Shown here: positions 1 to 64,000 of the stretch, in pieces
Layout of the letters: each line of letters starts with the position of its first letter
Numbering within the stretch: the stretch's first letter is position 1
Source: Mycobacterium phage prophiT37-1
Strand: one strand, 5' to 3'
Sequence record: OQ417969.1
DNA length: 64,000 bases
Notes under the pieces: model-generated
What the model was told of the DNA's origin: nothing
Seen by the model: only the letters and a program-made list of their open reading frames with translations
The model's database searches: none
Program-made: the position numbers and the translations under genes

Positions 1-43
1 CGACCGGCCGCTGGCATTCCGGCGAGGCACATGGCGGCACCGC

Positions 44-673
44 GTGGAGTTGGTACCGGCCGCGACGCACTCAAATCAGTTCCTCGCGCGCCGCGATCAG
101 CGCAAGCTCCCGTGCTGGACACTCATCGTGACAGGGCGGCGGGTACGCCTTTGGGGGTTCTGGTGCAAAGACCGCGCGGATGAAACCAACGTCGACAACG
201 CCATCGACCGTATGCGCGTGCGGCGCGGTGAGGTCTTCGAAGTAGACCGGTTTATCCCATGGGACGAGTTCGGGGCGGCTGGGTGCGGTGAGCCCACAAC
301 GGTGGACGAACAGCAGCGACCGGGCACGTCACCCACCCGCGTAATAGACGCAGCACACCTGGCGCGACAGCGTGCATTCAGCCTCGCAACCTTCGGCCCG
401 GGTGCCCGAACCAACGGAGTCTTGGACCACATCGGCAAAGAGCTGAACGAGATACGGGACGCCCCTGACGACATCTCCGAATGGGTAGACGTCATCATCC
501 TGGCCTTCGACGGAGCCTGGCGCGCGGGCTGGGAACCGCAACAGATCATCGACGCGATCCTTGCGAAGCAGACCAGGAACGAGCAACGCACGTGGCCCGA
601 CTGGCGCACCGCAGACCCCAACAAGGCCATCGAGCACGTGCACAGCGACGTAGACGGCGACGTAAACCGATGA
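44..673 (+). CDS. MazG-like nucleotide pyrophosphohydrolase-domain protein (N-terminus uncertain; may begin upstream of the window)
   Basis: ORF track. C-terminal half carries a MazG-like EExxE/D-rich helix pattern (HIGKELNEIRDAPDDISEWVDVIILAFDGAWRAGW). Assigned by eye only. Confidence 0.4.
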   Translation: MELVPAATHSNQFLARRDQRKLPCWTLIVTGRRVRLWGFWCKDRADETNVDNAIDRMRVRRGEVFEVDRFIPWDEFGAAGCGEPTTVDEQQRPGTSPTRVIDAAHLARQRAFSLATFGPGARTNGVLDHIGKELNEIRDAPDDISEWVDVIILAFDGAWRAGWEPQQIIDAILAKQTRNEQRTWPDWRTADPNKAIEHVHSDVDGDVNR

Positions 674-1140
674 AGATCATTGATACACAACGGCAATGGG
701 CCGTCGTGTGCACCGTATGCCCACCCGGACCCGGTGACAGCGACGGCCAAACCTGGGCATTCCCAGGCACCGATGAAGGCAAGGTTCACGCGGAAGCATT
801 TGCCGTCCGCCACAACTCGCTGCAAGGTCACCGCACTTACGTCAGCGAGCAGTACGTCATGGAGGCGACCCTGCGCGACAATGGAGCGGGGTACATGGCC
901 CTGCCTCTGGACGCTGACGGGGAGCGCCTAGCCTCCGCTATTGCCGTAAAGGTCAACCTTCCAACGGTATTCCCCGGCCGCCCCGCGGTGTACTACCTCG
1001 CCACCTGCCAGGAGTGCGTCGATATGAAGCTCCCGTTTGGCGCCGAGGACGACCGTGACCTATGGGCCGACGGCCACCACAAGGGCACTGGCCACGACGT
1101 CACCCCATCCGTCGAAGTACGACCGGACCAAGGGGAATAA
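670..1140 (+). CDS. hypothetical phage protein
   Basis: In-frame ATG at 670 forms an ATGA overlap with the upstream stop. Taken from the 481..1140 ORF. Confidence 0.45.
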   Translation: MKIIDTQRQWAVVCTVCPPGPGDSDGQTWAFPGTDEGKVHAEAFAVRHNSLQGHRTYVSEQYVMEATLRDNGAGYMALPLDADGERLASAIAVKVNLPTVFPGRPAVYYLATCQECVDMKLPFGAEDDRDLWADGHHKGTGHDVTPSVEVRPDQGE

Positions 1141-1142
1141 CG

Positions 1143-1355
1143 GTGAGCCAAACAGTCCACATCCGCACCGGCATCTACACCACCAGCGGCGGAATCACTT
1201 TCACCGTCAACGACAGCGATCTAGGCGTATGCGGCATAACCCACTGTGGGCAGACCGCGATGATCGCCATAGACCTTGACGGCCAGGGCGGCCTTCGCTG
1301 CCCCGAGCACTACCAGCCGTGGGCGGACAACCCCGCAGAAACGAGCGAGCAATGA
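1143..1355 (+). CDS. hypothetical small protein
   Basis: GTG at 1143 preceded by aagggga RBS. Part of the 1062..1355 ORF. Confidence 0.35.
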   Translation: MSQTVHIRTGIYTTSGGITFTVNDSDLGVCGITHCGQTAMIAIDLDGQGGLRCPEHYQPWADNPAETSEQ

Positions 1356-1957
1356 CCATCTACTGCTACGACACAGAGTTCCTGGAAGACGGCCGCACCA
1401 TAGACCTGATCTCAATCGGAATCGTGTGCGAGGACGGCCGCGAATACTACGCCGTCAACAGCGAGGCCGATTGGGACCGTATCCGCAAGGACGACTGGCT
1501 CATGGACAACGTCGTACGCCACTTGCCCACCCACCCAACCGGGGAGGTGAAGAAGCGTCAAGGATTCAGCGCTACCGGTTGGTCGTGGGGAGGAATAGAC
1601 ATGCGCTCCCCGCTGGTAAAGCCAAAGTGGGTAATTGCCAACGAGGTTCGCCAGTTCATCATCGGTGACCTCGCAGACCGAAACGAGGCTGTCGCCGACC
1701 ACGAGCTACCGGTGCTCTGGGCTTACTACGGCGCCTACGACCACGTGGCCCTGTGCCAGCTATGGGGTCGGATGATTCACCACCCTCGGTTCATGCCCAT
1801 GTACACCCTGGACCTCAAGCAGGAGATGGACCGCCTCAGTATCAGCGGCAGCACTGTACCGAAACCTGGTACCGCCCACGACGCTCTTTCCGACGCCCGG
1901 TGGAACTGGCGAATGCTCAACAAACTGCGCACCGCGGCAGCAGAGGCGGCGTTCTGA
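1352..1957 (+). CDS. DEDDh-family 3'-5' exonuclease
   Basis: Motifs DTEF (Exo I), YGAYD (Exo II) and HDALSDA (Exo III, His variant). ATGA overlap start at 1352. Confidence 0.7.
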   Translation: MTIYCYDTEFLEDGRTIDLISIGIVCEDGREYYAVNSEADWDRIRKDDWLMDNVVRHLPTHPTGEVKKRQGFSATGWSWGGIDMRSPLVKPKWVIANEVRQFIIGDLADRNEAVADHELPVLWAYYGAYDHVALCQLWGRMIHHPRFMPMYTLDLKQEMDRLSISGSTVPKPGTAHDALSDARWNWRMLNKLRTAAAEAAF

Positions 1958-2973
1958 TGGGGGACAAAACAGGCATCGAATGGACTGATGCCACTTGGTC
2001 ACCAGTGACCGGTTGCACCCGTGTCAGTGATGGATGCCTGAACTGCTACATCGAACGATCGACACCAATTCGTATCGCAGGCCGAAAGTTTGACGGTGAA
2101 GGCATCGGGTCGAGTCTGGCGGTACAACTCCACCCGAACCGTCTGGACTGGCCACTCCGAAAGCGTGACGGGAAGAAGATCTTCGTCTGCTCACAAGCCG
2201 ACCTTTTCCACTCTGATGTGCCCGACGAGTACATCGCGAAGGTGTTCGCCGTCATGGCGCTCGCCCCGCACCACACCTTCCAGGTGCTCACCAAACGCCA
2301 CGACCGCATGCGGTCGCTCCTGAGTAGTCATGCCTTCTGGGCGCGGGTTGGCGTGGCGGGGCTCGACCGCGATGTTTGGTTGCCCCAGGCCGGTGTTTCG
2401 CTAGATCAGCACTACCTGCCCAACGTCTGGTTGGGAGTGAGCGCAGAAGATCAGAAGCGCGCCGACCTCCGCATCCCGGCGCTGCTGGACACCCCGGCCG
2501 CCGTGCGGTTCATCAGTGCCGAGCCGCTTCTCGGGCCGATCGACCTACATGCCGACCCGATCGGGAAAGACTCGGTGTTCTGGATCGGGCGTCTGGACTG
2601 GGTGATCGTCGGCGGCGAGTCCGGGTCGGGCGCGCGGCCGATGCATCCGTGGTGGGCGGAGAGCCTGCACCGCCAGTGTGTGGCAGCCGGTGTCCCGTTC
2701 CTGTTCAAGCAATGGGGCGATTGGACACCCATGGCGCCGTTGAAGAAGGGCCGTTTCGACTTCTCGAACGGTATCGCGATGACCGACGACGGAAACACCT
2801 ACAACGCGGGTGATCTGGACTGGCCTGACGGCCCGCGCCGTGGTGAGGCGATACGCGCCGACTTCCCACACCACCACCCGACCTCCATGTACCGCGTCGG
2901 GAAGAAGGCGGCGGGCCGCGAGCTGTACCACGACGGCCGGACCTTCGACGGCTACCCCCAGGTGTTGGCGTGA
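1957..2973 (+). CDS. phage Gp37/Gp68-family protein (DUF5131-like)
   Basis: N-terminus GIEWTDATWSPVTGCTRVSDGCLNCY is typical of this family. ATG at 1957 overlaps the upstream TGA. Confidence 0.65.
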   Translation: MGDKTGIEWTDATWSPVTGCTRVSDGCLNCYIERSTPIRIAGRKFDGEGIGSSLAVQLHPNRLDWPLRKRDGKKIFVCSQADLFHSDVPDEYIAKVFAVMALAPHHTFQVLTKRHDRMRSLLSSHAFWARVGVAGLDRDVWLPQAGVSLDQHYLPNVWLGVSAEDQKRADLRIPALLDTPAAVRFISAEPLLGPIDLHADPIGKDSVFWIGRLDWVIVGGESGSGARPMHPWWAESLHRQCVAAGVPFLFKQWGDWTPMAPLKKGRFDFSNGIAMTDDGNTYNAGDLDWPDGPRRGEAIRADFPHHHPTSMYRVGKKAAGRELYHDGRTFDGYPQVLA

Positions 2974-3167
2974 TGGCGTTTCAGGCTAAATACCGCGGGC
3001 AGTGCCGTAACTGCGGTGAGCAGATCGAGCCGGGTGACTTGGCGACCTACATGCACGATCACATCGTCCATGACCAATGCCCTGACGCGGTCGATCCGGC
3101 ACAGCCCGGGCGGCAGGAGCGAAAGTGCCCGGACTGCCACACAATCCACGCAGGGGAGTGCTTCTGA
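2970..3167 (+). CDS. small zinc-ribbon protein
   Basis: CxxC...CxxC cysteine pairs. Overlapping start and stop with neighbours. Confidence 0.45.
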   Translation: MMAFQAKYRGQCRNCGEQIEPGDLATYMHDHIVHDQCPDAVDPAQPGRQERKCPDCHTIHAGECF

Positions 3168-3802
3168 TGACGACCGTCTGGTTCACCTCCGACCTACACA
3201 TCGGGCATGCCCTGGTCGCGGAGGAACGCGCCAACCGCGCCAACATCGCGGTCCCGCTGGCCCCTACAGAACGTAGTGAGCACTGCATCCGGTGGCACGA
3301 CCGGACCCTCGCCGAGAATTGGGACGCAGTCGTTCAGCCGCACGACCAGGTGTGGGTGCTGGGCGACCTCAGCGCCGGATCATCTGGAGCACAAAGGAAC
3401 GCGCTGAAATGGATCGAGCAAAGGCCCGGCGAGAAGCACCTGGTTTCCGGGAACCACGACCGCGTCCACTCCATGTATCGGGACGCCCACAAGTGGCAGG
3501 CGCACTACCTGGAGGTGTTCCAGTCGGTGCAGCCGTTCGCCCGTCGCCGCGTGGGCGGACACACCGCGTTGCTGTCGCACCTGCCCTACCGCGGCGACCA
3601 CACCACGGAGCAGCGCTACAACCAGTACCGGCTCCGCGACGAGGGCGAGTGGCTTCTACACGGGCACACCCATTCCCGCGCCAGCTTCCTCCCACATGTG
3701 CACCAACGGCAGCTCCACGTGGGCGTAGACGCATGGCAGATGGCGCCCGTGAACATCGACGTGCTGGCTGACGGCATAGAGCAGCTGGGAGCCGAGTGGT
3801 GA
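3167..3802 (+). CDS. calcineurin-like metallophosphoesterase
   Basis: Motifs SDLHIGH, GDL, GNHD and GHTH. ATG at 3167 overlaps the upstream stop. Confidence 0.7.
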   Translation: MTTVWFTSDLHIGHALVAEERANRANIAVPLAPTERSEHCIRWHDRTLAENWDAVVQPHDQVWVLGDLSAGSSGAQRNALKWIEQRPGEKHLVSGNHDRVHSMYRDAHKWQAHYLEVFQSVQPFARRRVGGHTALLSHLPYRGDHTTEQRYNQYRLRDEGEWLLHGHTHSRASFLPHVHQRQLHVGVDAWQMAPVNIDVLADGIEQLGAEW

Positions 3803-4152
3803 GCGGCGGCAGCTTCAACTACCTGTACTCGGACGCCCTAGACGAAGTCATGTGCCACATGTCCACCCTCAACGACATGGCCGACGCCCTCGACTCGTCC
3901 TTTCCGGGAACTCGCGCCGCACGGGACACCCGCGCACTCATCGCCCGCATTAACGAGGCGTTGACCGCGTGGGAGTCCGAGCAGATGAGGGCGCTACGGG
4001 ACGTCTGGCACGACGTCGAGTGGTGGATGTCCATGGACTACAGCCGAGATAAGGCACAGGCGGCCGTCGACAACTACCGCAGCAACCACAACGGGCTGCT
4101 CAGCTGGGCGCCCATGTCCGGCAACGCAACCCACAACAAGGAGACAGCGTGA
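3796..4152 (+). CDS. hypothetical protein
   Basis: ORF track. Tandem gene packing. Confidence 0.45.
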   Translation: MVSGGSFNYLYSDALDEVMCHMSTLNDMADALDSSFPGTRAARDTRALIARINEALTAWESEQMRALRDVWHDVEWWMSMDYSRDKAQAAVDNYRSNHNGLLSWAPMSGNATHNKETA

Positions 4153-4571
4153 ACCTCAACGCGACACTGGACAACGACACACCGGCGCAGACCCCAGCCT
4201 CGCCGGAGGCTCCACTTGAATATCTGGACGGCCGTGTGACCGTTAGCGACACCGAGCTGGCTGCCATGATCGTTTGGCTACAGAGGGAGATACCCAGCTT
4301 CCCGCAGAAGCTGGATTACAACATCGCCAAACAGCTAGTGGTCGGGTTGCTCCGCGCCCTCAACGTCAAGCGCCTGGGCTACGCCGAGGGCAGCGTGGCC
4401 GTCCACACGGACGGTCGCCTGGCCCGCCGCTACTACTCGGCCACCGAGAAGCGGTTGACCTGGTTAGTGATTCAACCCCCCAGTGACGCGCCACTGGAGG
4501 TAGACAGCGGCAAGGAGCTGCCAGGTTTCAGCTGGACCGTCCACCCCGTGGAATGGGCCGTGACCCAGTGA
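4149..4571 (+). CDS. hypothetical protein
   Basis: ORF track. GTGA overlap with the upstream gene. Confidence 0.45.
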   Translation: MNLNATLDNDTPAQTPASPEAPLEYLDGRVTVSDTELAAMIVWLQREIPSFPQKLDYNIAKQLVVGLLRALNVKRLGYAEGSVAVHTDGRLARRYYSATEKRLTWLVIQPPSDAPLEVDSGKELPGFSWTVHPVEWAVTQ

Positions 4572-4578
4572 CCGGCTG

Positions 4579-4962
4579 GTGAGCATGCCCCAACGTATTC
4601 AGTTGCGGCGTAGCGCAGGGTGGCGGAAACCGGAAGGGGCGATAGTAGTTGCCCGGCCATCGCGATGGGGCAACCCGTTCAAGGTCGTGTGCACCGGGAC
4701 GGAGCCCGGCCTTTTCAGCCGCCGTCGCGAACGTGTCTGGACCGTCGAAGGACCCGGAAAGTTCTTCCAGGGCACCGGGACACACGAGTGGGCAGCAGTC
4801 TACGCAGTGCGCCTGTACCGCCGCTGGCTCCTCAGCTCCATGAAGCGCGTGGAGGATCTGGTGCCCCTTCTCCGAGGCCACGACCTTTGCTGCTGGTGCC
4901 GACTCGACGCCCCCTGCCACGCGGACGTCCTACTAGAACTAGCCAACGAGAAGGAGATATAG
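4579..4962 (+). CDS. DUF4326-like phage protein
   Basis: RWGNPF motif near the N-terminus. Confidence 0.5.
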   Translation: MSMPQRIQLRRSAGWRKPEGAIVVARPSRWGNPFKVVCTGTEPGLFSRRRERVWTVEGPGKFFQGTGTHEWAAVYAVRLYRRWLLSSMKRVEDLVPLLRGHDLCCWCRLDAPCHADVLLELANEKEI

Positions 4963-4964
4963 CT

Positions 4965-5909
4965 GTGCCGCGCGACCATGGTCGGATTCTTACAATCATT
5001 TGGCGGGACAAAGACTTTCAGCAGCGTTCCGTGGAGGCACAGCGCATGTACATGCTTCTGTTGTCGCAGCCGAATGTGAACAATGCCGGTGTCCTGCCGC
5101 TGCAACTAAGCAAGTGGGCGAAGGGCTGCGAGCAGACCAGCGTCGCCGATGTACGCCGCGCTACAAACGAACTCGCCGAGCACCTCTATGTGGCCTACGA
5201 CGAGGACACCGAGGAACTGCTGGTCCGCTCGTATATTCGCAACGACGGCGTGCTTAAGCACAAGTACCTGTTCGCTAACGCTCTGAAATGCGCCCAGGCC
5301 GTCGAATCACCTAGCCTGCGTGCGGTACTGGCGGCCGAGTTGCGGCGCACCCGCCGTGCCGATGCGGTGACGGTCGCCAACCAGATCGACCCGTCTGGCC
5401 CCGGCCCAGACGGCACCCCGACAGACCCTAGGCCGGACGACGACCCAACGTCCCCAGACAGTGACCTCGACGGCATTTCGATGCCATCTGAAACCGACCC
5501 CAATGGCATCGAAAACCCATCGCAAACCGATGTGCCATTGGAATGCCATTCCGATGGCATCGGGATCACTAGGGGGAAGGGGAAGGGGAGGGGGAAGGGG
5601 TCACCTTGGGTAGGTGGTTACGTTGGGGAGGCGCCCACCCGCTGCCCTAAGCACATCAACGACCCACACCCCCCAAACTGCCGCGACTGCATGACAGCCC
5701 GACTGGCATCCGAGGCAGCCGCCCAGGAGGCAGCTGAACGTCAGAAGTCAGACCGGGCAGCAGCCCTGGCCCGACGCGAGGCGTGCACCCGCTGTCAGGG
5801 CGGCGGCTGGATCGAGGCCGACGACGGTTCCGGCGTCCTGCCCTGCACGTGCCGTAAACCCCTACAGCTCGTCCCACACCCCACCGACGCGCAGAGGGCA
5901 GCAGGATGA
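4965..5909 (+). CDS. hypothetical protein with acidic/Pro-rich linker and C-terminal zinc ribbon
   Basis: GTG at 4965 preceded by aaggagat RBS. C-terminus has CPKH...CRDC...CTRC...CTC. The annotated 4620 start overlaps the upstream gene in another frame. Confidence 0.5.
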   Translation: MPRDHGRILTIIWRDKDFQQRSVEAQRMYMLLLSQPNVNNAGVLPLQLSKWAKGCEQTSVADVRRATNELAEHLYVAYDEDTEELLVRSYIRNDGVLKHKYLFANALKCAQAVESPSLRAVLAAELRRTRRADAVTVANQIDPSGPGPDGTPTDPRPDDDPTSPDSDLDGISMPSETDPNGIENPSQTDVPLECHSDGIGITRGKGKGRGKGSPWVGGYVGEAPTRCPKHINDPHPPNCRDCMTARLASEAAAQEAAERQKSDRAAALARREACTRCQGGGWIEADDGSGVLPCTCRKPLQLVPHPTDAQRAAG

Positions 5910-5922
5910 CCGCCAGCGCGAC

Positions 5923-6348
5923 ATGCTGGACCGTGCACGCCGGGGGCTGCCTGTGATGACCGGAGACCGCCTCACCGAACAGCAGATCGCAGCCCTAGTA
6001 GATACCCAGCTGGTCGGGCTCAACGACCAGTTTGTCGGTCGTCGCCCCACCTGCCAGCACCCGCAACGCACGTGCAGGCGGCCGGTCACCGCGGTCGTCT
6101 CGGTGCATGTCCTGGACAACTGCGACGGCGAGGAGGCCGACGAGTTCGGCAACGAGGTGTTCCTGTTGTGCACGAATTGCGCACGGGCGCTGTGGATGGC
6201 GGCCATGTGGGAGGTACGCGAACGCACCGTCGCCGCTACCCGTGCTGGCGTCATACCCATGTGCTCTACGTGCCAGGCACCGGTCGTCAAGCCATCGCAC
6301 ATCGTCCGCGATGTACGCAAATACGAGGAGGTTTTCAATGCACCGTGA
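5923..6348 (+). CDS. hypothetical Cys-rich protein
   Basis: ORF track. Confidence 0.4.
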   Translation: MLDRARRGLPVMTGDRLTEQQIAALVDTQLVGLNDQFVGRRPTCQHPQRTCRRPVTAVVSVHVLDNCDGEEADEFGNEVFLLCTNCARALWMAAMWEVRERTVAATRAGVIPMCSTCQAPVVKPSHIVRDVRKYEEVFNAP

Positions 6349-6655
6349 GTGGACCCCGGAGCAGCTAAAGCGTTGGCGCATACGCAAAGCGCAGAACGGC
6401 GAACAGACACCCTGGCAGCGCCGGGACTGGTCCGCACTGCCCGACGACGTCCTGACCGCATCGCCGCAATGGTGCATATGGCGGCCCTGGGAGCAACACC
6501 CCATCGCCTGCGTCGACACCCAGCAAGACGCCATACGGCACGTCATCCTCCAGTTGCAGAGTGCGTACCTACGCGCGGCTGAGCGGGAGGAACTGGAGCG
6601 ACAGGGCATGGAGCTAGCACGCATCAACAACCGGCCGCGGGGGTTGGAGTCGTGA
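6338..6655 (+). CDS. hypothetical protein
   Basis: ATG at 6338 preceded by gaggag RBS. Internal start of the 6032..6655 ORF. Confidence 0.4.
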   Translation: MHREWTPEQLKRWRIRKAQNGEQTPWQRRDWSALPDDVLTASPQWCIWRPWEQHPIACVDTQQDAIRHVILQLQSAYLRAAEREELERQGMELARINNRPRGLES

Positions 6656-7263
6656 GCGTGATTCTTGAGGCCCTGGCGCTATTTCTTGCGGCTAGTGGCG
6701 GATTCACCGCGTACCTGTTGACGCTCGGGCATCGCCGACGCGGCAACCAGATCCAGATCTCCGGCGACAATTCCGTCGCTATCCAGGCTGGCGGGACCAT
6801 CACGGTGCAGGCCAGCCGCGGTAGCATCGCCGCCCACACCATCGTCGGCAACGTGAACGTCGGTGGTGAGCGCTGGGTCGGAGTCGAACCGAACCCGCTA
6901 CGGCGTGCACTACTTGCCCGCTCCGGTCCAGGCCAGCCGCTGTACATGTTCGGCGAGGTCGACTCCTACGACGAGTTGCCCAGCATGGTCAACGCAGCCA
7001 CCGACCACATCGGCAAGTGGTGGTGGGACCGCACTAGCGAGGTCGCATACCTCTGGCTCGGCCAGGGCTACAAGGTCCTAGGCGCACCCGAGATAGCCAA
7101 ACCGACACGACCCGACACCTACCGAATATCTGAGTTCGCCGCACAATGCGCCTGCCCCCGTTGCGGATTCATCAACACCCACTACATCCAGCCATGCACA
7201 CAGGACACCGGCTCTGTCACCCGGGAGTGCACGGAGTGTGGACAGACTTGGAGGCAGCAGTGA
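6652..7263 (+). CDS. membrane-anchored protein with C-terminal zinc ribbon
   Basis: N-terminal hydrophobic helix. CPRCG...CTECG motifs. GTGA overlap start. Confidence 0.45.
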   Translation: MSVILEALALFLAASGGFTAYLLTLGHRRRGNQIQISGDNSVAIQAGGTITVQASRGSIAAHTIVGNVNVGGERWVGVEPNPLRRALLARSGPGQPLYMFGEVDSYDELPSMVNAATDHIGKWWWDRTSEVAYLWLGQGYKVLGAPEIAKPTRPDTYRISEFAAQCACPRCGFINTHYIQPCTQDTGSVTRECTECGQTWRQQ

Positions 7264-7712
7264 CCTATCAGACCGTTCGCCTGGACGATCCGACAACCCC
7301 AGTTGCGTTGCACCGCAACGGTAAGAAGTGGCCAATACCCTTCCGCCTGAATCTCGCACACGACGATTTCGTTCGCGCCAGGCTGACCGACACCCTGCAC
7401 CCCGGCGACATCCTGGACCTGCCCTTCAACGTCACCGGCACCATAGTGGAGATCGCCGTATGGCCGCCGAAAGCCCGCGACAACGACGGCCACTGGTTCG
7501 CACGCAAGACCCACCCATACCGAATCGACCTGCAATTCCACGCCTTCGACACCTGCCCCCAATGCGACACCCAGGCAGCACACCAGGTCGAGATACCCGA
7601 GTACGAGACGTGGTGGGACAGCCCGCTAACCGCCGAGTTCCCGCACCGCAGGTACGTCCTCCGCACCTGCATCACATGCCGCAACTCATGGGAACAGGGC
7701 GAGGCGCAGTGA
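7260..7712 (+). CDS. hypothetical protein with zinc ribbon
   Basis: GTG at 7260 overlaps the upstream TGA. CPQCD...CITCR motifs. Confidence 0.45.
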   Translation: MTYQTVRLDDPTTPVALHRNGKKWPIPFRLNLAHDDFVRARLTDTLHPGDILDLPFNVTGTIVEIAVWPPKARDNDGHWFARKTHPYRIDLQFHAFDTCPQCDTQAAHQVEIPEYETWWDSPLTAEFPHRRYVLRTCITCRNSWEQGEAQ

Positions 7713-7714
7713 GC

Positions 7715-8764
7715 ATGAGTAACCCTGTGACGCAACGTGATCCGCACCGCTGCGCGTTCGGACACCGATGCGTAAACCACGACTGGTCAACCGTCGTCGA
7801 CGAAGATGACGCACCCTCCGGCCAACTCATTGCCGACGGTGTGATCTGCGGCGGCTGCCTAACCCGCCTGCGGTACGCCGTCAACGGCCTACCCCGGGAC
7901 TGGGACCGGCTCCACGAAGGCATCGGCGAACGCGTGTACGTCGACCGAGCACGCGTCACCATGACCTCTACCGCAGCCATCAACCTCAACACCCAACGCG
8001 ACGCTCTCCAACGCGACATCGTCGAGACCGCCGACCGCGCAGCGGAAATGGTTGAACACGCGATGAACCTGACCGGCAGGCAGCGCCACGGCCGCCAGGG
8101 CTTCACCGTCCACCAACGTCAGGTAGTCGCCCGTTCCGTCGCCGTCGTCGGCGAAAACCTGGACGTACTCCTGGCTCAACCCGCCCAACCCATGCTCGTC
8201 TGGGGCCGAGTACCCGACGGCGACGAGGGCTGGCATCCCCAGCACGGACAACCCCGCCACCTCGTAGACCGCGACGGCGTCGACATCGCCCTCCAACTAA
8301 TCGAGCTGTCCCGCAACGTCTACCAGGCCCTCGGACTACCCCGACTACGCCACCACTCCGCCATGCCCTGCCCCGCAGTCAAACGGGACGGCCAGCAGTG
8401 CGGCGCCTACACCGTCGGCCGCTGGGACGGCACCTCCCAATACGACTGCACCACCTGCGGCCGAACATATGGCGAACGGGAATACCCCTGGCTCCAGCGC
8501 GGCGTCATCGACCTCATGCGCGAACTCGAAGAACGGGAGAAAAACATGCAACTACTCGACCAACTCAAACACCTACTAGCCGAGGCATACTGGCGCCTCG
8601 ACGGCATCAACGACATGGTCCAGCGTGTCGCCGACGAGCCGCTGCTGGACGAGGCGGGCGCCGGACGACTGGTCGTCGACAAGGTGACCGCGATACTCAA
8701 CGACGGGCTGGTACCGCACCAGACACCCGAGCAGCGGCAGACCACCCCGGCGGGCGGTAACTGA
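7715..8764 (+). CDS. hypothetical protein
   Basis: ATG at 7715 just after the upstream stop at 7712. Long clean reading frame. Confidence 0.5.
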   Translation: MSNPVTQRDPHRCAFGHRCVNHDWSTVVDEDDAPSGQLIADGVICGGCLTRLRYAVNGLPRDWDRLHEGIGERVYVDRARVTMTSTAAINLNTQRDALQRDIVETADRAAEMVEHAMNLTGRQRHGRQGFTVHQRQVVARSVAVVGENLDVLLAQPAQPMLVWGRVPDGDEGWHPQHGQPRHLVDRDGVDIALQLIELSRNVYQALGLPRLRHHSAMPCPAVKRDGQQCGAYTVGRWDGTSQYDCTTCGRTYGEREYPWLQRGVIDLMRELEEREKNMQLLDQLKHLLAEAYWRLDGINDMVQRVADEPLLDEAGAGRLVVDKVTAILNDGLVPHQTPEQRQTTPAGGN

Positions 8765-9120
8765 TGGGCGTGCAGACGGTCGTCAGCACGATCTACAAAT
8801 GCGACCGGTGCGGGTCCGAGTCCACCAGCTCCCGGGACTATGAGCGCGGCGCCCACGCAGGCGCCAAGGGTGAGAAGTACTGGTGGTGCGCCGCCTGCTA
8901 CACCGCCTTCCTCCGGTTCGCCGCTAACCAGGGCACCACGCAGGAGGTCTGGCTGGGGTACCAGGGCGACGGCCCCGCCCTCCAGGGAGGCTCCCGGCTG
9001 CAAGTGGTGTTCGGCGACGAGAGCACCGCCCAGGCGTGGTATTCAGGGCTGGAGCCGGGGTCGTGGGACTACCGCAGCATCACCCGGCACAAGGTCGTCA
9101 GCGCGGGGCAGACCACGTGA
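8764..9120 (+). CDS. hypothetical zinc-ribbon protein
   Basis: CDRCG...CAACY motifs. ATGA overlap. Confidence 0.45.
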   Translation: MGVQTVVSTIYKCDRCGSESTSSRDYERGAHAGAKGEKYWWCAACYTAFLRFAANQGTTQEVWLGYQGDGPALQGGSRLQVVFGDESTAQAWYSGLEPGSWDYRSITRHKVVSAGQTT

Positions 9121-9470
9121 CCGGCGCCGCGGTGGAGGACCTGCACGTTATGGAGACACGGGTCTACCGCCGGTACGCCGAGGCAGTCGCCGCCAGCATC
9201 CCCGCTATGCCGGACTTCTCCGACTGGCTGGACATGCTGTCCGCGCCAACCAAGTACACCGTCGACACCGCGCTGGTATGCCCCGACACCGTCACCGAGG
9301 TTCCGCAGTTCCCGCCCGAACGCTGGATCACGTACCCAGCCCGGCGCCGCGTGTCGCTGATGCTGGCTGACGAAATGCTCAACCGCATCAACGGCGGCAA
9401 CACCGCGCACGACTGGCTCGCCATGGTTGGCATCCTGTTGACCTTCGGGGGACGGAGCCGCGAGGCATGA
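9117..9470 (+). CDS. hypothetical protein
   Basis: GTG at 9117 overlaps the upstream TGA. ATG at 9150 is an alternative start. Confidence 0.4.
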   Translation: MTGAAVEDLHVMETRVYRRYAEAVAASIPAMPDFSDWLDMLSAPTKYTVDTALVCPDTVTEVPQFPPERWITYPARRRVSLMLADEMLNRINGGNTAHDWLAMVGILLTFGGRSREA

Positions 9471-9554
9471 AACCGCGTACCCCGCACCTGCTTCCATGGA
9501 ATCCAGAGACGGGACATACCAACGTGTGCCGCAGCCCAGCGATAGGGCACGACT

Positions 9555-9980
9555 ATGACTGATCAGAAGGTTTGGAAGTGGACCGGCGACAGCCGCGAGG
9601 ACAAGGCGAAACGCGTCGCCCTGTCCTATCGCCAGCTCCTTGAAGATGTCGCCGCCGGACGCATCACCGACCCCATGCAGGCCCTCATCGAACGCGACAG
9701 GTACTGGCAAGACCTCGGCGTCTACTGGTCGGTGCCATCCGTCGCCCCCATCGACCAGGAGGCGTGGTTGTCGGCCGCCGACCTCGTCATCCACCTCGCC
9801 CACATCGTCCAACTCACCGAGCATCAGGTCCGCAACTGGGCGTACCGGCGACGAAAGGGACTGGGCGACGGCATAACCGAGCGTACCGGGCAGGAAGGCA
9901 AACCGGAATACAACGTCGCCGACGTCCTGGCCTACCTCACCCGCCAACGCGTCCGCCGACAGGGAGGCACCAGCGCATGA
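9555..9980 (+). CDS. hypothetical protein
   Basis: ORF track. Confidence 0.45.
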   Translation: MTDQKVWKWTGDSREDKAKRVALSYRQLLEDVAAGRITDPMQALIERDRYWQDLGVYWSVPSVAPIDQEAWLSAADLVIHLAHIVQLTEHQVRNWAYRRRKGLGDGITERTGQEGKPEYNVADVLAYLTRQRVRRQGGTSA

Positions 9981-10321
9981 TCTGGGAACTATGGGCAACC
10001 CCGTCCGGCCAGATCTTCTGGCAGCTCGACAACTGGGGTGGCTTCTACAAATGCGTACCCTCCACGAACGGCCGCGAGACAGTGGAGACGCTGCCCGCCG
10101 ACGCCCGGCCACTGATCAACGACGGCAGGTGGATCACCGGCGTGATGGACGCCGCCGAGGACGAGGCCCAACGCCGCATCATGGAGCCCGACTGGCCAAC
10201 CCAACGTGTAGAACGCCCCTACGAGAAAGCCCAGCGCCTGCGGTTTGAGCGGTACATGGCAGAGGTCAAGAGCATGACCGCAGCGGCAATCGCCGCACCC
10301 CAGAATGGCGGAACATCATGA
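9977..10321 (+). CDS. hypothetical protein
   Basis: ATG at 9977 overlaps the upstream TGA. Confidence 0.45.
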   Translation: MIWELWATPSGQIFWQLDNWGGFYKCVPSTNGRETVETLPADARPLINDGRWITGVMDAAEDEAQRRIMEPDWPTQRVERPYEKAQRLRFERYMAEVKSMTAAAIAAPQNGGTS

Positions 10322-10755
10322 CCGGCATCGCCTTCGTTGACGTGACCCTGGCATGGAAACGCATCGAGGATCGTTGGCACAAGGTCCGCTGGTTGTGGGT
10401 CGCCCACCACCGCGACGACATCGGCGGGACGTACACCCTGTTGCCGCGGACAACGGAGTACCGCCTCTGGGACCCGTCAACCAACACCACCACCGAGGTC
10501 GTTAAACGCTGCTGGATCACTGAATACGTGCCCGGCTCGCGCGACTGGGACGCTATTCCGTCATCCCGGGACCTCTACTGCGGCAACGACCTACGCGCCG
10601 CCCGCAAGGCCGCTGAGAAACACCACGCCGAGACCCGCCGCCGTTCCGCGTGGGAACGCTACATGCGGAACAACGACCCGCCAGCGCCGACCACACCCGA
10701 GGAAGAGGCACGCTGGTACAGCCGAGTGATGGCAGTCCGAAGCATCCCTGGTTAG
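10318..10755 (+). CDS. hypothetical protein
   Basis: ORF track. ATGA overlap. Confidence 0.45.
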   Translation: MTGIAFVDVTLAWKRIEDRWHKVRWLWVAHHRDDIGGTYTLLPRTTEYRLWDPSTNTTTEVVKRCWITEYVPGSRDWDAIPSSRDLYCGNDLRAARKAAEKHHAETRRRSAWERYMRNNDPPAPTTPEEEARWYSRVMAVRSIPG

Positions 10756-10913
10756 TCCGTCCCGGGCATATCGTCTAGATCGTCCGAATAGTGCTCGGCG
10801 TAGTTGACCTCGTGACCGACCATCGCCGCCGCTTTCTCGGCCGCGGCGCATTCGTGGTCAGCGATAACGTAGATCTCTTCGCTGCCTGTATCTACTACGT
10901 ATACCGCGTCCAT
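10752..10913 (-). CDS. small acidic protein (53 aa), possible third gene of the toxin-antitoxin operon
   Basis: Below the ORF-track threshold. ATG at 10913 (minus) preceded by a gaaagg RBS. Sits 2 nt downstream of the antitoxin stop and converges on the 10318 gene with a 4-nt overlap. Confidence 0.3.
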   Translation of the reverse strand: MDAVYVVDTGSEEIYVIADHECAAAEKAAAMVGHEVNYAEHYSDDLDDMPGTD

Positions 10914-10917
10914 CTGG

Positions 10918-11121
10918 CTAGCCTTTCTCTGCCTGGATGTTTCGCCGTTCGACCTCGGCTAGGGTTTCGGCTGCGAGCTTGTCGGCCGCTTCGTTGGTCA
11001 GCCGGACTCCGTCGCCGACAAGGAACTCTTCCTTGTCGAGGTCGATGTCGTCGACGACCAGGTCATCGCCGAAGGTGAGGCGCTTGAGGTCGGCTTCGCT
11101 GTGACTGCTCATGAGGGTCAT
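10918..11121 (-). CDS. BrnA-like ribbon-helix-helix antitoxin (putative)
   Basis: 67 aa, acidic. C-terminal VRLTNEAADKLAAE resembles an RHH beta-strand/helix. ATGA overlap with the upstream toxin gene. Confidence 0.45.
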   Translation of the reverse strand: MTLMSSHSEADLKRLTFGDDLVVDDIDLDKEEFLVGDGVRLTNEAADKLAAETLAEVERRNIQAEKG

Positions 11122-11369
11122 TGTGCCCCTCCTTTCCGGTACTTGGTGGGCATGGCGTGGATGCATACCCAGGTCCAGTCCTGGGTGGCGTGTGGGACCA
11201 GGATCAGCTCCAGCTCTACACCGGTGTCGTCGGTGCCTATGAAGTAGAGGCGCCAGATGCCGTCGCGGTTGTCGACGAGCAGCGGCATACCGGCGTTGCG
11301 GAGTGCTGCCATGACGCGGCGCTTGTTGGCGCGCATCCGCGCTTTCGCTGTGAGTGTCACTCTTGCCAT
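11118..11369 (-). CDS. BrnT-like (DUF497) toxin (putative)
   Basis: 83 aa. The pattern GIWRLYFIGTDD...ELILVPHA...WVCIHAMPTKYRK resembles the BrnT ribonuclease toxin fold signature. Gene order toxin-then-antitoxin matches BrnTA. Confidence 0.45.
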   Translation of the reverse strand: MARVTLTAKARMRANKRRVMAALRNAGMPLLVDNRDGIWRLYFIGTDDTGVELELILVPHATQDWTWVCIHAMPTKYRKGGAQ

Positions 11370-11379
11370 GACTCAGAAT

Positions 11380-11395
11380 GTATAGCGCACTATAC
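11380..11395. promoter_or_regulatory. 16-bp palindromic operator/promoter motif GTATAGCGCACTATAC (site 1)
   Basis: Inverted repeat GTATAG-N4-CTATAC 10 bp upstream of the minus-strand BrnT start. The minus-strand reading gives TATACATT as a -10-like element. Confidence 0.6.
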
Positions 11396-11427
11396 GAACG
11401 AACAAGCCGTAACGGCCTTGCTTATGT

Positions 11428-11443
11428 GTATAGCGCTGTATAC
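11428..11443. promoter_or_regulatory. 16-bp palindromic motif GTATAGCGCTGTATAC (site 2, one mismatch)
   Basis: 10 bp upstream of the 11454 ATG. Together with site 1 forms a symmetric divergent control region; both flanks read tgagtcATG. Confidence 0.55.
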
Positions 11444-11453
11444 GTTTTGAGTC

Positions 11454-11783
11454 ATGAAAAGCCTTTATGTAAAACGTATTGCCGTCATTGGCGCCGCCAT
11501 AGCCGCCCTAACGGCACTCCCAACTGCCACCGCTTCCGCGTTCCCCGACCGTTGCCTGTACGCCGCGACAGACGCCAAGACCTGCCTGGGTGCCCGACCG
11601 GCACCCTTCACGCCAGCAGGCGGCGGCGGATACAAGCCCCCGGAGGACCCGGAATGCCCCGAGGGCCAGCACCATCCACCTACAGCTCCTGGCGCGGGCG
11701 AGACTGGAGGTAACAGCGCTGGTAGCGGGTCTGCCGGTAGCGGTGGGTCCTCGGCGAGTGGAGGGGCTGGTACCGGACGGTGA
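11454..11783 (+). CDS. secreted Gly/Ser/Pro-rich protein
   Basis: Signal-peptide-like N-terminus (VIGAAIAALTALPTATASA) followed by low-complexity G/S/P sequence. Confidence 0.45.
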   Translation: MKSLYVKRIAVIGAAIAALTALPTATASAFPDRCLYAATDAKTCLGARPAPFTPAGGGGYKPPEDPECPEGQHHPPTAPGAGETGGNSAGSGSAGSGGSSASGGAGTGR

Positions 11784-11837
11784 TGGTCGCGGCTACCGAG
11801 CGGCTATACAGCCAAGCCCCAATCCTGTTGCCGCACC

Positions 11838-11855
11838 GCTATACCGCGGTATAGC
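11838..11855. promoter_or_regulatory. everted 18-bp perfect palindrome GCTATACCGCGGTATAGC upstream of the ncRNA array
   Basis: Same half-sites as the 16-bp motif but in CTATAC...GTATAG order. A second CTATAC lies in a GGCTATACAGCC hairpin at 11802-11813. Confidence 0.45.
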
Positions 11856-11886
11856 TTCGTTTACAGACAACAAAACAGCGGACGAC

Positions 11887-12010
11887 GTGAACAGGATGCA
11901 GGTCGGTTATCTCGGGGTACGCCCCCGTAGTTCAAGTTAGAACGCCCCGAGCCAAGCGGGGAAATGGATCCAAACCCGCCCAGCGCCAACCACGTTCACG
12001 TCGTTCCCCA
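11887..12010 (+). ncRNA. Y-RNA-like repeat unit 1 (degenerate)
   Basis: Shares the 5' motif GTGAACAGGATGCAGGTCGGTTAT and the 3' ...CACGTTCAC tail with units 2-6. Internal hairpins present but no clear T-arm. Confidence 0.35.
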
Positions 12011-12036
12011 GACCACAACTACATAGACACCAGGTG

Positions 12037-12168
12037 GTGCGAGCAGGACGCAGGTCGGTTACCACTTGCTAATGGAGAGGTCGCGGGTTCGAGTCCCGCC
12101 AGCCAGCCCCCGGCTGTAGCTCAGTTGGCAGAGCGCTAAACCCCGGTCAGCACACACACGTTCGCCCC
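12037..12168 (+). ncRNA. YrlA-like Y RNA unit 2 with circularly permuted tRNA-like module
   Basis: 5' GAGCAGGACGCAGGTCGGTTACC. T-arm GCGGGTTCGAGTCCCGC. Closed acceptor-like stem CAGCC-loop-GGCTG. TA then D-arm GCTCAGTTGGCAGAGC. 3' CCCCGGTCAGCAC + ACACACGTTCGCCCC. Element order T-arm then acceptor then D-arm is the reverse of a genuine tRNA. Confidence 0.55.
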
Positions 12169-12197
12169 ATCACCAACACAACTCCATACATAACAAG

Positions 12198-12330
12198 GTG
12201 TGAACAGGACTTCGTTCGGTTATCTCCTTTCCTGAGAGAGACGCGGGTTCGAATCCCGCCAGCCGCGAAAGTGGTTGTAGCTCAGTGGCCTAGAGCGCTA
12301 AAACCCGGACGACACCCACACGCTCACACC
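12198..12330 (+). ncRNA. YrlA-like Y RNA unit 3
   Basis: T-arm GCGGGTTCGAATCCCGC, closed stem CAGCC...GGTTG, D-arm GCTCAGTGGCCTAGAGC. The 5' GUUCGG and 3' CCGGAC motifs show a compensatory change relative to GGUCGG/CCGGUC in other units. Confidence 0.55.
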
Positions 12331-12364
12331 ACCTCAAACACCAGCAGACGCAGGCGCGCAGGCG

Positions 12365-12500
12365 GTGTGGACAGGACGCAGGTCGGTTACCAAAACAGTC
12401 AGGTGTGGGTTCGAGCCCCACCACCTCGCTCGCGGGGTGTAGCCCAATTGGTAGAGGCAATTGTCCATATACGCCGGTCAGCACTCCACACGCCCACACC
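12365..12500 (+). ncRNA. YrlA-like Y RNA unit 4
   Basis: 5' GTGTGGACAGGACGCAGGTCGGTTACC. T-arm GTGGGTTCGAGCCCCAC. Closed stem CACCTC...GGGGTG. D-loop-like AATTGGTAGAGG. 3' GCCGGTCAGCAC. Confidence 0.5.
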
Positions 12501-12531
12501 ACCTACGCGCACGCACGACAGACAACCCGAT

Positions 12532-12650
12532 GTGAACAGGACGCTCGGTCGGTTATCACTCAATTGGTTAATGCAGGTTCAAGCCCTGTCGCCCGCACCC
12601 AGTGCGGGTGTAAAAGCGAAATCCCGGTCAGCACACACACGTTCACATCA
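12532..12650 (+). ncRNA. YrlA-like Y RNA unit 5 (variant order)
   Basis: 5' GTGAACAGGACGCTCGGTCGGTTATC. D-loop-like AATTGGTTA, T-arm-like GCAGGTTCAAGCCCTGT, long hairpin CGCCCGCAC-CCA-GTGCGGGTG. 3' CCCGGTCAGCAC + ACACACGTTCAC. Confidence 0.45.
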
Positions 12651-12671
12651 CCCGCCCAATAGCCCCCGCGG

Positions 12672-12750
12672 GTGGCACGAGCAGGATCGCAGTCGGTTAC
12701 CCCACCCCTCGCAAGGATGACGAACCCCGGCCGCCCTTCACACGTTCGCG
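12672..12750 (+). ncRNA. Y-RNA-like repeat unit 6 (short, degenerate)
   Basis: 5' GAGCAGGATCGCAGTCGGTTACC and 3' ...TTCACACGTTCGCGCC motifs only. Very short body. Ends about 30 bp before the Rsr RBS. Confidence 0.3.
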
Positions 12751-12780
12751 CCGCCCGCACCTCTAACAAGGAGATGCACG

Positions 12781-14508
12781 GTGGACGTTCTCACCACTAT
12801 CGGAACCCGTAAGACGCCGCAGTCGCAGCAGGCGGACCCCCGGCAGGTGAAGAACTCCGCCGGTGGCTACACCTTCACCATCGACGACGAGGCCCTGCTG
12901 CACCGCTTCCTCACCCTCGGCACCGACGGCGGCACCTACTACACCAACGCCGCCGAACTCACCAGGGACACAGCGGCCGTCGTGCTCCGCGCAGCAGCGG
13001 CCGACCCGGTCCGCCTCGTCCAGCACATCGTCGAGGTGTCCGTGGATGGACGCGCACCTCGGCAGAACCCGGCCCTGTTCGCCCTCGCCATCGCCGCAGC
13101 AGCAGAGGACGTCGACGGCCGCCGCGCCGCCGCCGCAGCCCTGCCCACGGTCGCCCGTACCGGCACCCAGCTCTACACGTTCGTCAAGTACATGGAGCAG
13201 TTCCGCGGGTGGGGCCGCGCCATGCAGCGCGCCGTCGGTGGCTGGTACCTCGACAAGCCCGTCGACCGCCTCGCCTACCAGCTGGTCAAGTACCGGCAGC
13301 GCGAAGGTTGGATGCACCGAGACCTCCTACGCCTGTCCGGCCCGACCACCGCGGACCCGGCCCGCCGCCTCGCCTTCAACTGGGCGGTCGGCAAGGGCCT
13401 GAACGACTACATTGGCAAGGTCCAGCCCCTCACCGCCGAGCAGTTGAAGGCAGGGGAGCGCAACGCCTCCCGGCCCAAGCTGCCTAACGTCGAGCTGGCG
13501 GTTGACCACCCCCTGGCGATCATCGAGGACTTCGAGGACGCCCAGCGCGCCACCCAGCCCAAGGAATGGGTGAGCATCATTCGACGCGGTAACGGTCTTC
13601 CCTGGGAAGCGCTGCCCGACGTCGCGCTCAACTTCACGGCCGTGTGGGAAGCGCTGATTGAGCACGGGTTGCCGCAGACGGCTTTGATGCGCCAACTGCC
13701 TCGTTTGACCCGGCATGGAGTCCTGCATGGTGAATATCTGGACCGTGTCGTAGCTCAGCTCCAGGACGCCGACCGTCTACGCAAGGGCCGCGTCCACCCG
13801 GTCAACGTCCTGATCGCGCAGCGCACCTACGCGTCCGGGCGGTCGGCGCGCGGCGACTCCACCTGGACGCCGGAACGCAAGGTCGTGGACGCCCTGGACG
13901 CCGCGTTCTACAACGCCTACGGAGCGGTAGAGCCGTCGGGCGAGCCGTCGGGCAAGCGCACCTTGCTGGCGCTGGATGTGTCCGGCTCTATGGGCGCCGC
14001 TATCTCGGGTATGCCGCTGACATGCCGCGAGGCCGCAGCCGCACTCGCACTCGTCACCGCCAACGTCGAGCCGGACCACGAGGTCGTCGGCTTCACTGAC
14101 GGCCGTCAGGCCGCGCGCTCGGGCTACGGCTACCGGTCCCAGCACCTCATCACCCCGCTGGACATCACGCCGCGCCGCCGCCTCGACGACGTGTGCCGGT
14201 ACACCGCCGGACTCAGCTTCGGCGCCACCGACTGCGCACTCCCGATGCTGTGGGCACAGCAGTCCAAGCGCGAGTTCGACACGTTCGTGGTCATCACCGA
14301 CAACGAGACCTGGTTCGGCGACGTCCACCCGAACCAGGCGCTCCGCGACTACCGCAACAAGATGGGCATCAACGCCCGCCTGATCGTTGTCGGCATGACG
14401 GCAACCCGCTTCACCATCGCCGACCCCGCCGACCCCGGCCAGCTCGACGTATCCGGTTTTGACACGGCGGTACCACAGTTGATCTCGGACTTCTCGGCCG
14501 GACTGTAG
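12781..14508 (+). CDS. rsr: Ro60-like RNA-binding protein Rsr (TROVE domain + C-terminal vWA/MIDAS)
   Basis: GTG start with aaggagatg RBS. TROVE-like N-terminal and central region. C-terminal vWA with MIDAS motif LLALDVSGSMG. Sits directly downstream of the Y-RNA-like array. Confidence 0.8.
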   Translation: MDVLTTIGTRKTPQSQQADPRQVKNSAGGYTFTIDDEALLHRFLTLGTDGGTYYTNAAELTRDTAAVVLRAAAADPVRLVQHIVEVSVDGRAPRQNPALFALAIAAAAEDVDGRRAAAAALPTVARTGTQLYTFVKYMEQFRGWGRAMQRAVGGWYLDKPVDRLAYQLVKYRQREGWMHRDLLRLSGPTTADPARRLAFNWAVGKGLNDYIGKVQPLTAEQLKAGERNASRPKLPNVELAVDHPLAIIEDFEDAQRATQPKEWVSIIRRGNGLPWEALPDVALNFTAVWEALIEHGLPQTALMRQLPRLTRHGVLHGEYLDRVVAQLQDADRLRKGRVHPVNVLIAQRTYASGRSARGDSTWTPERKVVDALDAAFYNAYGAVEPSGEPSGKRTLLALDVSGSMGAAISGMPLTCREAAAALALVTANVEPDHEVVGFTDGRQAARSGYGYRSQHLITPLDITPRRRLDDVCRYTAGLSFGATDCALPMLWAQQSKREFDTFVVITDNETWFGDVHPNQALRDYRNKMGINARLIVVGMTATRFTIADPADPGQLDVSGFDTAVPQLISDFSAGL

Positions 14509-14514
14509 GAACGC

Positions 14515-14745
14515 GTGGACCCAAGGGCACAGCAGGCGCGGGAGCATCACCGGTTGCAGCGTGATGCCTCCCGCGTCGGCGAACAACACCGGTACGAACG
14601 GGACCGGCTAGTTCGCGAGTTATGGGCCACCGAACGAGAGAAGTGGACCTACGCCACTCTGGCCGCAGCGGTGACGTGCAGCCCGGGACTGATCCAGAAG
14701 ATTCTCGACGGCCGCACCCCAACCGCCCAACACGTCACCAGGTAA
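14515..14745 (+). CDS. small helix-turn-helix DNA-binding protein
   Basis: The segment WTYATLAAAVTCSPGLIQKILDGR looks like an HTH. Confidence 0.45.
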   Translation: MDPRAQQAREHHRLQRDASRVGEQHRYERDRLVRELWATEREKWTYATLAAAVTCSPGLIQKILDGRTPTAQHVTR

Positions 14746-14762
14746 GGAAGGCAGACGCCGCA

Positions 14763-14876
14763 ATGGATTTCAACACTTCGCTCCAGAGCCTGAACGGCTG
14801 GCCCGCCGCGGTCGTCGTTGTCGTTGCGGTGCTCTGCGTGACGGCCGTGATCATCGCGGTTATCCGCGCCGACTGA
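14763..14876 (+). CDS. small single-pass membrane protein (37 aa)
   Basis: ATG at 14763 preceded by aaggaagg RBS. Hydrophobic stretch AAVVVVVAVLCVTAVIIAVI. Internal start of the 14622 ORF. Confidence 0.3.
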   Translation: MDFNTSLQSLNGWPAAVVVVVAVLCVTAVIIAVIRAD

Positions 14877-14889
14877 CGTTCGACATAAC

Positions 14890-14905
14890 GTATAGCGAAC
14901 TATAC
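14890..14905. promoter_or_regulatory. 16-bp palindromic motif GTATAGCGAACTATAC (site 3)
   Basis: 10 bp upstream of the 14916 ATG. TATACA would act as a -10 for a leaderless or near-leaderless transcript. Confidence 0.55.
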
Positions 14906-14915
14906 AGTCTGTGTT

Positions 14916-15245
14916 ATGAACGAGACCCTGACCGCCGAGCAGCTGACCTCCTTCGAGGACACCCTCAACAACTACGCGGGCGACGGCGAATTACCCACTG
15001 TCCAAACGGACTACAGCGGGCGAGGCATGTACGGCAAGGAATGCCTGGCCGTCATCCTGGACGACTCCAACCTCGCCCCCGCGGTCACCGCCGAGCTGGC
15101 CTACGTCTTGGCAGACGCCGACGATGACGTTGCAGATCTCATCGACCGTATTTGGTCGCTGCCCACCTACACCGACAGCATGGGCCGCCGCACCGTCATC
15201 TACTGGCCAAACGTCAAGGCTCCCCACACCGCCGGAAAAGACTAG
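14916..15245 (+). CDS. hypothetical acidic protein (first gene of operator-controlled cassette)
   Basis: ORF track. Preceded by palindrome site 3. Confidence 0.45.
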   Translation: MNETLTAEQLTSFEDTLNNYAGDGELPTVQTDYSGRGMYGKECLAVILDDSNLAPAVTAELAYVLADADDDVADLIDRIWSLPTYTDSMGRRTVIYWPNVKAPHTAGKD

Positions 15246-15251
15246 ACGACC

Positions 15252-15638
15252 ATGAGCACACCCACCCCGCGCACCTTCGGTCTGGGCGCCATCCTGACCG
15301 TCACCACAGACGTGTTCCTGGTAGCCGACATCGGCGACATCTACGAACTCCTCAACTACATGACCGGCGATAACCTGTTCACCCACCAACTGCCCCGCGC
15401 CGCAGGCGAATGCAAGCCAGCGCTGCTGGCACAACATCCTCAACTGGCCGACGTCGACGTACCCGAACTGCCGGACGCCGACGCCTACATGACATGCCTG
15501 GCCAACCTGGAAAAGGTGCACGGCACCGAACTGGCCGTCACACCGCTGGCCGCGGGCGCGCACAAGTGCATCAATCCGTTGACCGAGCTAGCCGACATGA
15601 TGCCCGGCAAGCCCATCATCACCGTGGTCGCACCATGA
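15252..15638 (+). CDS. hypothetical protein
   Basis: ORF track. Confidence 0.45.
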   Translation: MSTPTPRTFGLGAILTVTTDVFLVADIGDIYELLNYMTGDNLFTHQLPRAAGECKPALLAQHPQLADVDVPELPDADAYMTCLANLEKVHGTELAVTPLAAGAHKCINPLTELADMMPGKPIITVVAP

Positions 15639-16078
15639 CCACCGACACCCGAGAAGGGCTGCCGGACTGGCTGACCGTCGGCGCCAAGGTCGTGCAGGTG
15701 CGACCTGACCGATACCACGGCGACATCGTCAGTTCAGGCACGGTCTCTCGTATCCTGGCCCGCGACATCGTCGTTGTCGGCGCGGGCGGGTCAGAGCTGG
15801 TGCGGTTCCGTCGCAACGACTACAACCAAAGGGACGACGAGTACTACCGCTCATCGGGGTACGGCACCTGGCACGGCATCACGCACAGGATGTACAAGGC
15901 CGACGACCCCCGCGCCGTGACAGCCATCTATCGGTCGACGATGCGGGGCGGGGTCAAGCTCCTCAAGAAGGCGGTCGACAGTATCGATGACCCGGTGTCG
16001 CCAGAGACTCCGGACGCCCTCGACGCCATAGCGGCCCATGCCGCCAAACTGGCCCGATTCATCAGGGACGGCCAATGA
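15635..16078 (+). CDS. hypothetical protein
   Basis: ATG at 15635 overlaps the upstream TGA (ATGA). Confidence 0.45.
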   Translation: MTTDTREGLPDWLTVGAKVVQVRPDRYHGDIVSSGTVSRILARDIVVVGAGGSELVRFRRNDYNQRDDEYYRSSGYGTWHGITHRMYKADDPRAVTAIYRSTMRGGVKLLKKAVDSIDDPVSPETPDALDAIAAHAAKLARFIRDGQ

Positions 16079-16383
16079 TCCGGGAGTTGGGCCTACGGCG
16101 GTGGCTGGCGTGGCGTCTGGTTCAGCTGGCCCACCGTATCGCCGACACCACGGTCACGGAGCGCATTGTGATCGTGGCACCGGATGGAGGCCCCGTCGTT
16201 GAGTGGGAGATCGAGGGAGATGCCTACGGCGGCGGTGTGTCCAGCCAGACCGGCCTCACCCACTTCGCGCCCGGCTATACCGCGCTGCACATCTTCGACG
16301 GCGAGCCCACCTGCCCGCGCGACCTCCACCACGCGATGGCTGCGTGGGCGCGGCTGCGCGCCTGGGAGGCGGTGCACCGGTGA
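16075..16383 (+). CDS. hypothetical protein
   Basis: ORF track. ATGA overlap. Confidence 0.4.
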   Translation: MIRELGLRRWLAWRLVQLAHRIADTTVTERIVIVAPDGGPVVEWEIEGDAYGGGVSSQTGLTHFAPGYTALHIFDGEPTCPRDLHHAMAAWARLRAWEAVHR

Positions 16384-17120
16384 GGAATCCGGAGGCCGAT
16401 GTCGTCGACGCGATAGCCGCGCTCGTCGACGAGCAGCTGGAGCAGGAGTCCTCGGGATACGACCACAACATCAACCAGGACACCTGCCCCCAGTGCGGCG
16501 ACGGCTGGCACGGATTAGCGACCAGCCGCTGCCCTGGTGCTACCGGGCTTAAAGCCAGCCCGGTCACAGACACCGACCGCCGACCAGGGGACGTGTACGC
16601 CAGCCACTATCACGGCGAGCAGTCCCGGACGTTCGGTAGCTTCGGTATTCGTGCGGACCCCAGCGTCCCGCCAGGGCATTTCCATATCGACAGCCCAGCG
16701 CAGTCGTTCGAGCCACCGCACCTACTAGATGATCAGCCTCTCCCAACATCTTTCAGCCTGGTCATCCACGAACCTCTGCCCGTCGAGTTCCGAGCATGTG
16801 AAACACCCGAGGTGTACCGGCTCGATCCCAGCCACCACCGGACGGTCGACATCAGGTGTGAGTCGTCCTATAGCCATGCAACAGACATGCTCTGGCTTCG
16901 GATACGGGTCGGCGACCAATATCTGAGGCACATCGTCCCGTGCGCAGCCGTGTACGGTGCGCGTCCTGGCGTACGCCTGCTCCATACCTCGATTCCGAAC
17001 GTGGCGGACAGCTACGTGGAGTTGTTCACTCACCCCACCTACGGGGTCTTCGCATGGTTCCGCATCAAGGACGGCGCCTTCCATCTACATCTACGCTTCG
17101 CAGGGTTGGGGCATCGGTGA
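16380..17120 (+). CDS. hypothetical protein
   Basis: GTG at 16380 overlaps the upstream TGA. Contains a CPQCGDGWHG motif. Confidence 0.45.
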   Translation: MRNPEADVVDAIAALVDEQLEQESSGYDHNINQDTCPQCGDGWHGLATSRCPGATGLKASPVTDTDRRPGDVYASHYHGEQSRTFGSFGIRADPSVPPGHFHIDSPAQSFEPPHLLDDQPLPTSFSLVIHEPLPVEFRACETPEVYRLDPSHHRTVDIRCESSYSHATDMLWLRIRVGDQYLRHIVPCAAVYGARPGVRLLHTSIPNVADSYVELFTHPTYGVFAWFRIKDGAFHLHLRFAGLGHR

Positions 17121-17219
17121 TCGACAAACCTGCCTACGCCCACGTGTTGACGGTGCAGAGCGCCGCGCGTAGTGTGCGCCTCATCTGTCAATATTTGCTG
17201 GCGAGGCGGGCGGGAATCC

Positions 17220-18506
17220 ATGCGGGTGCACCTCAGGAGACTGCGCAGTAACTTCTGCGCCGTCCGCGCCGCACTCCTAGCGGTATTCGCCGCCCTCCTT
17301 CTTGCGGCGTTCGGTCACCCCCTGGCCTCCGCCGACCCAACTCCTTTGCCTCCGCCGCGTCCGGTGTATCCGCCGAATCGTCCGATGCCTGCTGATCCGC
17401 CGCGTACCGACAACATTGGTGGCGCGCGTGTGGCCTCCAGCGCCCCCCAGGGTGAAGGCAACGGCACAGGTCCTGCGCTAGCGGCTGCGCGTGAGCGCGG
17501 TGAGGTGACGGTGCCGGTATGGGCATATGACGGCATCCATCTGTCTAGTTCGTGGCCGATGCACAACATTGTCTGGCACCTACCAGGCGAGATGACGTTA
17601 GCCCCAGCGGCGTGGACCGGCGACGGTGGCGCGGTGTATGCCTCCCCGGATGTGGATTATCTGGTTCGCCCGTACGCGGGATCGGGCGCGGACATTGTGA
17701 TCACCCGCAAGACAGTTTTCTCGTCGTCAACCATCCCCTTTGGGCTGCGCTTGCCGGAAGGATCGCATTTGCGACAGGGCGTCAACGCGGTCTTGGTTGA
17801 GTCCGACGCTAGCCCCGGACACCCCGCCTCGACCATCGCTACCGTCTCGATCCCCACCGCCACCGACGCTAACGGTGTCCCCCTACAGGTCACCCCGAGA
17901 CTGGGGCCGGGATTCCCGCAGGGGCAGCAGAACGTGATCGCCGACCTTGGTCCCGCGAACCCGCTGGCTTTCCCGGTGACGATCACGATTGCGTACAGAC
18001 CGGGCGAGCTGCCCACGACGGGGGCGTTGAACCCGGATTGGCAGGGCATGCCCGAGGGCGCCTCACCGCCGAAAATCGTGCCCAACCCGGGTGATTACGT
18101 GTCCGACCCGGAAGGCCGCTACCGGCCCGCCAGTGTGGACCCGGTGTTGTACCGGCAGCGGCACGCCGGGGGATGTCAGGGCGGACCCAACACTTTCGCC
18201 AGCGCGGACGGGCGCACCGCGGATTTCCTGGCGGCGTGTCAGAAACAGCAGATGTGCTACGACGTGACCCCGGCCCGCACCTCTGTAGCTGCCTGCAACG
18301 GGATCTTGTTGTCGGACATGAGCATCGGCTGCACATCCGCATTCGGGCAGACCGGCGATGACTACGAAGCCTGCCTACGGGCTGCCAATGATCAGGTGGC
18401 GTGGGCCAAGGCCAACATGCTGCCCGGCGCCTTGTGTCAGCCCGTCACACCCAATACGAATACCGCGATGCTTCCGGCCACCGGCAACCGCTACTGCACA
18501 ACCTAA
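17220..18506 (+). CDS. secreted Pro-rich / C-terminally Cys-rich protein
   Basis: Internal ATG at 17220 gives a signal peptide (LLAVFAALLLAAFGHPLASA). C-terminal region carries many cysteines. Confidence 0.45.
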   Translation: MRVHLRRLRSNFCAVRAALLAVFAALLLAAFGHPLASADPTPLPPPRPVYPPNRPMPADPPRTDNIGGARVASSAPQGEGNGTGPALAAARERGEVTVPVWAYDGIHLSSSWPMHNIVWHLPGEMTLAPAAWTGDGGAVYASPDVDYLVRPYAGSGADIVITRKTVFSSSTIPFGLRLPEGSHLRQGVNAVLVESDASPGHPASTIATVSIPTATDANGVPLQVTPRLGPGFPQGQQNVIADLGPANPLAFPVTITIAYRPGELPTTGALNPDWQGMPEGASPPKIVPNPGDYVSDPEGRYRPASVDPVLYRQRHAGGCQGGPNTFASADGRTADFLAACQKQQMCYDVTPARTSVAACNGILLSDMSIGCTSAFGQTGDDYEACLRAANDQVAWAKANMLPGALCQPVTPNTNTAMLPATGNRYCTT

Positions 18507-18513
18507 GGCAGCC

Positions 18514-19899
18514 ATGACAATCGACAGACCATCCCGCTACAGCGCAGCGGACAGACCATCGCAGGCATGCACACGACTCGGCCACTACCTCGCGGTCGCG
18601 GCGATGCTGGTGCTCGCACTCATCGCCCAACTCATCAACCCGTATCCGACCGGCACAGTCTGGCCATCCGGTGGCGTGCCGGTTGCCTTCGCTGACCCAT
18701 GGCCAGGACCCGGGCCAGGCCCCGGCCCAGGAGGAGGCTCGGGGCCTCCGGGCGGCGGCACTGAGTTCGTCCCGCCGAATATGCCCGCGCAGATGCCCGA
18801 TTACAGCGGGAACAACAGCCTTCCGCCGCTGGACCAAAGCAATTCGGTCAACATCTACAACCAATCACCGAACCCGGCGCAGCAGGCCCCCGCCCAGCAG
18901 GCCCCGATCCAACAGGGTGGCCCGCCCCAACACGGCGAGCAGCCGCCCGCCTACGACAACGCACCGGGCCAGATCCAGCAGCAGCCCCAGCCCAACCCCG
19001 ACCAGCAGCAACAGCCGGTCCAACAGCAGCAAGAACAACAACCCCAGCAGCAACAGCAACAGCAACAGGAGAATCAGCAACAAGAGCAGCAGCAACAGCA
19101 GGACAAAGACCGGGATCAATGCACTCAGAATCCGGACATCGCGCCGAATAGGCGCACTTTGTCCGCTGCCGAAGATGCGGTGTATCAGGCACTGCGTGGA
19201 GATACCCCTGATAAGGCGCTCCGGGACCGGGTTATCGAACGGTTCGGGCCTCAGCCTGACGGTTGGGAGGCCGATCATGTGGTTCCGGTCAGACGAATTG
19301 TCCAGATACCTGGCTTCTTGCGGCTTTCGCCCAAGGATCAACTGGAAGTCGTGAACCTTGATGAAAACGTCTTCCCGAATACCAAGCGGTATAACGCTTC
19401 ACGCCGAGACAAACTCCCCAGCGAATGGCCAGGCGTGAAGTCTGCCGGTGATCAGATGTCGCCGGAAGAAATGCAGCAGTGGTGCAAGCAGGAAAAGGTC
19501 GCCACGCAGCGGATACTTGAGGAGATCGCCAAGCGCCGGGTCGATTCCAAGACGACACCGAGCACCGGTACGAAACCAGAGACCGGAAATATCCCGGGGC
19601 GCCAGCATCTTCCGCAACCGACCGCACCCGCTACTGCGCCGCCGCAGGCACCCACCAACGTGCCGACTAACGCGCCGACCCAGATGCCTACCGAACACCC
19701 CTCGGCACCAAGTACACCTCCGGTACTGCCTGCTCCACAGATAACGCGTCCGTCCCCGCCCCCGTTCTTCCCCGACGAGCTACCGGTCCGTCCACCCAGC
19801 CCGGCTGAGGAACCGATACTGGTACTTGCTGGCCTCGTCACCGGGGTCGTCGTCGTTGGAGTAATGGCAATCGGCGGTCTCTTGGGAGCTACAAACTGA
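18514..19899 (+). CDS. membrane-anchored Gln/Pro-rich protein with HNH-like nuclease motif
   Basis: ATG at 18514 with aaggcag RBS. N-terminal TM segment. Poly-Q low complexity. EADHVVPV...NLDENVFPN...N resembles an HNH core. C-terminal TM helix. Confidence 0.45.
   Translation: MTIDRPSRYSAADRPSQACTRLGHYLAVAAMLVLALIAQLINPYPTGTVWPSGGVPVAFADPWPGPGPGPGPGGGSGPPGGGTEFVPPNMPAQMPDYSGNNSLPPLDQSNSVNIYNQSPNPAQQAPAQQAPIQQGGPPQHGEQPPAYDNAPGQIQQQPQPNPDQQQQPVQQQQEQQPQQQQQQQQENQQQEQQQQQDKDRDQCTQNPDIAPNRRTLSAAEDAVYQALRGDTPDKALRDRVIERFGPQPDGWEADHVVPVRRIVQIPGFLRLSPKDQLEVVNLDENVFPNTKRYNASRRDKLPSEWPGVKSAGDQMSPEEMQQWCKQEKVATQRILEEIAKRRVDSKTTPSTGTKPETGNIPGRQHLPQPTAPATAPPQAPTNVPTNAPTQMPTEHPSAPSTPPVLPAPQITRPSPPPFFPDELPVRPPSPAEEPILVLAGLVTGVVVVGVMAIGGLLGATN
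18990..19110 (+). repeat. CAG/CAA-rich low-complexity repeat (poly-Gln coding)
   Basis: Runs of cagcag/caacag codons inside the 18514 CDS. Confidence 0.6.
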
Positions 19900-20579
19900 T
19901 GAGTATTCAGATGAAGGTGTCTTTGGGCGTGGCCGTGCTGGCATGGTTACCCGCGACAGCATGCACGGGACCTGATCAACCAGCACCCAGTGACGGGCAC
20001 ATGGTCATCGCCAATGTCCACAAAACAGCGGACGCGTTCCCGGCCGGTTGGAAGGTGGTCAAGAACCCGACCACGACGGTGACCGCGCAGATGGTGGAAC
20101 AAAGCAAGGTGCCGCACCAAGGGCTACAGGTACGGCCCGAGAGCTGCGCGGCCCGCTTGGACATCAACGCCGCAGGCGTCGTGGGGCAGGTCGTCGAGTC
20201 GTTCACGGCCAAGTCCCCCGAGGGCGTAATCATCACCGTATCGGCGGCCAAGTTGCCGGATGGGCCACCGCCGACACCAGATGGCTTGGATTGCCGATAC
20301 GCAACATTCAGCGCTCCGGGCAAAGCTGATGGGATCATCACCCCGGCCGAACTCCCCAATGTGCCCGGGGTGAAGATGCGTGCGGCGCACATCGTCACCA
20401 ATTACGACGACGGCAGCGACCGGGTAGCAGACCAATACAGCTACATCGGCGCAGCCGACGATAAACATCAGGTGACCATGGCAGTCTTCGCGGGACCAGC
20501 CGCCCAGAACCTCCCTAAGATCGACACAGAAATGACCCGCCAGGTCTTCACGAAGGCAATCGAAGCGGTACGAGGATAG
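19899..20579 (+). CDS. lipoprotein
   Basis: Signal peptide plus lipobox-like LPATAC. ATGA overlap start. Confidence 0.5.
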   Translation: MSIQMKVSLGVAVLAWLPATACTGPDQPAPSDGHMVIANVHKTADAFPAGWKVVKNPTTTVTAQMVEQSKVPHQGLQVRPESCAARLDINAAGVVGQVVESFTAKSPEGVIITVSAAKLPDGPPPTPDGLDCRYATFSAPGKADGIITPAELPNVPGVKMRAAHIVTNYDDGSDRVADQYSYIGAADDKHQVTMAVFAGPAAQNLPKIDTEMTRQVFTKAIEAVRG

Positions 20580-21362
20580 GTGATCATGCCAGGGGCACTG
20601 GATGAATTCCGTGCGTACATCCGCAACGACATCAGCGGATACACAACTGAACTCATCACGGTTGATCAGCTAGATGATGCTGATCGAGCGAAACTGCCTG
20701 CGGCGTGGTTGGACATACTTCGGCACGACGAACACGAGACGGTCCAAGCCGCAATCCAGGCGTGGCAACGCTGCATGCCTGACAGGTTTCCTGAATTCCT
20801 GGCAGGCTTCGCGCAGAACGGGTTTGGCGTGTACCTCGCAAGGAGCGCCCGGCCGGAGCCAGAGGCAGCCCACACGACTCTTGTGTACGCGTTCGACAAT
20901 GCACAGCTATACCCCCAAAGATTCCATTACCGGCTGGGGTTCCTGCCGAACACAGATCCCGAGCTACCGGAGTACTGGCCCAACATCCCGCCCGAACTCC
21001 GGGCCTTTTATCGCGAGCTACACGACGGCTTCCTCGACGAAATTGGCGCAGCCCCCGGTGGTCTAGAACGAGTCGCAAATTTCTGGCCCTTAGGAAACGA
21101 GGGGCCAGACCCAGCCGACGTAATCTACGTCGCCAGGGACAGCGCCGGAAACAAATACGAACTCCCAGAAGCACAATGGCCAGACCTCACGAAACTGATC
21201 CCCGTCTGCCGTAACCGCGGGCGCGCGCGAATCCTCATCGACATCAGTAGGCCCGCACCCGAGGCAGCATGGGAATGGTGGGACGGCGACCTCGAAGCTG
21301 TCCCAGCACTTTGGCCCGATCTAGACCTATGGTTGGTCCGACTATTCGACATCCGGAGCTGA
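20580..21362 (+). CDS. hypothetical cytoplasmic protein (possible SUKH/Smi1-like immunity protein)
   Basis: ORF track. The LPEYW...FYRELHDGF pattern is only weakly reminiscent of SUKH domains. Confidence 0.4.
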   Translation: MIMPGALDEFRAYIRNDISGYTTELITVDQLDDADRAKLPAAWLDILRHDEHETVQAAIQAWQRCMPDRFPEFLAGFAQNGFGVYLARSARPEPEAAHTTLVYAFDNAQLYPQRFHYRLGFLPNTDPELPEYWPNIPPELRAFYRELHDGFLDEIGAAPGGLERVANFWPLGNEGPDPADVIYVARDSAGNKYELPEAQWPDLTKLIPVCRNRGRARILIDISRPAPEAAWEWWDGDLEAVPALWPDLDLWLVRLFDIRS

Positions 21363-21370
21363 CGCCGCGT

Positions 21371-21940
21371 TTACCCCACGCCGTCCGGGTGACTGGCGTC
21401 GCTCGCGACCTCTTCTGGGGCCGTCTCTCGGGCAATGACTTTCCAGTACCTCAGGGCCGCCGAAGGGTCGGGAAGGTTCACCGGAAACAGCTCGGTATCG
21501 CGGCGCGGCAACTCGGACTGCGCGGGGAGTTCGCGCATGGCTGTCAGCTGGGACCACTGGTACCCGATGCGGTTCCACCACGGGTACCTCGCTGGCCGGT
21601 CGTTTACTGAGTTGGACACTTCGGAAGGTGTCGGTAGCCCCTGCCGGTTGAGGATGTCCTTTACCCCGGGGCCTCTAGCCAGCGAGTACGCCGCCTCATA
21701 CCTTTCAGCGGCCTTGCGAAGTGCAGTCAGGGCATCGTCCTGCCGCTCCCAGCTGACCTCTGCATACCAGACCTTCGCGTAGATGGCGTAATACTGCGGC
21801 AGCACATAGAAAGAGCGCTCCCGCAGTATTTCCCGCGGGGCGCGCTCCATCGCTTCGTCGAGGACCCTGAGCAGGTCCTTGGTGATGACGAAGTCCTCGT
21901 AGGCGTCCATCGTGGACAGGTACACCTCTGACAGGTTCAT
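21371..21940 (-). CDS. hypothetical protein
   Basis: Minus ORF 21371..22036 trimmed to the internal ATG (MNLSEVY). Confidence 0.4.
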   Translation of the reverse strand: MNLSEVYLSTMDAYEDFVITKDLLRVLDEAMERAPREILRERSFYVLPQYYAIYAKVWYAEVSWERQDDALTALRKAAERYEAAYSLARGPGVKDILNRQGLPTPSEVSNSVNDRPARYPWWNRIGYQWSQLTAMRELPAQSELPRRDTELFPVNLPDPSAALRYWKVIARETAPEEVASDASHPDGVG

Positions 21941-21993
21941 AGTGCCGACCCTAAACCGCAGAACACAAACCGCGCTGGCTACTCGGCAGTCTG

Positions 21994-22353
21994 ATGTCCC
22001 GCCGCCCGTGGCACGATTGCTGCATGGCACTGACATTGGACTCGAACCACCTACGCCAGTCTGTCGTTGAGCTGCGCAGACTTGAGGACAGCGTGCGCCT
22101 TAACCCTGACGCCGTCTTTTGGTCCGAGCTAAAGCGGATCGCCGAGTCGGTGGGCGTTGACAAAAACGACCCGGTCACACGACCACTGGCCGAACTGATT
22201 GCCGAGAAGGAACAAATCCAGAAGGTCACCGGCGATGTGGTGCGCCTGTTCGTGGACGTGGTGTGGCGTGCCGCCCGTCTGGTCGAGGGATTGCAGGACG
22301 AGATCTACCACATGACGCGGCCAGTCATTCACGACCAGCCCTACACGGGGTAG
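21994..22353 (+). CDS. hypothetical protein
   Basis: ORF track. Followed by a strong terminator. Confidence 0.4.
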   Translation: MSRRPWHDCCMALTLDSNHLRQSVVELRRLEDSVRLNPDAVFWSELKRIAESVGVDKNDPVTRPLAELIAEKEQIQKVTGDVVRLFVDVVWRAARLVEGLQDEIYHMTRPVIHDQPYTG

Positions 22354-22437
22354 GCCCCGACACACCCGTCTGACCTGCGTACGGGCCTGCGCCCGTATCA
22401 CGTGTTATACATATGTCGTTGGCACCGCTGTGCCTTG

Positions 22438-22473
22438 AACGCCCCCGGACACCACCCGGGGGCGTTTTCGTTT
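22438..22473 (+). terminator. rho-independent terminator
   Basis: Stem AACGCCCCCGG/CCGGGGGCGTT around loop ACACCAC, followed by TTTTCGTTT. Confidence 0.65.
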
Positions 22474-22811
22474 ATCCGCTTCCCGCCCCGCGCCGCGTCA
22501 ACCCGGTACCGCTGATACTGCCGGTAAGCGCGCGACCCCAGGTTCGCCGCGTGCTCGGCGCCGGGGTCACCAGGTACGCCACCACATCGCCGCCCGGCCT
22601 GTCGGGCGGGTGGTACGCCGATGCCCAGGACGCCCCAACTCCTTGGGGGTGAGGGCGCGCTGCGCTGCGCTGGCGGGAAGCCCCAAGGCCGGTGCACCGG
22701 GCCGCCATTTGCCCTCGCGTGGAACAAGCTGGGCAGCTGTCGCGTCACGGCCGAACGGGTAACTAGGCCCGGTGTACCTCAAACATGCTGTTACACAGGG
22801 AGACACACGTA

Positions 22812-23117
22812 ATGGACGATTCTCCAATCCCCTCCGGTCAACGTCCATCAAACACACTGATCGACCGGCTGCTGGACAAGCTGATTGACCGAGTACTGGA
22901 CCGCGTGTTCGCGCGAATCGGTGAACTTGACGACAAGTTGCCCGTGATCGCCGACGCCGTTACCCGCGCAATCCTGGACCGCGCGGGCCTCAACAAGTTC
23001 GACGAACTGGCTAAAACCATTGTGACGGAGCTGCTTTCGCGTCTGCGTGGTCTCCCGTCCATCCCCTTCAAGTCCCTCTTCCCCAACCTAGGAGACCCTG
23101 ATGGCCGCACGCCTTGA
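22812..23117 (+). CDS. hypothetical protein (first gene after the putative cos region)
   Basis: ATG at 22812 preceded by agggagacac RBS. Confidence 0.4.
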   Translation: MDDSPIPSGQRPSNTLIDRLLDKLIDRVLDRVFARIGELDDKLPVIADAVTRAILDRAGLNKFDELAKTIVTELLSRLRGLPSIPFKSLFPNLGDPDGRTP

Positions 23118-23445
23118 GATCCGCTTCAACGACCGCGTCATCTACTTGCAGGATGTCGACGAATACACCATTGACCTCACCGCGGAGGGCACGGTAACGC
23201 TGGCCGCCGTCGAGTCCGGGCGTCGTGCCGCCCCCGCCGTCCCGACGGGCACCGTCATGGACGGCGTCATCAACCTCGACGGCGTGCCACCGGAGTCTGT
23301 CGTGATCGCGCCGGACGCCCACCTCAGCGATGCCACTCATCAGGACCCCGAGGTGCTGGAGACCGTGCACACCGGCGAGGCGTACGCCACCGGCGCCGAG
23401 GACGACACCCCGGCGGACACCGGTAAGGGTGCCAAGGGCAAGTGA
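23101..23445 (+). CDS. hypothetical protein
   Basis: ORF track. Confidence 0.45.
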   Translation: MAARLEIRFNDRVIYLQDVDEYTIDLTAEGTVTLAAVESGRRAAPAVPTGTVMDGVINLDGVPPESVVIAPDAHLSDATHQDPEVLETVHTGEAYATGAEDDTPADTGKGAKGK

Positions 23446-23924
23446 GCGCTCTGCCAGAATCGTTCACGGTCAGCTACGACACCTGGGCAGGTGTCGCCGA
23501 CCGCCAGACCGACCCAGACAACGAGCCGGATATCCGGCCCGTCACCGGCACCATCTTGTTCCGGTACCGGGTGCCGTCCGGCTGGGCGTTCCGCGCCGCC
23601 GAGTACAACCCACGCCCCACCGACTTCGCGCTCGACACCTTCACCGCCCGCCTCGACGAGGGCCGGTTGAAGCAGCTGGATGGCACGGTCAACGTCAAGC
23701 TCATCGCCAACACCCCGCTCCTGGCGTGGGACCAGCCGCTGTACATCGACATCAGCTTCTCCAACATCGTGTTCAACCGCGGTGACCGGTCATGGCGGAA
23801 CTTCGCCATCGTCGCCCCCACCACCGGTGGTGGGACGGTCAACCTGACGACGGTGCAGCGGTACCCGTTCCTCACGCCGCAGCAGTACGAGGGCTGGTTC
23901 CAGAACCACCCGGCGCCCGTCTGA
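23442..23924 (+). CDS. hypothetical protein
   Basis: GTG start with GTGA overlap. ORF track. Confidence 0.45.
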   Translation: MSALPESFTVSYDTWAGVADRQTDPDNEPDIRPVTGTILFRYRVPSGWAFRAAEYNPRPTDFALDTFTARLDEGRLKQLDGTVNVKLIANTPLLAWDQPLYIDISFSNIVFNRGDRSWRNFAIVAPTTGGGTVNLTTVQRYPFLTPQQYEGWFQNHPAPV

Positions 23925-24295
23925 TGCGCGCCGGTGTCGTAGTCGCACGCAGCCGTGTGGACGGCGAGCGGCTGGCCGAACTACTGGACCTGACCGGCTG
24001 GCAGATCATCACACCGGGACAGTCCAGCCAGGGGCGCCGCTGCAAGCCCGTGGTGATCACCACCGACCCCGACCTCCTCACCCCGGACGTCGTGGCCACC
24101 GTCGCAGGCATGGCGTACCCGGCGTCCCAGCCGCTGACCTTCTACACCCTGCTCCTCACACTGCCCACCCCCGCCGCACCGGCACCGCGCGCCCCAGAGG
24201 TGTGCAGGCACTGCGGCCAGCAGCTCGGCGGCACATGCCCCGGTTGCCACCGCCGCCAGCACGACCACACCAAGAAGAAGTGCTACCTGTGCTGA
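23924..24295 (+). CDS. hypothetical zinc-finger protein
   Basis: Internal ATG at 23924 overlaps the upstream stop. C-terminus has CRHCG...CPGCH...CYLC. Confidence 0.45.
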   Translation: MRAGVVVARSRVDGERLAELLDLTGWQIITPGQSSQGRRCKPVVITTDPDLLTPDVVATVAGMAYPASQPLTFYTLLLTLPTPAAPAPRAPEVCRHCGQQLGGTCPGCHRRQHDHTKKKCYLC

Positions 24296-24672
24296 CCCAA
24301 CCCGCCCTCCACGACCCGCTGCTGCGAGCAGTGGTCGACGAGGCAGGTCTGACCATGACCTGCAACCTATGGCTCCAAGGAGACCCAGTCATGTTCCACA
24401 GCACCCCCGCCAGTCACGTCGACATCGAGCACCGGTTCAACTACCACCGACCCGATGTCGACCAGGTCACCCGACACGAGAGCATCCGTGGGAAGTGCCG
24501 GGACCTGGCGCACGACCTCGACTCGATCCTCCCGCCGGGCCGCGAGAAGTCCCTCGCGTTGACCAAGCTGGAGGAAGTCCTGATGTGGGGCAACGCAGCC
24601 ATCGCCCGCGAGGTCCCACGGGAGCCGATCGCCAACGCCCACCAGCCCGTCATCCAGGACCACCACGCATGA
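24289..24672 (+). CDS. hypothetical protein (start uncertain; ATG 24355 is an alternative)
   Basis: Part of the 24202 ORF. GTG at 24289 overlaps the upstream gene. ATG at 24355 has a gaggcagg RBS. Confidence 0.35.
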   Translation: MLTQPALHDPLLRAVVDEAGLTMTCNLWLQGDPVMFHSTPASHVDIEHRFNYHRPDVDQVTRHESIRGKCRDLAHDLDSILPPGREKSLALTKLEEVLMWGNAAIAREVPREPIANAHQPVIQDHHA

Positions 24673-25112
24673 CCACCGCAGAGCAGGTCCACCAGGACGC
24701 CGTCGCTGGCCCGAAGGTCACCGTGGTCACCGTCAGCGGCGACCGCCAGCACGGCAAGACGCACATCCTGCTCGACCTCGTCGCCGGTGAGCTTCGGCGC
24801 GGCCGGTTCGTGCTGTACGAGACGTCGGACTGGCCCGTGGCGCAGGAGCACCACCGCAACCTCGTCGACGTCCATCTCATACCGGGCATCGACGTGCTGG
24901 AGCGGGTCTGCCGCAGTGCTAACGACCTGTCCGTCCGGCACCGTTCCGGCGGCCGGGTCCAGTTCCTGTCCATCGGCCGGAGCCGCAGCGGTGCGCACTA
25001 CCGGGCCGACACGTACGTGTTCGACGACGTCCCGGTACCGCGGGAGCTGCTATACGGTCCGCCCGCCCGCATATATCACGCGCCCCGCGCCGATGATCGG
25101 CCGTTCTGGTGA
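24669..25112 (+). CDS. small P-loop NTPase-like protein
   Basis: ATGA overlap start. Walker A-like GDRQHGKT. Confidence 0.45.
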   Translation: MTTAEQVHQDAVAGPKVTVVTVSGDRQHGKTHILLDLVAGELRRGRFVLYETSDWPVAQEHHRNLVDVHLIPGIDVLERVCRSANDLSVRHRSGGRVQFLSIGRSRSGAHYRADTYVFDDVPVPRELLYGPPARIYHAPRADDRPFW

Positions 25113-25540
25113 GCAACCAGCGCACCATCCGCGCCGTCATCCCGGTCCTTCCCGACATGGACATGGACCAGGTGCTCTGGCACACCCGCGAGTCGATTGA
25201 GACCACCGCGGCGGCCGACGGCCTCACCGTTGTCGCGGTCACGTCGGCCGTAATACCGGTCGACGCCCTGCCGAAGGACCCGAACACCGGTGTACCGCTC
25301 GCAGCCGCCAACCTTGACCGGCCACTCGCCGAGTACACGTTCTGCGAGTTTGTAGCGACCGTGGAGCGACCCGAGGCTGACACCAGTAACCCCCCATGCG
25401 GCTACTGCGGACACCCCTCCCACGCCGACGGCAAGTGCGAGCACCCGGCACCCGACTGGCTCGGCGGCCCAGACGCCCTGTGCACCAGCTGCCCCGGTGA
25501 CGCCGACGTCCGCGGCCATAAACCCGTGGGTCTCCACTGA
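25109..25540 (+). CDS. hypothetical Cys-rich protein
   Basis: GTG start. ORF track. Confidence 0.45.
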   Translation: MSNQRTIRAVIPVLPDMDMDQVLWHTRESIETTAAADGLTVVAVTSAVIPVDALPKDPNTGVPLAAANLDRPLAEYTFCEFVATVERPEADTSNPPCGYCGHPSHADGKCEHPAPDWLGGPDALCTSCPGDADVRGHKPVGLH

Positions 25541-25842
25541 TGACCGGCCAGCGCGTAGGCGTCGTGATCGACGGCGTTGTGTACATCGACCACGTGAGTG
25601 GCAAGAAATATTCAGGGGTCCACGTCACTGACGGACTTACACCTGATTTAGAACCATCCGCCTGCCCGTCGCGCCGGTCACCGGACCCACTCGCCCGTGC
25701 CCTCGCGCTCATCACCGACGCTCACGACACGGTCCGCTATCTGACCGCGCCCCGCTGGAAGCGGCCACTGCTGCGCATGCTCACCAAACACAAGCATTGC
25801 CGCGGTCGAGCACTCCGGCTCCTGCAACCTGGGCGTTCCTAG
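25540..25842 (+). CDS. hypothetical protein
   Basis: ORF track. Confidence 0.4.
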   Translation: MTGQRVGVVIDGVVYIDHVSGKKYSGVHVTDGLTPDLEPSACPSRRSPDPLARALALITDAHDTVRYLTAPRWKRPLLRMLTKHKHCRGRALRLLQPGRS

Positions 25843-26087
25843 TGAAGGAGCAGGTCACCCAGTCGAGCGGTTCCGTCATCCGTCTGGACGACCACCGCAC
25901 CGTGGCCACCTCTAACCACCGCTGCATCAAGTGCGGTAGTGAGTGGTTCCGGCTGGACGGCACCCTGGCCGGACCCGGCGCACCCGCCCACGGCGCCGTG
26001 GTCCTGGCCGCGGACGACCGCATCCGCATCACCGGCTACTGCGGCACACCCCGCTGCCTGGAGTGCGGCCACCTGGTGGCGGTCTAG
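25842..26087 (+). CDS. hypothetical zinc-ribbon protein
   Basis: GTG at 25842. CIKCG...CLECG motifs. Confidence 0.4.
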   Translation: MKEQVTQSSGSVIRLDDHRTVATSNHRCIKCGSEWFRLDGTLAGPGAPAHGAVVLAADDRIRITGYCGTPRCLECGHLVAV

Positions 26088-26839
26088 TGCTGTACGTGGT
26101 GACTGGCCCGCCTGCCGCTGGCAAGTCCACGTGGGTACAGGCCAACGCCCAGCCCGGCGACATCACCATCGACTACGACGCCATCGCCAGCGTCCTCACC
26201 CCGCCCCACGGTGACCCCCACAGCCACCCCGAGCATGTGAAGGCCGTAACGAAGGCAGCCCGGCAGGCAGCCATAGACGCCGCCGTCCTACTGATCGCCA
26301 CCACCGACGTGTACGTCATCCACTCCACCCCCAGCGAGGCCCTGCTCACCAAGTACCGGGCACTGGGCGCAGAGGTCGTCACCATCAACCCCGGCAAGGA
26401 CGTAGTACTCGCCCGCGCCCAGCAGCAGCGGCCCCACAACATCCAGCAGGCAGCACGCCACTGGTACGAGACCCACGACGAAGCGCCCACCACACCCGTG
26501 GACCCCGCCAACGTCCAGGGCCTGGATGCAGACGGACGCCCACGCTCCCGCGCCTACCGCAAGCTCGTCGCCGACTTCCGCACAGCCTGCGCCCACCACA
26601 CCAACGACGACGGCACCACCGGCGCACCCTGCTGGATCTGCCACCACCCCATCGACTACACCATCACCGACCCCTACCACCCCGACGTCTTCAACGCCGA
26701 CCACGCCGCACCCGTCAAGGAACGCCCCGAGCTGGCCATGGACATCAACAACCTCCGGCCCTCCCATCGCGACTGCAACCTCAAACGCGGCACCGACGAC
26801 GCCCACATCGACATCGGTTTGCCCTCAGAGCAGTGGTGA
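26087..26839 (+). CDS. HNH endonuclease with N-terminal P-loop kinase-like domain
   Basis: Walker A GPPAAGKST at the N-terminus. C-terminal HNH motif CWICHH...NADHAAPV...NLRPSHRDCNLKRG. Position upstream of terminase is typical for cos-phage HNH. Confidence 0.6.
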   Translation: MLYVVTGPPAAGKSTWVQANAQPGDITIDYDAIASVLTPPHGDPHSHPEHVKAVTKAARQAAIDAAVLLIATTDVYVIHSTPSEALLTKYRALGAEVVTINPGKDVVLARAQQQRPHNIQQAARHWYETHDEAPTTPVDPANVQGLDADGRPRSRAYRKLVADFRTACAHHTNDDGTTGAPCWICHHPIDYTITDPYHPDVFNADHAAPVKERPELAMDINNLRPSHRDCNLKRGTDDAHIDIGLPSEQW

Positions 26840-27018
26840 CGCTGAAACGCCCTGTACGCCCCCGTGCCACAGAGGACCGATGACACCCGACACCCCACAA
26901 ACGGCCGTCTCAGGGCCAACCAGAGGGGTAAGGGGCCTCCGAAACTTCAAACGCCCAGCCGAGGCCCATGCCGCCCGGCTTGTGTCCTCCCCCCCCGACG
27001 AAAGTTGACGGAATCCAC

Positions 27019-28530
27019 ATGGCCATGACCCCCGAGGACCTGGTCGTCCGAGTGTTTGCTGTAACCGACTTGAGGACTTTCGCCGGCAATCCGCGCCGGG
27101 GCCAGGTCGACGCCATCGTCCAGTCGCTGTCCCGTCATGGCCAGTACCGGCCGATTGTCGTCAATGCGGGCACTAAGACAGGTCGCCCGATGGAGGTGCT
27201 GGCGGGCAACCACACCCTCCTGGCGGCCCGCAAGCTGGGCTGGGACACCATCAGTGCCACGTTGCTGGACGTGTCCGAGCAGCAGGCCAAGGCCATCGTC
27301 GCGGCCGACAACCGTTTGTCCGACCTGGGCGACTACGACACCGCCGAACTGCTGGCGCTCCTGGAGGGCTTGGACGAGCTGGACGGTACCGGTTACACGG
27401 CGGCCGACCTGGAGGAGCTGGCGTCCGAGCTGACCGTGCCGGACGGAGACGGTGCGGTGTCCGATGCCAAGAGCACGCTGGCCTCCCGGTTCGGGGTTCC
27501 ACCGTTCACGGTGCTCGATGCCAAGCAGGGCGCCTGGAAGCAACGGGTTAAGGCGTGGAAGGCGCTCGGAATCGCCTCGGCGTCCGGCCGCTCGGTCGAT
27601 ACAGAAGGTGGGTCGGATGCCCGTGCCGCAACGGGCATCATGGCGTTCAAGGCGCCTCAGTCGATCTACGCCAACTGGTACGAGATCAAGAACGCCGCTG
27701 AGAAGAAGATCGGCCGGACGTTGACCACCGCCGAGATCATGGAGCGCTACGGCGACGAGCTGAAGTTCTACGCCGAGGGCGGCGCCATCTCGGTATTCGA
27801 CCCGGTGCTCGCCGAGCTGCTGGTGTCGTGGTTCTCACCGGTGGAGGCCGACGTCATCGACCCATGGTCCGGCGGCTCGGTCCGGGGTGTCGTATCGGCC
27901 GCCCTCGGCCGCAGGTACACCGGCATCGACCTGTCCGGTGACCAGCTGGCGGTGAACGGGGAACAGTGGGCGGTGGTGGAACCGCGACTCCCGCAGATGG
28001 CCACGACCGTCACGGCACCGCAGTGGATTCAGGGCGACTCTCGCGACGTTCTCAAGACCCTGGATGACGAGTCGTTCGACATGATGATCGGCTGCCCGCC
28101 CTACTACGACCTGGAGCAGTACTCCAAGGACCCGGCCGACCTGTCGGCCATGTCCACGGACGAGTTCGACGCCGCCTTCATCGAGACCATCGCCGAGGTG
28201 GCCCGGGTGCTGCGGCCCGACTCGTTCGCGGCACTCGTGGTCGGGTCAGCCCGCGACAAGCGCGGGGACCTACGCGATATGCGATCCCTGGTTTCCCGCG
28301 CGGCCGAGGCCACCGGAATGAAGCTCGCCAACGACGCCGTACTCCTGACCGCCATCGGGTCCAACGCCGCCCGCGCGGCGCGCCCCTTCTCCAAAGGTCG
28401 CGCACTGGGCCGGGTGCACCAGGACATCTTGGTGTTGGTGAAGGGCGACCGGATACGGGCTGCACGCCGTTGCGGGGAGGAAGTCACCTTGATCGCGGAA
28501 CCCGAGCTGGACGAGGACGGTGAGGATTGA
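27019..28530 (+). CDS. ParB-like nuclease domain / DNA methyltransferase fusion protein
   Basis: N-terminal ParB/Srx-like motifs (QYRPIVVN, VLAGNHTLLAARKLGW). C-terminal methyltransferase motifs (DPWSGGS for SAM binding, CPPYY motif IV-like). Confidence 0.65.
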   Translation: MAMTPEDLVVRVFAVTDLRTFAGNPRRGQVDAIVQSLSRHGQYRPIVVNAGTKTGRPMEVLAGNHTLLAARKLGWDTISATLLDVSEQQAKAIVAADNRLSDLGDYDTAELLALLEGLDELDGTGYTAADLEELASELTVPDGDGAVSDAKSTLASRFGVPPFTVLDAKQGAWKQRVKAWKALGIASASGRSVDTEGGSDARAATGIMAFKAPQSIYANWYEIKNAAEKKIGRTLTTAEIMERYGDELKFYAEGGAISVFDPVLAELLVSWFSPVEADVIDPWSGGSVRGVVSAALGRRYTGIDLSGDQLAVNGEQWAVVEPRLPQMATTVTAPQWIQGDSRDVLKTLDDESFDMMIGCPPYYDLEQYSKDPADLSAMSTDEFDAAFIETIAEVARVLRPDSFAALVVGSARDKRGDLRDMRSLVSRAAEATGMKLANDAVLLTAIGSNAARAARPFSKGRALGRVHQDILVLVKGDRIRAARRCGEEVTLIAEPELDEDGED

Positions 28531-28979
28531 TGCGCGCTGCCGAGCGCCTGGAGCGGGATATGAAGGCGGTGCGGCTGTTCATCGCGGGGAAGTCATTCCG
28601 CGCCATCCAGGAGGCGTGCGGCTACAACACCCTGGCCGCCTGCCACAAGGCGGTACGCCGCGAGATGGCGAAGTCAGAGCGGCGCGACCTGCTCCGCGAC
28701 AAGGCTTTCGACGTCTACCTGGAGCGGCTGGAGGCGTTGTGGGCCGCCCACTACCCGCGGGCTGTCGCCGGGGACACCCGAGCTGCTGAACACTGCCGCC
28801 GCGTCGCTCAACAGGAGGCCCGGCTATTCGGGCTTGAGCCCGCCGCCGGAAGCCGGGTTGGCGGAGACCCGCCGGACCCCGACGGCACCGAAGACGACGA
28901 GAGCACCGAGGGCAGTGGCGATGCCACCGGTGACAACGTGAGTGACCTCGACGAGTGGCGTTCTCGACAGAACGCTTAG
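28527..28979 (+). CDS. terminase small subunit
   Basis: 150-aa HTH-containing protein immediately upstream of and overlapping the terminase large subunit. Acidic C-terminus. Confidence 0.55.
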   Translation: MMRAAERLERDMKAVRLFIAGKSFRAIQEACGYNTLAACHKAVRREMAKSERRDLLRDKAFDVYLERLEALWAAHYPRAVAGDTRAAEHCRRVAQQEARLFGLEPAAGSRVGGDPPDPDGTEDDESTEGSGDATGDNVSDLDEWRSRQNA

Positions 28980-30552
28980 GGGACACACGGTCCCCAGGCT
29001 GTTCACGCCACCCCTAGCTGATCACTGCGACCCCGACCTACCCGAGACCTGCGAATGCGGGTGTGGCCTAAACCCCGCTACCTCGTGGGGCTTTGGCTGC
29101 ATCGACTTTCTCGAGAACGTCGTCAACTGGGAGCTTCTGCCGTACCAGAAGTGGCTTTACATCCACGCCCTGGAGAAGGGCGCCAACGGAACCGGATTCA
29201 GGTTCCGCACCGTCTGCATTTTGATCGCCCGCCAGAACGGCAAAACCCAGTGGCTGCGCGGCCTCGGCCTCTGGCGCCTGTACCTCAACAAGACCGGCCG
29301 CCCGATGGTCGGGAAGCCACCGGCGGCGAAAACGGTCCTGATCGCCGCGCAGGGCCTGGAGTACGCCGAGGCGACGCTGGGCGAAGTCGTCATCAACGTC
29401 GACGAATGCCCAGCCCTCAAGCGGGAATTCGTCAAGCACGTACAGACGAACGGCAAGCACCGCATGCTGCTGACTGGCCGCCGGTCATGGCGCGCGGTCG
29501 CCGCAAACCGCAAGGGCGGCCGTTCCTTCTCCGTCGATCTGGCGCAGCTGGACGAGCTGCGCGAGCACCACGACTGGCTGGCCTGGGATGCCATCGTCCC
29601 GACCACTACGGCCCGGCCGAACAGCCAAGTTGTCTGCGCATCCAACGCCGGTGACAAGCGGTCCATGGTGCTTCGTTCTGTCCGGCAGGGCTGCCTAGAA
29701 GACATCTACCGGCGGGACACCGACGGCACCAGCACCGGCCTATTCGAGTGGTCGGCACCGGACGACGCCGAGCCGAGCAACCGGTCGGTGTGGCCCATGG
29801 CCAACCCCGCCCTCGGCTGGCTGCCGGGCCACGACGAGGAGTCACTGGCCGCCAAGTACGAGGCGAAGCGCGGCGACATCGCCGGATTCAAGACCGAGCA
29901 CCTATGCCAATGGGTCGACACCTTGTTGCCCGGAATCATCGAGCCCGAGCACTGGGCGGAAACGATGGACCCGGACTCACGCAGGGCTGAGGGGGCGCCT
30001 GTGTGGGCTGCCGTAGACGTCAACTTCCAACGCTCCCGCGCATATATCGCCATCGCGGCGCGCCGCGCGGACGGCCTTCTACACGTCGAAGTCGTGAAGG
30101 CCGGACGCGGAACCGACTGGATCATCCCGTGGTTCACCGACTCCACACGCGCCGGAAAGTTCGTCGCAGTGGCTGTACAGGTCCGCGGTGCGCCAGCCTC
30201 CGGGCTGATCGAGGGCATGGAAAAGGCCGAAATCCCAGTGCTGGAGTGGGGCGGCCCGGACCTCGCGAAGGCGTGCGGCGACTTCTACGACGGCCTCGTG
30301 CAACGCGGCATCAAGCACCGGCCCCAGGCAGCACTAGACACCGCCGCCGCATCCGCCGCAGCGAAATCACTAGGCGACGCATGGGTATTCGACCGCAAGG
30401 GAAGCCCGGTCGACGCCTCTCCGCTGGTTGCCTGCGCCGCGGCGGCGTGGGCCGAATCCAAGGGGATACCAGAGCCAGAACCGGTACCCGTAATCCATGA
30501 ATGGCCCGACGACGAGGAGATCGCGCGATGGGAACGAGGGGAGTTTGAGTGA
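28942..30552 (+). CDS. terminase large subunit
   Basis: 536 aa. ATPase plus nuclease architecture, placed directly before the portal gene. Confidence 0.8.
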   Translation: MTSTSGVLDRTLRGHTVPRLFTPPLADHCDPDLPETCECGCGLNPATSWGFGCIDFLENVVNWELLPYQKWLYIHALEKGANGTGFRFRTVCILIARQNGKTQWLRGLGLWRLYLNKTGRPMVGKPPAAKTVLIAAQGLEYAEATLGEVVINVDECPALKREFVKHVQTNGKHRMLLTGRRSWRAVAANRKGGRSFSVDLAQLDELREHHDWLAWDAIVPTTTARPNSQVVCASNAGDKRSMVLRSVRQGCLEDIYRRDTDGTSTGLFEWSAPDDAEPSNRSVWPMANPALGWLPGHDEESLAAKYEAKRGDIAGFKTEHLCQWVDTLLPGIIEPEHWAETMDPDSRRAEGAPVWAAVDVNFQRSRAYIAIAARRADGLLHVEVVKAGRGTDWIIPWFTDSTRAGKFVAVAVQVRGAPASGLIEGMEKAEIPVLEWGGPDLAKACGDFYDGLVQRGIKHRPQAALDTAAASAAAKSLGDAWVFDRKGSPVDASPLVACAAAAWAESKGIPEPEPVPVIHEWPDDEEIARWERGEFE

Positions 30553-30722
30553 TCAGGTTTGCCGTAGCAACGCTCGTTGAGCTGCTAGGAATCTTCGCGA
30601 TTGTCGCTGGCGTGTGGGTAATTTACCCCCCAGCAGGGTTAATTGTCACCGGAATAGGTTGTGTAGCAATAGGTTTAGCGATAGACCCGCCTCCTAGCCG
30701 TGAGCGGCGGACTGAGCAGTGA
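30549..30722 (+). CDS. small two-helix membrane protein (57 aa)
   Basis: Below the ORF-track threshold. GTGA overlap with the terminase stop. Hydrophobic VIRFAVATLVELLGIFAIVAGVWVIYPPAGLIVTGIGCVAIGLAI. Ends at the portal start. Confidence 0.3.
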   Translation: MIRFAVATLVELLGIFAIVAGVWVIYPPAGLIVTGIGCVAIGLAIDPPPSRERRTEQ

Positions 30723-32026
30723 GCTTCCTGTCCCGCATCTTCACCGGCGCGCCCGCGGTGGAGGAGCGGGCCATCACCAGCTCGTCGTTTGTGCCCACCC
30801 CGGCCGAGGACGCCGCGATGAACGGCATGTACGGGTACGGGTCCATGACGCCGACGGGCACCCGCGAGATGCAGGTCGCCGCCTTCTCCGCCTGCGTAAC
30901 GCTTCTCGCCGACACCATCGCCGCACTGCCGCTTGTCGCGTACCGGCGTCAGGGCAAGACCAAGGTGGCCCTCGATCCCCAGCCCGTCATCGTCCAACAG
31001 CCTTACGTCGAAAACACGATCTTCGACTGGGTCTGGATGCTGGTTGAAGCGCTGGCTGTAACTGGAAACGGCTACGGCTACATAACATCTCGCGGACCAG
31101 ACGACCGGCCACGTGGCATCATGCCCGTCCATCCCGACTGCATCACAGTGGAGATGCCCGACAAGGACCGGTGGCCCAACCCCAACTATTACGTTGAGGG
31201 CAGCAAGGTCGACCGCTCCGACATCCTCCACATTAAGCGTTACCCCATCGCCGGAGCGGCACTCGGACTGTCCCCTGTACAACGCGCAGCAGCAGCCGTG
31301 GGCATCGCCCTTGCCGCAGAACGATACGGCCTCAACTACTTCCGCGACTCAGCCAACCCCAGCTCCGTCCTTGAAACAGACCTCGTCCTAGACGCCACCG
31401 CAACCAAGAATCTGCAACAGCAATGGATCGCCAGCCATGGCGGCCGTCGCCGCCCCGCGATCCTGTCTGGCGGGGTGAAGTGGCGTCCAATCGCCATATC
31501 GCCCAACGAGTCCCAGTTCCTGGAGACGCGCAAGTACCAGCGCGGTGAGATCGCCATGCTGTTCCGTATCCCGCCCCACATGATCGGCGACACCGAGAAG
31601 ACGACCTCATGGGGTACTGGCATCGAGCAGCAGTCCACCGGCTTCGTCCGGTACACCCTGCGCCCCTGGCTCATCTGCATTGAGCAGCAACTGTCCGCAC
31701 TGCTTCCGCGCGGCGTTTTCGTGAAGTTCGACGTCAACGACCTGCTCCGCGGCGACATCAAGTCCCTATGGACGTCCTACAAGGCCGGTCGCGACGCCGG
31801 TGTCTACAGCGTCAACGACATCCGCGAACGCGAGGACATGGAACCGGTTGAGGGCGGCGACATCCGGCTGCAACCTACCAACATGGCGCCCCTGGGCTGG
31901 ACGCCCCCGGACCCACCCGGGACGTCCGAGGCAGAGCCAGAACCCGAGGACGACGAGACCCCCGAAGAAGAACCGGCCGACGAGGACGACGAGGACGAAG
32001 AAGGCACGGGACAGGAGGACCAATGA
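30719..32026 (+). CDS. portal protein
   Basis: 435 aa, HK97-type portal features. Located between terminase and protease. Confidence 0.8.
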   Translation: MSFLSRIFTGAPAVEERAITSSSFVPTPAEDAAMNGMYGYGSMTPTGTREMQVAAFSACVTLLADTIAALPLVAYRRQGKTKVALDPQPVIVQQPYVENTIFDWVWMLVEALAVTGNGYGYITSRGPDDRPRGIMPVHPDCITVEMPDKDRWPNPNYYVEGSKVDRSDILHIKRYPIAGAALGLSPVQRAAAAVGIALAAERYGLNYFRDSANPSSVLETDLVLDATATKNLQQQWIASHGGRRRPAILSGGVKWRPIAISPNESQFLETRKYQRGEIAMLFRIPPHMIGDTEKTTSWGTGIEQQSTGFVRYTLRPWLICIEQQLSALLPRGVFVKFDVNDLLRGDIKSLWTSYKAGRDAGVYSVNDIREREDMEPVEGGDIRLQPTNMAPLGWTPPDPPGTSEAEPEPEDDETPEEEPADEDDEDEEGTGQEDQ

Positions 32027-32907
32027 CCACCAACACCATTCGCGCCGACCGCGACAACCGCAAGGACGTCTGGGAGCACCGCCGGACATCCTCGTTCGAA
32101 GTCCGCGAGGACAGCGACACCATCACCCTCACCGGGTACGCGTCGACGTTCGAGCCCTACGAGATGTACGGCGGCCCCGACGCTGGCGGCTGGATCGAGC
32201 AGCTGGACAGGGCCGCTTTCACTAACACCCTCCGTGAGAAGCCGGACCTCCACCTGCTGATCAACCACGAGGGCATGCCGCTTGCGCGCACCAAGTCCGA
32301 CACCCTCCAGCTGAGCGTCGACCGGCACGGCCTCAAGGTCACAGCCCAGCTCGACCGGTCCGACCCCGACGTACAACGGCTGGAGCCGAAGATGCGCCGC
32401 AAGGACATGGACGAGATGTCCTTCGCGTTCCGCGTGAAGGGCCAGAAGTGGGAGTGCACCGAGGAATTCCCGGAGGACAACTACGCCCTCCGCACCATCA
32501 CTGAGGTCTCGCTGCACAAGGGAGATGTGTCCGTGGTCAACTTCGGCGCCAACCCCACCACCAGCGCCGAACTCAAGTCAGTCGACCAGGCCCTCGCGTT
32601 CCTGGCCGACTGCGACCCCGGCGCGCTCGCTGAAATCCGATCCGACGGGGAACTTCTCCGCCGAGCACGCGCTGTCCTGAACTCCCTCGGCAGCATCGAC
32701 AAGGTTGCCGCGGTACAGGCGGCCCATACCACCGCCCGCGCCGCCGCAGACGCTGCGTCTGCCGCAGCCCAGGTTCTGCAATCTCGGTCCGAGGATGACG
32801 CCCCCAAGGGCATGTCGCTACGAGAAGCCATGGCCCGCCAGGGCTTTGCGTCTGAGGATGGCTCCGTGTTGTCCCTCAGTGACGCGCTTGCAGTCGTCGA
32901 CCAGTAA
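32023..32907 (+). CDS. capsid maturation (prohead) protease, HK97 family
   Basis: Position between portal and capsid. Sequence character of S78/U35 proteases. Confidence 0.7.
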   Translation: MTTNTIRADRDNRKDVWEHRRTSSFEVREDSDTITLTGYASTFEPYEMYGGPDAGGWIEQLDRAAFTNTLREKPDLHLLINHEGMPLARTKSDTLQLSVDRHGLKVTAQLDRSDPDVQRLEPKMRRKDMDEMSFAFRVKGQKWECTEEFPEDNYALRTITEVSLHKGDVSVVNFGANPTTSAELKSVDQALAFLADCDPGALAEIRSDGELLRRARAVLNSLGSIDKVAAVQAAHTTARAAADAASAAAQVLQSRSEDDAPKGMSLREAMARQGFASEDGSVLSLSDALAVVDQ

Positions 32908-33100
32908 CACCCGGCGCCGGTAGGCGCCCCACTAATTCCACCCGACGCACCAACCACAAGGCCCCCGACACCCCGGGGGCCTTTTTCGTGCGCCGGGTCG
33001 AACGGCCTGCCCCCGCTAGGGGCCGCCGGTGCCCCGCTCGGGCCGCCCCCATTGCAAATCCAAACGCCCCCAGGGGCATCCACGAAAGGAACGAACCTCC

Positions 33101-34480
33101 ATGGAGGAGCGTCTCAAGCGGCTCATGGAGCTGCGCGCCAAGGCCGAGTCCGAGCTGGAAACCCTGCTCGCGAAGCGCACGGCCATCACCGACATCGTCA
33201 AGGAAGAGGCCCGCCAGGACCTCACCCCTGAGGAAGACGTCGAATTCCGCGCCAAGTCCGCCGAGATCAAGGCCAAGCAGGGCGAGATCGCGGGCTACAA
33301 CGAGCGCATCCAGGAGCTGTCCGACGAAATCGAGCGGTCCGGGAAGCTGAGCGACGAGGCCGCCAAGGTCCGTCGCGCACAGGCCCGGGTCGAGTCGGTC
33401 AAGGAGGCAGCTGCCTACGCCAAGGGCAACGGCCGGTCCTACCTCCAGGACCTCATGCGGGTCCAGCGGAACATGGACGACAACGGCCAGAGCCTGGAAC
33501 GGCTCCAGCGTCACGCCCAGGACGTCGCCAACGACGCCGAGTACCGGGACCTGGACCGCACCGACGGCAACGGCGGCTACTTCGTGCCCCCGGCCTGGCT
33601 GGTCAACCAGTACGTGCCCCTGGCGCGCGCTGGCCGCGCCTACGCCAACCTGGTCACCTCGCAGCCGCTGCCATCCGGCACCGACAGCATCAACATCCCC
33701 AAGGTCACCGCGGGGACCGCGACTGCTGTACAGACGGCCGATAACGCGGCCGTCGCCGAGCAGGACCTCGACGACAACTTCATCGAGGCCAAGGTGCGGA
33801 CCGTCGCCGGTCAGCAGGACGTCGCCATCCAGCTCCTGGATCAATCGCCCGTCAACTTCGACGAGGTCGTCTTCCAGGATCTGATCGCCGACTTCGGCAC
33901 CAAGCTGGACCTCCAGGTCCTCGCAGGTTCCGGGGCCAGCGGCCAGGTGCTGGGTGTCCACGGCACCCCGGGCATCGGCACCATCGCCATCACCGCGCTG
34001 ACGGTGGCCTCGTTCTACGCGGCCATCGCCGACGCGATCCAGCGAGTACACACCAGCCGGTTCCTGCCCCCGACGCACATCGTGATGCACCCCCGCCGTT
34101 GGGGCTGGCTCACCGCGTCGCTGGACGGCGACCAGCGTCCGCTCGTGCTGCCTGCGGCCAACGCGCCGCAGAACGCCCTCGCCACCCTGGACGCCGTCGC
34201 GTCCCAGCAGGTGGTCGGCCAGCTCCAGGGCCTGCCGGTGGTGACCGACCCCAACATCGGCACCGCGTACGGCACCGGCACCAACGAGGACGTTGTGTAC
34301 GTGCAGCGTTCCGCTGACCTGCTGCTATTCGAGTCGGGTATCCGTACCCGCACCCTGCCGGAGCCGGGCGCGAAGAACCTGACGGTGTGCCTCCAGGTGT
34401 ACGGCTACCTGGCCTTCACCGCCGGGCGCTACCCGCAGTCCGTGGTCGAGATCGGCGGACTGACCCCGCCCGCTTTCTGA
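33101..34480 (+). CDS. major capsid protein (HK97 fold) with N-terminal coiled-coil delta/scaffold-like domain
   Basis: ATG at 33101 with aaagga RBS. Coiled-coil N-terminus, then an HK97-like body. Confidence 0.8.
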   Translation: MEERLKRLMELRAKAESELETLLAKRTAITDIVKEEARQDLTPEEDVEFRAKSAEIKAKQGEIAGYNERIQELSDEIERSGKLSDEAAKVRRAQARVESVKEAAAYAKGNGRSYLQDLMRVQRNMDDNGQSLERLQRHAQDVANDAEYRDLDRTDGNGGYFVPPAWLVNQYVPLARAGRAYANLVTSQPLPSGTDSINIPKVTAGTATAVQTADNAAVAEQDLDDNFIEAKVRTVAGQQDVAIQLLDQSPVNFDEVVFQDLIADFGTKLDLQVLAGSGASGQVLGVHGTPGIGTIAITALTVASFYAAIADAIQRVHTSRFLPPTHIVMHPRRWGWLTASLDGDQRPLVLPAANAPQNALATLDAVASQQVVGQLQGLPVVTDPNIGTAYGTGTNEDVVYVQRSADLLLFESGIRTRTLPEPGAKNLTVCLQVYGYLAFTAGRYPQSVVEIGGLTPPAF

Positions 34481-34570
34481 CCCACCGCTAGGCCACCCAC
34501 CGTCCCGTAACCCGGGGCGGTGGGTGCGCCCAGCACCCCGGCACGACAACAACAGAGGAGCTGAAATCCC

Positions 34571-34912
34571 ATGGCAGTACAGAAGCGCGACGCCGTCGCG
34601 GACACCGTCGCGGCACTGGAGACCAAGCGCGAGCTGCTGGCGTCCCTCGGCGAAGACACCTCCGCCATCGACGCGAAGCTCGCCGAGTGGCGCGCAGACA
34701 TTGACCCGGTCGAGCCCGCCCCGCCGGTCGAGAACAAGGTCGCCCCCGCGGCGCCGGAGAAGGCAACCCCGCCCGCATCCGACAACGCAGCCGCCAAGCC
34801 CGGTAAGGCCGCGCCCGCCAAGGCAACCGCCACCAAGACGGAACCTGCACCGGCACAGGTGAAGACCGAGGAGACCAAGGCCGCTGATGGCGGACCTGGT
34901 AACGACAACTGA
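34571..34912 (+). CDS. Ala/Pro-rich head-associated protein
   Basis: ORF track. Low-complexity A/P/K-rich C-terminus. Confidence 0.4.
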   Translation: MAVQKRDAVADTVAALETKRELLASLGEDTSAIDAKLAEWRADIDPVEPAPPVENKVAPAAPEKATPPASDNAAAKPGKAAPAKATATKTEPAPAQVKTEETKAADGGPGNDN

Positions 34913-35441
34913 CCTCGGCAAGTTCGAGGCTGGTGACCGGCAGTGGTTCCTCGACACCGCTGAATCGGCGGTGCGGGACTACTGCGACTGGCACATCGCA
35001 CCGTCTCGCCGCGAGGTGGATCGGCGATGCGAAATAGGGGAGCGCGGCATCATCATGCTGCATTCCCTGCACGTCACCGACGTTGAGTCTGTGAAGGTCG
35101 ACGGCCAGGTACTCGAACCAGATGAATACGACTGGGACGAGGCGGGATTCATTACACGGACCCGCACTACCTGGCCGCGCGGCCGGTACTGGCCAGTCTT
35201 CGGGCTGCCCTCGCCGCGCTACGCCTACGTCACCTTCACTCACGGCTACCCGGAGGTACCGCTGGCGGTGAAAGCGGTAATCCTGGAGTTGGCGTCCAGC
35301 GGCATCGAGCTGCCGTCATCGGTAGCCACCGAGGCCACCGGCGGCCCGTTCCGCATCAAGTTCAAGGGCACCTCGGGTCTGTCGCTCAACGACGACCACA
35401 AGTCCCGGCTGGCCGACTACCGCATCCAGGCCATCGCGTGA
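34887..35441 (+). CDS. head-to-tail connector/adaptor protein
   Basis: Position and size. Part of a tandem overlapping gene series. Confidence 0.55.
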   Translation: MADLVTTTDLGKFEAGDRQWFLDTAESAVRDYCDWHIAPSRREVDRRCEIGERGIIMLHSLHVTDVESVKVDGQVLEPDEYDWDEAGFITRTRTTWPRGRYWPVFGLPSPRYAYVTFTHGYPEVPLAVKAVILELASSGIELPSSVATEATGGPFRIKFKGTSGLSLNDDHKSRLADYRIQAIA

Positions 35442-35815
35442 GCATCTTCCCCGAGCCCTACGACATCGCGCACTACCCGTACAGCGCGGCAGCGGGAAAG
35501 AACGCCCACGGCAACACCATTGGCGGCGTCGCAGAGGCACCGACGCCACGGCGGGCGATGGCCTTCTACCCCCGCGGTGAACGCGCAGCTGACAGGGTCG
35601 AGCCGGTAGCACCGGAGTACGTGGCCCGGCACATCGCCGAGCTGACAATGCTGGTGAAAGACCCAACGGTCTACAAAACCCAGGACCAGGTCGACATCCA
35701 CGGCGCCCGCTTCGATGTCGTCGGTATGGGAGCTGACGGTGACTGGCGCAACGGGCCGTGGCGGAAGTACTCGCAGATGTTCGGCGGGGAAATCTCGCTC
35801 AAGCGAGTCGGCTAG
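35438..35815 (+). CDS. head-tail joining protein
   Basis: GTGA overlap. Position. Confidence 0.45.
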   Translation: MSIFPEPYDIAHYPYSAAAGKNAHGNTIGGVAEAPTPRRAMAFYPRGERAADRVEPVAPEYVARHIAELTMLVKDPTVYKTQDQVDIHGARFDVVGMGADGDWRNGPWRKYSQMFGGEISLKRVG

Positions 35816-36063
35816 TGGCCGTACGCATCAAGTACAACATGGCAGGGTTCCGCAAGATCCGCCACGCCTACGGCGAGTACGTCGAGCAGATCGCCCGGCA
35901 GGCCGCCGAGGGACTGCCAGATGGCTACACCATTGTCGTGCAACGCGATCCGAACACGCAGCGTCCGCGTATCTTCATCGTCGCCGCTTCGTATGCAGCG
36001 CGCCGAGACGACGCAGCCAACTCGCGGCTCCTCAAGCTGATCGCTGGGTTACGGGGTCGCTGA
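35815..36063 (+). CDS. tail completion/neck protein
   Basis: GTG at 35815 overlaps the upstream TAG. Part of the 35758 ORF. Confidence 0.4.
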   Translation: MAVRIKYNMAGFRKIRHAYGEYVEQIARQAAEGLPDGYTIVVQRDPNTQRPRIFIVAASYAARRDDAANSRLLKLIAGLRGR

Positions 36064-36500
36064 TGCCCGCCCTGTATCCGGCGATGCTGCCAGCGGACAT
36101 GGTGGCGCTGGCAGTCGCGTACCTGACACCCCAACCCGCCCTGACGGTTCCAGTCGGCTCCAAACTGCCGCCCACCCGAACAGATGCCACCTTGCCTGAC
36201 GGGTTCCTGCGAGTCGAGTTCGGCGGTGGCTCCCGCGCCAACCTCCTCGAATGGGACCTCGACCTCATCCTGTTCGGCTATCACCCCGATGAGGTTGAAG
36301 CGTCCAACATCTCGCGGACCGCGACAGCGCTCATGGACGCCGCGACCGGTCTCACCATCGACACCTGGTACGTCGTCTGGGCACGCGCCACAAGCCTGAC
36401 GCACGAGTCGAAGGACCCGAACGTGGCGACACCTCGATACCGGTCGATGGTCACCTGGCGCGTCCAGGGCCAACCCATCGGCTCACCCATCACCCCATAA
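36063..36500 (+). CDS. tail terminator-like protein
   Basis: ATG at 36063 (TGATG overlap). Internal start of the 35715 ORF. Confidence 0.45.
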   Translation: MPALYPAMLPADMVALAVAYLTPQPALTVPVGSKLPPTRTDATLPDGFLRVEFGGGSRANLLEWDLDLILFGYHPDEVEASNISRTATALMDAATGLTIDTWYVVWARATSLTHESKDPNVATPRYRSMVTWRVQGQPIGSPITP

Positions 36501-36525
36501 CTCACCGCCCCCGCGCGGGAGATCA

Positions 36526-36556
36526 GGCCGTCCCGTCCGGGGCGGCCTTTCGCATA
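36526..36556 (+). terminator. GC-rich hairpin + T-rich tract upstream of the major tail gene
   Basis: Stem GGCCGTCCCG...CGGGGCGGCC followed by TTTCGCAT. Likely a partial terminator. Confidence 0.4.
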
Positions 36557-36576
36557 TCACGAGAGGAAAGCCCCGC

Positions 36577-37158
36577 ATGGCTCTCAACAATGTGCTGGAG
36601 CTGGCCGCCCCGTCCCCGCGGGTCACCGGCGGCGTCCTGCGTGCACCGGTCGGCACGACCCTGCCGACCACCGCTGTCGGCGCCCCCGCAGTGGCCTTCA
36701 ACAACCTCGGCCACGTTGGCAAGGACGGCCTGGAACGCACCGAAGATCGGTCGAACCAGGAGGAGTACAACTGGGGCGGCGACCTGGTCGCAGTGCTCCA
36801 GGAAAAGTACGGCCTGGAAATTAAGTTCAAGCTGCTCCAGGTCAACAACGTCGACGTGCAGAAGGCCGTGCACGGTGCATCCAACGTCACCGTCACCCCG
36901 GCCAGCACCACGTCCGGCACGGAGATCAAGGCCGAACTGAACGCCAAGCTCCTGGACACGGGCGCTTGGGTTTTCGACGGCTTCTACAACCTGATCTCCA
37001 TGCGCCTGGTCATCCCGATCGGTCGTATCACCGCCGTCGCGCCCATCAAGTGGACGCACTCCGAACTGGCGGCCTACGAGTGCACGCTCAAGCCGTTCCC
37101 CGACGCCGACGGTAACCACGGTTACCAGTACTGGAACGACGGCGTGGTGACGATTTGA
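36577..37158 (+). CDS. major tail protein
   Basis: 193 aa, abundant-structural-protein character, immediately before the G/G-T chaperone pair. Confidence 0.65.
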   Translation: MALNNVLELAAPSPRVTGGVLRAPVGTTLPTTAVGAPAVAFNNLGHVGKDGLERTEDRSNQEEYNWGGDLVAVLQEKYGLEIKFKLLQVNNVDVQKAVHGASNVTVTPASTTSGTEIKAELNAKLLDTGAWVFDGFYNLISMRLVIPIGRITAVAPIKWTHSELAAYECTLKPFPDADGNHGYQYWNDGVVTI

Positions 37159-37553
37159 GCACCACCACCGCGCGCAAGGCATCGCCCCGCAAAGCGGGCG
37201 CGAAGAAGGCAGCCGCACCAGCGGCAGCCGACGCACCGGTGGACGAGACGAAGGAGGCCCCCGCTTCGGCGGGGGCACCTTCTCCGTACCCCGACGGCAC
37301 GGCCCTGTTCGAATTCACGACCAGCGACGGGTACGTCGTCCAGTTCCCGAAGTACTCGGAGATCACGCCACCTACCCGCCAATTCTGGTGGGCGCTATAC
37401 CAACTCGACGAGACCTTCCAAGCGTTCGAGTGGATGGACTGGGCAGGGGTTCCCAAGGAAATCCAACTCCGCGTCGTCGGCCTCGGCGATGACGAATACA
37501 AGGCCGTGTTCGACGCCTGGTTCGCCGACTCGAAACTGACCGCGGGGGAATAG
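37155..37553 (+). CDS. tail assembly chaperone (G)
   Basis: Position between major tail and tape measure. Acidic C-terminal half. Confidence 0.6.
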   Translation: MSTTTARKASPRKAGAKKAAAPAAADAPVDETKEAPASAGAPSPYPDGTALFEFTTSDGYVVQFPKYSEITPPTRQFWWALYQLDETFQAFEWMDWAGVPKEIQLRVVGLGDDEYKAVFDAWFADSKLTAGE

Positions 37554-37987
37554 GTGCGCTCACCCGGGCCATCGGCCAGCACTGGCACGCGGTCGAGCGC
37601 GACCTCATATCGCTAGACAAGGACACCGATTTCGACGACCGGCTGTTGCCAGTCGCCAAACTCGGGTCCATCGTGCTGGCCGCACCCCCTGGCACGGCCG
37701 TCTACCACGCCATCCACGGCGGGTGGACCCGGGAGTCTCACCTGCTAGCTGCCCAGATGGAGCAGCACGCAGGTCTGGTCACTATGCCCCAGCGGATCGC
37801 CCGTGAGGGCGTCGACCCCAACGCCCCTGTGCCGCAACCTGAGCGGCCGGTGGGACCACCACCGCCTGGGCTACTCACCTGCGACGAGATGTCACTTGAG
37901 GACTTCGAGCGACTACGCGCAGCCAACTACGCGCTGGGCGAGTCGCCCGGCCGCGTCATCGGTATGAAGAAAGGAGTAACCGGTTGA
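37155..37987 (+). CDS. tail assembly chaperone G-T fusion via programmed -1 frameshift
   Basis: The -1 frame is open from 37493 through 37987, spans the G stop, and ends 4 nt into the tape measure gene (37984). The shift must occur between 37493 and 37553, plausibly at the gcgggggaa run just before the G stop. Confidence 0.45.
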
Positions 37988-40900
37988 GTCCAGCAGTCGC
38001 CGCCGTTGAACTGGCACAAGTATGGGTGCCACTCATGCCCGAGGCGTCCGGCCTTGCCGCGGGCGTCGAACGCATCGGCCGCGACGCTGAACGCCGCTTC
38101 GGGCGTGCCACCCGGACCATGGGCGCCGACATGGCCCGCAACCTTGCCGCCAGCGGTAAGTCGGCGGTCGACGCACTTCGCCAGGTCGAACGTGCGGAGA
38201 AGGCACTGGCGACTGCGAAGAAGGCAGACGCGGACGCCACCGGCCGCCTCACCGTCGCCCAGACACGACTCAACGAACTCAACGAGAAGGGCAGGGCCAC
38301 AGCCACCCAGCGGGCCACCGCTGAGGAGGGAGTGGCGCGGGCGCGGCGCGCGCAGGAGCTGTCGACACAGAATCTGACCCGCGCCACCCGGGACCTGGAG
38401 CGTGCGCAGAAGGCGCAGTCGCAGGCGTCCAGTCAGGTCAAGATGCCGTTCGGTGCCGGGCTGATCATGCGAGCCGAGGCGTACGGGTCGGACTCCGGCG
38501 CCCGCTTCGCGCAGGGCTTCCAGCGCGCCCTCAACACCGGCGCCGCTCTGGCCGCAGGCGGAGGTTTCATTGCCGCAGTCAAAAGTGTTGTAGACACGGG
38601 CCTTTCGTTTGACTCGGCGCTCAACACCATGCAGGGCGTCACCCGCGCCCTACCTGAACAAATGGCCGCCGTATCGCGGCGCGCCCGCGAGCTGGGCGCC
38701 GACACCCAGCTCGCCGGGGTATCGGCCTCCGACGCAGCCCAGGCGATGACCGAACTCGCCAAGGGCGGATTCGACGTCGACCAGTCCATGTCAGCGGCCC
38801 GCGGCACCCTGCAATTGGCCACCGCCGCACAGGTATCCGCAGCAGAGGCGGCCAAGATTCAGGCCAACGCCCTCCACGCCTTCGGAATGGACGCCAACCA
38901 GGCGGCCAATATGGCCGACATGTTGGCGAACGTCGCCAACGCATCCACCGGCGACATCGGCGACTTCGCCCTCGGCCTCCAACAGGCCGGTGCCGTTGCC
39001 CACGGCTTCGGCCTGACCGCCCAGGACACCATCACTGCCCTCGGACTTCTGGCCAACGCCGGTATCCGCGGCTCCGATGCAGGCACCCTCATCAAGACCT
39101 CGCTCCAGGCCATCACTGACCAGGGAAACCCCGCCCAGGGCGCCATCGAAAGCCTGGGACTGACCCTGTACGGCACCACCGGCAAGTTCGTCGGCTACCG
39201 CTCCATGCTGGAACAGGTTGCCGCAGCGTCAAAGAGGATGACCGAAGAGGAGTTCCAGGCCGACACCAACATCCTATTCGGCTCCGACGCCATGCGCGCG
39301 GCGATGGTCGCAGCCGGTGGCGGCGTCCAGATGTTCGACGAGATGTTCCGGGCCGTCGGCCGCGCCGGTGGTGCCAGCGAGATGGCCGCCGCCCAGATGC
39401 AGGGCCTACCGGGGGTCGTCGAAGGCCTCAAGAACACCGCCGAGAGCGCGAAACTCGCTCTTTACGACCTTGTTTCGCCGTCCTTGCAGTCAGCCGGTCG
39501 GGGGATGACCGGCTGGCTGGACAAGGCCGCCGACGCGATGCGCGACCTCAGGACCGGCGGTGGCGGCAGCGGTACCGCGGTCGACCAGATCCGGCAGGGC
39601 TGGCGCGACATCTCCAGCGCCGCCAAGGACCTGGCACCCTCCCTCGCTGCCGCATCCAAGGCCATCGCAATGGGCGCCGGGGCAACTGCCGTAGCAGGCT
39701 GGCGTGCACTAGGTTTCGCCATGCAGGCGTTGGAGCCGCCGCTGAAATTGGTAGCCGACATCCTCGGCAACAACCAGTGGCTCACCACCGGCCTCGTCGC
39801 AGTCCTCACCGCCCTCTACCTCAAATCCAAGTTGACCGGCCCTGCCCTACAGGTTGCCGCTAAGGCCACTCAGGCATGGGGCACCGCCTTCGCGGGATGG
39901 CGTACCCCCGCTACGCAGGCACAGCAGGCCATGGAGAACGCGACACGCGCCGCTGGCGAATCGACACGCGCGCAACGCGGATGGGTCACGCAGATGCGGG
40001 ACAGCTACAACCAGGCTGCCGACCGGTCCCTGTTCTACTCCCGTACCGCGGGAACCGCCGGGGCAGCCATGACCGGCATGAAGCTCGCCGGGTCCGGGGT
40101 CTTGTCCATGCTCGGCGGCCCGTGGGGCATCGCCGCCGCCGGTGTCGGCATCGCTATGGGCATGATCGCCGACGCCCACCAGAAGGCCGCACAGAAGGCA
40201 CAGGAGCAGAAGCAGGCCGAAGAGGAATTGCGCGCCACCCTGGACCAGGACACCGGTCGCGTCACCGACGAGACCCGTAGGAAGGCCGCCGAGCGGTTCG
40301 GCAAGGAAGACCCCTACAAGACCACCGACATCGGGCGCGCCAAGGGCCTAGGAATCGACCCAAACATGTTGGTAGACGCCGCAACTGGAACAGGCAACGC
40401 GCAGGCGTACGACATCATCAAAAAGCTGGCGCTAGACAAGGGCGTCCGGGAGGGCCTGGACAAGGTCTCCATCACCGGATCAGGCGGCACGAAGCTGGAC
40501 TGGAAGGTCATCCAGCAGCAGTACCAGGCCATGGGCGTGTCATCCGACGAGCTGTACAACGCACTCCTCAAGGAGGGCAACGGCTGGGACACCGTCAACG
40601 AGAAGATCGCAAAATACCGCACGGCCAACCCCGGCGACCAGAACCTCGTTGGACTGCAACAGATTATCGACGCCATGCCCGACGCCAATGAGTCGCTTAT
40701 CACGCTAACTCAGAACGTCAACGAGCAGCGGCGCGAGACGGACAAGGGCGCACAGTCATTGCGGGACATGGCACAAGCCCAGTACGGGCTGTGGAAGCCG
40801 ACAGAGGAAGGCACCGCCAGGTTCAAGGAACTCGGCGCCGCCATCGTGTCGGTGCCCAACAACAAGTCGATAGACCTCAAGGTCGACCCGGCGAAGTACG

Positions 40901-42693
40901 ACGAGACGAAGAAGAAACTCGAAGAACTCGGGTACACCGTCACGCAGCTGCCCGGCGGAATCGTAAAGGTCACCGCGGCAACCGATGAGGCGCAGAAGCG
41001 TTTCAACGACCTGGTGTACAAGGTCAACAACACGACCGCCACCCTTCCCATCGACCTCAAACTGGCCAACTCACTCGGCGCGATCTTGCCGCCCGGATTA
41101 CAGGGCGTATTCAGCGCAGCCACCCTCGCCGGGCAGATACCCGGCCGCGCCTCCGGTGGACATGTCGACAGCCGCGGCGTCATCAGCGGCCCAGGGGCGG
41201 GCACCAGCGACTCCATCCTCGCTCGCGTAATAGGCGGTGGCGCAGGGGGATTTATCAAGGTATCCAACCAAGAGTCGATCAACACCGCGCAGTCCACCCG
41301 CGACAACATGCCGCTCATCAACGCCATGAACCGCGGCTGGGTACCGTCCGCCAACTTCCTGCGAATCCTCACCGGCATACCCGGATACGCGGGCGGCGGC
41401 CCCATCTCAATCGAAGACGCAGCCAACGACATGGCAGGCGCGCCCTACGTTCGCGGCGGCCACAGCCCATCCGGCACCGACTGCTCCGGTGCCGCGTCCG
41501 TCCTCGTCAACGCCGCGGTCGGCCAGCCCCTGTACGGCGAGCGAATGGCGACCGGGAACGCAGCCGATTGGCTCGCCGCCCGCGGCGCCATCATGGGCCG
41601 CGGACCAGCAGGCACCCTCCGGGTCGGATGGAAGAACGGCGGCCCCGGCGGCGGCCACATGGCGGTCACGCTGCCCGACGGCCGCAACGCCGAATCCGGT
41701 GGCAGCGTTGGCAAGTTCACGGTCGGTGCGGGCGCCGCGGGCGCCGACGACCCCCAGTTCACCAACCAGGCGTACATCCCCGTCAACGCCATGTACCCCG
41801 ACGGCTGGCCCAGCGGCGCGGCAGGCGGCGGCTACAGCATGTACGGCTCCGGCAGCGGAGGAGGCGGGGGTGGCGGATTCGGCGGTGGGGGAAGCGGTGG
41901 GGGCGGCGCATCCCCCGCACAGCGACGCCAACTGCGCGACGCGGAGCAGAAGGTCCAGGACAAGCAGTTCGATGTCGAACAGGCCCAACGCAAGCTCGAC
42001 GAACTACAGAGCAAGAAGAACGTCAAGCCGTCCGAGCAGGCAGCCGCCGAGGAGCGGCTATCCCGGGCGCAGCGCGAGCACAAGGACGCGCTGGACGACC
42101 TGGCCACGAAGCAAGAACAAGTCAACGACGCCGATGCCCGGGGCCGCGGTGGACGCAACGGTCAGCAGCCGGGCAGCGGTCCTGACGGTAAGAGCTTCGC
42201 CAAGGACATGATGTCCGGCGCCATGGAGATGCTCGGCCTCGACGGCTCCATCTTCTCCAACCCCATGGAGTGGGGCATCTTCAAGCTGTTCACCGGAGGT
42301 GCAAACGCCATCGGCGGAATGCTCAAGAACGCATTCGGCGGACCGCAGCAACAGCAGCAGAACCCCTTGGGCACTCAGGCCCTGCGCAACAACCGCCATG
42401 GCCCAGGCGGCGCCCCCGGCCCCGGAAACGGAGGCCTTGGAGAGTTCGACTTTGGCGACGGCGGCATGGGCGTGGTCGGCGACGCACTCCAGGCAGCGCT
42501 CCCACAGGTCGGCGACTTCCTGCCCAACAGCCAGAACCCGGGCGGGAACAACTACACGACCAACCAGAACAGCAACAACAGCAACGCCACCGGTGCCGCG
42601 TTCTACGGCCCCGTCACCATCAACGACCCAGGAGGCCTGGTGAAGCCGCCCGACCGGATGAACACCCGGATGACGGGACTGCCTCGGCCGTGA
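37984..42693 (+). CDS. tape measure protein
   Basis: 1569 aa, Ala-rich coiled coil, Gly-rich C-terminus. Internal NlpC/P60-like motif GGHSPSGTDCSGAASVLVNAAVG. Confidence 0.9.
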   Translation: MSPAVAAVELAQVWVPLMPEASGLAAGVERIGRDAERRFGRATRTMGADMARNLAASGKSAVDALRQVERAEKALATAKKADADATGRLTVAQTRLNELNEKGRATATQRATAEEGVARARRAQELSTQNLTRATRDLERAQKAQSQASSQVKMPFGAGLIMRAEAYGSDSGARFAQGFQRALNTGAALAAGGGFIAAVKSVVDTGLSFDSALNTMQGVTRALPEQMAAVSRRARELGADTQLAGVSASDAAQAMTELAKGGFDVDQSMSAARGTLQLATAAQVSAAEAAKIQANALHAFGMDANQAANMADMLANVANASTGDIGDFALGLQQAGAVAHGFGLTAQDTITALGLLANAGIRGSDAGTLIKTSLQAITDQGNPAQGAIESLGLTLYGTTGKFVGYRSMLEQVAAASKRMTEEEFQADTNILFGSDAMRAAMVAAGGGVQMFDEMFRAVGRAGGASEMAAAQMQGLPGVVEGLKNTAESAKLALYDLVSPSLQSAGRGMTGWLDKAADAMRDLRTGGGGSGTAVDQIRQGWRDISSAAKDLAPSLAAASKAIAMGAGATAVAGWRALGFAMQALEPPLKLVADILGNNQWLTTGLVAVLTALYLKSKLTGPALQVAAKATQAWGTAFAGWRTPATQAQQAMENATRAAGESTRAQRGWVTQMRDSYNQAADRSLFYSRTAGTAGAAMTGMKLAGSGVLSMLGGPWGIAAAGVGIAMGMIADAHQKAAQKAQEQKQAEEELRATLDQDTGRVTDETRRKAAERFGKEDPYKTTDIGRAKGLGIDPNMLVDAATGTGNAQAYDIIKKLALDKGVREGLDKVSITGSGGTKLDWKVIQQQYQAMGVSSDELYNALLKEGNGWDTVNEKIAKYRTANPGDQNLVGLQQIIDAMPDANESLITLTQNVNEQRRETDKGAQSLRDMAQAQYGLWKPTEEGTARFKELGAAIVSVPNNKSIDLKVDPAKYDETKKKLEELGYTVTQLPGGIVKVTAATDEAQKRFNDLVYKVNNTTATLPIDLKLANSLGAILPPGLQGVFSAATLAGQIPGRASGGHVDSRGVISGPGAGTSDSILARVIGGGAGGFIKVSNQESINTAQSTRDNMPLINAMNRGWVPSANFLRILTGIPGYAGGGPISIEDAANDMAGAPYVRGGHSPSGTDCSGAASVLVNAAVGQPLYGERMATGNAADWLAARGAIMGRGPAGTLRVGWKNGGPGGGHMAVTLPDGRNAESGGSVGKFTVGAGAAGADDPQFTNQAYIPVNAMYPDGWPSGAAGGGYSMYGSGSGGGGGGGFGGGGSGGGGASPAQRRQLRDAEQKVQDKQFDVEQAQRKLDELQSKKNVKPSEQAAAEERLSRAQREHKDALDDLATKQEQVNDADARGRGGRNGQQPGSGPDGKSFAKDMMSGAMEMLGLDGSIFSNPMEWGIFKLFTGGANAIGGMLKNAFGGPQQQQQNPLGTQALRNNRHGPGGAPGPGNGGLGEFDFGDGGMGVVGDALQAALPQVGDFLPNSQNPGGNNYTTNQNSNNSNATGAAFYGPVTINDPGGLVKPPDRMNTRMTGLPRP

Positions 42694-43703
42694 GGTACAT
42701 CCGGCAGTCCGAGATCCCCGCCTACGACCAATGGGACAAGCTGCCGAAGGCCCTCCAGGGGCTCGACACCCGGATCGTCCACATCTCACCGGACGGCGAC
42801 TTCACCGACATGTACGGCGGCGTCAACGCCGGACGTCAGGGCGTGCAGCTGTCCGAAGACATTGAGGGCGAGCACCACTGGCCTTTCGAGCTGCTGCTAA
42901 CCGAAGGCGCCTACGAGCTTGGGGCCACCGTCGAACGCGCCAACATCCTCAAACGCGAAATCAACTTCACCGTCTCCATCGGCGGTAAAGGAGTGCCGTT
43001 CAACAACTTCCAGTACCGCATGGCTGAGGACCGCTGGTTCCGCGGCCAGGACGAGAACCGTGACGGATGGCTCGGCATCTACACCCGCTTCTCCGGCTGG
43101 CGGTGGATCAGGGTCCGGCCCGCCCAGACCGTAGGCGGCAGCCAGAAGCGCGACCCCGTCGCCTTCGGAAACAACTTCGCCAAGTGGCCGATGAAGTGGC
43201 TGGCGCAGAAGCCCTACTACAGCAAGCCATCCATCTGGGCGACGTGGCAGAACAACCCCGCCACCGCAGCACAATTCGGTGGAGACGGCGAAGGCATCAT
43301 CGTGCTGCCCAACCGCGGCGACCTGGAGTCCTACACCCAATTCATAGTCCCGCCCGGACGGTGCTGGGTTGAGGACGGCGACAGCGGACGCATGGTCGAG
43401 CTACCCCTCATAGCCCCCTCCGACGGATACGTCCTCGTCGACACCGACCCCAAGGAGCGGACACTCACCGCATCCAACGACCCGGTCGACAACATCTTCT
43501 ACCAGATCGCCAGGCGCTCAAAGATACTGGACTTCCTACTGCACGACCTGGCAGCCACCGGTGAGCCGGTGTGGAAGCGATTCGACAAGCGGTTCCAAGC
43601 ATCAGTCCCATCCAGGCACGTCGCGCAGATCCGGGTTAAGCACAGCAACCCCAACGCCAAGATCACCGCGATACTGCCGCAACGCTATAAGAGGTCTCGG
43701 TAG
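42690..43703 (+). CDS. minor tail protein (distal tail protein-like)
   Basis: GTG at 42690 (GTGA overlap) immediately after the tape measure. Confidence 0.65.
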   Translation: MRYIRQSEIPAYDQWDKLPKALQGLDTRIVHISPDGDFTDMYGGVNAGRQGVQLSEDIEGEHHWPFELLLTEGAYELGATVERANILKREINFTVSIGGKGVPFNNFQYRMAEDRWFRGQDENRDGWLGIYTRFSGWRWIRVRPAQTVGGSQKRDPVAFGNNFAKWPMKWLAQKPYYSKPSIWATWQNNPATAAQFGGDGEGIIVLPNRGDLESYTQFIVPPGRCWVEDGDSGRMVELPLIAPSDGYVLVDTDPKERTLTASNDPVDNIFYQIARRSKILDFLLHDLAATGEPVWKRFDKRFQASVPSRHVAQIRVKHSNPNAKITAILPQRYKRSR

Positions 43704-45539
43704 GTGACTAGCGCACTCCTAGATGGCGTACAGCACGGATTAACCACAGCGCCACTGGAGTTCACGCGCTGGCTCAACGACGCCCTCGTAGACACGATGA
43801 ACCGGCCGACCAAGCCGGACCCCGCCACAGACCCCATGTCGGCCTACAAGTACCTGCGCGGCCGACGCGACGCCATTGAAGGTGCGGCACGCCAACGGCC
43901 CATGCTGCGCCTCTTCGACAAGAACATGGACCCCATCGCCCAAATCGCGGGCGAGCGGCTGGCGTCGGTCGAGGAGATGAATTCGGACTCCGGCCAGGCG
44001 AATGTCGTACTGCGGTACGACAACTGGCTCACTGACTTCATCCTCCAGCAGACGAAGATCCACGAGGACCTACACCTGGTCGTTGACCCCATCCCTACAC
44101 AGCCAACCTGGCGGACCCGGTGGGGAGGGAAGGTCACCGGCATCAACGCCAAGCGTGACTCGTCCGGCGTCCACACGCTGGAGCTGGAGGCGATCAGCAA
44201 CCGGCAGCACGCAAAGAATCTGCTCTTCGCTGCTAACCCCGTGTTTCCTCCCGAGGTCCAGCTGCCGAAAATGTGGGTGCTACCAGGCAATACGCGCACC
44301 ATCTTGTCCGCGTCCATGTTCATCAACCTGGCGCGCCTGTTCTTCCCGCTCCTGTCCATCCCAACCAACGTCTTCAACCCGTTTGGCTGGCTCAACGGAG
44401 GCATCAGCGGCCTCGACCCGCTGTCCTGGCCGCTGCAAGTCGCGTTCGTCAACCCCATCCTCGACCAGTCCCGTCTCTCCGTCATCGGTGCCGCATGGAC
44501 CGACTGGCACTCGGCGATGAACGACATGTTGAAGGACGCTGGCTGCGACTTCCGCGCCTACACCTGGCTCAAGGAAGACAAGGACTCCCCGCACACCGAA
44601 CTCGTAGACCTGGTGCGCGGCACCGTTGCTGAGGACGCCGTCAACGACGCCACTCGGCCGCACCGCAACTGCATCGTCTTCGCCATCGAGGACAAGTCTG
44701 GCGTGACCGGCCCAACCGGAACGGCCGCCGACGGCGTCATCAACCTGATCGGCGCCACGTTGGACGACATGATCACCGAAACCCTCATCAACCTCGATGA
44801 GGATGGTGACGGCGAGACCGATCCGGTGTTCCGAAAGCTGCTCGGCGTCGCACCCGAGAAGCCGAAAACCATTTGGTACGACGGCCAATTCAGCGGAATC
44901 ATCGAGTCGGAGCGCCGACAACACAAGGGGCCAGTCAAGACGGTGATGACGGGCTCCCGCAGCCCGCAGATTGTCAACCAGGCTCAAACGTTTGCTATCA
45001 GATACGCGCTGTCGCAACTGGCGCAGGTAATCAACTATGCAATAGGCGCCTACCAGCAGCCGGGTACCGAAGGTCTGGACAACCTCTACCAAGGCCAGCT
45101 GGACAATACTTTGCTGGCGTGGATGCGCTTCACCGATCCGCGCCGCGCGCTCTGGACCGGCGACATGGCCTGGCAAGAGCATTTCGAGAAGGGCGGCGGC
45201 ACCGCCTACACCCTGTCCGGCGTCGTCACCATGCGCGTCGGCCACTACAAAACCCGTGCCTGGCAGGGCTTTACGGTCAAGGTCGTCAACGGCCGACCAC
45301 ATGCCATAGACATCGACATCGGCCTGGGCGACCGGGCCGGGTTCGAGCAGGGCGGCATCATCTTCGTCGACCAGATCACCGCCATAAAGCGAACGTGGTC
45401 CCGAAGTGAGCCAGTCACAGTGCAACTGGCCATCGGCGACGACAGCGACAAAGAAGACCCCGCGGCGCGGGGTCTTCGTGCATTGCAGGCCGTGTGGACG
45501 ACCCTGTCCCAATTCCTCGGCGAAGGAACCATCTTCTGA
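43704..45539 (+). CDS. minor tail protein (tail tip/hub-like)
   Basis: 611 aa. Position after the distal tail protein. Confidence 0.65.
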   Translation: MTSALLDGVQHGLTTAPLEFTRWLNDALVDTMNRPTKPDPATDPMSAYKYLRGRRDAIEGAARQRPMLRLFDKNMDPIAQIAGERLASVEEMNSDSGQANVVLRYDNWLTDFILQQTKIHEDLHLVVDPIPTQPTWRTRWGGKVTGINAKRDSSGVHTLELEAISNRQHAKNLLFAANPVFPPEVQLPKMWVLPGNTRTILSASMFINLARLFFPLLSIPTNVFNPFGWLNGGISGLDPLSWPLQVAFVNPILDQSRLSVIGAAWTDWHSAMNDMLKDAGCDFRAYTWLKEDKDSPHTELVDLVRGTVAEDAVNDATRPHRNCIVFAIEDKSGVTGPTGTAADGVINLIGATLDDMITETLINLDEDGDGETDPVFRKLLGVAPEKPKTIWYDGQFSGIIESERRQHKGPVKTVMTGSRSPQIVNQAQTFAIRYALSQLAQVINYAIGAYQQPGTEGLDNLYQGQLDNTLLAWMRFTDPRRALWTGDMAWQEHFEKGGGTAYTLSGVVTMRVGHYKTRAWQGFTVKVVNGRPHAIDIDIGLGDRAGFEQGGIIFVDQITAIKRTWSRSEPVTVQLAIGDDSDKEDPAARGLRALQAVWTTLSQFLGEGTIF

Positions 45540-46150
45540 TGGCCGCCGACAGGCCAGGCAAGGCGCACCGCGTACCGGCAGACCAGGTGCCCCCACCGGC
45601 GGCCGACACTACTGCGCTGTCCCCGCGCGACGTTGCCGTCTGTGCGGCAGCTGACGATGCCGAAAATGGCGACCTCACACCAGATATGCAGGTCGGTCTC
45701 GACGCCGGACTGGACATCGAGCAGGCCGCGAAGGTCGCAGAAATGCGCGAGATACAGCGCGCATACCTGGAGCTGCTGGAGGTCATGGAGTACCCGGTCG
45801 ACCAGAACGGTCGCGTCCACGACCTCAACCACATGTCCGCCACCATCCTCGCCATCGCCTGGACCGCAGTGCTGTACGGCTTCCGCCGCACCGCCACCGC
45901 ACACATCAAAAAGCGGCGCATGCACGGCCCAGGCATCTACGAGAACGCGTGCACATGGGTGGACGTCAACGCCCCCGATGACGCCGAACGAGACCTACAG
46001 CCAGGCGATTACAGCGACGACCGACTCCGCCCACCCGACGTCCGCGGCCTAGCCGCACGCCGCGACGGCGAGGGGCCAGTCGTGACCGCCGAGTGGCACA
46101 CGAAACCAGAGGTCCGCTACACCGACGCACCCCGTCCCAAGGAGGACTAG
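45539..46150 (+). CDS. minor tail-associated protein
   Basis: ATG at 45539 (TGATG overlap). Internal start of the 45494 ORF. Confidence 0.45.
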   Translation: MAADRPGKAHRVPADQVPPPAADTTALSPRDVAVCAAADDAENGDLTPDMQVGLDAGLDIEQAAKVAEMREIQRAYLELLEVMEYPVDQNGRVHDLNHMSATILAIAWTAVLYGFRRTATAHIKKRRMHGPGIYENACTWVDVNAPDDAERDLQPGDYSDDRLRPPDVRGLAARRDGEGPVVTAEWHTKPEVRYTDAPRPKED

Positions 46151-47554
46151 ATGACCGCACCGGTACCACCCATCGGCCTGATGGTGTACCTCAAGTCCCT
46201 GCTGACGAACACCCACATCTACGCCGTGGTGTCCGACGGCGCGACACCGGACCAGTACGCGGTCACCATGGAAATCCAAGGCGATCAGGCAACTTTGGTG
46301 GTTCCGGCTCTCATGGGGCCACAGGGTCCGGCCGGTACCAACGCCTTCGCCCTGCGCCTCCAGAAGTCGATGATCGATGACCCCGAGGACCTGCCGACCA
46401 ACCTCCAGGACATCGAGGAGGACATCGGCAAGTACTGGATCATGAACCACTACGCCACCGTCAACGAGGTCCAGACGGTGACACTCAACGGCAACCCCAC
46501 CTCCTTCACCATCGCGTACGACGGCCAGCCGACCTCATCCATTGCCGGTAACGCCACCGCTCAGGCGTTCGAGGACGCGCTGGTTGCCCTGCCCAACGTC
46601 TCGACCGGCGACGTCGAGGTCGTCGGCAACCCCGGCGGCCCCTACACGGTGACCTTCGCCGGTTCCAAGGCCGGTATCGGGCAGCCGCAGATGACCGGCA
46701 CGCCCACCGGCGGCACCAGCTCCTCCGTGGTCGTGACAACCGAGCAGGAGGGCGTCACCAACCTCATCGGGTCTCGCGCCTACATCTGGTTCGGCACGGA
46801 GTACCGCATCCTGATGATGGGATCGGAAGGCCCCCCGGGGCCGGTGCCCCAGATCAGCTGGAGCGTTGAGCTTCTCCCGCCGGAGGGCGCCCAAGACTCC
46901 TACGTCCACCAGACAGGGTCGCCGTACGCGCCGTCGTGCCGCCTGTACTTGAAGGTCCCGCGCGGCCCGCAAGGCGTTGCCGCCAGCCTCGGGCAGGCCC
47001 CGGACGTCGACATGTCCACCCCGCCACAACACCTCCAGGTTCTGGGCTTCGACGAAAACATCGGGGCATCCGGTAAGTGGCGGCCCATGTCCATTGGGTC
47101 GATCCTGCCTAGGCCGTTCACGGTGCCCGAGGCAGCGTTCACCAACTTCCAGGGCTTCTCCACCCGCGCACCCATCGGGTCCTTTGCCATTCCCGCGCAA
47201 CCGTTCCCGTGGAAGCCGATTGTGTTCGGGAAGATCAAGGCGACCGGCGTGGAGCTGGATCAGGACCCGCTCATCATCGGCTGCGAGGTCCGGCTGGGAC
47301 ACCCCACCTCCGGCCAACTCATTGCCCGTGGCTTCGGCAACACCTCCCAGTGGGCGCACATGTCGCCGCACGCGTCGACGCCGTCCGACCCCACCATGGC
47401 CATCACGCCGGACAACACCTACGCCCTGGTGCCTGCCAACCACACCGGCAACCAGGGCACCGTCTACGTCAACCTGTACAACGACGGCCTCGCCGGTGCC
47501 TACCTGTTCGACAAGGCCAACGCCCAGCTGTACGTCGAGGTCATGCCGGTCTAA
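46151..47554 (+). CDS. minor tail protein with collagen-like GPQGPAG segment
   Basis: Collagen-like repeat near the N-terminus, typical of actinophage tail fibres. Confidence 0.6.
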   Translation: MTAPVPPIGLMVYLKSLLTNTHIYAVVSDGATPDQYAVTMEIQGDQATLVVPALMGPQGPAGTNAFALRLQKSMIDDPEDLPTNLQDIEEDIGKYWIMNHYATVNEVQTVTLNGNPTSFTIAYDGQPTSSIAGNATAQAFEDALVALPNVSTGDVEVVGNPGGPYTVTFAGSKAGIGQPQMTGTPTGGTSSSVVVTTEQEGVTNLIGSRAYIWFGTEYRILMMGSEGPPGPVPQISWSVELLPPEGAQDSYVHQTGSPYAPSCRLYLKVPRGPQGVAASLGQAPDVDMSTPPQHLQVLGFDENIGASGKWRPMSIGSILPRPFTVPEAAFTNFQGFSTRAPIGSFAIPAQPFPWKPIVFGKIKATGVELDQDPLIIGCEVRLGHPTSGQLIARGFGNTSQWAHMSPHASTPSDPTMAITPDNTYALVPANHTGNQGTVYVNLYNDGLAGAYLFDKANAQLYVEVMPV

Positions 47555-50070
47555 TGCCTCGGTCAGTCGATCTGGTCCCACAGAACTTCAAGACGGAATA
47601 CGACCCGACCAACCAACTCGCCCAGGACCCGGCCCTCAAGAAGACCATCAACAACCTCGGCGACGTCCTCAAGCAGCTGCCGGTGATGATCCAGAAGGAA
47701 CTCCAACGGCTCATCGACTCGCTGCTGGGCATCGCCACCAACCCCATCCCCGAAATCATCGAGTGGTTGGACGAGCTGAAAAAGGGCATCGCCAACGTCC
47801 TGTCGTGGATCAAGCCCGGACTGCTGCCACTCATTCCCTTGTCACAGATCGGCGAATGGTTCCCGAACCTGCTTCTCAACGGCGGCTTCGACACCGACGC
47901 CGCGGTGGCCGACAACCCGGACTGGTTGTGGGACGGCACCATCGGCCGCACCAGCCCATTGGGATCGGTCAAGGCCATCATGGCAGGGACCGCAAAATAC
48001 CTGCACTCCAACGCCATACCGGTGGCCAAGAAGCAGCACTTGGAACTGGAGGTATTCACCCGCTGGCAGGGCCTTGCCGCCGGTGCTGGCACCAACCCCA
48101 TCCGGCTGGTCGTCACCTCGTACCTGGCAGGCAACCCCGTCTCGTCGACAGTGGTGGCCCAGCACCAACCGTCGGCAGACGACAGCAGCGGATGGGTGGA
48201 ACTGCACGGCACCTACACCGTGCCCGACACCGGCGTCGACGAAGTCCGCACCACGCTGCTGGTGACCGGCGACGCCACCGCGGGCACCGTCTGGTTCGAC
48301 GACGCCGACACGTGGAAGACCGGGAAGCTGCCGCAGGACTACGTGCAGGATCTGGTCACCCAGCTGGAGCAGTTCGGCACCGATATAGGCAACGCCTTGG
48401 AGGAACTGGCGCACAAGGTCGGACTGGACCGCTTCAAGGAGTTCTTCGACACCGTCGCCGGTCAGGTCAACGCCGAGATCGGGGATGTCCAAAACCGTCT
48501 CGCCGCAATCACCGCTGACGGCAAGATCGACGCAGCAGAGATCCTGGGTTTGCTTGGCCTAGGCAACATCCCGCTACTCCCGCAGACCAAGGTCACTGAT
48601 CTACCCGACCTCAACGCCCAGCTGAACCAGATACGGGACATCTTCGCCGGGCTTGTTGTCACACCCATCAACTCGACCATCCAGGCCGTCAAGGACTGGT
48701 TCGGGCTGAGCAACAACAAGACTCAGAAGCTCACCGCGGTCGGGACACTGAACGCGGGCGATGTCGTCGGCAATTTCGACATGGGCCGGGTCAACGATCT
48801 GGTCAGCAACCTCGGCGACATGCTTACCGGAGTCAAAACCGGCGCCGACGGAACAGCCACGAGCACAACGGGAACCATCGGCGAGCAGATCAACCAGGCC
48901 AAGGAATCACTGCTATCGCTGCTCGGCCTATCCCGCGATGCACTCAAGAGCGCCATCGCGGCGCAGACCACGCTCCAAGAGCAGGAAACCGAGCAGAACA
49001 CCGGTGGCGGCAACAGCTACAGCTTCACCTTCTCCGGTGCCGACGGCGCCGCACTGAACTCGACGGACTGGACCACCGGCCCCAACCCCGGCGACATCAC
49101 CATCCGCGGGGACTCCGGGTATGCAGGCGTCAAGAACGGCAACCCCGACGGGTACTTCTTCGCCAGCCCCAACTACACCTACGCCACCGACGGCCAATCG
49201 GCCTCATTCGTGCTGGGCGACACCCAAAACGGCAACTACTACTCCGGTGTCTACATCCGATGCGACTCGGGCCGCACCCAGGGCGCCTACTGCCTTGCGA
49301 AAGAGGGCGAAATCCGCATCGGCAAGTTCACCCGCTCGGGCAGCAGCTGGTCGTTCAACACGCCGCTGACACTGCAAACCGGGCTCTCGGCGGTCAAGCA
49401 GGGCGCCCGCATCGAGATCCGCTGCTCAGGCACCAACTACTTCGTGCGCGTCAACGGCCGCCAAATCCTCTCCGCCACCGACGCGAGCAACACCATCAAC
49501 ATCGGTGCCGCATACCGGTATTCGATGTTCAGCGTGCAGCGGGCAAGCCCGTTTTTCACCTACGACTCCTACCGCATAGCCGCGTTCGCGATGTCCGACT
49601 ACACCTCAGCGGGAGCGGGATTCTCGATGTCAAACTCCTGGAGCATCAGACGCGACAGCACCGCCGACGTCACATACGGCCCCTACACATCCGGCGCATT
49701 CCCGTCCGGCTTCTTCACATTCAACGACTACACCACCGACGTCACTCTCGACGACCTCGGCACGGCCCGCATCGAGATCGCCACCACCGGCCTCTACCGC
49801 ATCAACACCACCTACCGATCGGTCACCGCCAAGGGCACGTCTGTGCCCTACTGGACGCTGTACAAGAACGGCACCCGCATCACCGGCGCTATTCCCTCGG
49901 GGTGCCCCTTCGAGATTCCGCTCGTGGCGGGAGATGTCGTACAGCCAGGATTTATCGCGGTCGACTACGACATCCGGTCCAACGGCTCAACCGGATCGGA
50001 AACCGTTGTCCCACGCAGCATCACAGCCCTATCCGGCATAGCCACATTCGACGGCCGCCGAGTCGCATAA
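47554..50070 (+). CDS. large minor tail protein (fibre/receptor-binding candidate)
   Basis: ATG at 47554 overlaps the upstream TAA. 838 aa. Confidence 0.55.
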   Translation: MPRSVDLVPQNFKTEYDPTNQLAQDPALKKTINNLGDVLKQLPVMIQKELQRLIDSLLGIATNPIPEIIEWLDELKKGIANVLSWIKPGLLPLIPLSQIGEWFPNLLLNGGFDTDAAVADNPDWLWDGTIGRTSPLGSVKAIMAGTAKYLHSNAIPVAKKQHLELEVFTRWQGLAAGAGTNPIRLVVTSYLAGNPVSSTVVAQHQPSADDSSGWVELHGTYTVPDTGVDEVRTTLLVTGDATAGTVWFDDADTWKTGKLPQDYVQDLVTQLEQFGTDIGNALEELAHKVGLDRFKEFFDTVAGQVNAEIGDVQNRLAAITADGKIDAAEILGLLGLGNIPLLPQTKVTDLPDLNAQLNQIRDIFAGLVVTPINSTIQAVKDWFGLSNNKTQKLTAVGTLNAGDVVGNFDMGRVNDLVSNLGDMLTGVKTGADGTATSTTGTIGEQINQAKESLLSLLGLSRDALKSAIAAQTTLQEQETEQNTGGGNSYSFTFSGADGAALNSTDWTTGPNPGDITIRGDSGYAGVKNGNPDGYFFASPNYTYATDGQSASFVLGDTQNGNYYSGVYIRCDSGRTQGAYCLAKEGEIRIGKFTRSGSSWSFNTPLTLQTGLSAVKQGARIEIRCSGTNYFVRVNGRQILSATDASNTINIGAAYRYSMFSVQRASPFFTYDSYRIAAFAMSDYTSAGAGFSMSNSWSIRRDSTADVTYGPYTSGAFPSGFFTFNDYTTDVTLDDLGTARIEIATTGLYRINTTYRSVTAKGTSVPYWTLYKNGTRITGAIPSGCPFEIPLVAGDVVQPGFIAVDYDIRSNGSTGSETVVPRSITALSGIATFDGRRVA

Positions 50071-50091
50071 CCCCATAGAGAGGCGTCAGCC

Positions 50092-50256
50092 ATGGCCACC
50101 ACGTTCACCATGCCCGAACTCCCCGGCATCACCTTCACCGCCGAGCGCGGCGGCCTGGACCCCGACGGAAAACTCAACCCGTCCTGGATACAGATCACCG
50201 GCACCAGCGACGCAGACGGTCAGATGGTCTCCTGCATAGGATTCGCCGGTCCATAG
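50092..50256 (+). CDS. small protein (54 aa)
   Basis: Below the ORF-track threshold. agagagg RBS 8 nt upstream of the ATG. Ends exactly at the next gene start (TAGATG). Confidence 0.3.
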   Translation: MATTFTMPELPGITFTAERGGLDPDGKLNPSWIQITGTSDADGQMVSCIGFAGP

Positions 50257-51390
50257 ATGAGCTGGACCACCAACCCGCAACCGGAATCATCAGAGCCGCA
50301 ACTGGGTTGGTGGAAAGAACCACCACAGACACAGCAGCAAGAGCCGGTCACTGGCTGGTTCTGGATACCCGATAGAACAGCCGCCCTCACCGCTGAGGGC
50401 ACCATGGCCGTCGACGTTGCGCAGGTGTACACCGTCGGTGCCGACATGGCGGGAGCGGGCACCCTCACCGCCCAGGTCTCCCAGATATACGGCATTACAG
50501 CGGGATACAACGGGGCAGGCGCCCTGGCAGCCGATGTCCGACAGCTGTACCAACGTACGGCCGCCATGGCTGGCACCGGCAGCATGTCAGTAGATGCGCG
50601 GGTTCGCCTAGACCGTCTGGCGCAACTGGCTGGTGCAGGCACGCTGTCGGCACAACTACTTCAACAGTTCACCCGAAGCGCCACATTCGGCGGCGGGGGT
50701 ACCTTGGCCGCACAGGCAGCGCAGGCGTACGCCCTGGGCGCGGCCCTCTCCGGTGCAGGCACACTGGCAGTCCAGGTAGCCCAGAAGTACCAACTAGGTG
50801 CGGCATTCGCCGCAACCGGCACCCTCCAGTGCGGCGCAGCGTTCCCGGCGATGTCCCCGGTACGCACCGACATCACAACGACCGGGTCCTACACCTACAA
50901 CATCCCGTACTGGTGCCGCTACATCGACTACGCGTACCTGCCCGGAGGGGGCGGCGGTGGCGGCGCCCAATTCTCCTTCACCCCAGCACAGGGCGGCGAC
51001 GGCGGCCAATGGGTGTACGGAACCTGGGAACGCGGCGTCGATTTCCCATGGACCGCCACACAAATCACCGGCTCCATCGGAGTCGGCGGCACAGCGGGCA
51101 CCGGGGGAGGTAACGGCGGCAACGGCGGCCCCACAACCGGCATCGTCAACGGCTCCACCCTCGTCACCGCACCTGGCGCAACGGGACGCGGCGGCATCGG
51201 CACACAGTCCGGCGACCCCGTCGGCGGCGGAAACGCCAACTTCAACCGCGACGTCTCCCTCAACGGCCAGACCTACACCGGCGGCACAGGCGACGGCGCC
51301 GCTCCCGGCTCAGGCGGCAAGGGCGGCGGCGCATTCAGCAACGGCAACGCGGGTGCCCGCGGCGAAGCCCACTTCTACGCAAGGCAATAG
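50257..51390 (+). CDS. Gly-rich minor tail protein
   Basis: Poly-Gly stretches (GGGGGGGAQ, GGTAGTGGGNGGNGG) as in actinophage tail proteins. Confidence 0.55.
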   Translation: MSWTTNPQPESSEPQLGWWKEPPQTQQQEPVTGWFWIPDRTAALTAEGTMAVDVAQVYTVGADMAGAGTLTAQVSQIYGITAGYNGAGALAADVRQLYQRTAAMAGTGSMSVDARVRLDRLAQLAGAGTLSAQLLQQFTRSATFGGGGTLAAQAAQAYALGAALSGAGTLAVQVAQKYQLGAAFAATGTLQCGAAFPAMSPVRTDITTTGSYTYNIPYWCRYIDYAYLPGGGGGGGAQFSFTPAQGGDGGQWVYGTWERGVDFPWTATQITGSIGVGGTAGTGGGNGGNGGPTTGIVNGSTLVTAPGATGRGGIGTQSGDPVGGGNANFNRDVSLNGQTYTGGTGDGAAPGSGGKGGGAFSNGNAGARGEAHFYARQ

Positions 51391-51397
51391 GAGACAC

Positions 51398-51748
51398 ATG
51401 GCAATTCAAGTACCCCAGACGCGGCAAGCCCTCGCCGACGCATGGAAATCTCTAGGCAACTGGTTTGGGTGCGCGACCGGCGCACCCGGCACCTCACAGA
51501 CACCCTCCAACGAGTCCACCGGCGGCGGCTACGCCCGCGCCCAAACCACCTGGACATCCGGCTCAGGCGGAAACGTAACCGGCTCCGCGGTAAGCATCGC
51601 AGTCCCGGCATCCACCATCACCCACGCCATCATGGCGTCCGCCGCAGCAGTCGGCGCAGCCAACATGATCGACAACTGCGCCGTCACCCAAGCCATCTTC
51701 TCCACCCCGGGCAACGTGGTTCTCACCCCTTCGCTGGGGATCGCGTGA
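51398..51748 (+). CDS. small Gly/Ser-rich tail-associated protein
   Basis: ATG at 51398 with taggagacac RBS. Confidence 0.4.
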   Translation: MAIQVPQTRQALADAWKSLGNWFGCATGAPGTSQTPSNESTGGGYARAQTTWTSGSGGNVTGSAVSIAVPASTITHAIMASAAAVGAANMIDNCAVTQAIFSTPGNVVLTPSLGIA

Positions 51749-52095
51749 CCGCACCAGCCAAAGCCGACGGAATACTCCAAGTCGTCGTGTGGCCCGTCTA
51801 CATCGGGCTGGCGGGTGAAAACGGCCGCGAACCCCTACACCCGGAGTATCGCCGCGGCCAGATCAATTGGCAGCCAACCCCCAACGGCACTATCGAGGGC
51901 TCGGCAGTCGTCCACACCCCCGCGGGCCGGTACCCGTTCTTCACGTACTGGATGGAGCCGACAGGCGGCGCGCCTGTGGGAATGTCCCAACCCGAGCACC
52001 CTCTGGTATTCGACATTCGAACGGTAGTCGATATCCGGCCCATCAAGAACGGCGACCTATTCGTCTCCAACGAAATACGGCGCGCTGGACTGTGA
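51745..52095 (+). CDS. hypothetical protein
   Basis: GTG at 51745 (GTGA overlap). Confidence 0.4.
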   Translation: MTAPAKADGILQVVVWPVYIGLAGENGREPLHPEYRRGQINWQPTPNGTIEGSAVVHTPAGRYPFFTYWMEPTGGAPVGMSQPEHPLVFDIRTVVDIRPIKNGDLFVSNEIRRAGL

Positions 52096-52289
52096 TACGG
52101 GAAGTGCTCGCTCTCTGCGACGAGTACGGAACCGACCTCCCCGCCTTCAACGAAGGCCACCCCGAGGACCGGTGTCCGATCTGCGGACGCCCCGTCGTCG
52201 ACCACACCATCCGCGGCGGCATCACAGCCAAGTGGCCCCACCGCCGGGCCGTCCTATTCAGCGCCCTCGTTCTCTGGCGTCTCCCCTAA
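52092..52289 (+). CDS. hypothetical small Cys-containing protein
   Basis: GTG at 52092 (GTGA overlap). CPICG motif. Confidence 0.3.
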   Translation: MIREVLALCDEYGTDLPAFNEGHPEDRCPICGRPVVDHTIRGGITAKWPHRRAVLFSALVLWRLP

Positions 52290-52305
52290 AGCATTGGAGC
52301 ACAAC

Positions 52306-52440
52306 ATGTTAAGTCAGGTTTCCCGTTCCCACGCCCTCGCCATTTTGGCCGGAATAGCGACCGGCGCTCTCGTCGGTATAGGACTCGGCATCGCCCTGTT
52401 CGTATACGAGGCCAAGCACGACATGGAAGCGAGCTACTGA
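52306..52440 (+). CDS. small single-TM membrane protein (44 aa) immediately upstream of lysin A
   Basis: Below the ORF-track threshold. Hydrophobic ALAILAGIATGALVGIGLGIALFVY. Stop is 1 nt before the lysA ATG. Confidence 0.3.
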   Translation: MLSQVSRSHALAILAGIATGALVGIGLGIALFVYEAKHDMEASY

Positions 52441-52441
52441 C

Positions 52442-53734
52442 ATGTCCTTCACCTGGCTCGCAGACCACCCACTGCGCACCCGGGAACAAGTAGCACGTGA
52501 AATACATGCCGTCGCACTACAACGCGGCCTAGACGAGCTAGCCACCGTCATCGCCTGCATGACCGTAGCCGTTGAAGTCGGAGCTGACGACGACGACGGA
52601 AACCGCCAATGGTGGTGCCCCGCAAACCAATCAGACTCAGAGACGCTCAACTTCCCGCACGACTCAGAATCCGATGACGCGGACTCATCCGGCTACTTCC
52701 AACAGCGTCCCCCATGGTGGGGCACACCCGCACAACGCATGACACTGGCCCAATCCGCCGACCTTTTCCTGAGCCGACTGTCCGGCGACTACCACACCGC
52801 AGCCGGAAACCCGGAACTGGCAGGGCAATTCGCCCAGCGCGTCCAGGGATCGGCATACCCCGACCGCTACGCGCAGCACTGGGACGAGGCGTGGGACGTC
52901 GTGCGCCGCGCCCTCGCAACCACACCACCCGAAGGAGACAACGTGGGCTACACAGGAGACCCCGTCTGGCTGGAAGACGTACTACGCGCAGCACTCGGCG
53001 ACCGACTGGTCGTCGAGGCAGGCTGGAAAGACCGCGGCACCGGCGGCCAGATGGGCGACATCTGGGGCGTGATGATCCACCACACCGGCAACGACCGGGA
53101 GACCGTCGCAGGCATCCGCGACGGACGCTCCGACCTCGCCGGGCCACTGTCGCAGTGCCTCATCACCCCAGACGGCAAGTGCCATCTCATCGCAGTCGGC
53201 CCCTGCAACCACGCCGGGATCGGCAAATATCCAGGCATCGCCGCCAACACCGGCAACCAGCGGCTCATCGGCTTCGAATGCGCGTGGCCGACCATCCAGC
53301 CGGACGGCAGCTTTGACAAAGGACAGCGGTGGCCGGACGCACAGATCATCACCATGCGCGACGCGACGGCCGCCGTCCTCACCAAGCTCGGCTACGGCGC
53401 GGACCGCGTCATCGGTCACAAGGAGTATGCGACCGCCGCGCCCAACGTGAAGTGGGACCCGGGCAACATAGACATGGGCTGGTTCCGCGGCGAGGTCGCC
53501 AAGGACATTGCCGGGTACCAGTTCCCAGGCGAGACACCTGTCGTCCAGCCACCGGACCCGTCGCCAACCGCGATTCCCGCGGACTTCGACAAGCAGACCT
53601 TCCAGCAGATCAACGGACGCTGGGAGATGCTGGGATGGCAGACGCTCATCGAGGCAGTGGCCGAGATTCGTGACCACCTCACCGGGTCGACAGACGTCGG
53701 TAAGTCCGGATTCAAGCTCGGGGCGAAGCCGTGA
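52442..53734 (+). CDS. lysA: endolysin Lysin A (N-terminal peptidase-like + amidase_2/PGRP domain)
   Basis: Amidase_2-like motifs (IHHTGN, LIGFECAWP, GHKEYA, KWDPGNID) in the central region. Confidence 0.75.
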   Translation: MSFTWLADHPLRTREQVAREIHAVALQRGLDELATVIACMTVAVEVGADDDDGNRQWWCPANQSDSETLNFPHDSESDDADSSGYFQQRPPWWGTPAQRMTLAQSADLFLSRLSGDYHTAAGNPELAGQFAQRVQGSAYPDRYAQHWDEAWDVVRRALATTPPEGDNVGYTGDPVWLEDVLRAALGDRLVVEAGWKDRGTGGQMGDIWGVMIHHTGNDRETVAGIRDGRSDLAGPLSQCLITPDGKCHLIAVGPCNHAGIGKYPGIAANTGNQRLIGFECAWPTIQPDGSFDKGQRWPDAQIITMRDATAAVLTKLGYGADRVIGHKEYATAAPNVKWDPGNIDMGWFRGEVAKDIAGYQFPGETPVVQPPDPSPTAIPADFDKQTFQQINGRWEMLGWQTLIEAVAEIRDHLTGSTDVGKSGFKLGAKP

Positions 53735-54897
53735 ACGGCCCCGACGGCAAGTGGATCGGGTACGGCCCCGGCGACGTCAGCCCAGAGGTAGCCAACATCG
53801 AGCGACGGCTCCTGCGCGCATACCCGAAGAACAGCCACGCAGCGGAGCACGGCGTGATGCTCGACGACCGCTACACGGACGGCACCGCGGCGGCCGTGCA
53901 GGACATCACCCGCTTCATGAACAACGACCCTGTCGAAGTGGAGCGGTTGCGCCGCCTGGGTATCACCACGCCCCTCCGCGACGACGGCGTCGCGAACCTG
54001 GCGGTACGAAAGGCCATCGGCGCCTATGTCGCGCCGGTGTACAGGTCCAGGTACCCGATCCAGGGAGTCTGGGCAGACTCGCGGGCCTTCCTCAACCCGC
54101 CCGACGCGCACAGCTTCAACAAGGCAACTGACCAGTTCCGTGACGAGTTCATGCGCCTGTACCGGCCCATGGCGGGCACCAACATCTGGCTCCTCGGCTA
54201 CTCCATGGGCGGCGTCTCGGTGCAGAAGTGCCTCACTGCGCTGCCGCCGGAGTGGCGCCAGTTCGTGCTCGGTGTCACTACCTTCGGTGACCCATCCATG
54301 CCTGCCGAGGGAAGCCTGCTGGGCAACGACCCCGGCGAGGGCATCTCGAAACTGCCGCAACCGCAATGGGTACAGGACCGCTACTGGTCGTACTCCATCG
54401 ACGGCGACTGGTACCCACGTGCCCGCGGCCTGCTGTTCCTGCTGTACCAGGTCCTCACCCGCGCCGAGCTGACCCTGGACTTCGCCATCTACCTGTTCAC
54501 AAAGTTCCCACAACAGGCATTCCAGGAACTACTCGGCCTCGCCCCAAGTGACGACCCCCTGCACGGCGCGCTGTCCGGCCTCGCCGGACTCATGACGACC
54601 GGCCCGGCAGGGGCCATCGGCCAGCTGCTCAACCCCGTGCAGCTGCTGTCCCTGCTACCAGACCTCGTGTACCTACTGTTCGACGCCATCAAGTTCATCG
54701 CCACCAACGCACACGGAAAGTACGGCGACCCGGCATATGCGTTGTGGGACGGCATGACTGCCGTAGACCACGCCGCCGCCAACATCCGCCGCGTGGCCCC
54801 GCAAGGCTGCACACTCGTCCTGCTCCCGGGCACCTGGTCCAACTGGGACCAGCTATTCCAATTCGACGTCGCTGCCCAGCTCCAAACTCCCGCCTAA
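53731..54897 (+). CDS. lysB: Lysin B (cutinase-like mycolylarabinogalactan esterase)
   Basis: GYSMG serine-esterase pentapeptide. Sits immediately after lysA with an ATGA overlap. Confidence 0.75.
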   Translation: MNGPDGKWIGYGPGDVSPEVANIERRLLRAYPKNSHAAEHGVMLDDRYTDGTAAAVQDITRFMNNDPVEVERLRRLGITTPLRDDGVANLAVRKAIGAYVAPVYRSRYPIQGVWADSRAFLNPPDAHSFNKATDQFRDEFMRLYRPMAGTNIWLLGYSMGGVSVQKCLTALPPEWRQFVLGVTTFGDPSMPAEGSLLGNDPGEGISKLPQPQWVQDRYWSYSIDGDWYPRARGLLFLLYQVLTRAELTLDFAIYLFTKFPQQAFQELLGLAPSDDPLHGALSGLAGLMTTGPAGAIGQLLNPVQLLSLLPDLVYLLFDAIKFIATNAHGKYGDPAYALWDGMTAVDHAAANIRRVAPQGCTLVLLPGTWSNWDQLFQFDVAAQLQTPA

Positions 54898-54950
54898 TCG
54901 GCGGGCCTGTCCAGCAACTGTGTAAATGCAACTGTTGAAAGGGATTTGAC

Positions 54951-55328
54951 ATGAAGGACACCTCACTGTTGGGCATCAAGACGTGGAGTGATCTCCGTGC
55001 CTTCATACACACCGCAATACCCGGGTTGGCCGTCTTCTTGGTCACCATGGGGATTTTGACGGCCACCAAGGCGAACCTCGTTGCGGCACTGCTGCTTGCG
55101 GTGTTCGACTCGACCCTGTCGCACATCAACACCGCCGATGGCTTCCGTCGCTGGGTGTACCCCGTCCTCGGCGCCGGTGCCACCCTCCTCATCGGGTGGG
55201 GCATATTCACCCAGGACCAGATCGCGCCATGGCTTGCGCTCATCCCAATCCTGTTGGGCGGTGGCCTCGCAGCGGCCAACACCAACACCACGCCCAGCAT
55301 CGCCCCGACGAGCGGCACAGCTGAGTGA
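54951..55328 (+). CDS. holin (multi-TM)
   Basis: 125 aa with multiple hydrophobic helices, directly downstream of lysB. Confidence 0.55.
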   Translation: MKDTSLLGIKTWSDLRAFIHTAIPGLAVFLVTMGILTATKANLVAALLLAVFDSTLSHINTADGFRRWVYPVLGAGATLLIGWGIFTQDQIAPWLALIPILLGGGLAAANTNTTPSIAPTSGTAE

Positions 55329-55735
55329 GCGGGGGAGTGGGCGCTGATTCCTGGATGGACCTAGCCGCCCTGACCATAGCGGCCGTCGGCGGCTGGGGCA
55401 CCGCGTACATCACCTCGCACTTCTCCAGCCGCAAGCACGTGACCGCCGTCAACAAAAGCGTCGACGCGGTCGAGGCGAAGTTGGCAGGAGTGGAGGAGCA
55501 GGTAGTGAACTCGCACGAGACCAACCTGCGCGACGACGTCGACCGCGCAGTCCGCGGCGTCGAGTATCTGGTCGACAGATTCGCCGATGCCATGCGCGAC
55601 CTGCGCGGTATCCGCGAGGAGATGTCCGACCTGCGCAAGGAAGTTGGCGGCCTACACGGCGACGTTCGCGAGCAGAACCGCAGACACACCGCCCTGTACG
55701 ACCGGGTGACTGATCTGGAGGACCGCCGCCCCTAG
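55325..55735 (+). CDS. membrane-anchored coiled-coil protein (lysis-associated)
   Basis: GTGA overlap with the holin. N-terminal TM, then a charged coiled coil. Confidence 0.45.
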   Translation: MSGGVGADSWMDLAALTIAAVGGWGTAYITSHFSSRKHVTAVNKSVDAVEAKLAGVEEQVVNSHETNLRDDVDRAVRGVEYLVDRFADAMRDLRGIREEMSDLRKEVGGLHGDVREQNRRHTALYDRVTDLEDRRP

Positions 55736-55755
55736 GCCCACGCGATAGCTGGAGG

Positions 55756-55785
55756 ACGCCCCGGCCCACGGGCCGGGGCGTTTTC
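55756..55785 (+). terminator. rho-independent terminator ending the late operon
   Basis: Stem ACGCCCCGGCC/GGCCGGGGCGT with CACG loop, followed by TTTT. Confidence 0.7.
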
Positions 55786-55812
55786 CCGTACCAGCCGGTT
55801 GCCTCCACGCAT

Positions 55813-55828
55813 GTATAGCGCGCTATAC
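55813..55828. promoter_or_regulatory. 16-bp perfect palindrome GTATAGCGCGCTATAC (site 4) with TTGCCT -35-like box at 55799-55804
   Basis: TATACT (55824-55829) lies 6 bp before the 55836 ATG, giving a leaderless-type promoter overlapped by the palindrome. Confidence 0.6.
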
Positions 55829-55835
55829 TGCGCGC

Positions 55836-56057
55836 ATGGATACCTCGTCGGACGAGCAGGAGGCAGCCCGGGCTTCTGTCCGACGTCTGGCACGTCGCCG
55901 TCACCGCCACGAGACCACGCGCAAGCGCCTCGATGCTGAGTTTTACGCGGCGATAAAGGCAGCCCGGGACCTGGGCGTCGGTGCAACGGTACTGGCGCGC
56001 GATGCCGAAGTGACACGCGACGGCATATACAAGATTTGCCAGACTTCCAACGATTAG
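55836..56057 (+). CDS. small basic protein, possible HTH regulator
   Basis: 73 aa. Arg-rich N-terminus. ...VGATVLARDAEVTRDGIYKI is HTH-like. First gene behind palindrome site 4. Confidence 0.4.
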   Translation: MDTSSDEQEAARASVRRLARRRHRHETTRKRLDAEFYAAIKAARDLGVGATVLARDAEVTRDGIYKICQTSND

Positions 56058-56076
56058 CTGTCCTTCTGCTGACGTC

Positions 56077-56097
56077 CACAGTGCACGGTGTTACCGT
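56077..56097 (+). promoter_or_regulatory. perfect hairpin GTGCACGG-TGTTA-CCGTGCAC
   Basis: 8-bp inverted repeat with a 5-nt loop between the 55836 gene and the WXG-like gene. No T-tract follows. Confidence 0.35.
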
Positions 56098-56141
56098 GCA
56101 CCCAATGACATAGCGGAGTACTTCCGATTAGGGCGGGGCCA

Positions 56142-56471
56142 ATGTCCGACGACAAACTCAAAATTGATCTGGAGGCGCTGGGCAAGCTGTCGCCGGATTT
56201 ACAGGGGTTGGCGACCAGGCTGACGAAGGCCGCCAATAGCCACCCTGGCGGTGAGTCTGGTCGTTCCCCGGCGACGGTGGCTATCAGCAAGCTGGTGAGC
56301 AAGTCCATCCCGAACATGCAGCGGAGTTTGGCCGCACGCCTGAACACCGTGGCTGACCTGTCCGCGCAGACGGTGACCCAGTTCGGGGACACCGAGGAGC
56401 ACATCACTCAGACCATCCGCTCGGCAGCAGGGTTGGCGCTGACTCGTGATGTACCGATGGGTGAGCGCTGA
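56142..56471 (+). CDS. small WXG100-family-like helical protein (putative ESX-secretion partner)
   Basis: 109 aa, predicted helical hairpin. Directly precedes and is translationally coupled to the large toxin-like gene. Confidence 0.45.
   Translation: MSDDKLKIDLEALGKLSPDLQGLATRLTKAANSHPGGESGRSPATVAISKLVSKSIPNMQRSLAARLNTVADLSAQTVTQFGDTEEHITQTIRSAAGLALTRDVPMGER

Positions 56472-64000: not shown

Follow-up and report, generated by a model that had tools for sequence, protein, structure and literature searches.

A row of six Y-RNA-like units precedes the Ro60 gene (rsr) of a Mycobacterium abscessus prophage

The window analyzed here, a single 64-kb stretch of DNA, belongs to a prophage of Mycobacterium abscessus that is MabK-like in its cluster affiliation and shares 96% identity with prophiGD43A-5 (cluster MabK); the prophage setting proposed by an earlier reading made without database searches (hereafter, the sequence-only reading) is confirmed. 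At the locus under study, six Y-RNA-like units lead into rsr, a gene predicted to encode a Ro60 orthologue (Table 1). Pfam (TROVE, 5.8e-47; vWA_Ro60, 2.2e-63), PDB (2nvo, 2.8e-101; 1yvp, 1.2e-97; 9nen, also in the E range of 1e-97 to 1e-101) and the translation from the GTG start codon at 12781 agree with the earlier identification of this protein, in that a TROVE HEAT-repeat ring is combined with a vWA domain carrying the MIDAS motif, and the product can be assigned to the Ro60/Rsr proteins on these features. The core of the array ends at 12749, or at 12756 once the flanking stem is counted, close to the distance of about 30 bp before rsr given previously.

Directly 3' of rsr, a 76-aa ORF may be co-transcribed with it, although its operon membership is uncertain; the corresponding product in prophiGD43A-5 (76 aa) matches HTH_31 at E 7.9e-4 and 20 bits, below the Pfam cut-off of 27. 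The ten downstream genes and the ORFs overlapping or flanking the array matched only families of unknown function in Pfam and PHROGs, besides the upstream BrnT, and the same searches found no PNPase, RtcB or CCA-adding enzyme among the neighboring genes and thus offered no functional clue. A BrnT/BrnA toxin-antitoxin pair lies just upstream of the array on the opposite strand. Across units 3-6 runs a 149-aa ORF (12271-12720), which was discarded as a gene because it is without a family match and is broken by 1-nt indels in close relatives.

Upstream of unit 1 we noted a candidate promoter/operator that may drive the array. The window contains 16 copies of the half-site GCTATAC (1.8 expected), and positions 11838-11855 were also marked as a hairpin by a terminator scan. 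According to a promoter/terminator scan of the array, the units are separated by no promoter-like or terminator-like site, and unit 6 directly adjoins the ribosome-binding site of rsr; both observations support co-transcription of the array with rsr. Counting against expression of the units, the prophage is reported as mostly silent in RNA-seq of lysogens (PMC8092301).

Table 1. Positions of the array, its units and adjoining features in the window
Feature	Position	Strand	Description
Candidate promoter/operator of the array	11828-11858	+	TTGCCG, spacer, palindrome GCTATACCGCGGTATAGC overlapping a TANNNT-type -10 box TAGCTT; read from sequence
Y-RNA-like array, six units	11880-12756	+	Upstream of rsr by 24 nt
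Unit 1	11880-12006	+	13-bp terminal stem; degenerate stem II GCAGGUCGG/CCGCCCAGC
Unit 2	12033-12174	+	YrlA-type; of the units, nearest to M. smegmatis YrlA
Unit 3	12197-12330	+	YrlA-type; 7-bp acceptor-like stem, GAAA loop; D arm GCUCAGUGGCCUAGAGC
Unit 4	12360-12504	+	YrlA-type; variant T stem GUGGG/CCCAC; variant D arm
Unit 5	12529-12649	+	Y stem with bulged C, T arm GCAGGUUCAAGCCCUGU, 9-bp hairpin, without D arm
Unit 6	12670-12756	+	Minimal Y-RNA-like unit: 12-13-bp terminal stem, internal loop, stem II, small hairpin
rsr ribosome-binding site	12768-12773	+	AAGGAG; read from sequence
rsr	12781-14508	+	Ro60 orthologue, 575 aa, TROVE ring and vWA with MIDAS DVSGSMG; Pfam, PDB, translation
76-aa ORF directly 3' of rsr	14515-14745	+	ORF list; equals gene 53 in prophiGD43A-5

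The six units are recognizable by shared boxes, as the sequence-only reading had proposed. The 5' box CAGGAY-N3-6-TCGGTTAYC has six exact matches in the window, all at 11892-12701, compared with an expectation of 0.00 from 100 shuffles. A repeat search recovered this box in 5 copies, a 3' box CCGG...ACACGYYCRC in 4, and the T arm and the acceptor/D-arm junction GGCTGTAGCTCAGT in 3 each. The start and end strings quoted earlier hold only as an approximate consensus: unit 1 is without the CCGG box and has CCGCCCAGC in its place, unit 3 carries TTCGTTCGG and CCGGACGAC, unit 5 has one additional base, and unit 6 carries CCGGCCGCC. With the covarying flanks included, the units measure 87-145 nt, compared with the range of about 120-160 bp first suggested.

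Beyond the boxes, the units differ in what they carry. In units 2-4 a V region is followed by T arm, closed acceptor-like stem, UA and D arm, an arrangement already described for them from the T arm onward and now supported by sequence, RNAalifold and covariation; the quoted T- and D-arm strings are exact in unit 2 and occur as variants in units 3 and 4. Unit 2 is composed of a V-like hairpin CCACUUGCUAAUGG, T arm GCGGGUUCGAGUCCCGC, acceptor-like hairpin, UA and D arm GCUCAGUUGGCAGAGC, and in sequence it is very close to the complement of the 5' probe published for M. smegmatis YrlA. Units 3 and 4 contain the 7-bp acceptor-like stem that is the reported RNase P determinant (PMC4201824); in the latter it is closed by a CUCG loop and contains a G3.U70-like pair, and the D arm is followed by an additional segment. 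In unit 5, a D-loop-like AAUUGGUUAA is located 5' of the T arm, and the same module type occupies the same position in a clade with 75% Rsr identity. The module of unit 1 consists of three hairpins with neither a T nor a D arm, its stem II includes two non-canonical pairs, and every M. abscessus-type array keeps it in first place. Nearly all related arrays have a short last unit that adjoins the ribosome-binding site of rsr. The YrlA-like label thus applies fully to units 2-4, to unit 5 without its D arm, and to units 1 and 6 in the Rsr-type stem only; because these two are without a tRNA-like module, they are at most Y RNAs of another subtype.

Covariance model R1 detected all six units, although it and our regular expressions were built from these same sequences. 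Unit 2, a member of the training set, scored 129.9 bits, and units 3 and 4 scored 120 and 89.8 bits; three units outside the training set were also found, i.e., unit 5 (70.6 bits, E 4.5e-14), unit 1 (30.9 bits, E 5.7e-5) and unit 6 (29.2 bits, E 1.4e-4), the last two being weak (~30 bits). A seventh, weak match at 63929-64000 was rejected as a Y RNA, since it corresponds to the T arm in a 3' fragment of a tRNA located where the prophage ends.

A bipartite terminal stem with an internal loop or bulge, as expected of a Ro60-binding module, was found in all six units, and all six extended units pair their own ends in the minimum free energy (MFE) fold. When the core units were folded as single sequences, most MFE z-scores were not significant against shuffles; only once the covarying flanks had been added did unit 1 (-50 kcal/mol, z -3.0) and unit 3 (z -2.9, with the MFE structure equal to the expected architecture) stand out, and units 2 and 4 did not differ significantly from shuffles. 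Among 55 distinct units anchored on motifs only, the Y stem was paired in 82% of cells (21-34% with slid partners), with 103 double-change cells versus 40.4 +/- 5.8 after shuffling (0 of 500 shuffles reached the observed value) and a covariation score of 0.312 versus 0.141, where the counts pool paralogues and orthologues and are therefore non-independent. Pair 2/-2, for example, alternates between U-A (30) and C-G (23), and covariation extends beyond the core into the flanks by up to 10 bp (GAT/ATC, GGT/ACC, GGC/GCC, GAC/GTC). In stem II, conserved U.G and G.U pairs occur in 53/55 and 19/55 units, respectively, and these make sense only as + strand RNA. For 25 tRNA-like units, de novo folding with RNAalifold recovered the T arm, the D arm and, between them, the acceptor-like stem of 7 bp; the curated structure was paired in 92.2% of cells (33-42% when slid), with 85 double-change cells versus 28 +/- 4 and covariation at 7/7 acceptor-like pairs.

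No Rfam family matched anywhere in the window at gathering thresholds. The search with the Rfam YrlA model that the sequence-only reading had called for gave sub-threshold matches in units 2 (38.9 bits, E 9.5e-7, full length), 4 (28.5 bits, E 9.7e-4) and 3 (28.1 bits, E 1.2e-3, partial) compared to a gathering score of 69. The YrlA-type units of mycobacteriophage Bxz1 (32.5 bits) and of a Mycobacterium metagenome-assembled genome (MAG; 46 bits) also fall below 69, so the threshold is not discriminating for actinobacterial members; it was unreached at all three actinobacterial or mycobacteriophage loci scored. At the site of the Ro60-binding motif GNCGAAN0-1G, judged as equivalent by eye, the window units have GCAGGAYG (two mismatches), relatives have GCCGGAYG (one mismatch), and Bxz1 and one further locus (L072) have exact GCCGAAGG-type motifs. 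Taken with their position on the rsr strand, 24-900 nt ahead of the gene (i.e., inside the ~4 kb within which Rsr-linked RNAs are sought), the architecture, covariation, synteny and sub-threshold YrlA matches support a Y-RNA-like, in part YrlA-like, identity.

Linkage to rsr is strict among relatives. Across ~90 distinct rsr loci, all 303 R1 matches lie on the rsr strand and 302 of them upstream of rsr (47 loci gave 144 matches and 59 further IMG/VR loci gave 159). Related prophages have arrays of 4-7 units, and 19 of the 59 further IMG/VR loci have at least 4; one contig has 9, and Bxz1 has three units. Multi-unit Y-RNA-like arrays are thus common at phage rsr loci, and the earlier view that a six-copy array is unusual holds only weakly. 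Between prophage clades with 75% Rsr identity, module order reads E-A-A-D-B-C versus H-A-A-B-C, and since types and order are kept, the paralogues are maintained. The loop-motif variant, CAGGA or CCGGA, is uniform within an array and differs between arrays that share unit types, which fits co-evolution with one cognate Rsr. Some relatives also contain units with class-II-like D arms, and in Gordonia phage Forza similar units are located downstream of Ro, amid tRNA genes.

The locus belongs to a known RNA-protein system, of which it is a fairly ordinary representative. In M. smegmatis, Rsr binds YrlA, which is also cut by RNase P and acquires CCA (Chen et al. 2014, RNA 20:1715; PMC4201824). As in that Rsr/YrlA/YrlB system, the units here precede rsr, share its strand and include permuted tRNA-like modules with a 7-bp acceptor-like stem, unit 2 is close to the sequences implied by the published YrlA probes, and two-unit relatives from Mycobacterium MAG loci (L002-L004) mirror YrlA plus the T-arm-only YrlB. 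In contrast, the array here has six units where M. smegmatis has two, among them a three-hairpin type (unit 1) and a minimal type (unit 6) undescribed there, and it has a prophage location and the loop motif GCAGGAY instead of the GCCGGA of L002-L004; moreover, the M. smegmatis RNAs were demonstrated experimentally, whereas those of the window are predicted from sequence. The order of Rsr-binding stem, V region, T arm, acceptor-like hairpin and D arm is also that of Rfam YrlA (RF02553) and the Salmonella rsr-yrlBA-rtcBA operon, which shares conserved T and D stem sequences and the placement of RNAs and rsr in one transcript (probable here), but in the window the YrlA scores are 28-39 bits, there is no rtcBA or RtcR, and the RNAs precede rsr instead of following it.

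Cluster C phages Bxz1 and ET08 likewise have a phage Rsr (55% identity) with Y-RNA-like units directly upstream on the same strand, although these are lytic myoviruses with many tRNA genes, their loop motif (GCCGAAGG) is nearer the consensus, and in Bxz1 we counted three units (short, YrlA-type, short). Thermus phage phiLo, the only phage case with biochemistry, has a Ro60 that binds two Yrl RNAs encoded upstream as well as host PNPase (NAR 2025; PMC12135203); these RNAs (Yrl1 and Yrl2) were found by a CGAA motif and are not described as tRNA-like, and both the phiLo host and its Ro60 lineage are distant from the window prophage. Deinococcus radiodurans resembles the window in having several small RNAs upstream of rsr (Yrn1, Yrn2 and RNAs a-d), but its locus is chromosomal and stress-induced, its Ro-binding helix is metazoan-like on both strands, and its tRNA-like elements are arranged differently. 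In its RYPER complex, PNPase is linked to Rsr by a Y RNA, which also gates the Rsr cavity (PMC4201824). A common Ro60-type stem with differing distal modules also recalls metazoan Y RNAs, although those are separate Pol III genes without a tRNA-like module and with a different bulged-helix sequence. The four human Y RNAs are paralogues with one Ro60-binding stem, whose distal loops recruit different partners.

We consider it probable that the leader of this temperate-phage rsr operon encodes six paralogous Y RNAs with a shared Rsr-docking stem and differing effector modules. In the proposed docking module, the RNA ends pair as a 9-13-bp terminal stem followed by an internal loop, whose 5' strand carries GCAGGAY as a putative local version of the Ro60-binding GNCGAA motif, and a second helix of ~9 bp (NNNNRUCGG/CCGGYNNNN) completes it; the distal effectors would be three YrlA-type tRNA mimics, an RNA with a T arm plus a hairpin, a three-hairpin RNA and a minimal RNA. 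For their expression and role we infer the following as the most likely course. A single operator-controlled early promoter may produce the array and rsr in one transcript, the linkers, which are short, A/C-rich and unstructured, may be cleaved by host RNases, and the 7-bp acceptor-like hairpins possibly by RNase P. The phage Rsr ring could then dock on every stem to form alternative Rsr RNPs, in which the Y RNA would gate the Rsr cavity and tether Rsr to host partners such as PNPase, as in RYPER and the phiLo complex, or, for the tRNA mimics, to tRNA elbow-binding proteins. The outcome would be a remodeling of RNA decay or quality control in lytic growth.

Parts of this evidence could be read differently. 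The lack of promoter-like or terminator-like sites separating the units, the end of unit 6 just 24 nt before the rsr start beside the ribosome-binding site, and the short unit always being last in relatives would also suit repeats whose role is confined to cis, forming a structured 5' leader for rsr mRNA (e.g., a row of Rsr sites autoregulating rsr translation or stability) that yields no separate stable RNAs. This is very unlikely, as the homologues in M. smegmatis (YrlA/YrlB), Salmonella and D. radiodurans are discrete Rsr-bound RNAs even when co-transcribed with rsr (PMC4201824), 7-bp acceptor-like stems make tRNA-like modules substrates for processing, and the downstream units of Forza imply that a leader position is not required. 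It is also quite improbable that the tRNA-like units serve mainly as Rsr-independent mimics or decoys against host tRNA-modifying or tRNA-cleaving defenses, or enter translation-related pathways: all units keep the Rsr-type stem with strict rsr linkage, and having no anticodon arm they cannot be decoys for anticodon nucleases. [quoted passage not shown] The G3.U70-like pair of unit 4, a potential alanine identity element, would point the same way but was dropped as evidence because it is not conserved in relatives.

That the region is a decayed or rearranged phage tRNA gene cluster without Y-RNA function is hardly credible. The Rfam tRNA model does score 40.3 bits over 12110-12267, and half of unit 2 is labeled tRNA-Thr in the prophiGD43A-5 record; however, the Rfam match fuses the D arm of unit 2 to the T arm of unit 3 across an insert of 99 nt, ARAGORN found 0 tRNA or tmRNA genes in the window, and neither ARAGORN nor Rfam revealed a genuine tRNA there (cloverleaf, anticodon arm, open acceptor stem). 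The permuted order with its closed acceptor-like hairpin is conserved and covarying, and units without tRNA features retain the same stem, which covaries over ~55 distinct relatives, contrary to the degraded cluster without a conserved helix on which the sequence-only reading would have been given up. The database tRNA-Thr can accordingly be corrected to half a Y RNA. As for a role at the DNA level, such as replication-origin iterons or protein-binding repeats, the direct repeats, which recur every 145-167 bp in non-coding DNA beside palindromes, are compatible with it, yet its probability is close to nil: compensatory changes maintain RNA pairing, including strand-specific G.U pairs, every R1 match over ~90 distinct loci is on the rsr strand, and TRF detects no genuine tandem repeat, the units being too divergent for it.

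Returning to six paralogous Y RNAs, a bolder and rather unlikely extension is that the array serves as a phage adaptor library, in which one Rsr and at least six Y RNAs address different host machines, or as a set of decoys for tRNA-directed defense enzymes. If so, array growth (up to nine units) would reflect an arms race with host RNA-based immunity. Experiments so far have dealt with no more than two Y RNAs in any one bacterium or phage (none of the papers searched names a third), and multi-copy loci are listed in the supplementary tables of Chen et al. 2014. Phage rsr operons commonly have 4-9 paralogues. Such arrays provide a test set for the tether/gate model, with one protein, one stem and varied modules that are each individually conserved, and the M. 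abscessus host-phage system is genetically tractable and of clinical interest.

Upstream of rsr, the gene for the prophage Ro60 orthologue, lie six Y-RNA-like units spaced 145–167 bp apart, and the evidence gives good support for a real Rsr/Y-RNA locus, carried by a temperate mycobacteriophage and comprising six predicted Y RNAs that are paralogues. The 5' box of the units, CAGGAY-N3-6-TCGGTTAYC, has exactly six matches in the 64-kb window, all on the plus strand and all in the array (0.00 expected from shuffles), and the 3' box, CCGG-N-ACACGYYCRC, is present in units 2–6, with a degenerate form (CCGCCCAGC...CCACGTTCAC) in unit 1. The linkers between units are 17–29 nt long, A/C-rich, and unpaired; a promoter/terminator scan found nothing promoter-like or terminator-like between units, and TRF reported no tandem array in the window as similarity between units is below 70%. 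The rsr product matches Pfam TROVE (5.8e-47) and vWA_Ro60 (2.2e-63), D. radiodurans Rsr (2nvo, 2.8e-101), and also vertebrate Ro60. The sequence-only reading had described a YrlA-like array before a Ro60 gene, and the six boxes, the ribosome-binding site, and the TROVE/vWA_Ro60 ORF with its MIDAS DVSGSMG show that description to be correct; the fit of its consensus strings is best for units 2, 4, and 5.

Positions of features in the window
Feature	Position	Strand	Remark
BrnT-like toxin and antitoxin BrnA	10918-11369	-	toxin: PHROG toxin family, 5.8e-36
16-bp palindrome GTATAGCRCRCTATAC	11380-11395, 11428-11443, 14890-14905, 55813-55828, 59980-59995, 60436-60451		intergenic
Unannotated 109-aa ORF	11454-11783	+	between BrnT toxin gene and array
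Inverted form of palindrome	11838-11855		just upstream of Y-RNA array
Units 1-6	11880-12756	+	
Equivalent of prophiGD43A-5 tRNA-Thr(tgt)	~12030-12108		
Unit 4 acceptor-like hairpin	12423-12440		7-bp stem CACCUCG/CGGGGUG
rsr ribosome-binding site	12768-12773	+	AAGGAG
rsr	12781-14508	+	GTG start at 12781; 575-aa ORF
tRNA 3' fragment (GGGGTTCGAATCCCTTCGGGCGCACCA)	63929-64000	+	extreme window end

A putative docking stem is common to all units. We gathered rsr loci from genome contigs and IMG/VR, extracted units by the two sequence boxes alone (no pairing rule was used), and counted pairing over 55 distinct units in a 16-pair scheme, consisting of a 6-bp terminal stem and, inside it, a 10-bp stem II ending UCGG/CCGG. 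In this scheme, 82% of cells were paired versus 21–34% with partners slid, double-change cells numbered 103 versus 40.4 ± 5.8 in shuffles (0 of 500 reached the observed value), and the covariation score was 0.312 versus 0.141. One pair of the terminal stem is U-A in 30 units and C-G in 23, a clean switch, and three to five pair types occur at each position in the variable half of stem II; U.G pairs are near-invariant and G.U pairs frequent, and the plus-strand RNA is therefore the selected molecule. The terminal stem runs 3–10 bp further, into apparent spacers, and these flanks covary too. When flanks were included, MFE folds had closed ends in all six window units and were better than shuffles for unit 1 (z -3.0) and unit 3 (z -2.9). 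On the 5' strand of the internal loop between the helices, the window units carry GCAGGAY, relatives GCCGGAY, and Bxz1 and one IMG/VR contig GCCGAAGG; judged by eye, the published Ro60-binding motif GNCGAAN0-1G sits at the equivalent position. The loop variant is the same across one array and differs between arrays that have unit types in common, as would be expected if all units co-evolved with one cognate Rsr.

The distal modules differ between units. In units 2–4, a V-like hairpin comes first, followed by the T arm (UUCGA loop), the acceptor-like hairpin, UA, and the D arm (GG in the loop); this arrangement, a tRNA with its permutation point at the anticodon, is the YrlA design. Unguided RNAalifold on 25 distinct tRNA-like units recovered the T arm, a 7-bp loop-closed stem, and the D arm, and in the curated structure 92.2% of cells were paired versus 33–42% when slid, with double changes in 19 of 31 pairs and covariation in 7 of 7 acceptor-like pairs. 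Module order, RNAalifold, and covariation support the permuted tRNA-like modules that had been proposed for these units. Unit 5 combines a T arm with a 9-bp hairpin and lacks a D arm, the module of unit 1 consists of three hairpins, and that of unit 6 is a small hairpin only. Some relatives carry a class II tRNA-type D arm (GUGGCAGAGCGGCCUAAUGCA) followed by a long extra hairpin (locus L031, 3239-3399; L038, 3665-3797; L040, 3761-3890), which raises the possibility that the tRNA class being mimicked varies from unit to unit. The acceptor-like hairpin of unit 4 has a G.U pair where alanine tRNAs would carry their identity pair, G3.U70; this is probably incidental, since relatives have G-C there.

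A covariance model trained on 25 tRNA-like units (R1) detected all six window units, with 129.9, 120, and 89.8 bits for units 2–4, as expected by construction, and 70.6, 30.9, and 29.2 bits for units 5, 1, and 6, which lay outside the training set. Its only other match in the window was a weak, truncated one (18 bits) to the tRNA fragment at the putative attR. A scan of both strands of 47 loci (419 kb) gave 144 R1 matches, every one of them upstream of rsr and in its orientation. A profile of Rsr proteins located a further 59 loci in IMG/VR, in which all 159 matches again had the orientation of rsr and, with a single exception, lay upstream of it. The Rfam YrlA model (RF02553) likewise matched units 2–4 (unit 2 full-length at 38.9 bits, E 9.5e-7; unit 4 at 28.5 bits; unit 3 partially at 28.1 bits), so that the YrlA assignment of the sequence-only reading found sub-threshold matches and none at the gathering score of 69 bits. 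YrlA-type units of Bxz1 (32.5 bits), which shares a mycobacteriophage cluster with a phage published as a YrlA carrier, and of a Mycobacterium MAG (46 bits) also fall short, and the threshold is therefore uninformative for actinobacterial members. Unit 2 closely matches sequences implied by published M. smegmatis YrlA probes, and two-unit loci (L002-L004) match the published YrlB probe (PMC4201824). The 40.3 bits of the Rfam tRNA model depend on a match that takes its D arm from unit 2 and its T arm from unit 3 and bridges 99 nt.

Permuted, covarying, and strand-specific structures of this kind contradict both a decayed tRNA cluster and repeats acting at the DNA level. A purely cis-acting leader is possible, although it conflicts with the behaviour of homologous units in three bacteria, and there is a small chance that the tRNA mimics are decoys acting without Rsr. 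Under the Rsr/Y-RNA reading, a single transcript would most likely span the six units and rsr, host endonucleases would cleave the linkers, RNase P may cleave the acceptor-like hairpins, and Rsr would bind each stem. The Rsr-Y RNA RNPs might then gate the Rsr cavity and tether Rsr to host factors, for which PNPase is a precedent in D. radiodurans RYPER and phage phiLo (PMC12135203); tRNA-elbow-binding proteins are proposed YrlA partners.

Six units are not very unusual, contrary to the sequence-only reading. Array-size counts are lower bounds, as the model is tuned to a single lineage. There are six units in M. abscessus-type prophages (seven in one, L030), five in a clade with 75% Rsr identity, two to five in other mycobacterial prophages, and three, counted by eye, in Bxz1. 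At least four R1 matches occur in 19 of the 59 further IMG/VR loci, and six or seven in 3 of the 59; L098 and L083 have six units each. The largest array found, nine units (seven R1 matches and two short ones by eye), lies on a 110-kb contig (L072 1875-2975; IMGVR_UViG_3300019888_000107) ahead of an Rsr gene at 56% identity. By module type, the window array reads E-A-A-D-B-C and the 75% clade H-A-A-B-C; the final two types hold the same positions in both, so these are distinct paralogues that have been maintained and not recently duplicated. Gordonia phage Forza (L049 4888-5735) has Y-RNA-like matches on the downstream side of Ro, intermingled with annotated genes for tRNAs and a tmRNA. The match at 5240-5365 (89.7 bits) occupies an unannotated gap; two others, which overlap tandem tRNA genes, may be the dimeric-tRNA artefact of which Chen et al. 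warned (PMC4201824). Rsr/Y-RNA loci are already known, and this one is valuable mainly because it clearly illustrates a wider, seemingly little described pattern of phage rsr operons with large Y RNA arrays, a common docking stem, and differing effector modules. In the literature searched (the tables supplementing Chen et al. 2014 and two reviews lay outside it), no bacterium or phage has more than two named Y RNAs.

Upstream of unit 1, we read TTGCCG-N16-TATAGCTT, which overlaps the palindrome GCTATACCGCGGTATAGC, as a candidate operator-controlled early promoter. The related palindrome GTATAGCRCRCTATAC, whose copies often have TCGACA-like -35 boxes before them, is probably a promoter/operator motif of the prophage; its half-site GCTATAC occurs 16 times in the window versus 1.8 expected. 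The BrnT/BrnA toxin-antitoxin pair upstream of the array is transcribed away from the Y-RNA/rsr operon, in an area placed among early lytic genes (PMC8092301), and the genes downstream of rsr are of unknown function. The 109-aa ORF, which is preceded by two palindrome copies, has a signal-peptide-like N terminus (MKSLYVKRIAVIGAA), a Gly/Ser/Pro-rich tail, and no match in PHROG.

Window positions 11800-14600 match Mycobacterium phage prophiGD43A-5 (MW584167.1), a cluster MabK prophage of 76.5 kb that occupies a tRNA attB in M. abscessus (PMC8092301), at 96.1% identity over the full length. In that record, the 1.4 kb before the 'Ro-like RNA binding protein' are unannotated except for tRNA-Thr(tgt), the sole tRNA annotated (26001-26079; L001 6231-6309). 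This feature coincides with the first half of unit 2, from the 5' strand through the V-like hairpin to the T arm, and is a false call as a tRNA, being part of a Y-RNA unit. ARAGORN found no tRNA in the window, where the unit 2 hairpin loop has one base more than in the prophiGD43A-5 call. On the right, the prophiGD43A-5 match extends as far as the window does, and the prophage ends there too; because the two ends coincide, the tRNA 3' fragment at this point probably represents the attR core, located within a host tRNA gene.

Follow-up and report, generated by a model that had tools for sequence, protein, structure and literature searches.

YrlA-like RNAs adjoin the Ro60 gene in 254 bacteria and 22 phages, mycobacteriophages among them (Chen et al., 2014, RNA 20:1715; PMC4201824). 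In M. smegmatis, Rsr binds two RNAs, YrlA and YrlB (PMC4201824). [quoted passage not shown] In Salmonella Typhimurium YrlA (RF02553; PDB 6CU1), the helix 2 region lies inside the part crystallised as the effector module (nt 15-93), where it makes up the lower ‘anticodon stem’ immediately under the UA kink (bioRxiv 10.1101/312249). Cluster C mycobacteriophages (ET08/Bxz1 type) encode a phage Ro60 with Y-like RNA genes just upstream (PMC4201824), and in the Thermus phage phiLo a Ro60, two upstream Y-like RNAs (Yrl1 and Yrl2) and the host PNPase form a RYPER-like complex (PMC12135203). Y RNAs adjoining a phage Ro60 are thus a kind of system known since Chen et al. (2014; PMC4201824), and the locus described here is not a new kind. 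The six-unit prophage array itself is unannotated.

The window, that is the whole 64,000-nucleotide stretch of Mycobacterium phage prophiT37-1 that was analysed (OQ417969.1), encodes an Rsr orthologue of 575 residues. Its product has both domains of the Ro60/Rsr family, TROVE (HEAT-repeat ring; Pfam PF05731, 5.8e-47) and a C-terminal vWA domain (vWA_Ro60, PF25045, 2.2e-63), and it matches D. radiodurans Rsr (PDB 2NVO, 2.8e-101), Ro60 (9NEN, 4e-98; 1YVP, 1.2e-97) and the profile phrog_850, an RNA-binding protein. The reading frame begins twenty bases 3′ of six tandem units of 92-157 nt, all on the + strand and separated by spacers of 18-29 nt that are A/C-rich and G-poor. We identify 11882-12760 as an array of six putative YrlA/YrlB-type Y RNA genes directly upstream of the prophage rsr. 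The features of the locus are as follows; bit scores refer to covariance model R1, built from the window's five longer units, and to a second model, R2, described below.

11882-12004, + strand: unit 1, Y-RNA-like, with outer stem, inner helix and small apical hairpins, without a D arm; 79 bits (R1), 57.6 bits (R2).
12034-12171, + strand: unit 2, YrlA-type Y RNA with a full tRNA-like module; 131 bits (R1), the top match in the window.
12197-12330, + strand: unit 3, YrlA-type Y RNA carrying the U-A change discussed below; 121.7 bits (R1).
12354-12510, + strand: unit 4, YrlA-type Y RNA with a tRNA-like module; 110.6 bits (R1).
12529-12649, + strand: unit 5, Y-RNA-like, with a T-arm-like and a second hairpin, without a D arm; 98.2 bits (R1).
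12669-12760, + strand: unit 6, short and YrlB-like, without a tRNA-like module; 36.4 bits (R1), 39.6 bits (R2).
12781-14508, + strand: rsr (Ro60 orthologue), 575 residues, with an AAGGAG ribosome-binding site at 12769-12774.

In unit 3 the two ends pair as a 9-bp outer stem, GGUGUGAAC (12197-12205) with GCUCACACC (12322-12330). An asymmetric internal loop follows, AGGAC (12206-12210) on the 5′ side and ACACACAC on the 3′ side, and then an inner helix in which UUC+GUUCGG (12211-12219) pairs with CCGGAC+GAC (12305-12313). On the 3′ side of the first strand of this helix lie UUAUC (12220-12224), a T arm (12243-12259), an acceptor-like stem of 7 bp closed by a GAAA loop (12260-12277) and a D arm (12280-12296). 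The outer stem of unit 1 is a perfect 11-nt inverted repeat (11882-11892/11994-12004), and a minimum free energy (MFE) fold was made for this unit; in unit 4 the outer stem is lengthened to a 17-nt inverted repeat (12354-12370 with 12494-12510). In unit 6 both helices are retained, together with the internal loop between them and UUACC.

The apical parts fall into two classes. In units 2-4 a T arm (GCGGGUUCGA(G/A)UCCCGC) is followed by an acceptor-like hairpin of 5-7 bp and then by UA and a D arm (UAGCUCAG...GAGC, with the arms GCUCAG...GAGC); in unit 2 these elements occupy 12083-12099, 12100-12116 and 12119-12134. All three helices covary, and the element is the permuted tRNA-like module by which YrlA RNAs are defined. 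The complete module is absent from units 1, 5 and 6, which are YrlB-like. MFE folds of units 3, 5 and 6 contain the inner helix and those of units 2 and 4 misfold around it; folding of single units is therefore unreliable here and we relied on covariation instead.

The locus resembles that of M. smegmatis in that the RNAs are encoded 5′ of rsr on the same strand and have a long 5′/3′ stem. The M. smegmatis YrlA carries the same permuted tRNA-like module; its acceptor-like stem has 7 bp, like those of units 3 and 4, and the short partner, YrlB, has its likeness in unit 6. A segment of unit 2, UUACCACUUGCUAAUGGAGAGGUC, is near-identical to the region under the 5′ probe for M. smegmatis YrlA (UUACCACUUCUAAUGGAAUGGUC) (PMC4201824). 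The M. smegmatis RNAs are two and are characterised, whereas the array has six units, is borne by a prophage and is known from sequence. With Salmonella YrlA the units share a modular layout of presumed Rsr-binding stem, connector helix and conserved UA, as well as the succession of T arm, acceptor-like hairpin and D arm after UA. They differ in having an extra CCAC-loop-UGG hairpin after UUA, and in gene order, the Salmonella RNAs being encoded 3′ of rsr in an rtcBA operon context and the prophage array 5′ of rsr. Helix 2 of the Rfam YrlA model consists mostly of variable positions, whereas UCGG/CCGG is invariant on both strands in Actinobacteria and their phages. Among phages, Bxz1 and Myrna have one or two units where the prophage has six; the Bxz1 unit (L107, 2191-2335) was found by both R1 (64.5 bits) and R2 (86.7 bits). 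Phages of the Bxz1/Myrna type keep the canonical GCCGA(A/G) motif, which is degenerate in the prophage array, and the prophage is that of a temperate phage of M. abscessus whereas the Bxz1 type is a lytic myovirus. Metazoan Y RNAs (RF00019) and D. radiodurans Yrn1 are likewise Ro60 partner RNAs whose ends form a stem, with a bulged helix and an internal loop, beyond which come an upper stem and then a variable loop; unlike units 2-4, metazoan Y RNAs lack a tRNA-like apical module, and the RF00019 model gave no match at E up to 10 in 11700-12900.

An Rfam scan of the whole window at gathering thresholds returned zero matches. YrlA (RF02553) surfaced only in a relaxed scan, in units 2-4, with scores of 38.9 (unit 2, E 9.5e-07), 28.5 and 28.1 bits and E values up to 1.2e-03, short of the gathering score of 69. 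The YrlA of Gordonia polyisoprenivorans, a species in the alignment of the original YrlA paper (PMC4201824), also falls short, at 45.2 bits; the threshold of this model, on which window and Gordonia RNAs score 28-45 bits, therefore appears to miss actinobacterial members in general. Three diagnostic features of YrlA are present. The units lie within about 4 kb of the Rsr gene on the same strand, units 2, 3 and 4 have the permuted tRNA module, and the long stem is maintained among homologues (see below), its outer helix being 94-95% paired with covariation at 8/9 pairs, more than in the inner helix, which is 92% paired. The preliminary description had called the units Y-RNA-like, and this is supported.

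The units could instead be tRNA genes, or decayed dimeric tRNA genes in which the motifs are functionless remnants of tRNA stems. It has been proposed that YrlA descends from a dimeric tRNA (bioRxiv 10.1101/312249), ARAGORN calls a tRNA-Thr in the 5′ half of unit 2 of the related prophage prophiGD43A-5, and Rfam gives one tRNA match in the window, of 40.3 bits. The last is a composite with a 99-nt insert that joins the D-arm side of unit 2 to the T-arm side of unit 3, and the prophiGD43A-5 call hinges on a 1-nt difference in a loop. Within the window ARAGORN finds 0 tRNA genes; the order is permuted in every unit, the T arm preceding the D arm; the best-conserved and covarying parts are the stems that do not belong to a tRNA; and units 1, 5 and 6 keep both stems without a tRNA-like core. 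The permuted order and the lack of tRNA calls in the window led us to reject a tRNA array, and we regard this explanation as highly improbable.

The observation that started this work was a motif pair, GGUCGG/CCGGUC in units 2, 4 and 5 and GUUCGG/CCGGAC in unit 3, for which a compensatory base change had been claimed. Both versions are present as described, each with 6 bp on the + strand: GGUCGG with CCGGUC at 12053-12058 and 12143-12148 (unit 2), at 12381-12386 and 12474-12479 (unit 4) and at 12547-12552 and 12624-12629 (unit 5, with an extra bulged C on the 5′ side), and GUUCGG with CCGGAC at 12214-12219 and 12305-12310 (unit 3). In units 2, 4 and 5 the second pair is indeed G-U, and unit 3 has U-A there. 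Two units had not been listed. Unit 1 has GGUCGG (11901-11906) and CCGCCC (11976-11981), with G-C at the second pair and a single U.C mismatch next to it, and unit 6 has AGUCGG and CCGGCC, pairing as (A)GUCGG (12691-12696) with CCGGC(C) (12727-12732). The three flanking pairs of unit 3 differ as well, UUC/GAC replacing the GCA/AGC of the others, so that C-G has become U-A and an A.A mismatch has become C-G.

One double change among paralogues that are about 70% identical is not significant alone; we put its chance at ~0.03 per pair, with ~18 stem pairs. When both stems of five window units are taken together, two-sided changes occur at 6/18 pairs against 2.1 +/- 1.1 in shuffled alignments, 3/500 of which reach that number, and at 0-2 pairs when the partner strand is slid by 1-3 columns. 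The isolated change in unit 3 is weak, and it is the covariation among homologues that is decisive.

Loci with Rsr relatives were collected, 23 of them from viral contigs and others from 80 actinobacterial genomes and the annotated phages Sparky, BearBQ, Bxz1, Myrna, Forza and Targaryen; 354 records of the phage collection encode an Rsr relative. Searching with R1 retrieved 281 units from 100 sources, typically 2-7 per locus, nearly all of them within a few hundred bases upstream of rsr and on the rsr strand. A structure-aware alignment was made from the 150 best of these 281 matches, 127 of them distinct. Its second pair is GU in 47 units, GC in 38, AU in 32, UA in 9 and other in 1; neighbouring pairs covary strongly (for example CG 61, AU 26, UA 20 and UG 11 at one of them), and there is hardly any variation in the core pairs U.G, C-G, G-C and G-C. 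This alignment is fitted to a model that contains the helix, and a blind model (R2) was therefore built from which the nine inner-helix pairs were removed. It gave 231 matches at E <= 1e-4 in 97 less redundant sources, and the resulting alignment comprises 149 distinct units from about 95 loci.

In the blind alignment the second pair is GC in 48 units, GU in 39, AU in 38, UA in 17 and other in 7, with a mutual information of 0.58 bit. A 3′ A faces only a 5′ U (17/17), and neither A nor G is ever found opposite a 5′ G. Over the whole inner helix 92.3% of positions form standard pairs compared with 76.6% after shuffling (0/500 shuffles reach the observed value) and 17-50% when the 3′ partner is moved by 1-3 columns; RNAalifold predicts 8/9 inner-helix pairs de novo from the same alignment. 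Parsimony counts on a neighbour-joining tree from which the helix columns were excluded place the U-A state in at least 6 separate clades, which include the lineage of the window's prophage, several groups of chromosomal loci and the Gordonia phage Forza. An alignment-free tally of the base before TCGG and the base after CCGG could be made for 81/127 units (AT 24, GC 24, GT 23, TA 8); the other 46 have ambiguous anchors, for which reason the tally gave way to the blind covariance model, and its result agrees with the alignments. The helix is broken in rare units, by the U.C mismatch of unit 1 and by a G.G mismatch (GGGCGG) in unit 4 of prophiGD43A-5. The two motifs do not vary independently in homologues: complementarity is kept across the 149 distinct units with multiple pair types, an outcome that clearly favours the helix. 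On this comparative evidence the two motifs form a genuine RNA helix that evolution has maintained, and the selection that had been read from a single change is upheld.

The preliminary description had also held that the repeat ends are not a DNA-level repeat. Iterons, recombination sites, protein-binding inverted repeats or a structured 5′ leader controlling the translation of rsr would all suit tandem units placed immediately 5′ of rsr on its strand. A scan of the locus detected neither promoter nor terminator between the units, a finding in keeping with such readings; no sigma-70-like promoter was found in the locus, and the sole terminator-like hairpin lies 5′ of unit 1, at chance expectation. 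The pairing itself argues the other way. On the + strand 92.3% of the inner helix is paired, against 72.8% on the - strand, an excess due to conserved G.U and U.G wobbles, which are needed for the helix and would be mismatched in DNA or on the opposite strand. The flanking pairs change freely in sequence without loss of complementarity, and the homologous M. smegmatis RNAs are stable, Rsr-bound species (PMC4201824). Strand-specific pairing indicates that the transcribed strand is the rsr strand, and the dependence on wobbles rules out a DNA-level repeat, as had been argued; we consider this group of explanations scarcely credible. What is selected is pairing on the + strand, within a constant module that is common to all unit types.

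In two respects the helix is not what had been proposed. It had been described as a terminal helix closing each unit, a description we reject because the outer stem exists: an outer helix of at least 9 bp closes the units and the motif pair is the inner of the two. It had also been put forward as a candidate Ro-binding stem. This is doubtful, with the canonical motif lying at the outer junction and the inner helix corresponding to Rfam helix 2. In related phage units an intact GNCGAA motif sits where the outer stem meets the internal loop, 8-12 nt to the 5′ side of the inner helix; Myrna (GCCGAACG, GGGCCGAACG), Forza (GCCGAAG, GGGCCGAAG) and Targaryen (GUCGAACG, GGGUCGAACG) match GNCGAAN0-1G in full. 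At the same junction Bxz1 has GGCCGAGAG, which almost equals the GGUCCGAGAG of Xenopus Y3. Across the 149 units the junction has the consensus G-R-G-C-M-G-G-A (GAAC-AGGA in the window), in which C pairs invariantly with G and M is an unpaired C or A that resembles the bulged C of vertebrate Y RNAs; the G that follows (G11) faces a pyrimidine, Y255 (GC 102, GU 35). At the homologous position the window units have ACAGGACG, with 3/6 of the specified positions of GNCGAAN0-1G, whereas chromosomal mycobacterial units have GCCGGACG, with 5/6.

The best full-length alignment to the Rfam YrlA model, that of the Gordonia polyisoprenivorans RNA, places the outer stem on model helix 1 and the inner helix on model helix 2, followed by the conserved (C/U)UA. 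This alignment makes the inner helix equivalent to helix 2 of Salmonella YrlA, at the foot of the anticodon-stem-like connector and below the conserved UA; in position it equals the upper stem of metazoan Y RNAs and not their Ro60-binding lower stem. The Rsr site, as placed by the definition of the motif, the related phage units and the Rfam model alignment, is thus probably not the inner helix itself, and the site first suggested would be misplaced by one helix. Since the motif of the window units (ACAGGACG) is degenerate, placement of the Rsr site by homology is least secure in this very array.

Minimal units of about 70 nt without a tRNA-like part keep the outer stem, the loop, the inner helix and UUAYC, and the last two therefore belong to the constant stem module. 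The core of the inner helix is conserved in nearly every unit of the blind alignment (C22 148/149, G23 149/149, C237 149/149, G238 149/149, the U.G pair 140/149), though conservation figures here are somewhat biased by ascertainment, the units having been gathered with a model that rewards these motifs. On both strands the UCGG/CCGG core is more invariant than the canonical Ro60 motif. Such two-strand invariance, including a U.G pair, exceeds what a passive spacer needs and hints that direct recognition is possible.

At its strongest, this reasoning would make the GGUCGG/CCGGUC helix itself the Rsr (Ro60) site, or an essential part of it, in the Y RNAs of Actinobacteria and their phages. No positions of the constant module vary less than UCGG/CCGG and UUAYC, the helix persists in minimal units that have lost the tRNA-like part, GGUC resembles the start of the vertebrate GGUCCGA, and the canonical outer motif is degenerate in the window units. 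Set against this, related phage units have GNCGAAN0-1G intact at the junction of outer stem and loop, where the bulged base followed by a G-Y pair (G11/Y255) is also reproduced, and Rfam helix 2 belongs to the effector module of Salmonella YrlA, not to the Rsr-binding module (bioRxiv 10.1101/312249). We judge it unlikely that the inner helix is the site. A milder form, which we put forward tentatively and with belief leaning against it, is that in the Y RNAs of Actinobacteria and actinophages UCGG/CCGG, its U.G pair and UUAYC together make up a second element that is recognised by its sequence. Rsr might then contact both helices, or a separate factor (a processing nuclease or an effector) might bind the element, a proposal we hold just as loosely. 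If there is such an element, six-unit arrays with a degenerate canonical motif would rely mainly on UCGG/CCGG.

The window belongs to a MabK-type prophage of M. abscessus and shares 97.5% identity with prophiGD43A-5 (MW584167), a cluster MabK prophage of the same species (PMC8092301). Its rsr counterpart is annotated as ‘Ro-like RNA binding protein’, the sole feature annotated in its repeat region is ‘tRNA-Thr(tgt)’, and the article describing it makes no mention of Ro or Y RNAs (PMC8092301). A neighbouring toxin-antitoxin pair of prophiGD43A-5 has been placed ‘within early lytic genes’, and during lysogeny the prophage is for the most part silent (PMC8092301).

The explanation that we favour, and hold to be quite probable as a whole, is that the locus encodes six Y RNAs with a two-helix stem, which would bind Rsr through the outer module and use the inner helix as a spacer. 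The 5′ and 3′ ends of each RNA pair as a long stem that begins with an outer helix of at least 9 bp and continues into an asymmetric internal loop, the 5′ strand of which would bear a motif of the Ro60-recognition type. The inner helix comes next, with its invariant UCGG/CCGG core including the U.G wobble and its freely covarying flanks, then UUAYC, and then a variable apical module, for which units 2-4 have the permuted tRNA-like domain, while units 1, 5 and 6 have hairpins of other kinds. Judging from the family, the array may be co-transcribed with rsr in early lytic growth, and the transcript may be cut into single RNAs at the unstructured A/C-rich spacers. The Rsr ring would bind the module of outer helix and internal loop, and the inner helix, stacked into a rigid spacer, would fix where the apical effector-binding module stands with respect to the ring. 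In this way Rsr might be tethered by different units to different partners, for example the host PNPase or factors that bind tRNA; by analogy, the phiLo complex gives the prophage array a plausible role.

For annotation, the analysis means that MabK-type prophages of M. abscessus carry an unannotated array of six Y RNA genes, one unit of which has been deposited as ‘tRNA-Thr’ in MW584167, and that these RNAs and their actinobacterial relatives are missed by the Rfam YrlA threshold. With this locus, the phages that have a Ro60/Y RNA system of their own come to include a temperate one whose host is a clinically important pathogen. Such arrays diversify the apical (effector) module and hold the two-helix stem constant, and the strict conservation of the inner-helix core on both strands offers a testable refinement of the picture of Y RNA recognition in bacteria.

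A feature deposited as a tRNA gene in prophiGD43A-5 (MW584167), the Mycobacterium abscessus prophage that is 97.5% identical to this region, coincides with the 5' half of unit 2 in the Y RNA array:

L001 4181-4259 (MW584167 26001-26079; window equivalent about 12030-12109): 'tRNA-Thr(tgt)' of prophiGD43A-5

The call was reproduced with ARAGORN on the prophiGD43A-5 sequence, and ARAGORN makes no tRNA-Thr call at the equivalent site of the window. The loop of the CCAC-loop-UGG hairpin is 8 nt in the window (one extra base) versus 7 nt in prophiGD43A-5. The tRNA-Thr(tgt) annotation of prophiGD43A-5 is very likely spurious.

Window 12110-12267 scores 40.3 bits with the Rfam tRNA model and so exceeds that model's gathering threshold (29). 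This match is a composite, combining the acceptor/D-arm side of unit 2 with the T-arm/acceptor side of unit 3, with 99 nt inserted where the anticodon would be, and it arises because the acceptor-like stems are paralogous. An origin of YrlA from dimeric tRNAs has been proposed (bioRxiv 10.1101/312249), and the composite match fits this idea.

ORFs upstream of the array include:

11118-11369 and 10918-11166, - strand: ORFs matching a BrnT-like toxin and antitoxin pair (annotation in prophiGD43A-5)
11454-11783, + strand: 109-aa ORF with a Gly/Ser-rich tail

The toxin/antitoxin ORFs lie a few hundred bases from the array and run opposite to it and to rsr. The 109-aa ORF has no match in Pfam or PHROG, and the corresponding stretch of prophiGD43A-5 is without annotation. 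A 7-bp hairpin (GCTATACCGCGGTATAGC) with a T-rich tail after it is located at 11838-11855, some 30 nt before unit 1; a direct repeat related to it, CCGAGCGGCTATACAGC, is found at 11796-11812. The hairpin could be a terminator for upstream transcription, or an operator; the number of such terminator-like hairpins in the scan is not above chance expectation.

At chromosomal loci of Promicromonospora and relatives, same-strand Y-RNA-like units adjoin rsr, and two more such units, encoded on the strand opposite to rsr, lie 1.5-2.9 kb upstream of the gene:

L040 1297-1558, - strand: opposite-strand units
L044 36-301, - strand: opposite-strand units
L045 296-559, - strand: opposite-strand units
L049 899-1149, - strand: opposite-strand units
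L066 200-462, - strand: opposite-strand units
L068 217-491, - strand: opposite-strand units

The array varies among prophages with an Rsr protein ~97% identical to that of the window (L010 and L006):

L010 1931-2971: array of seven units
L006 2139-2971: array with an extra or shifted unit

The unit 3 slot of L010 is occupied by a different unit, GUCAGUCGG/CCGGCAGAC. Whole units are gained, lost and replaced as these arrays evolve.
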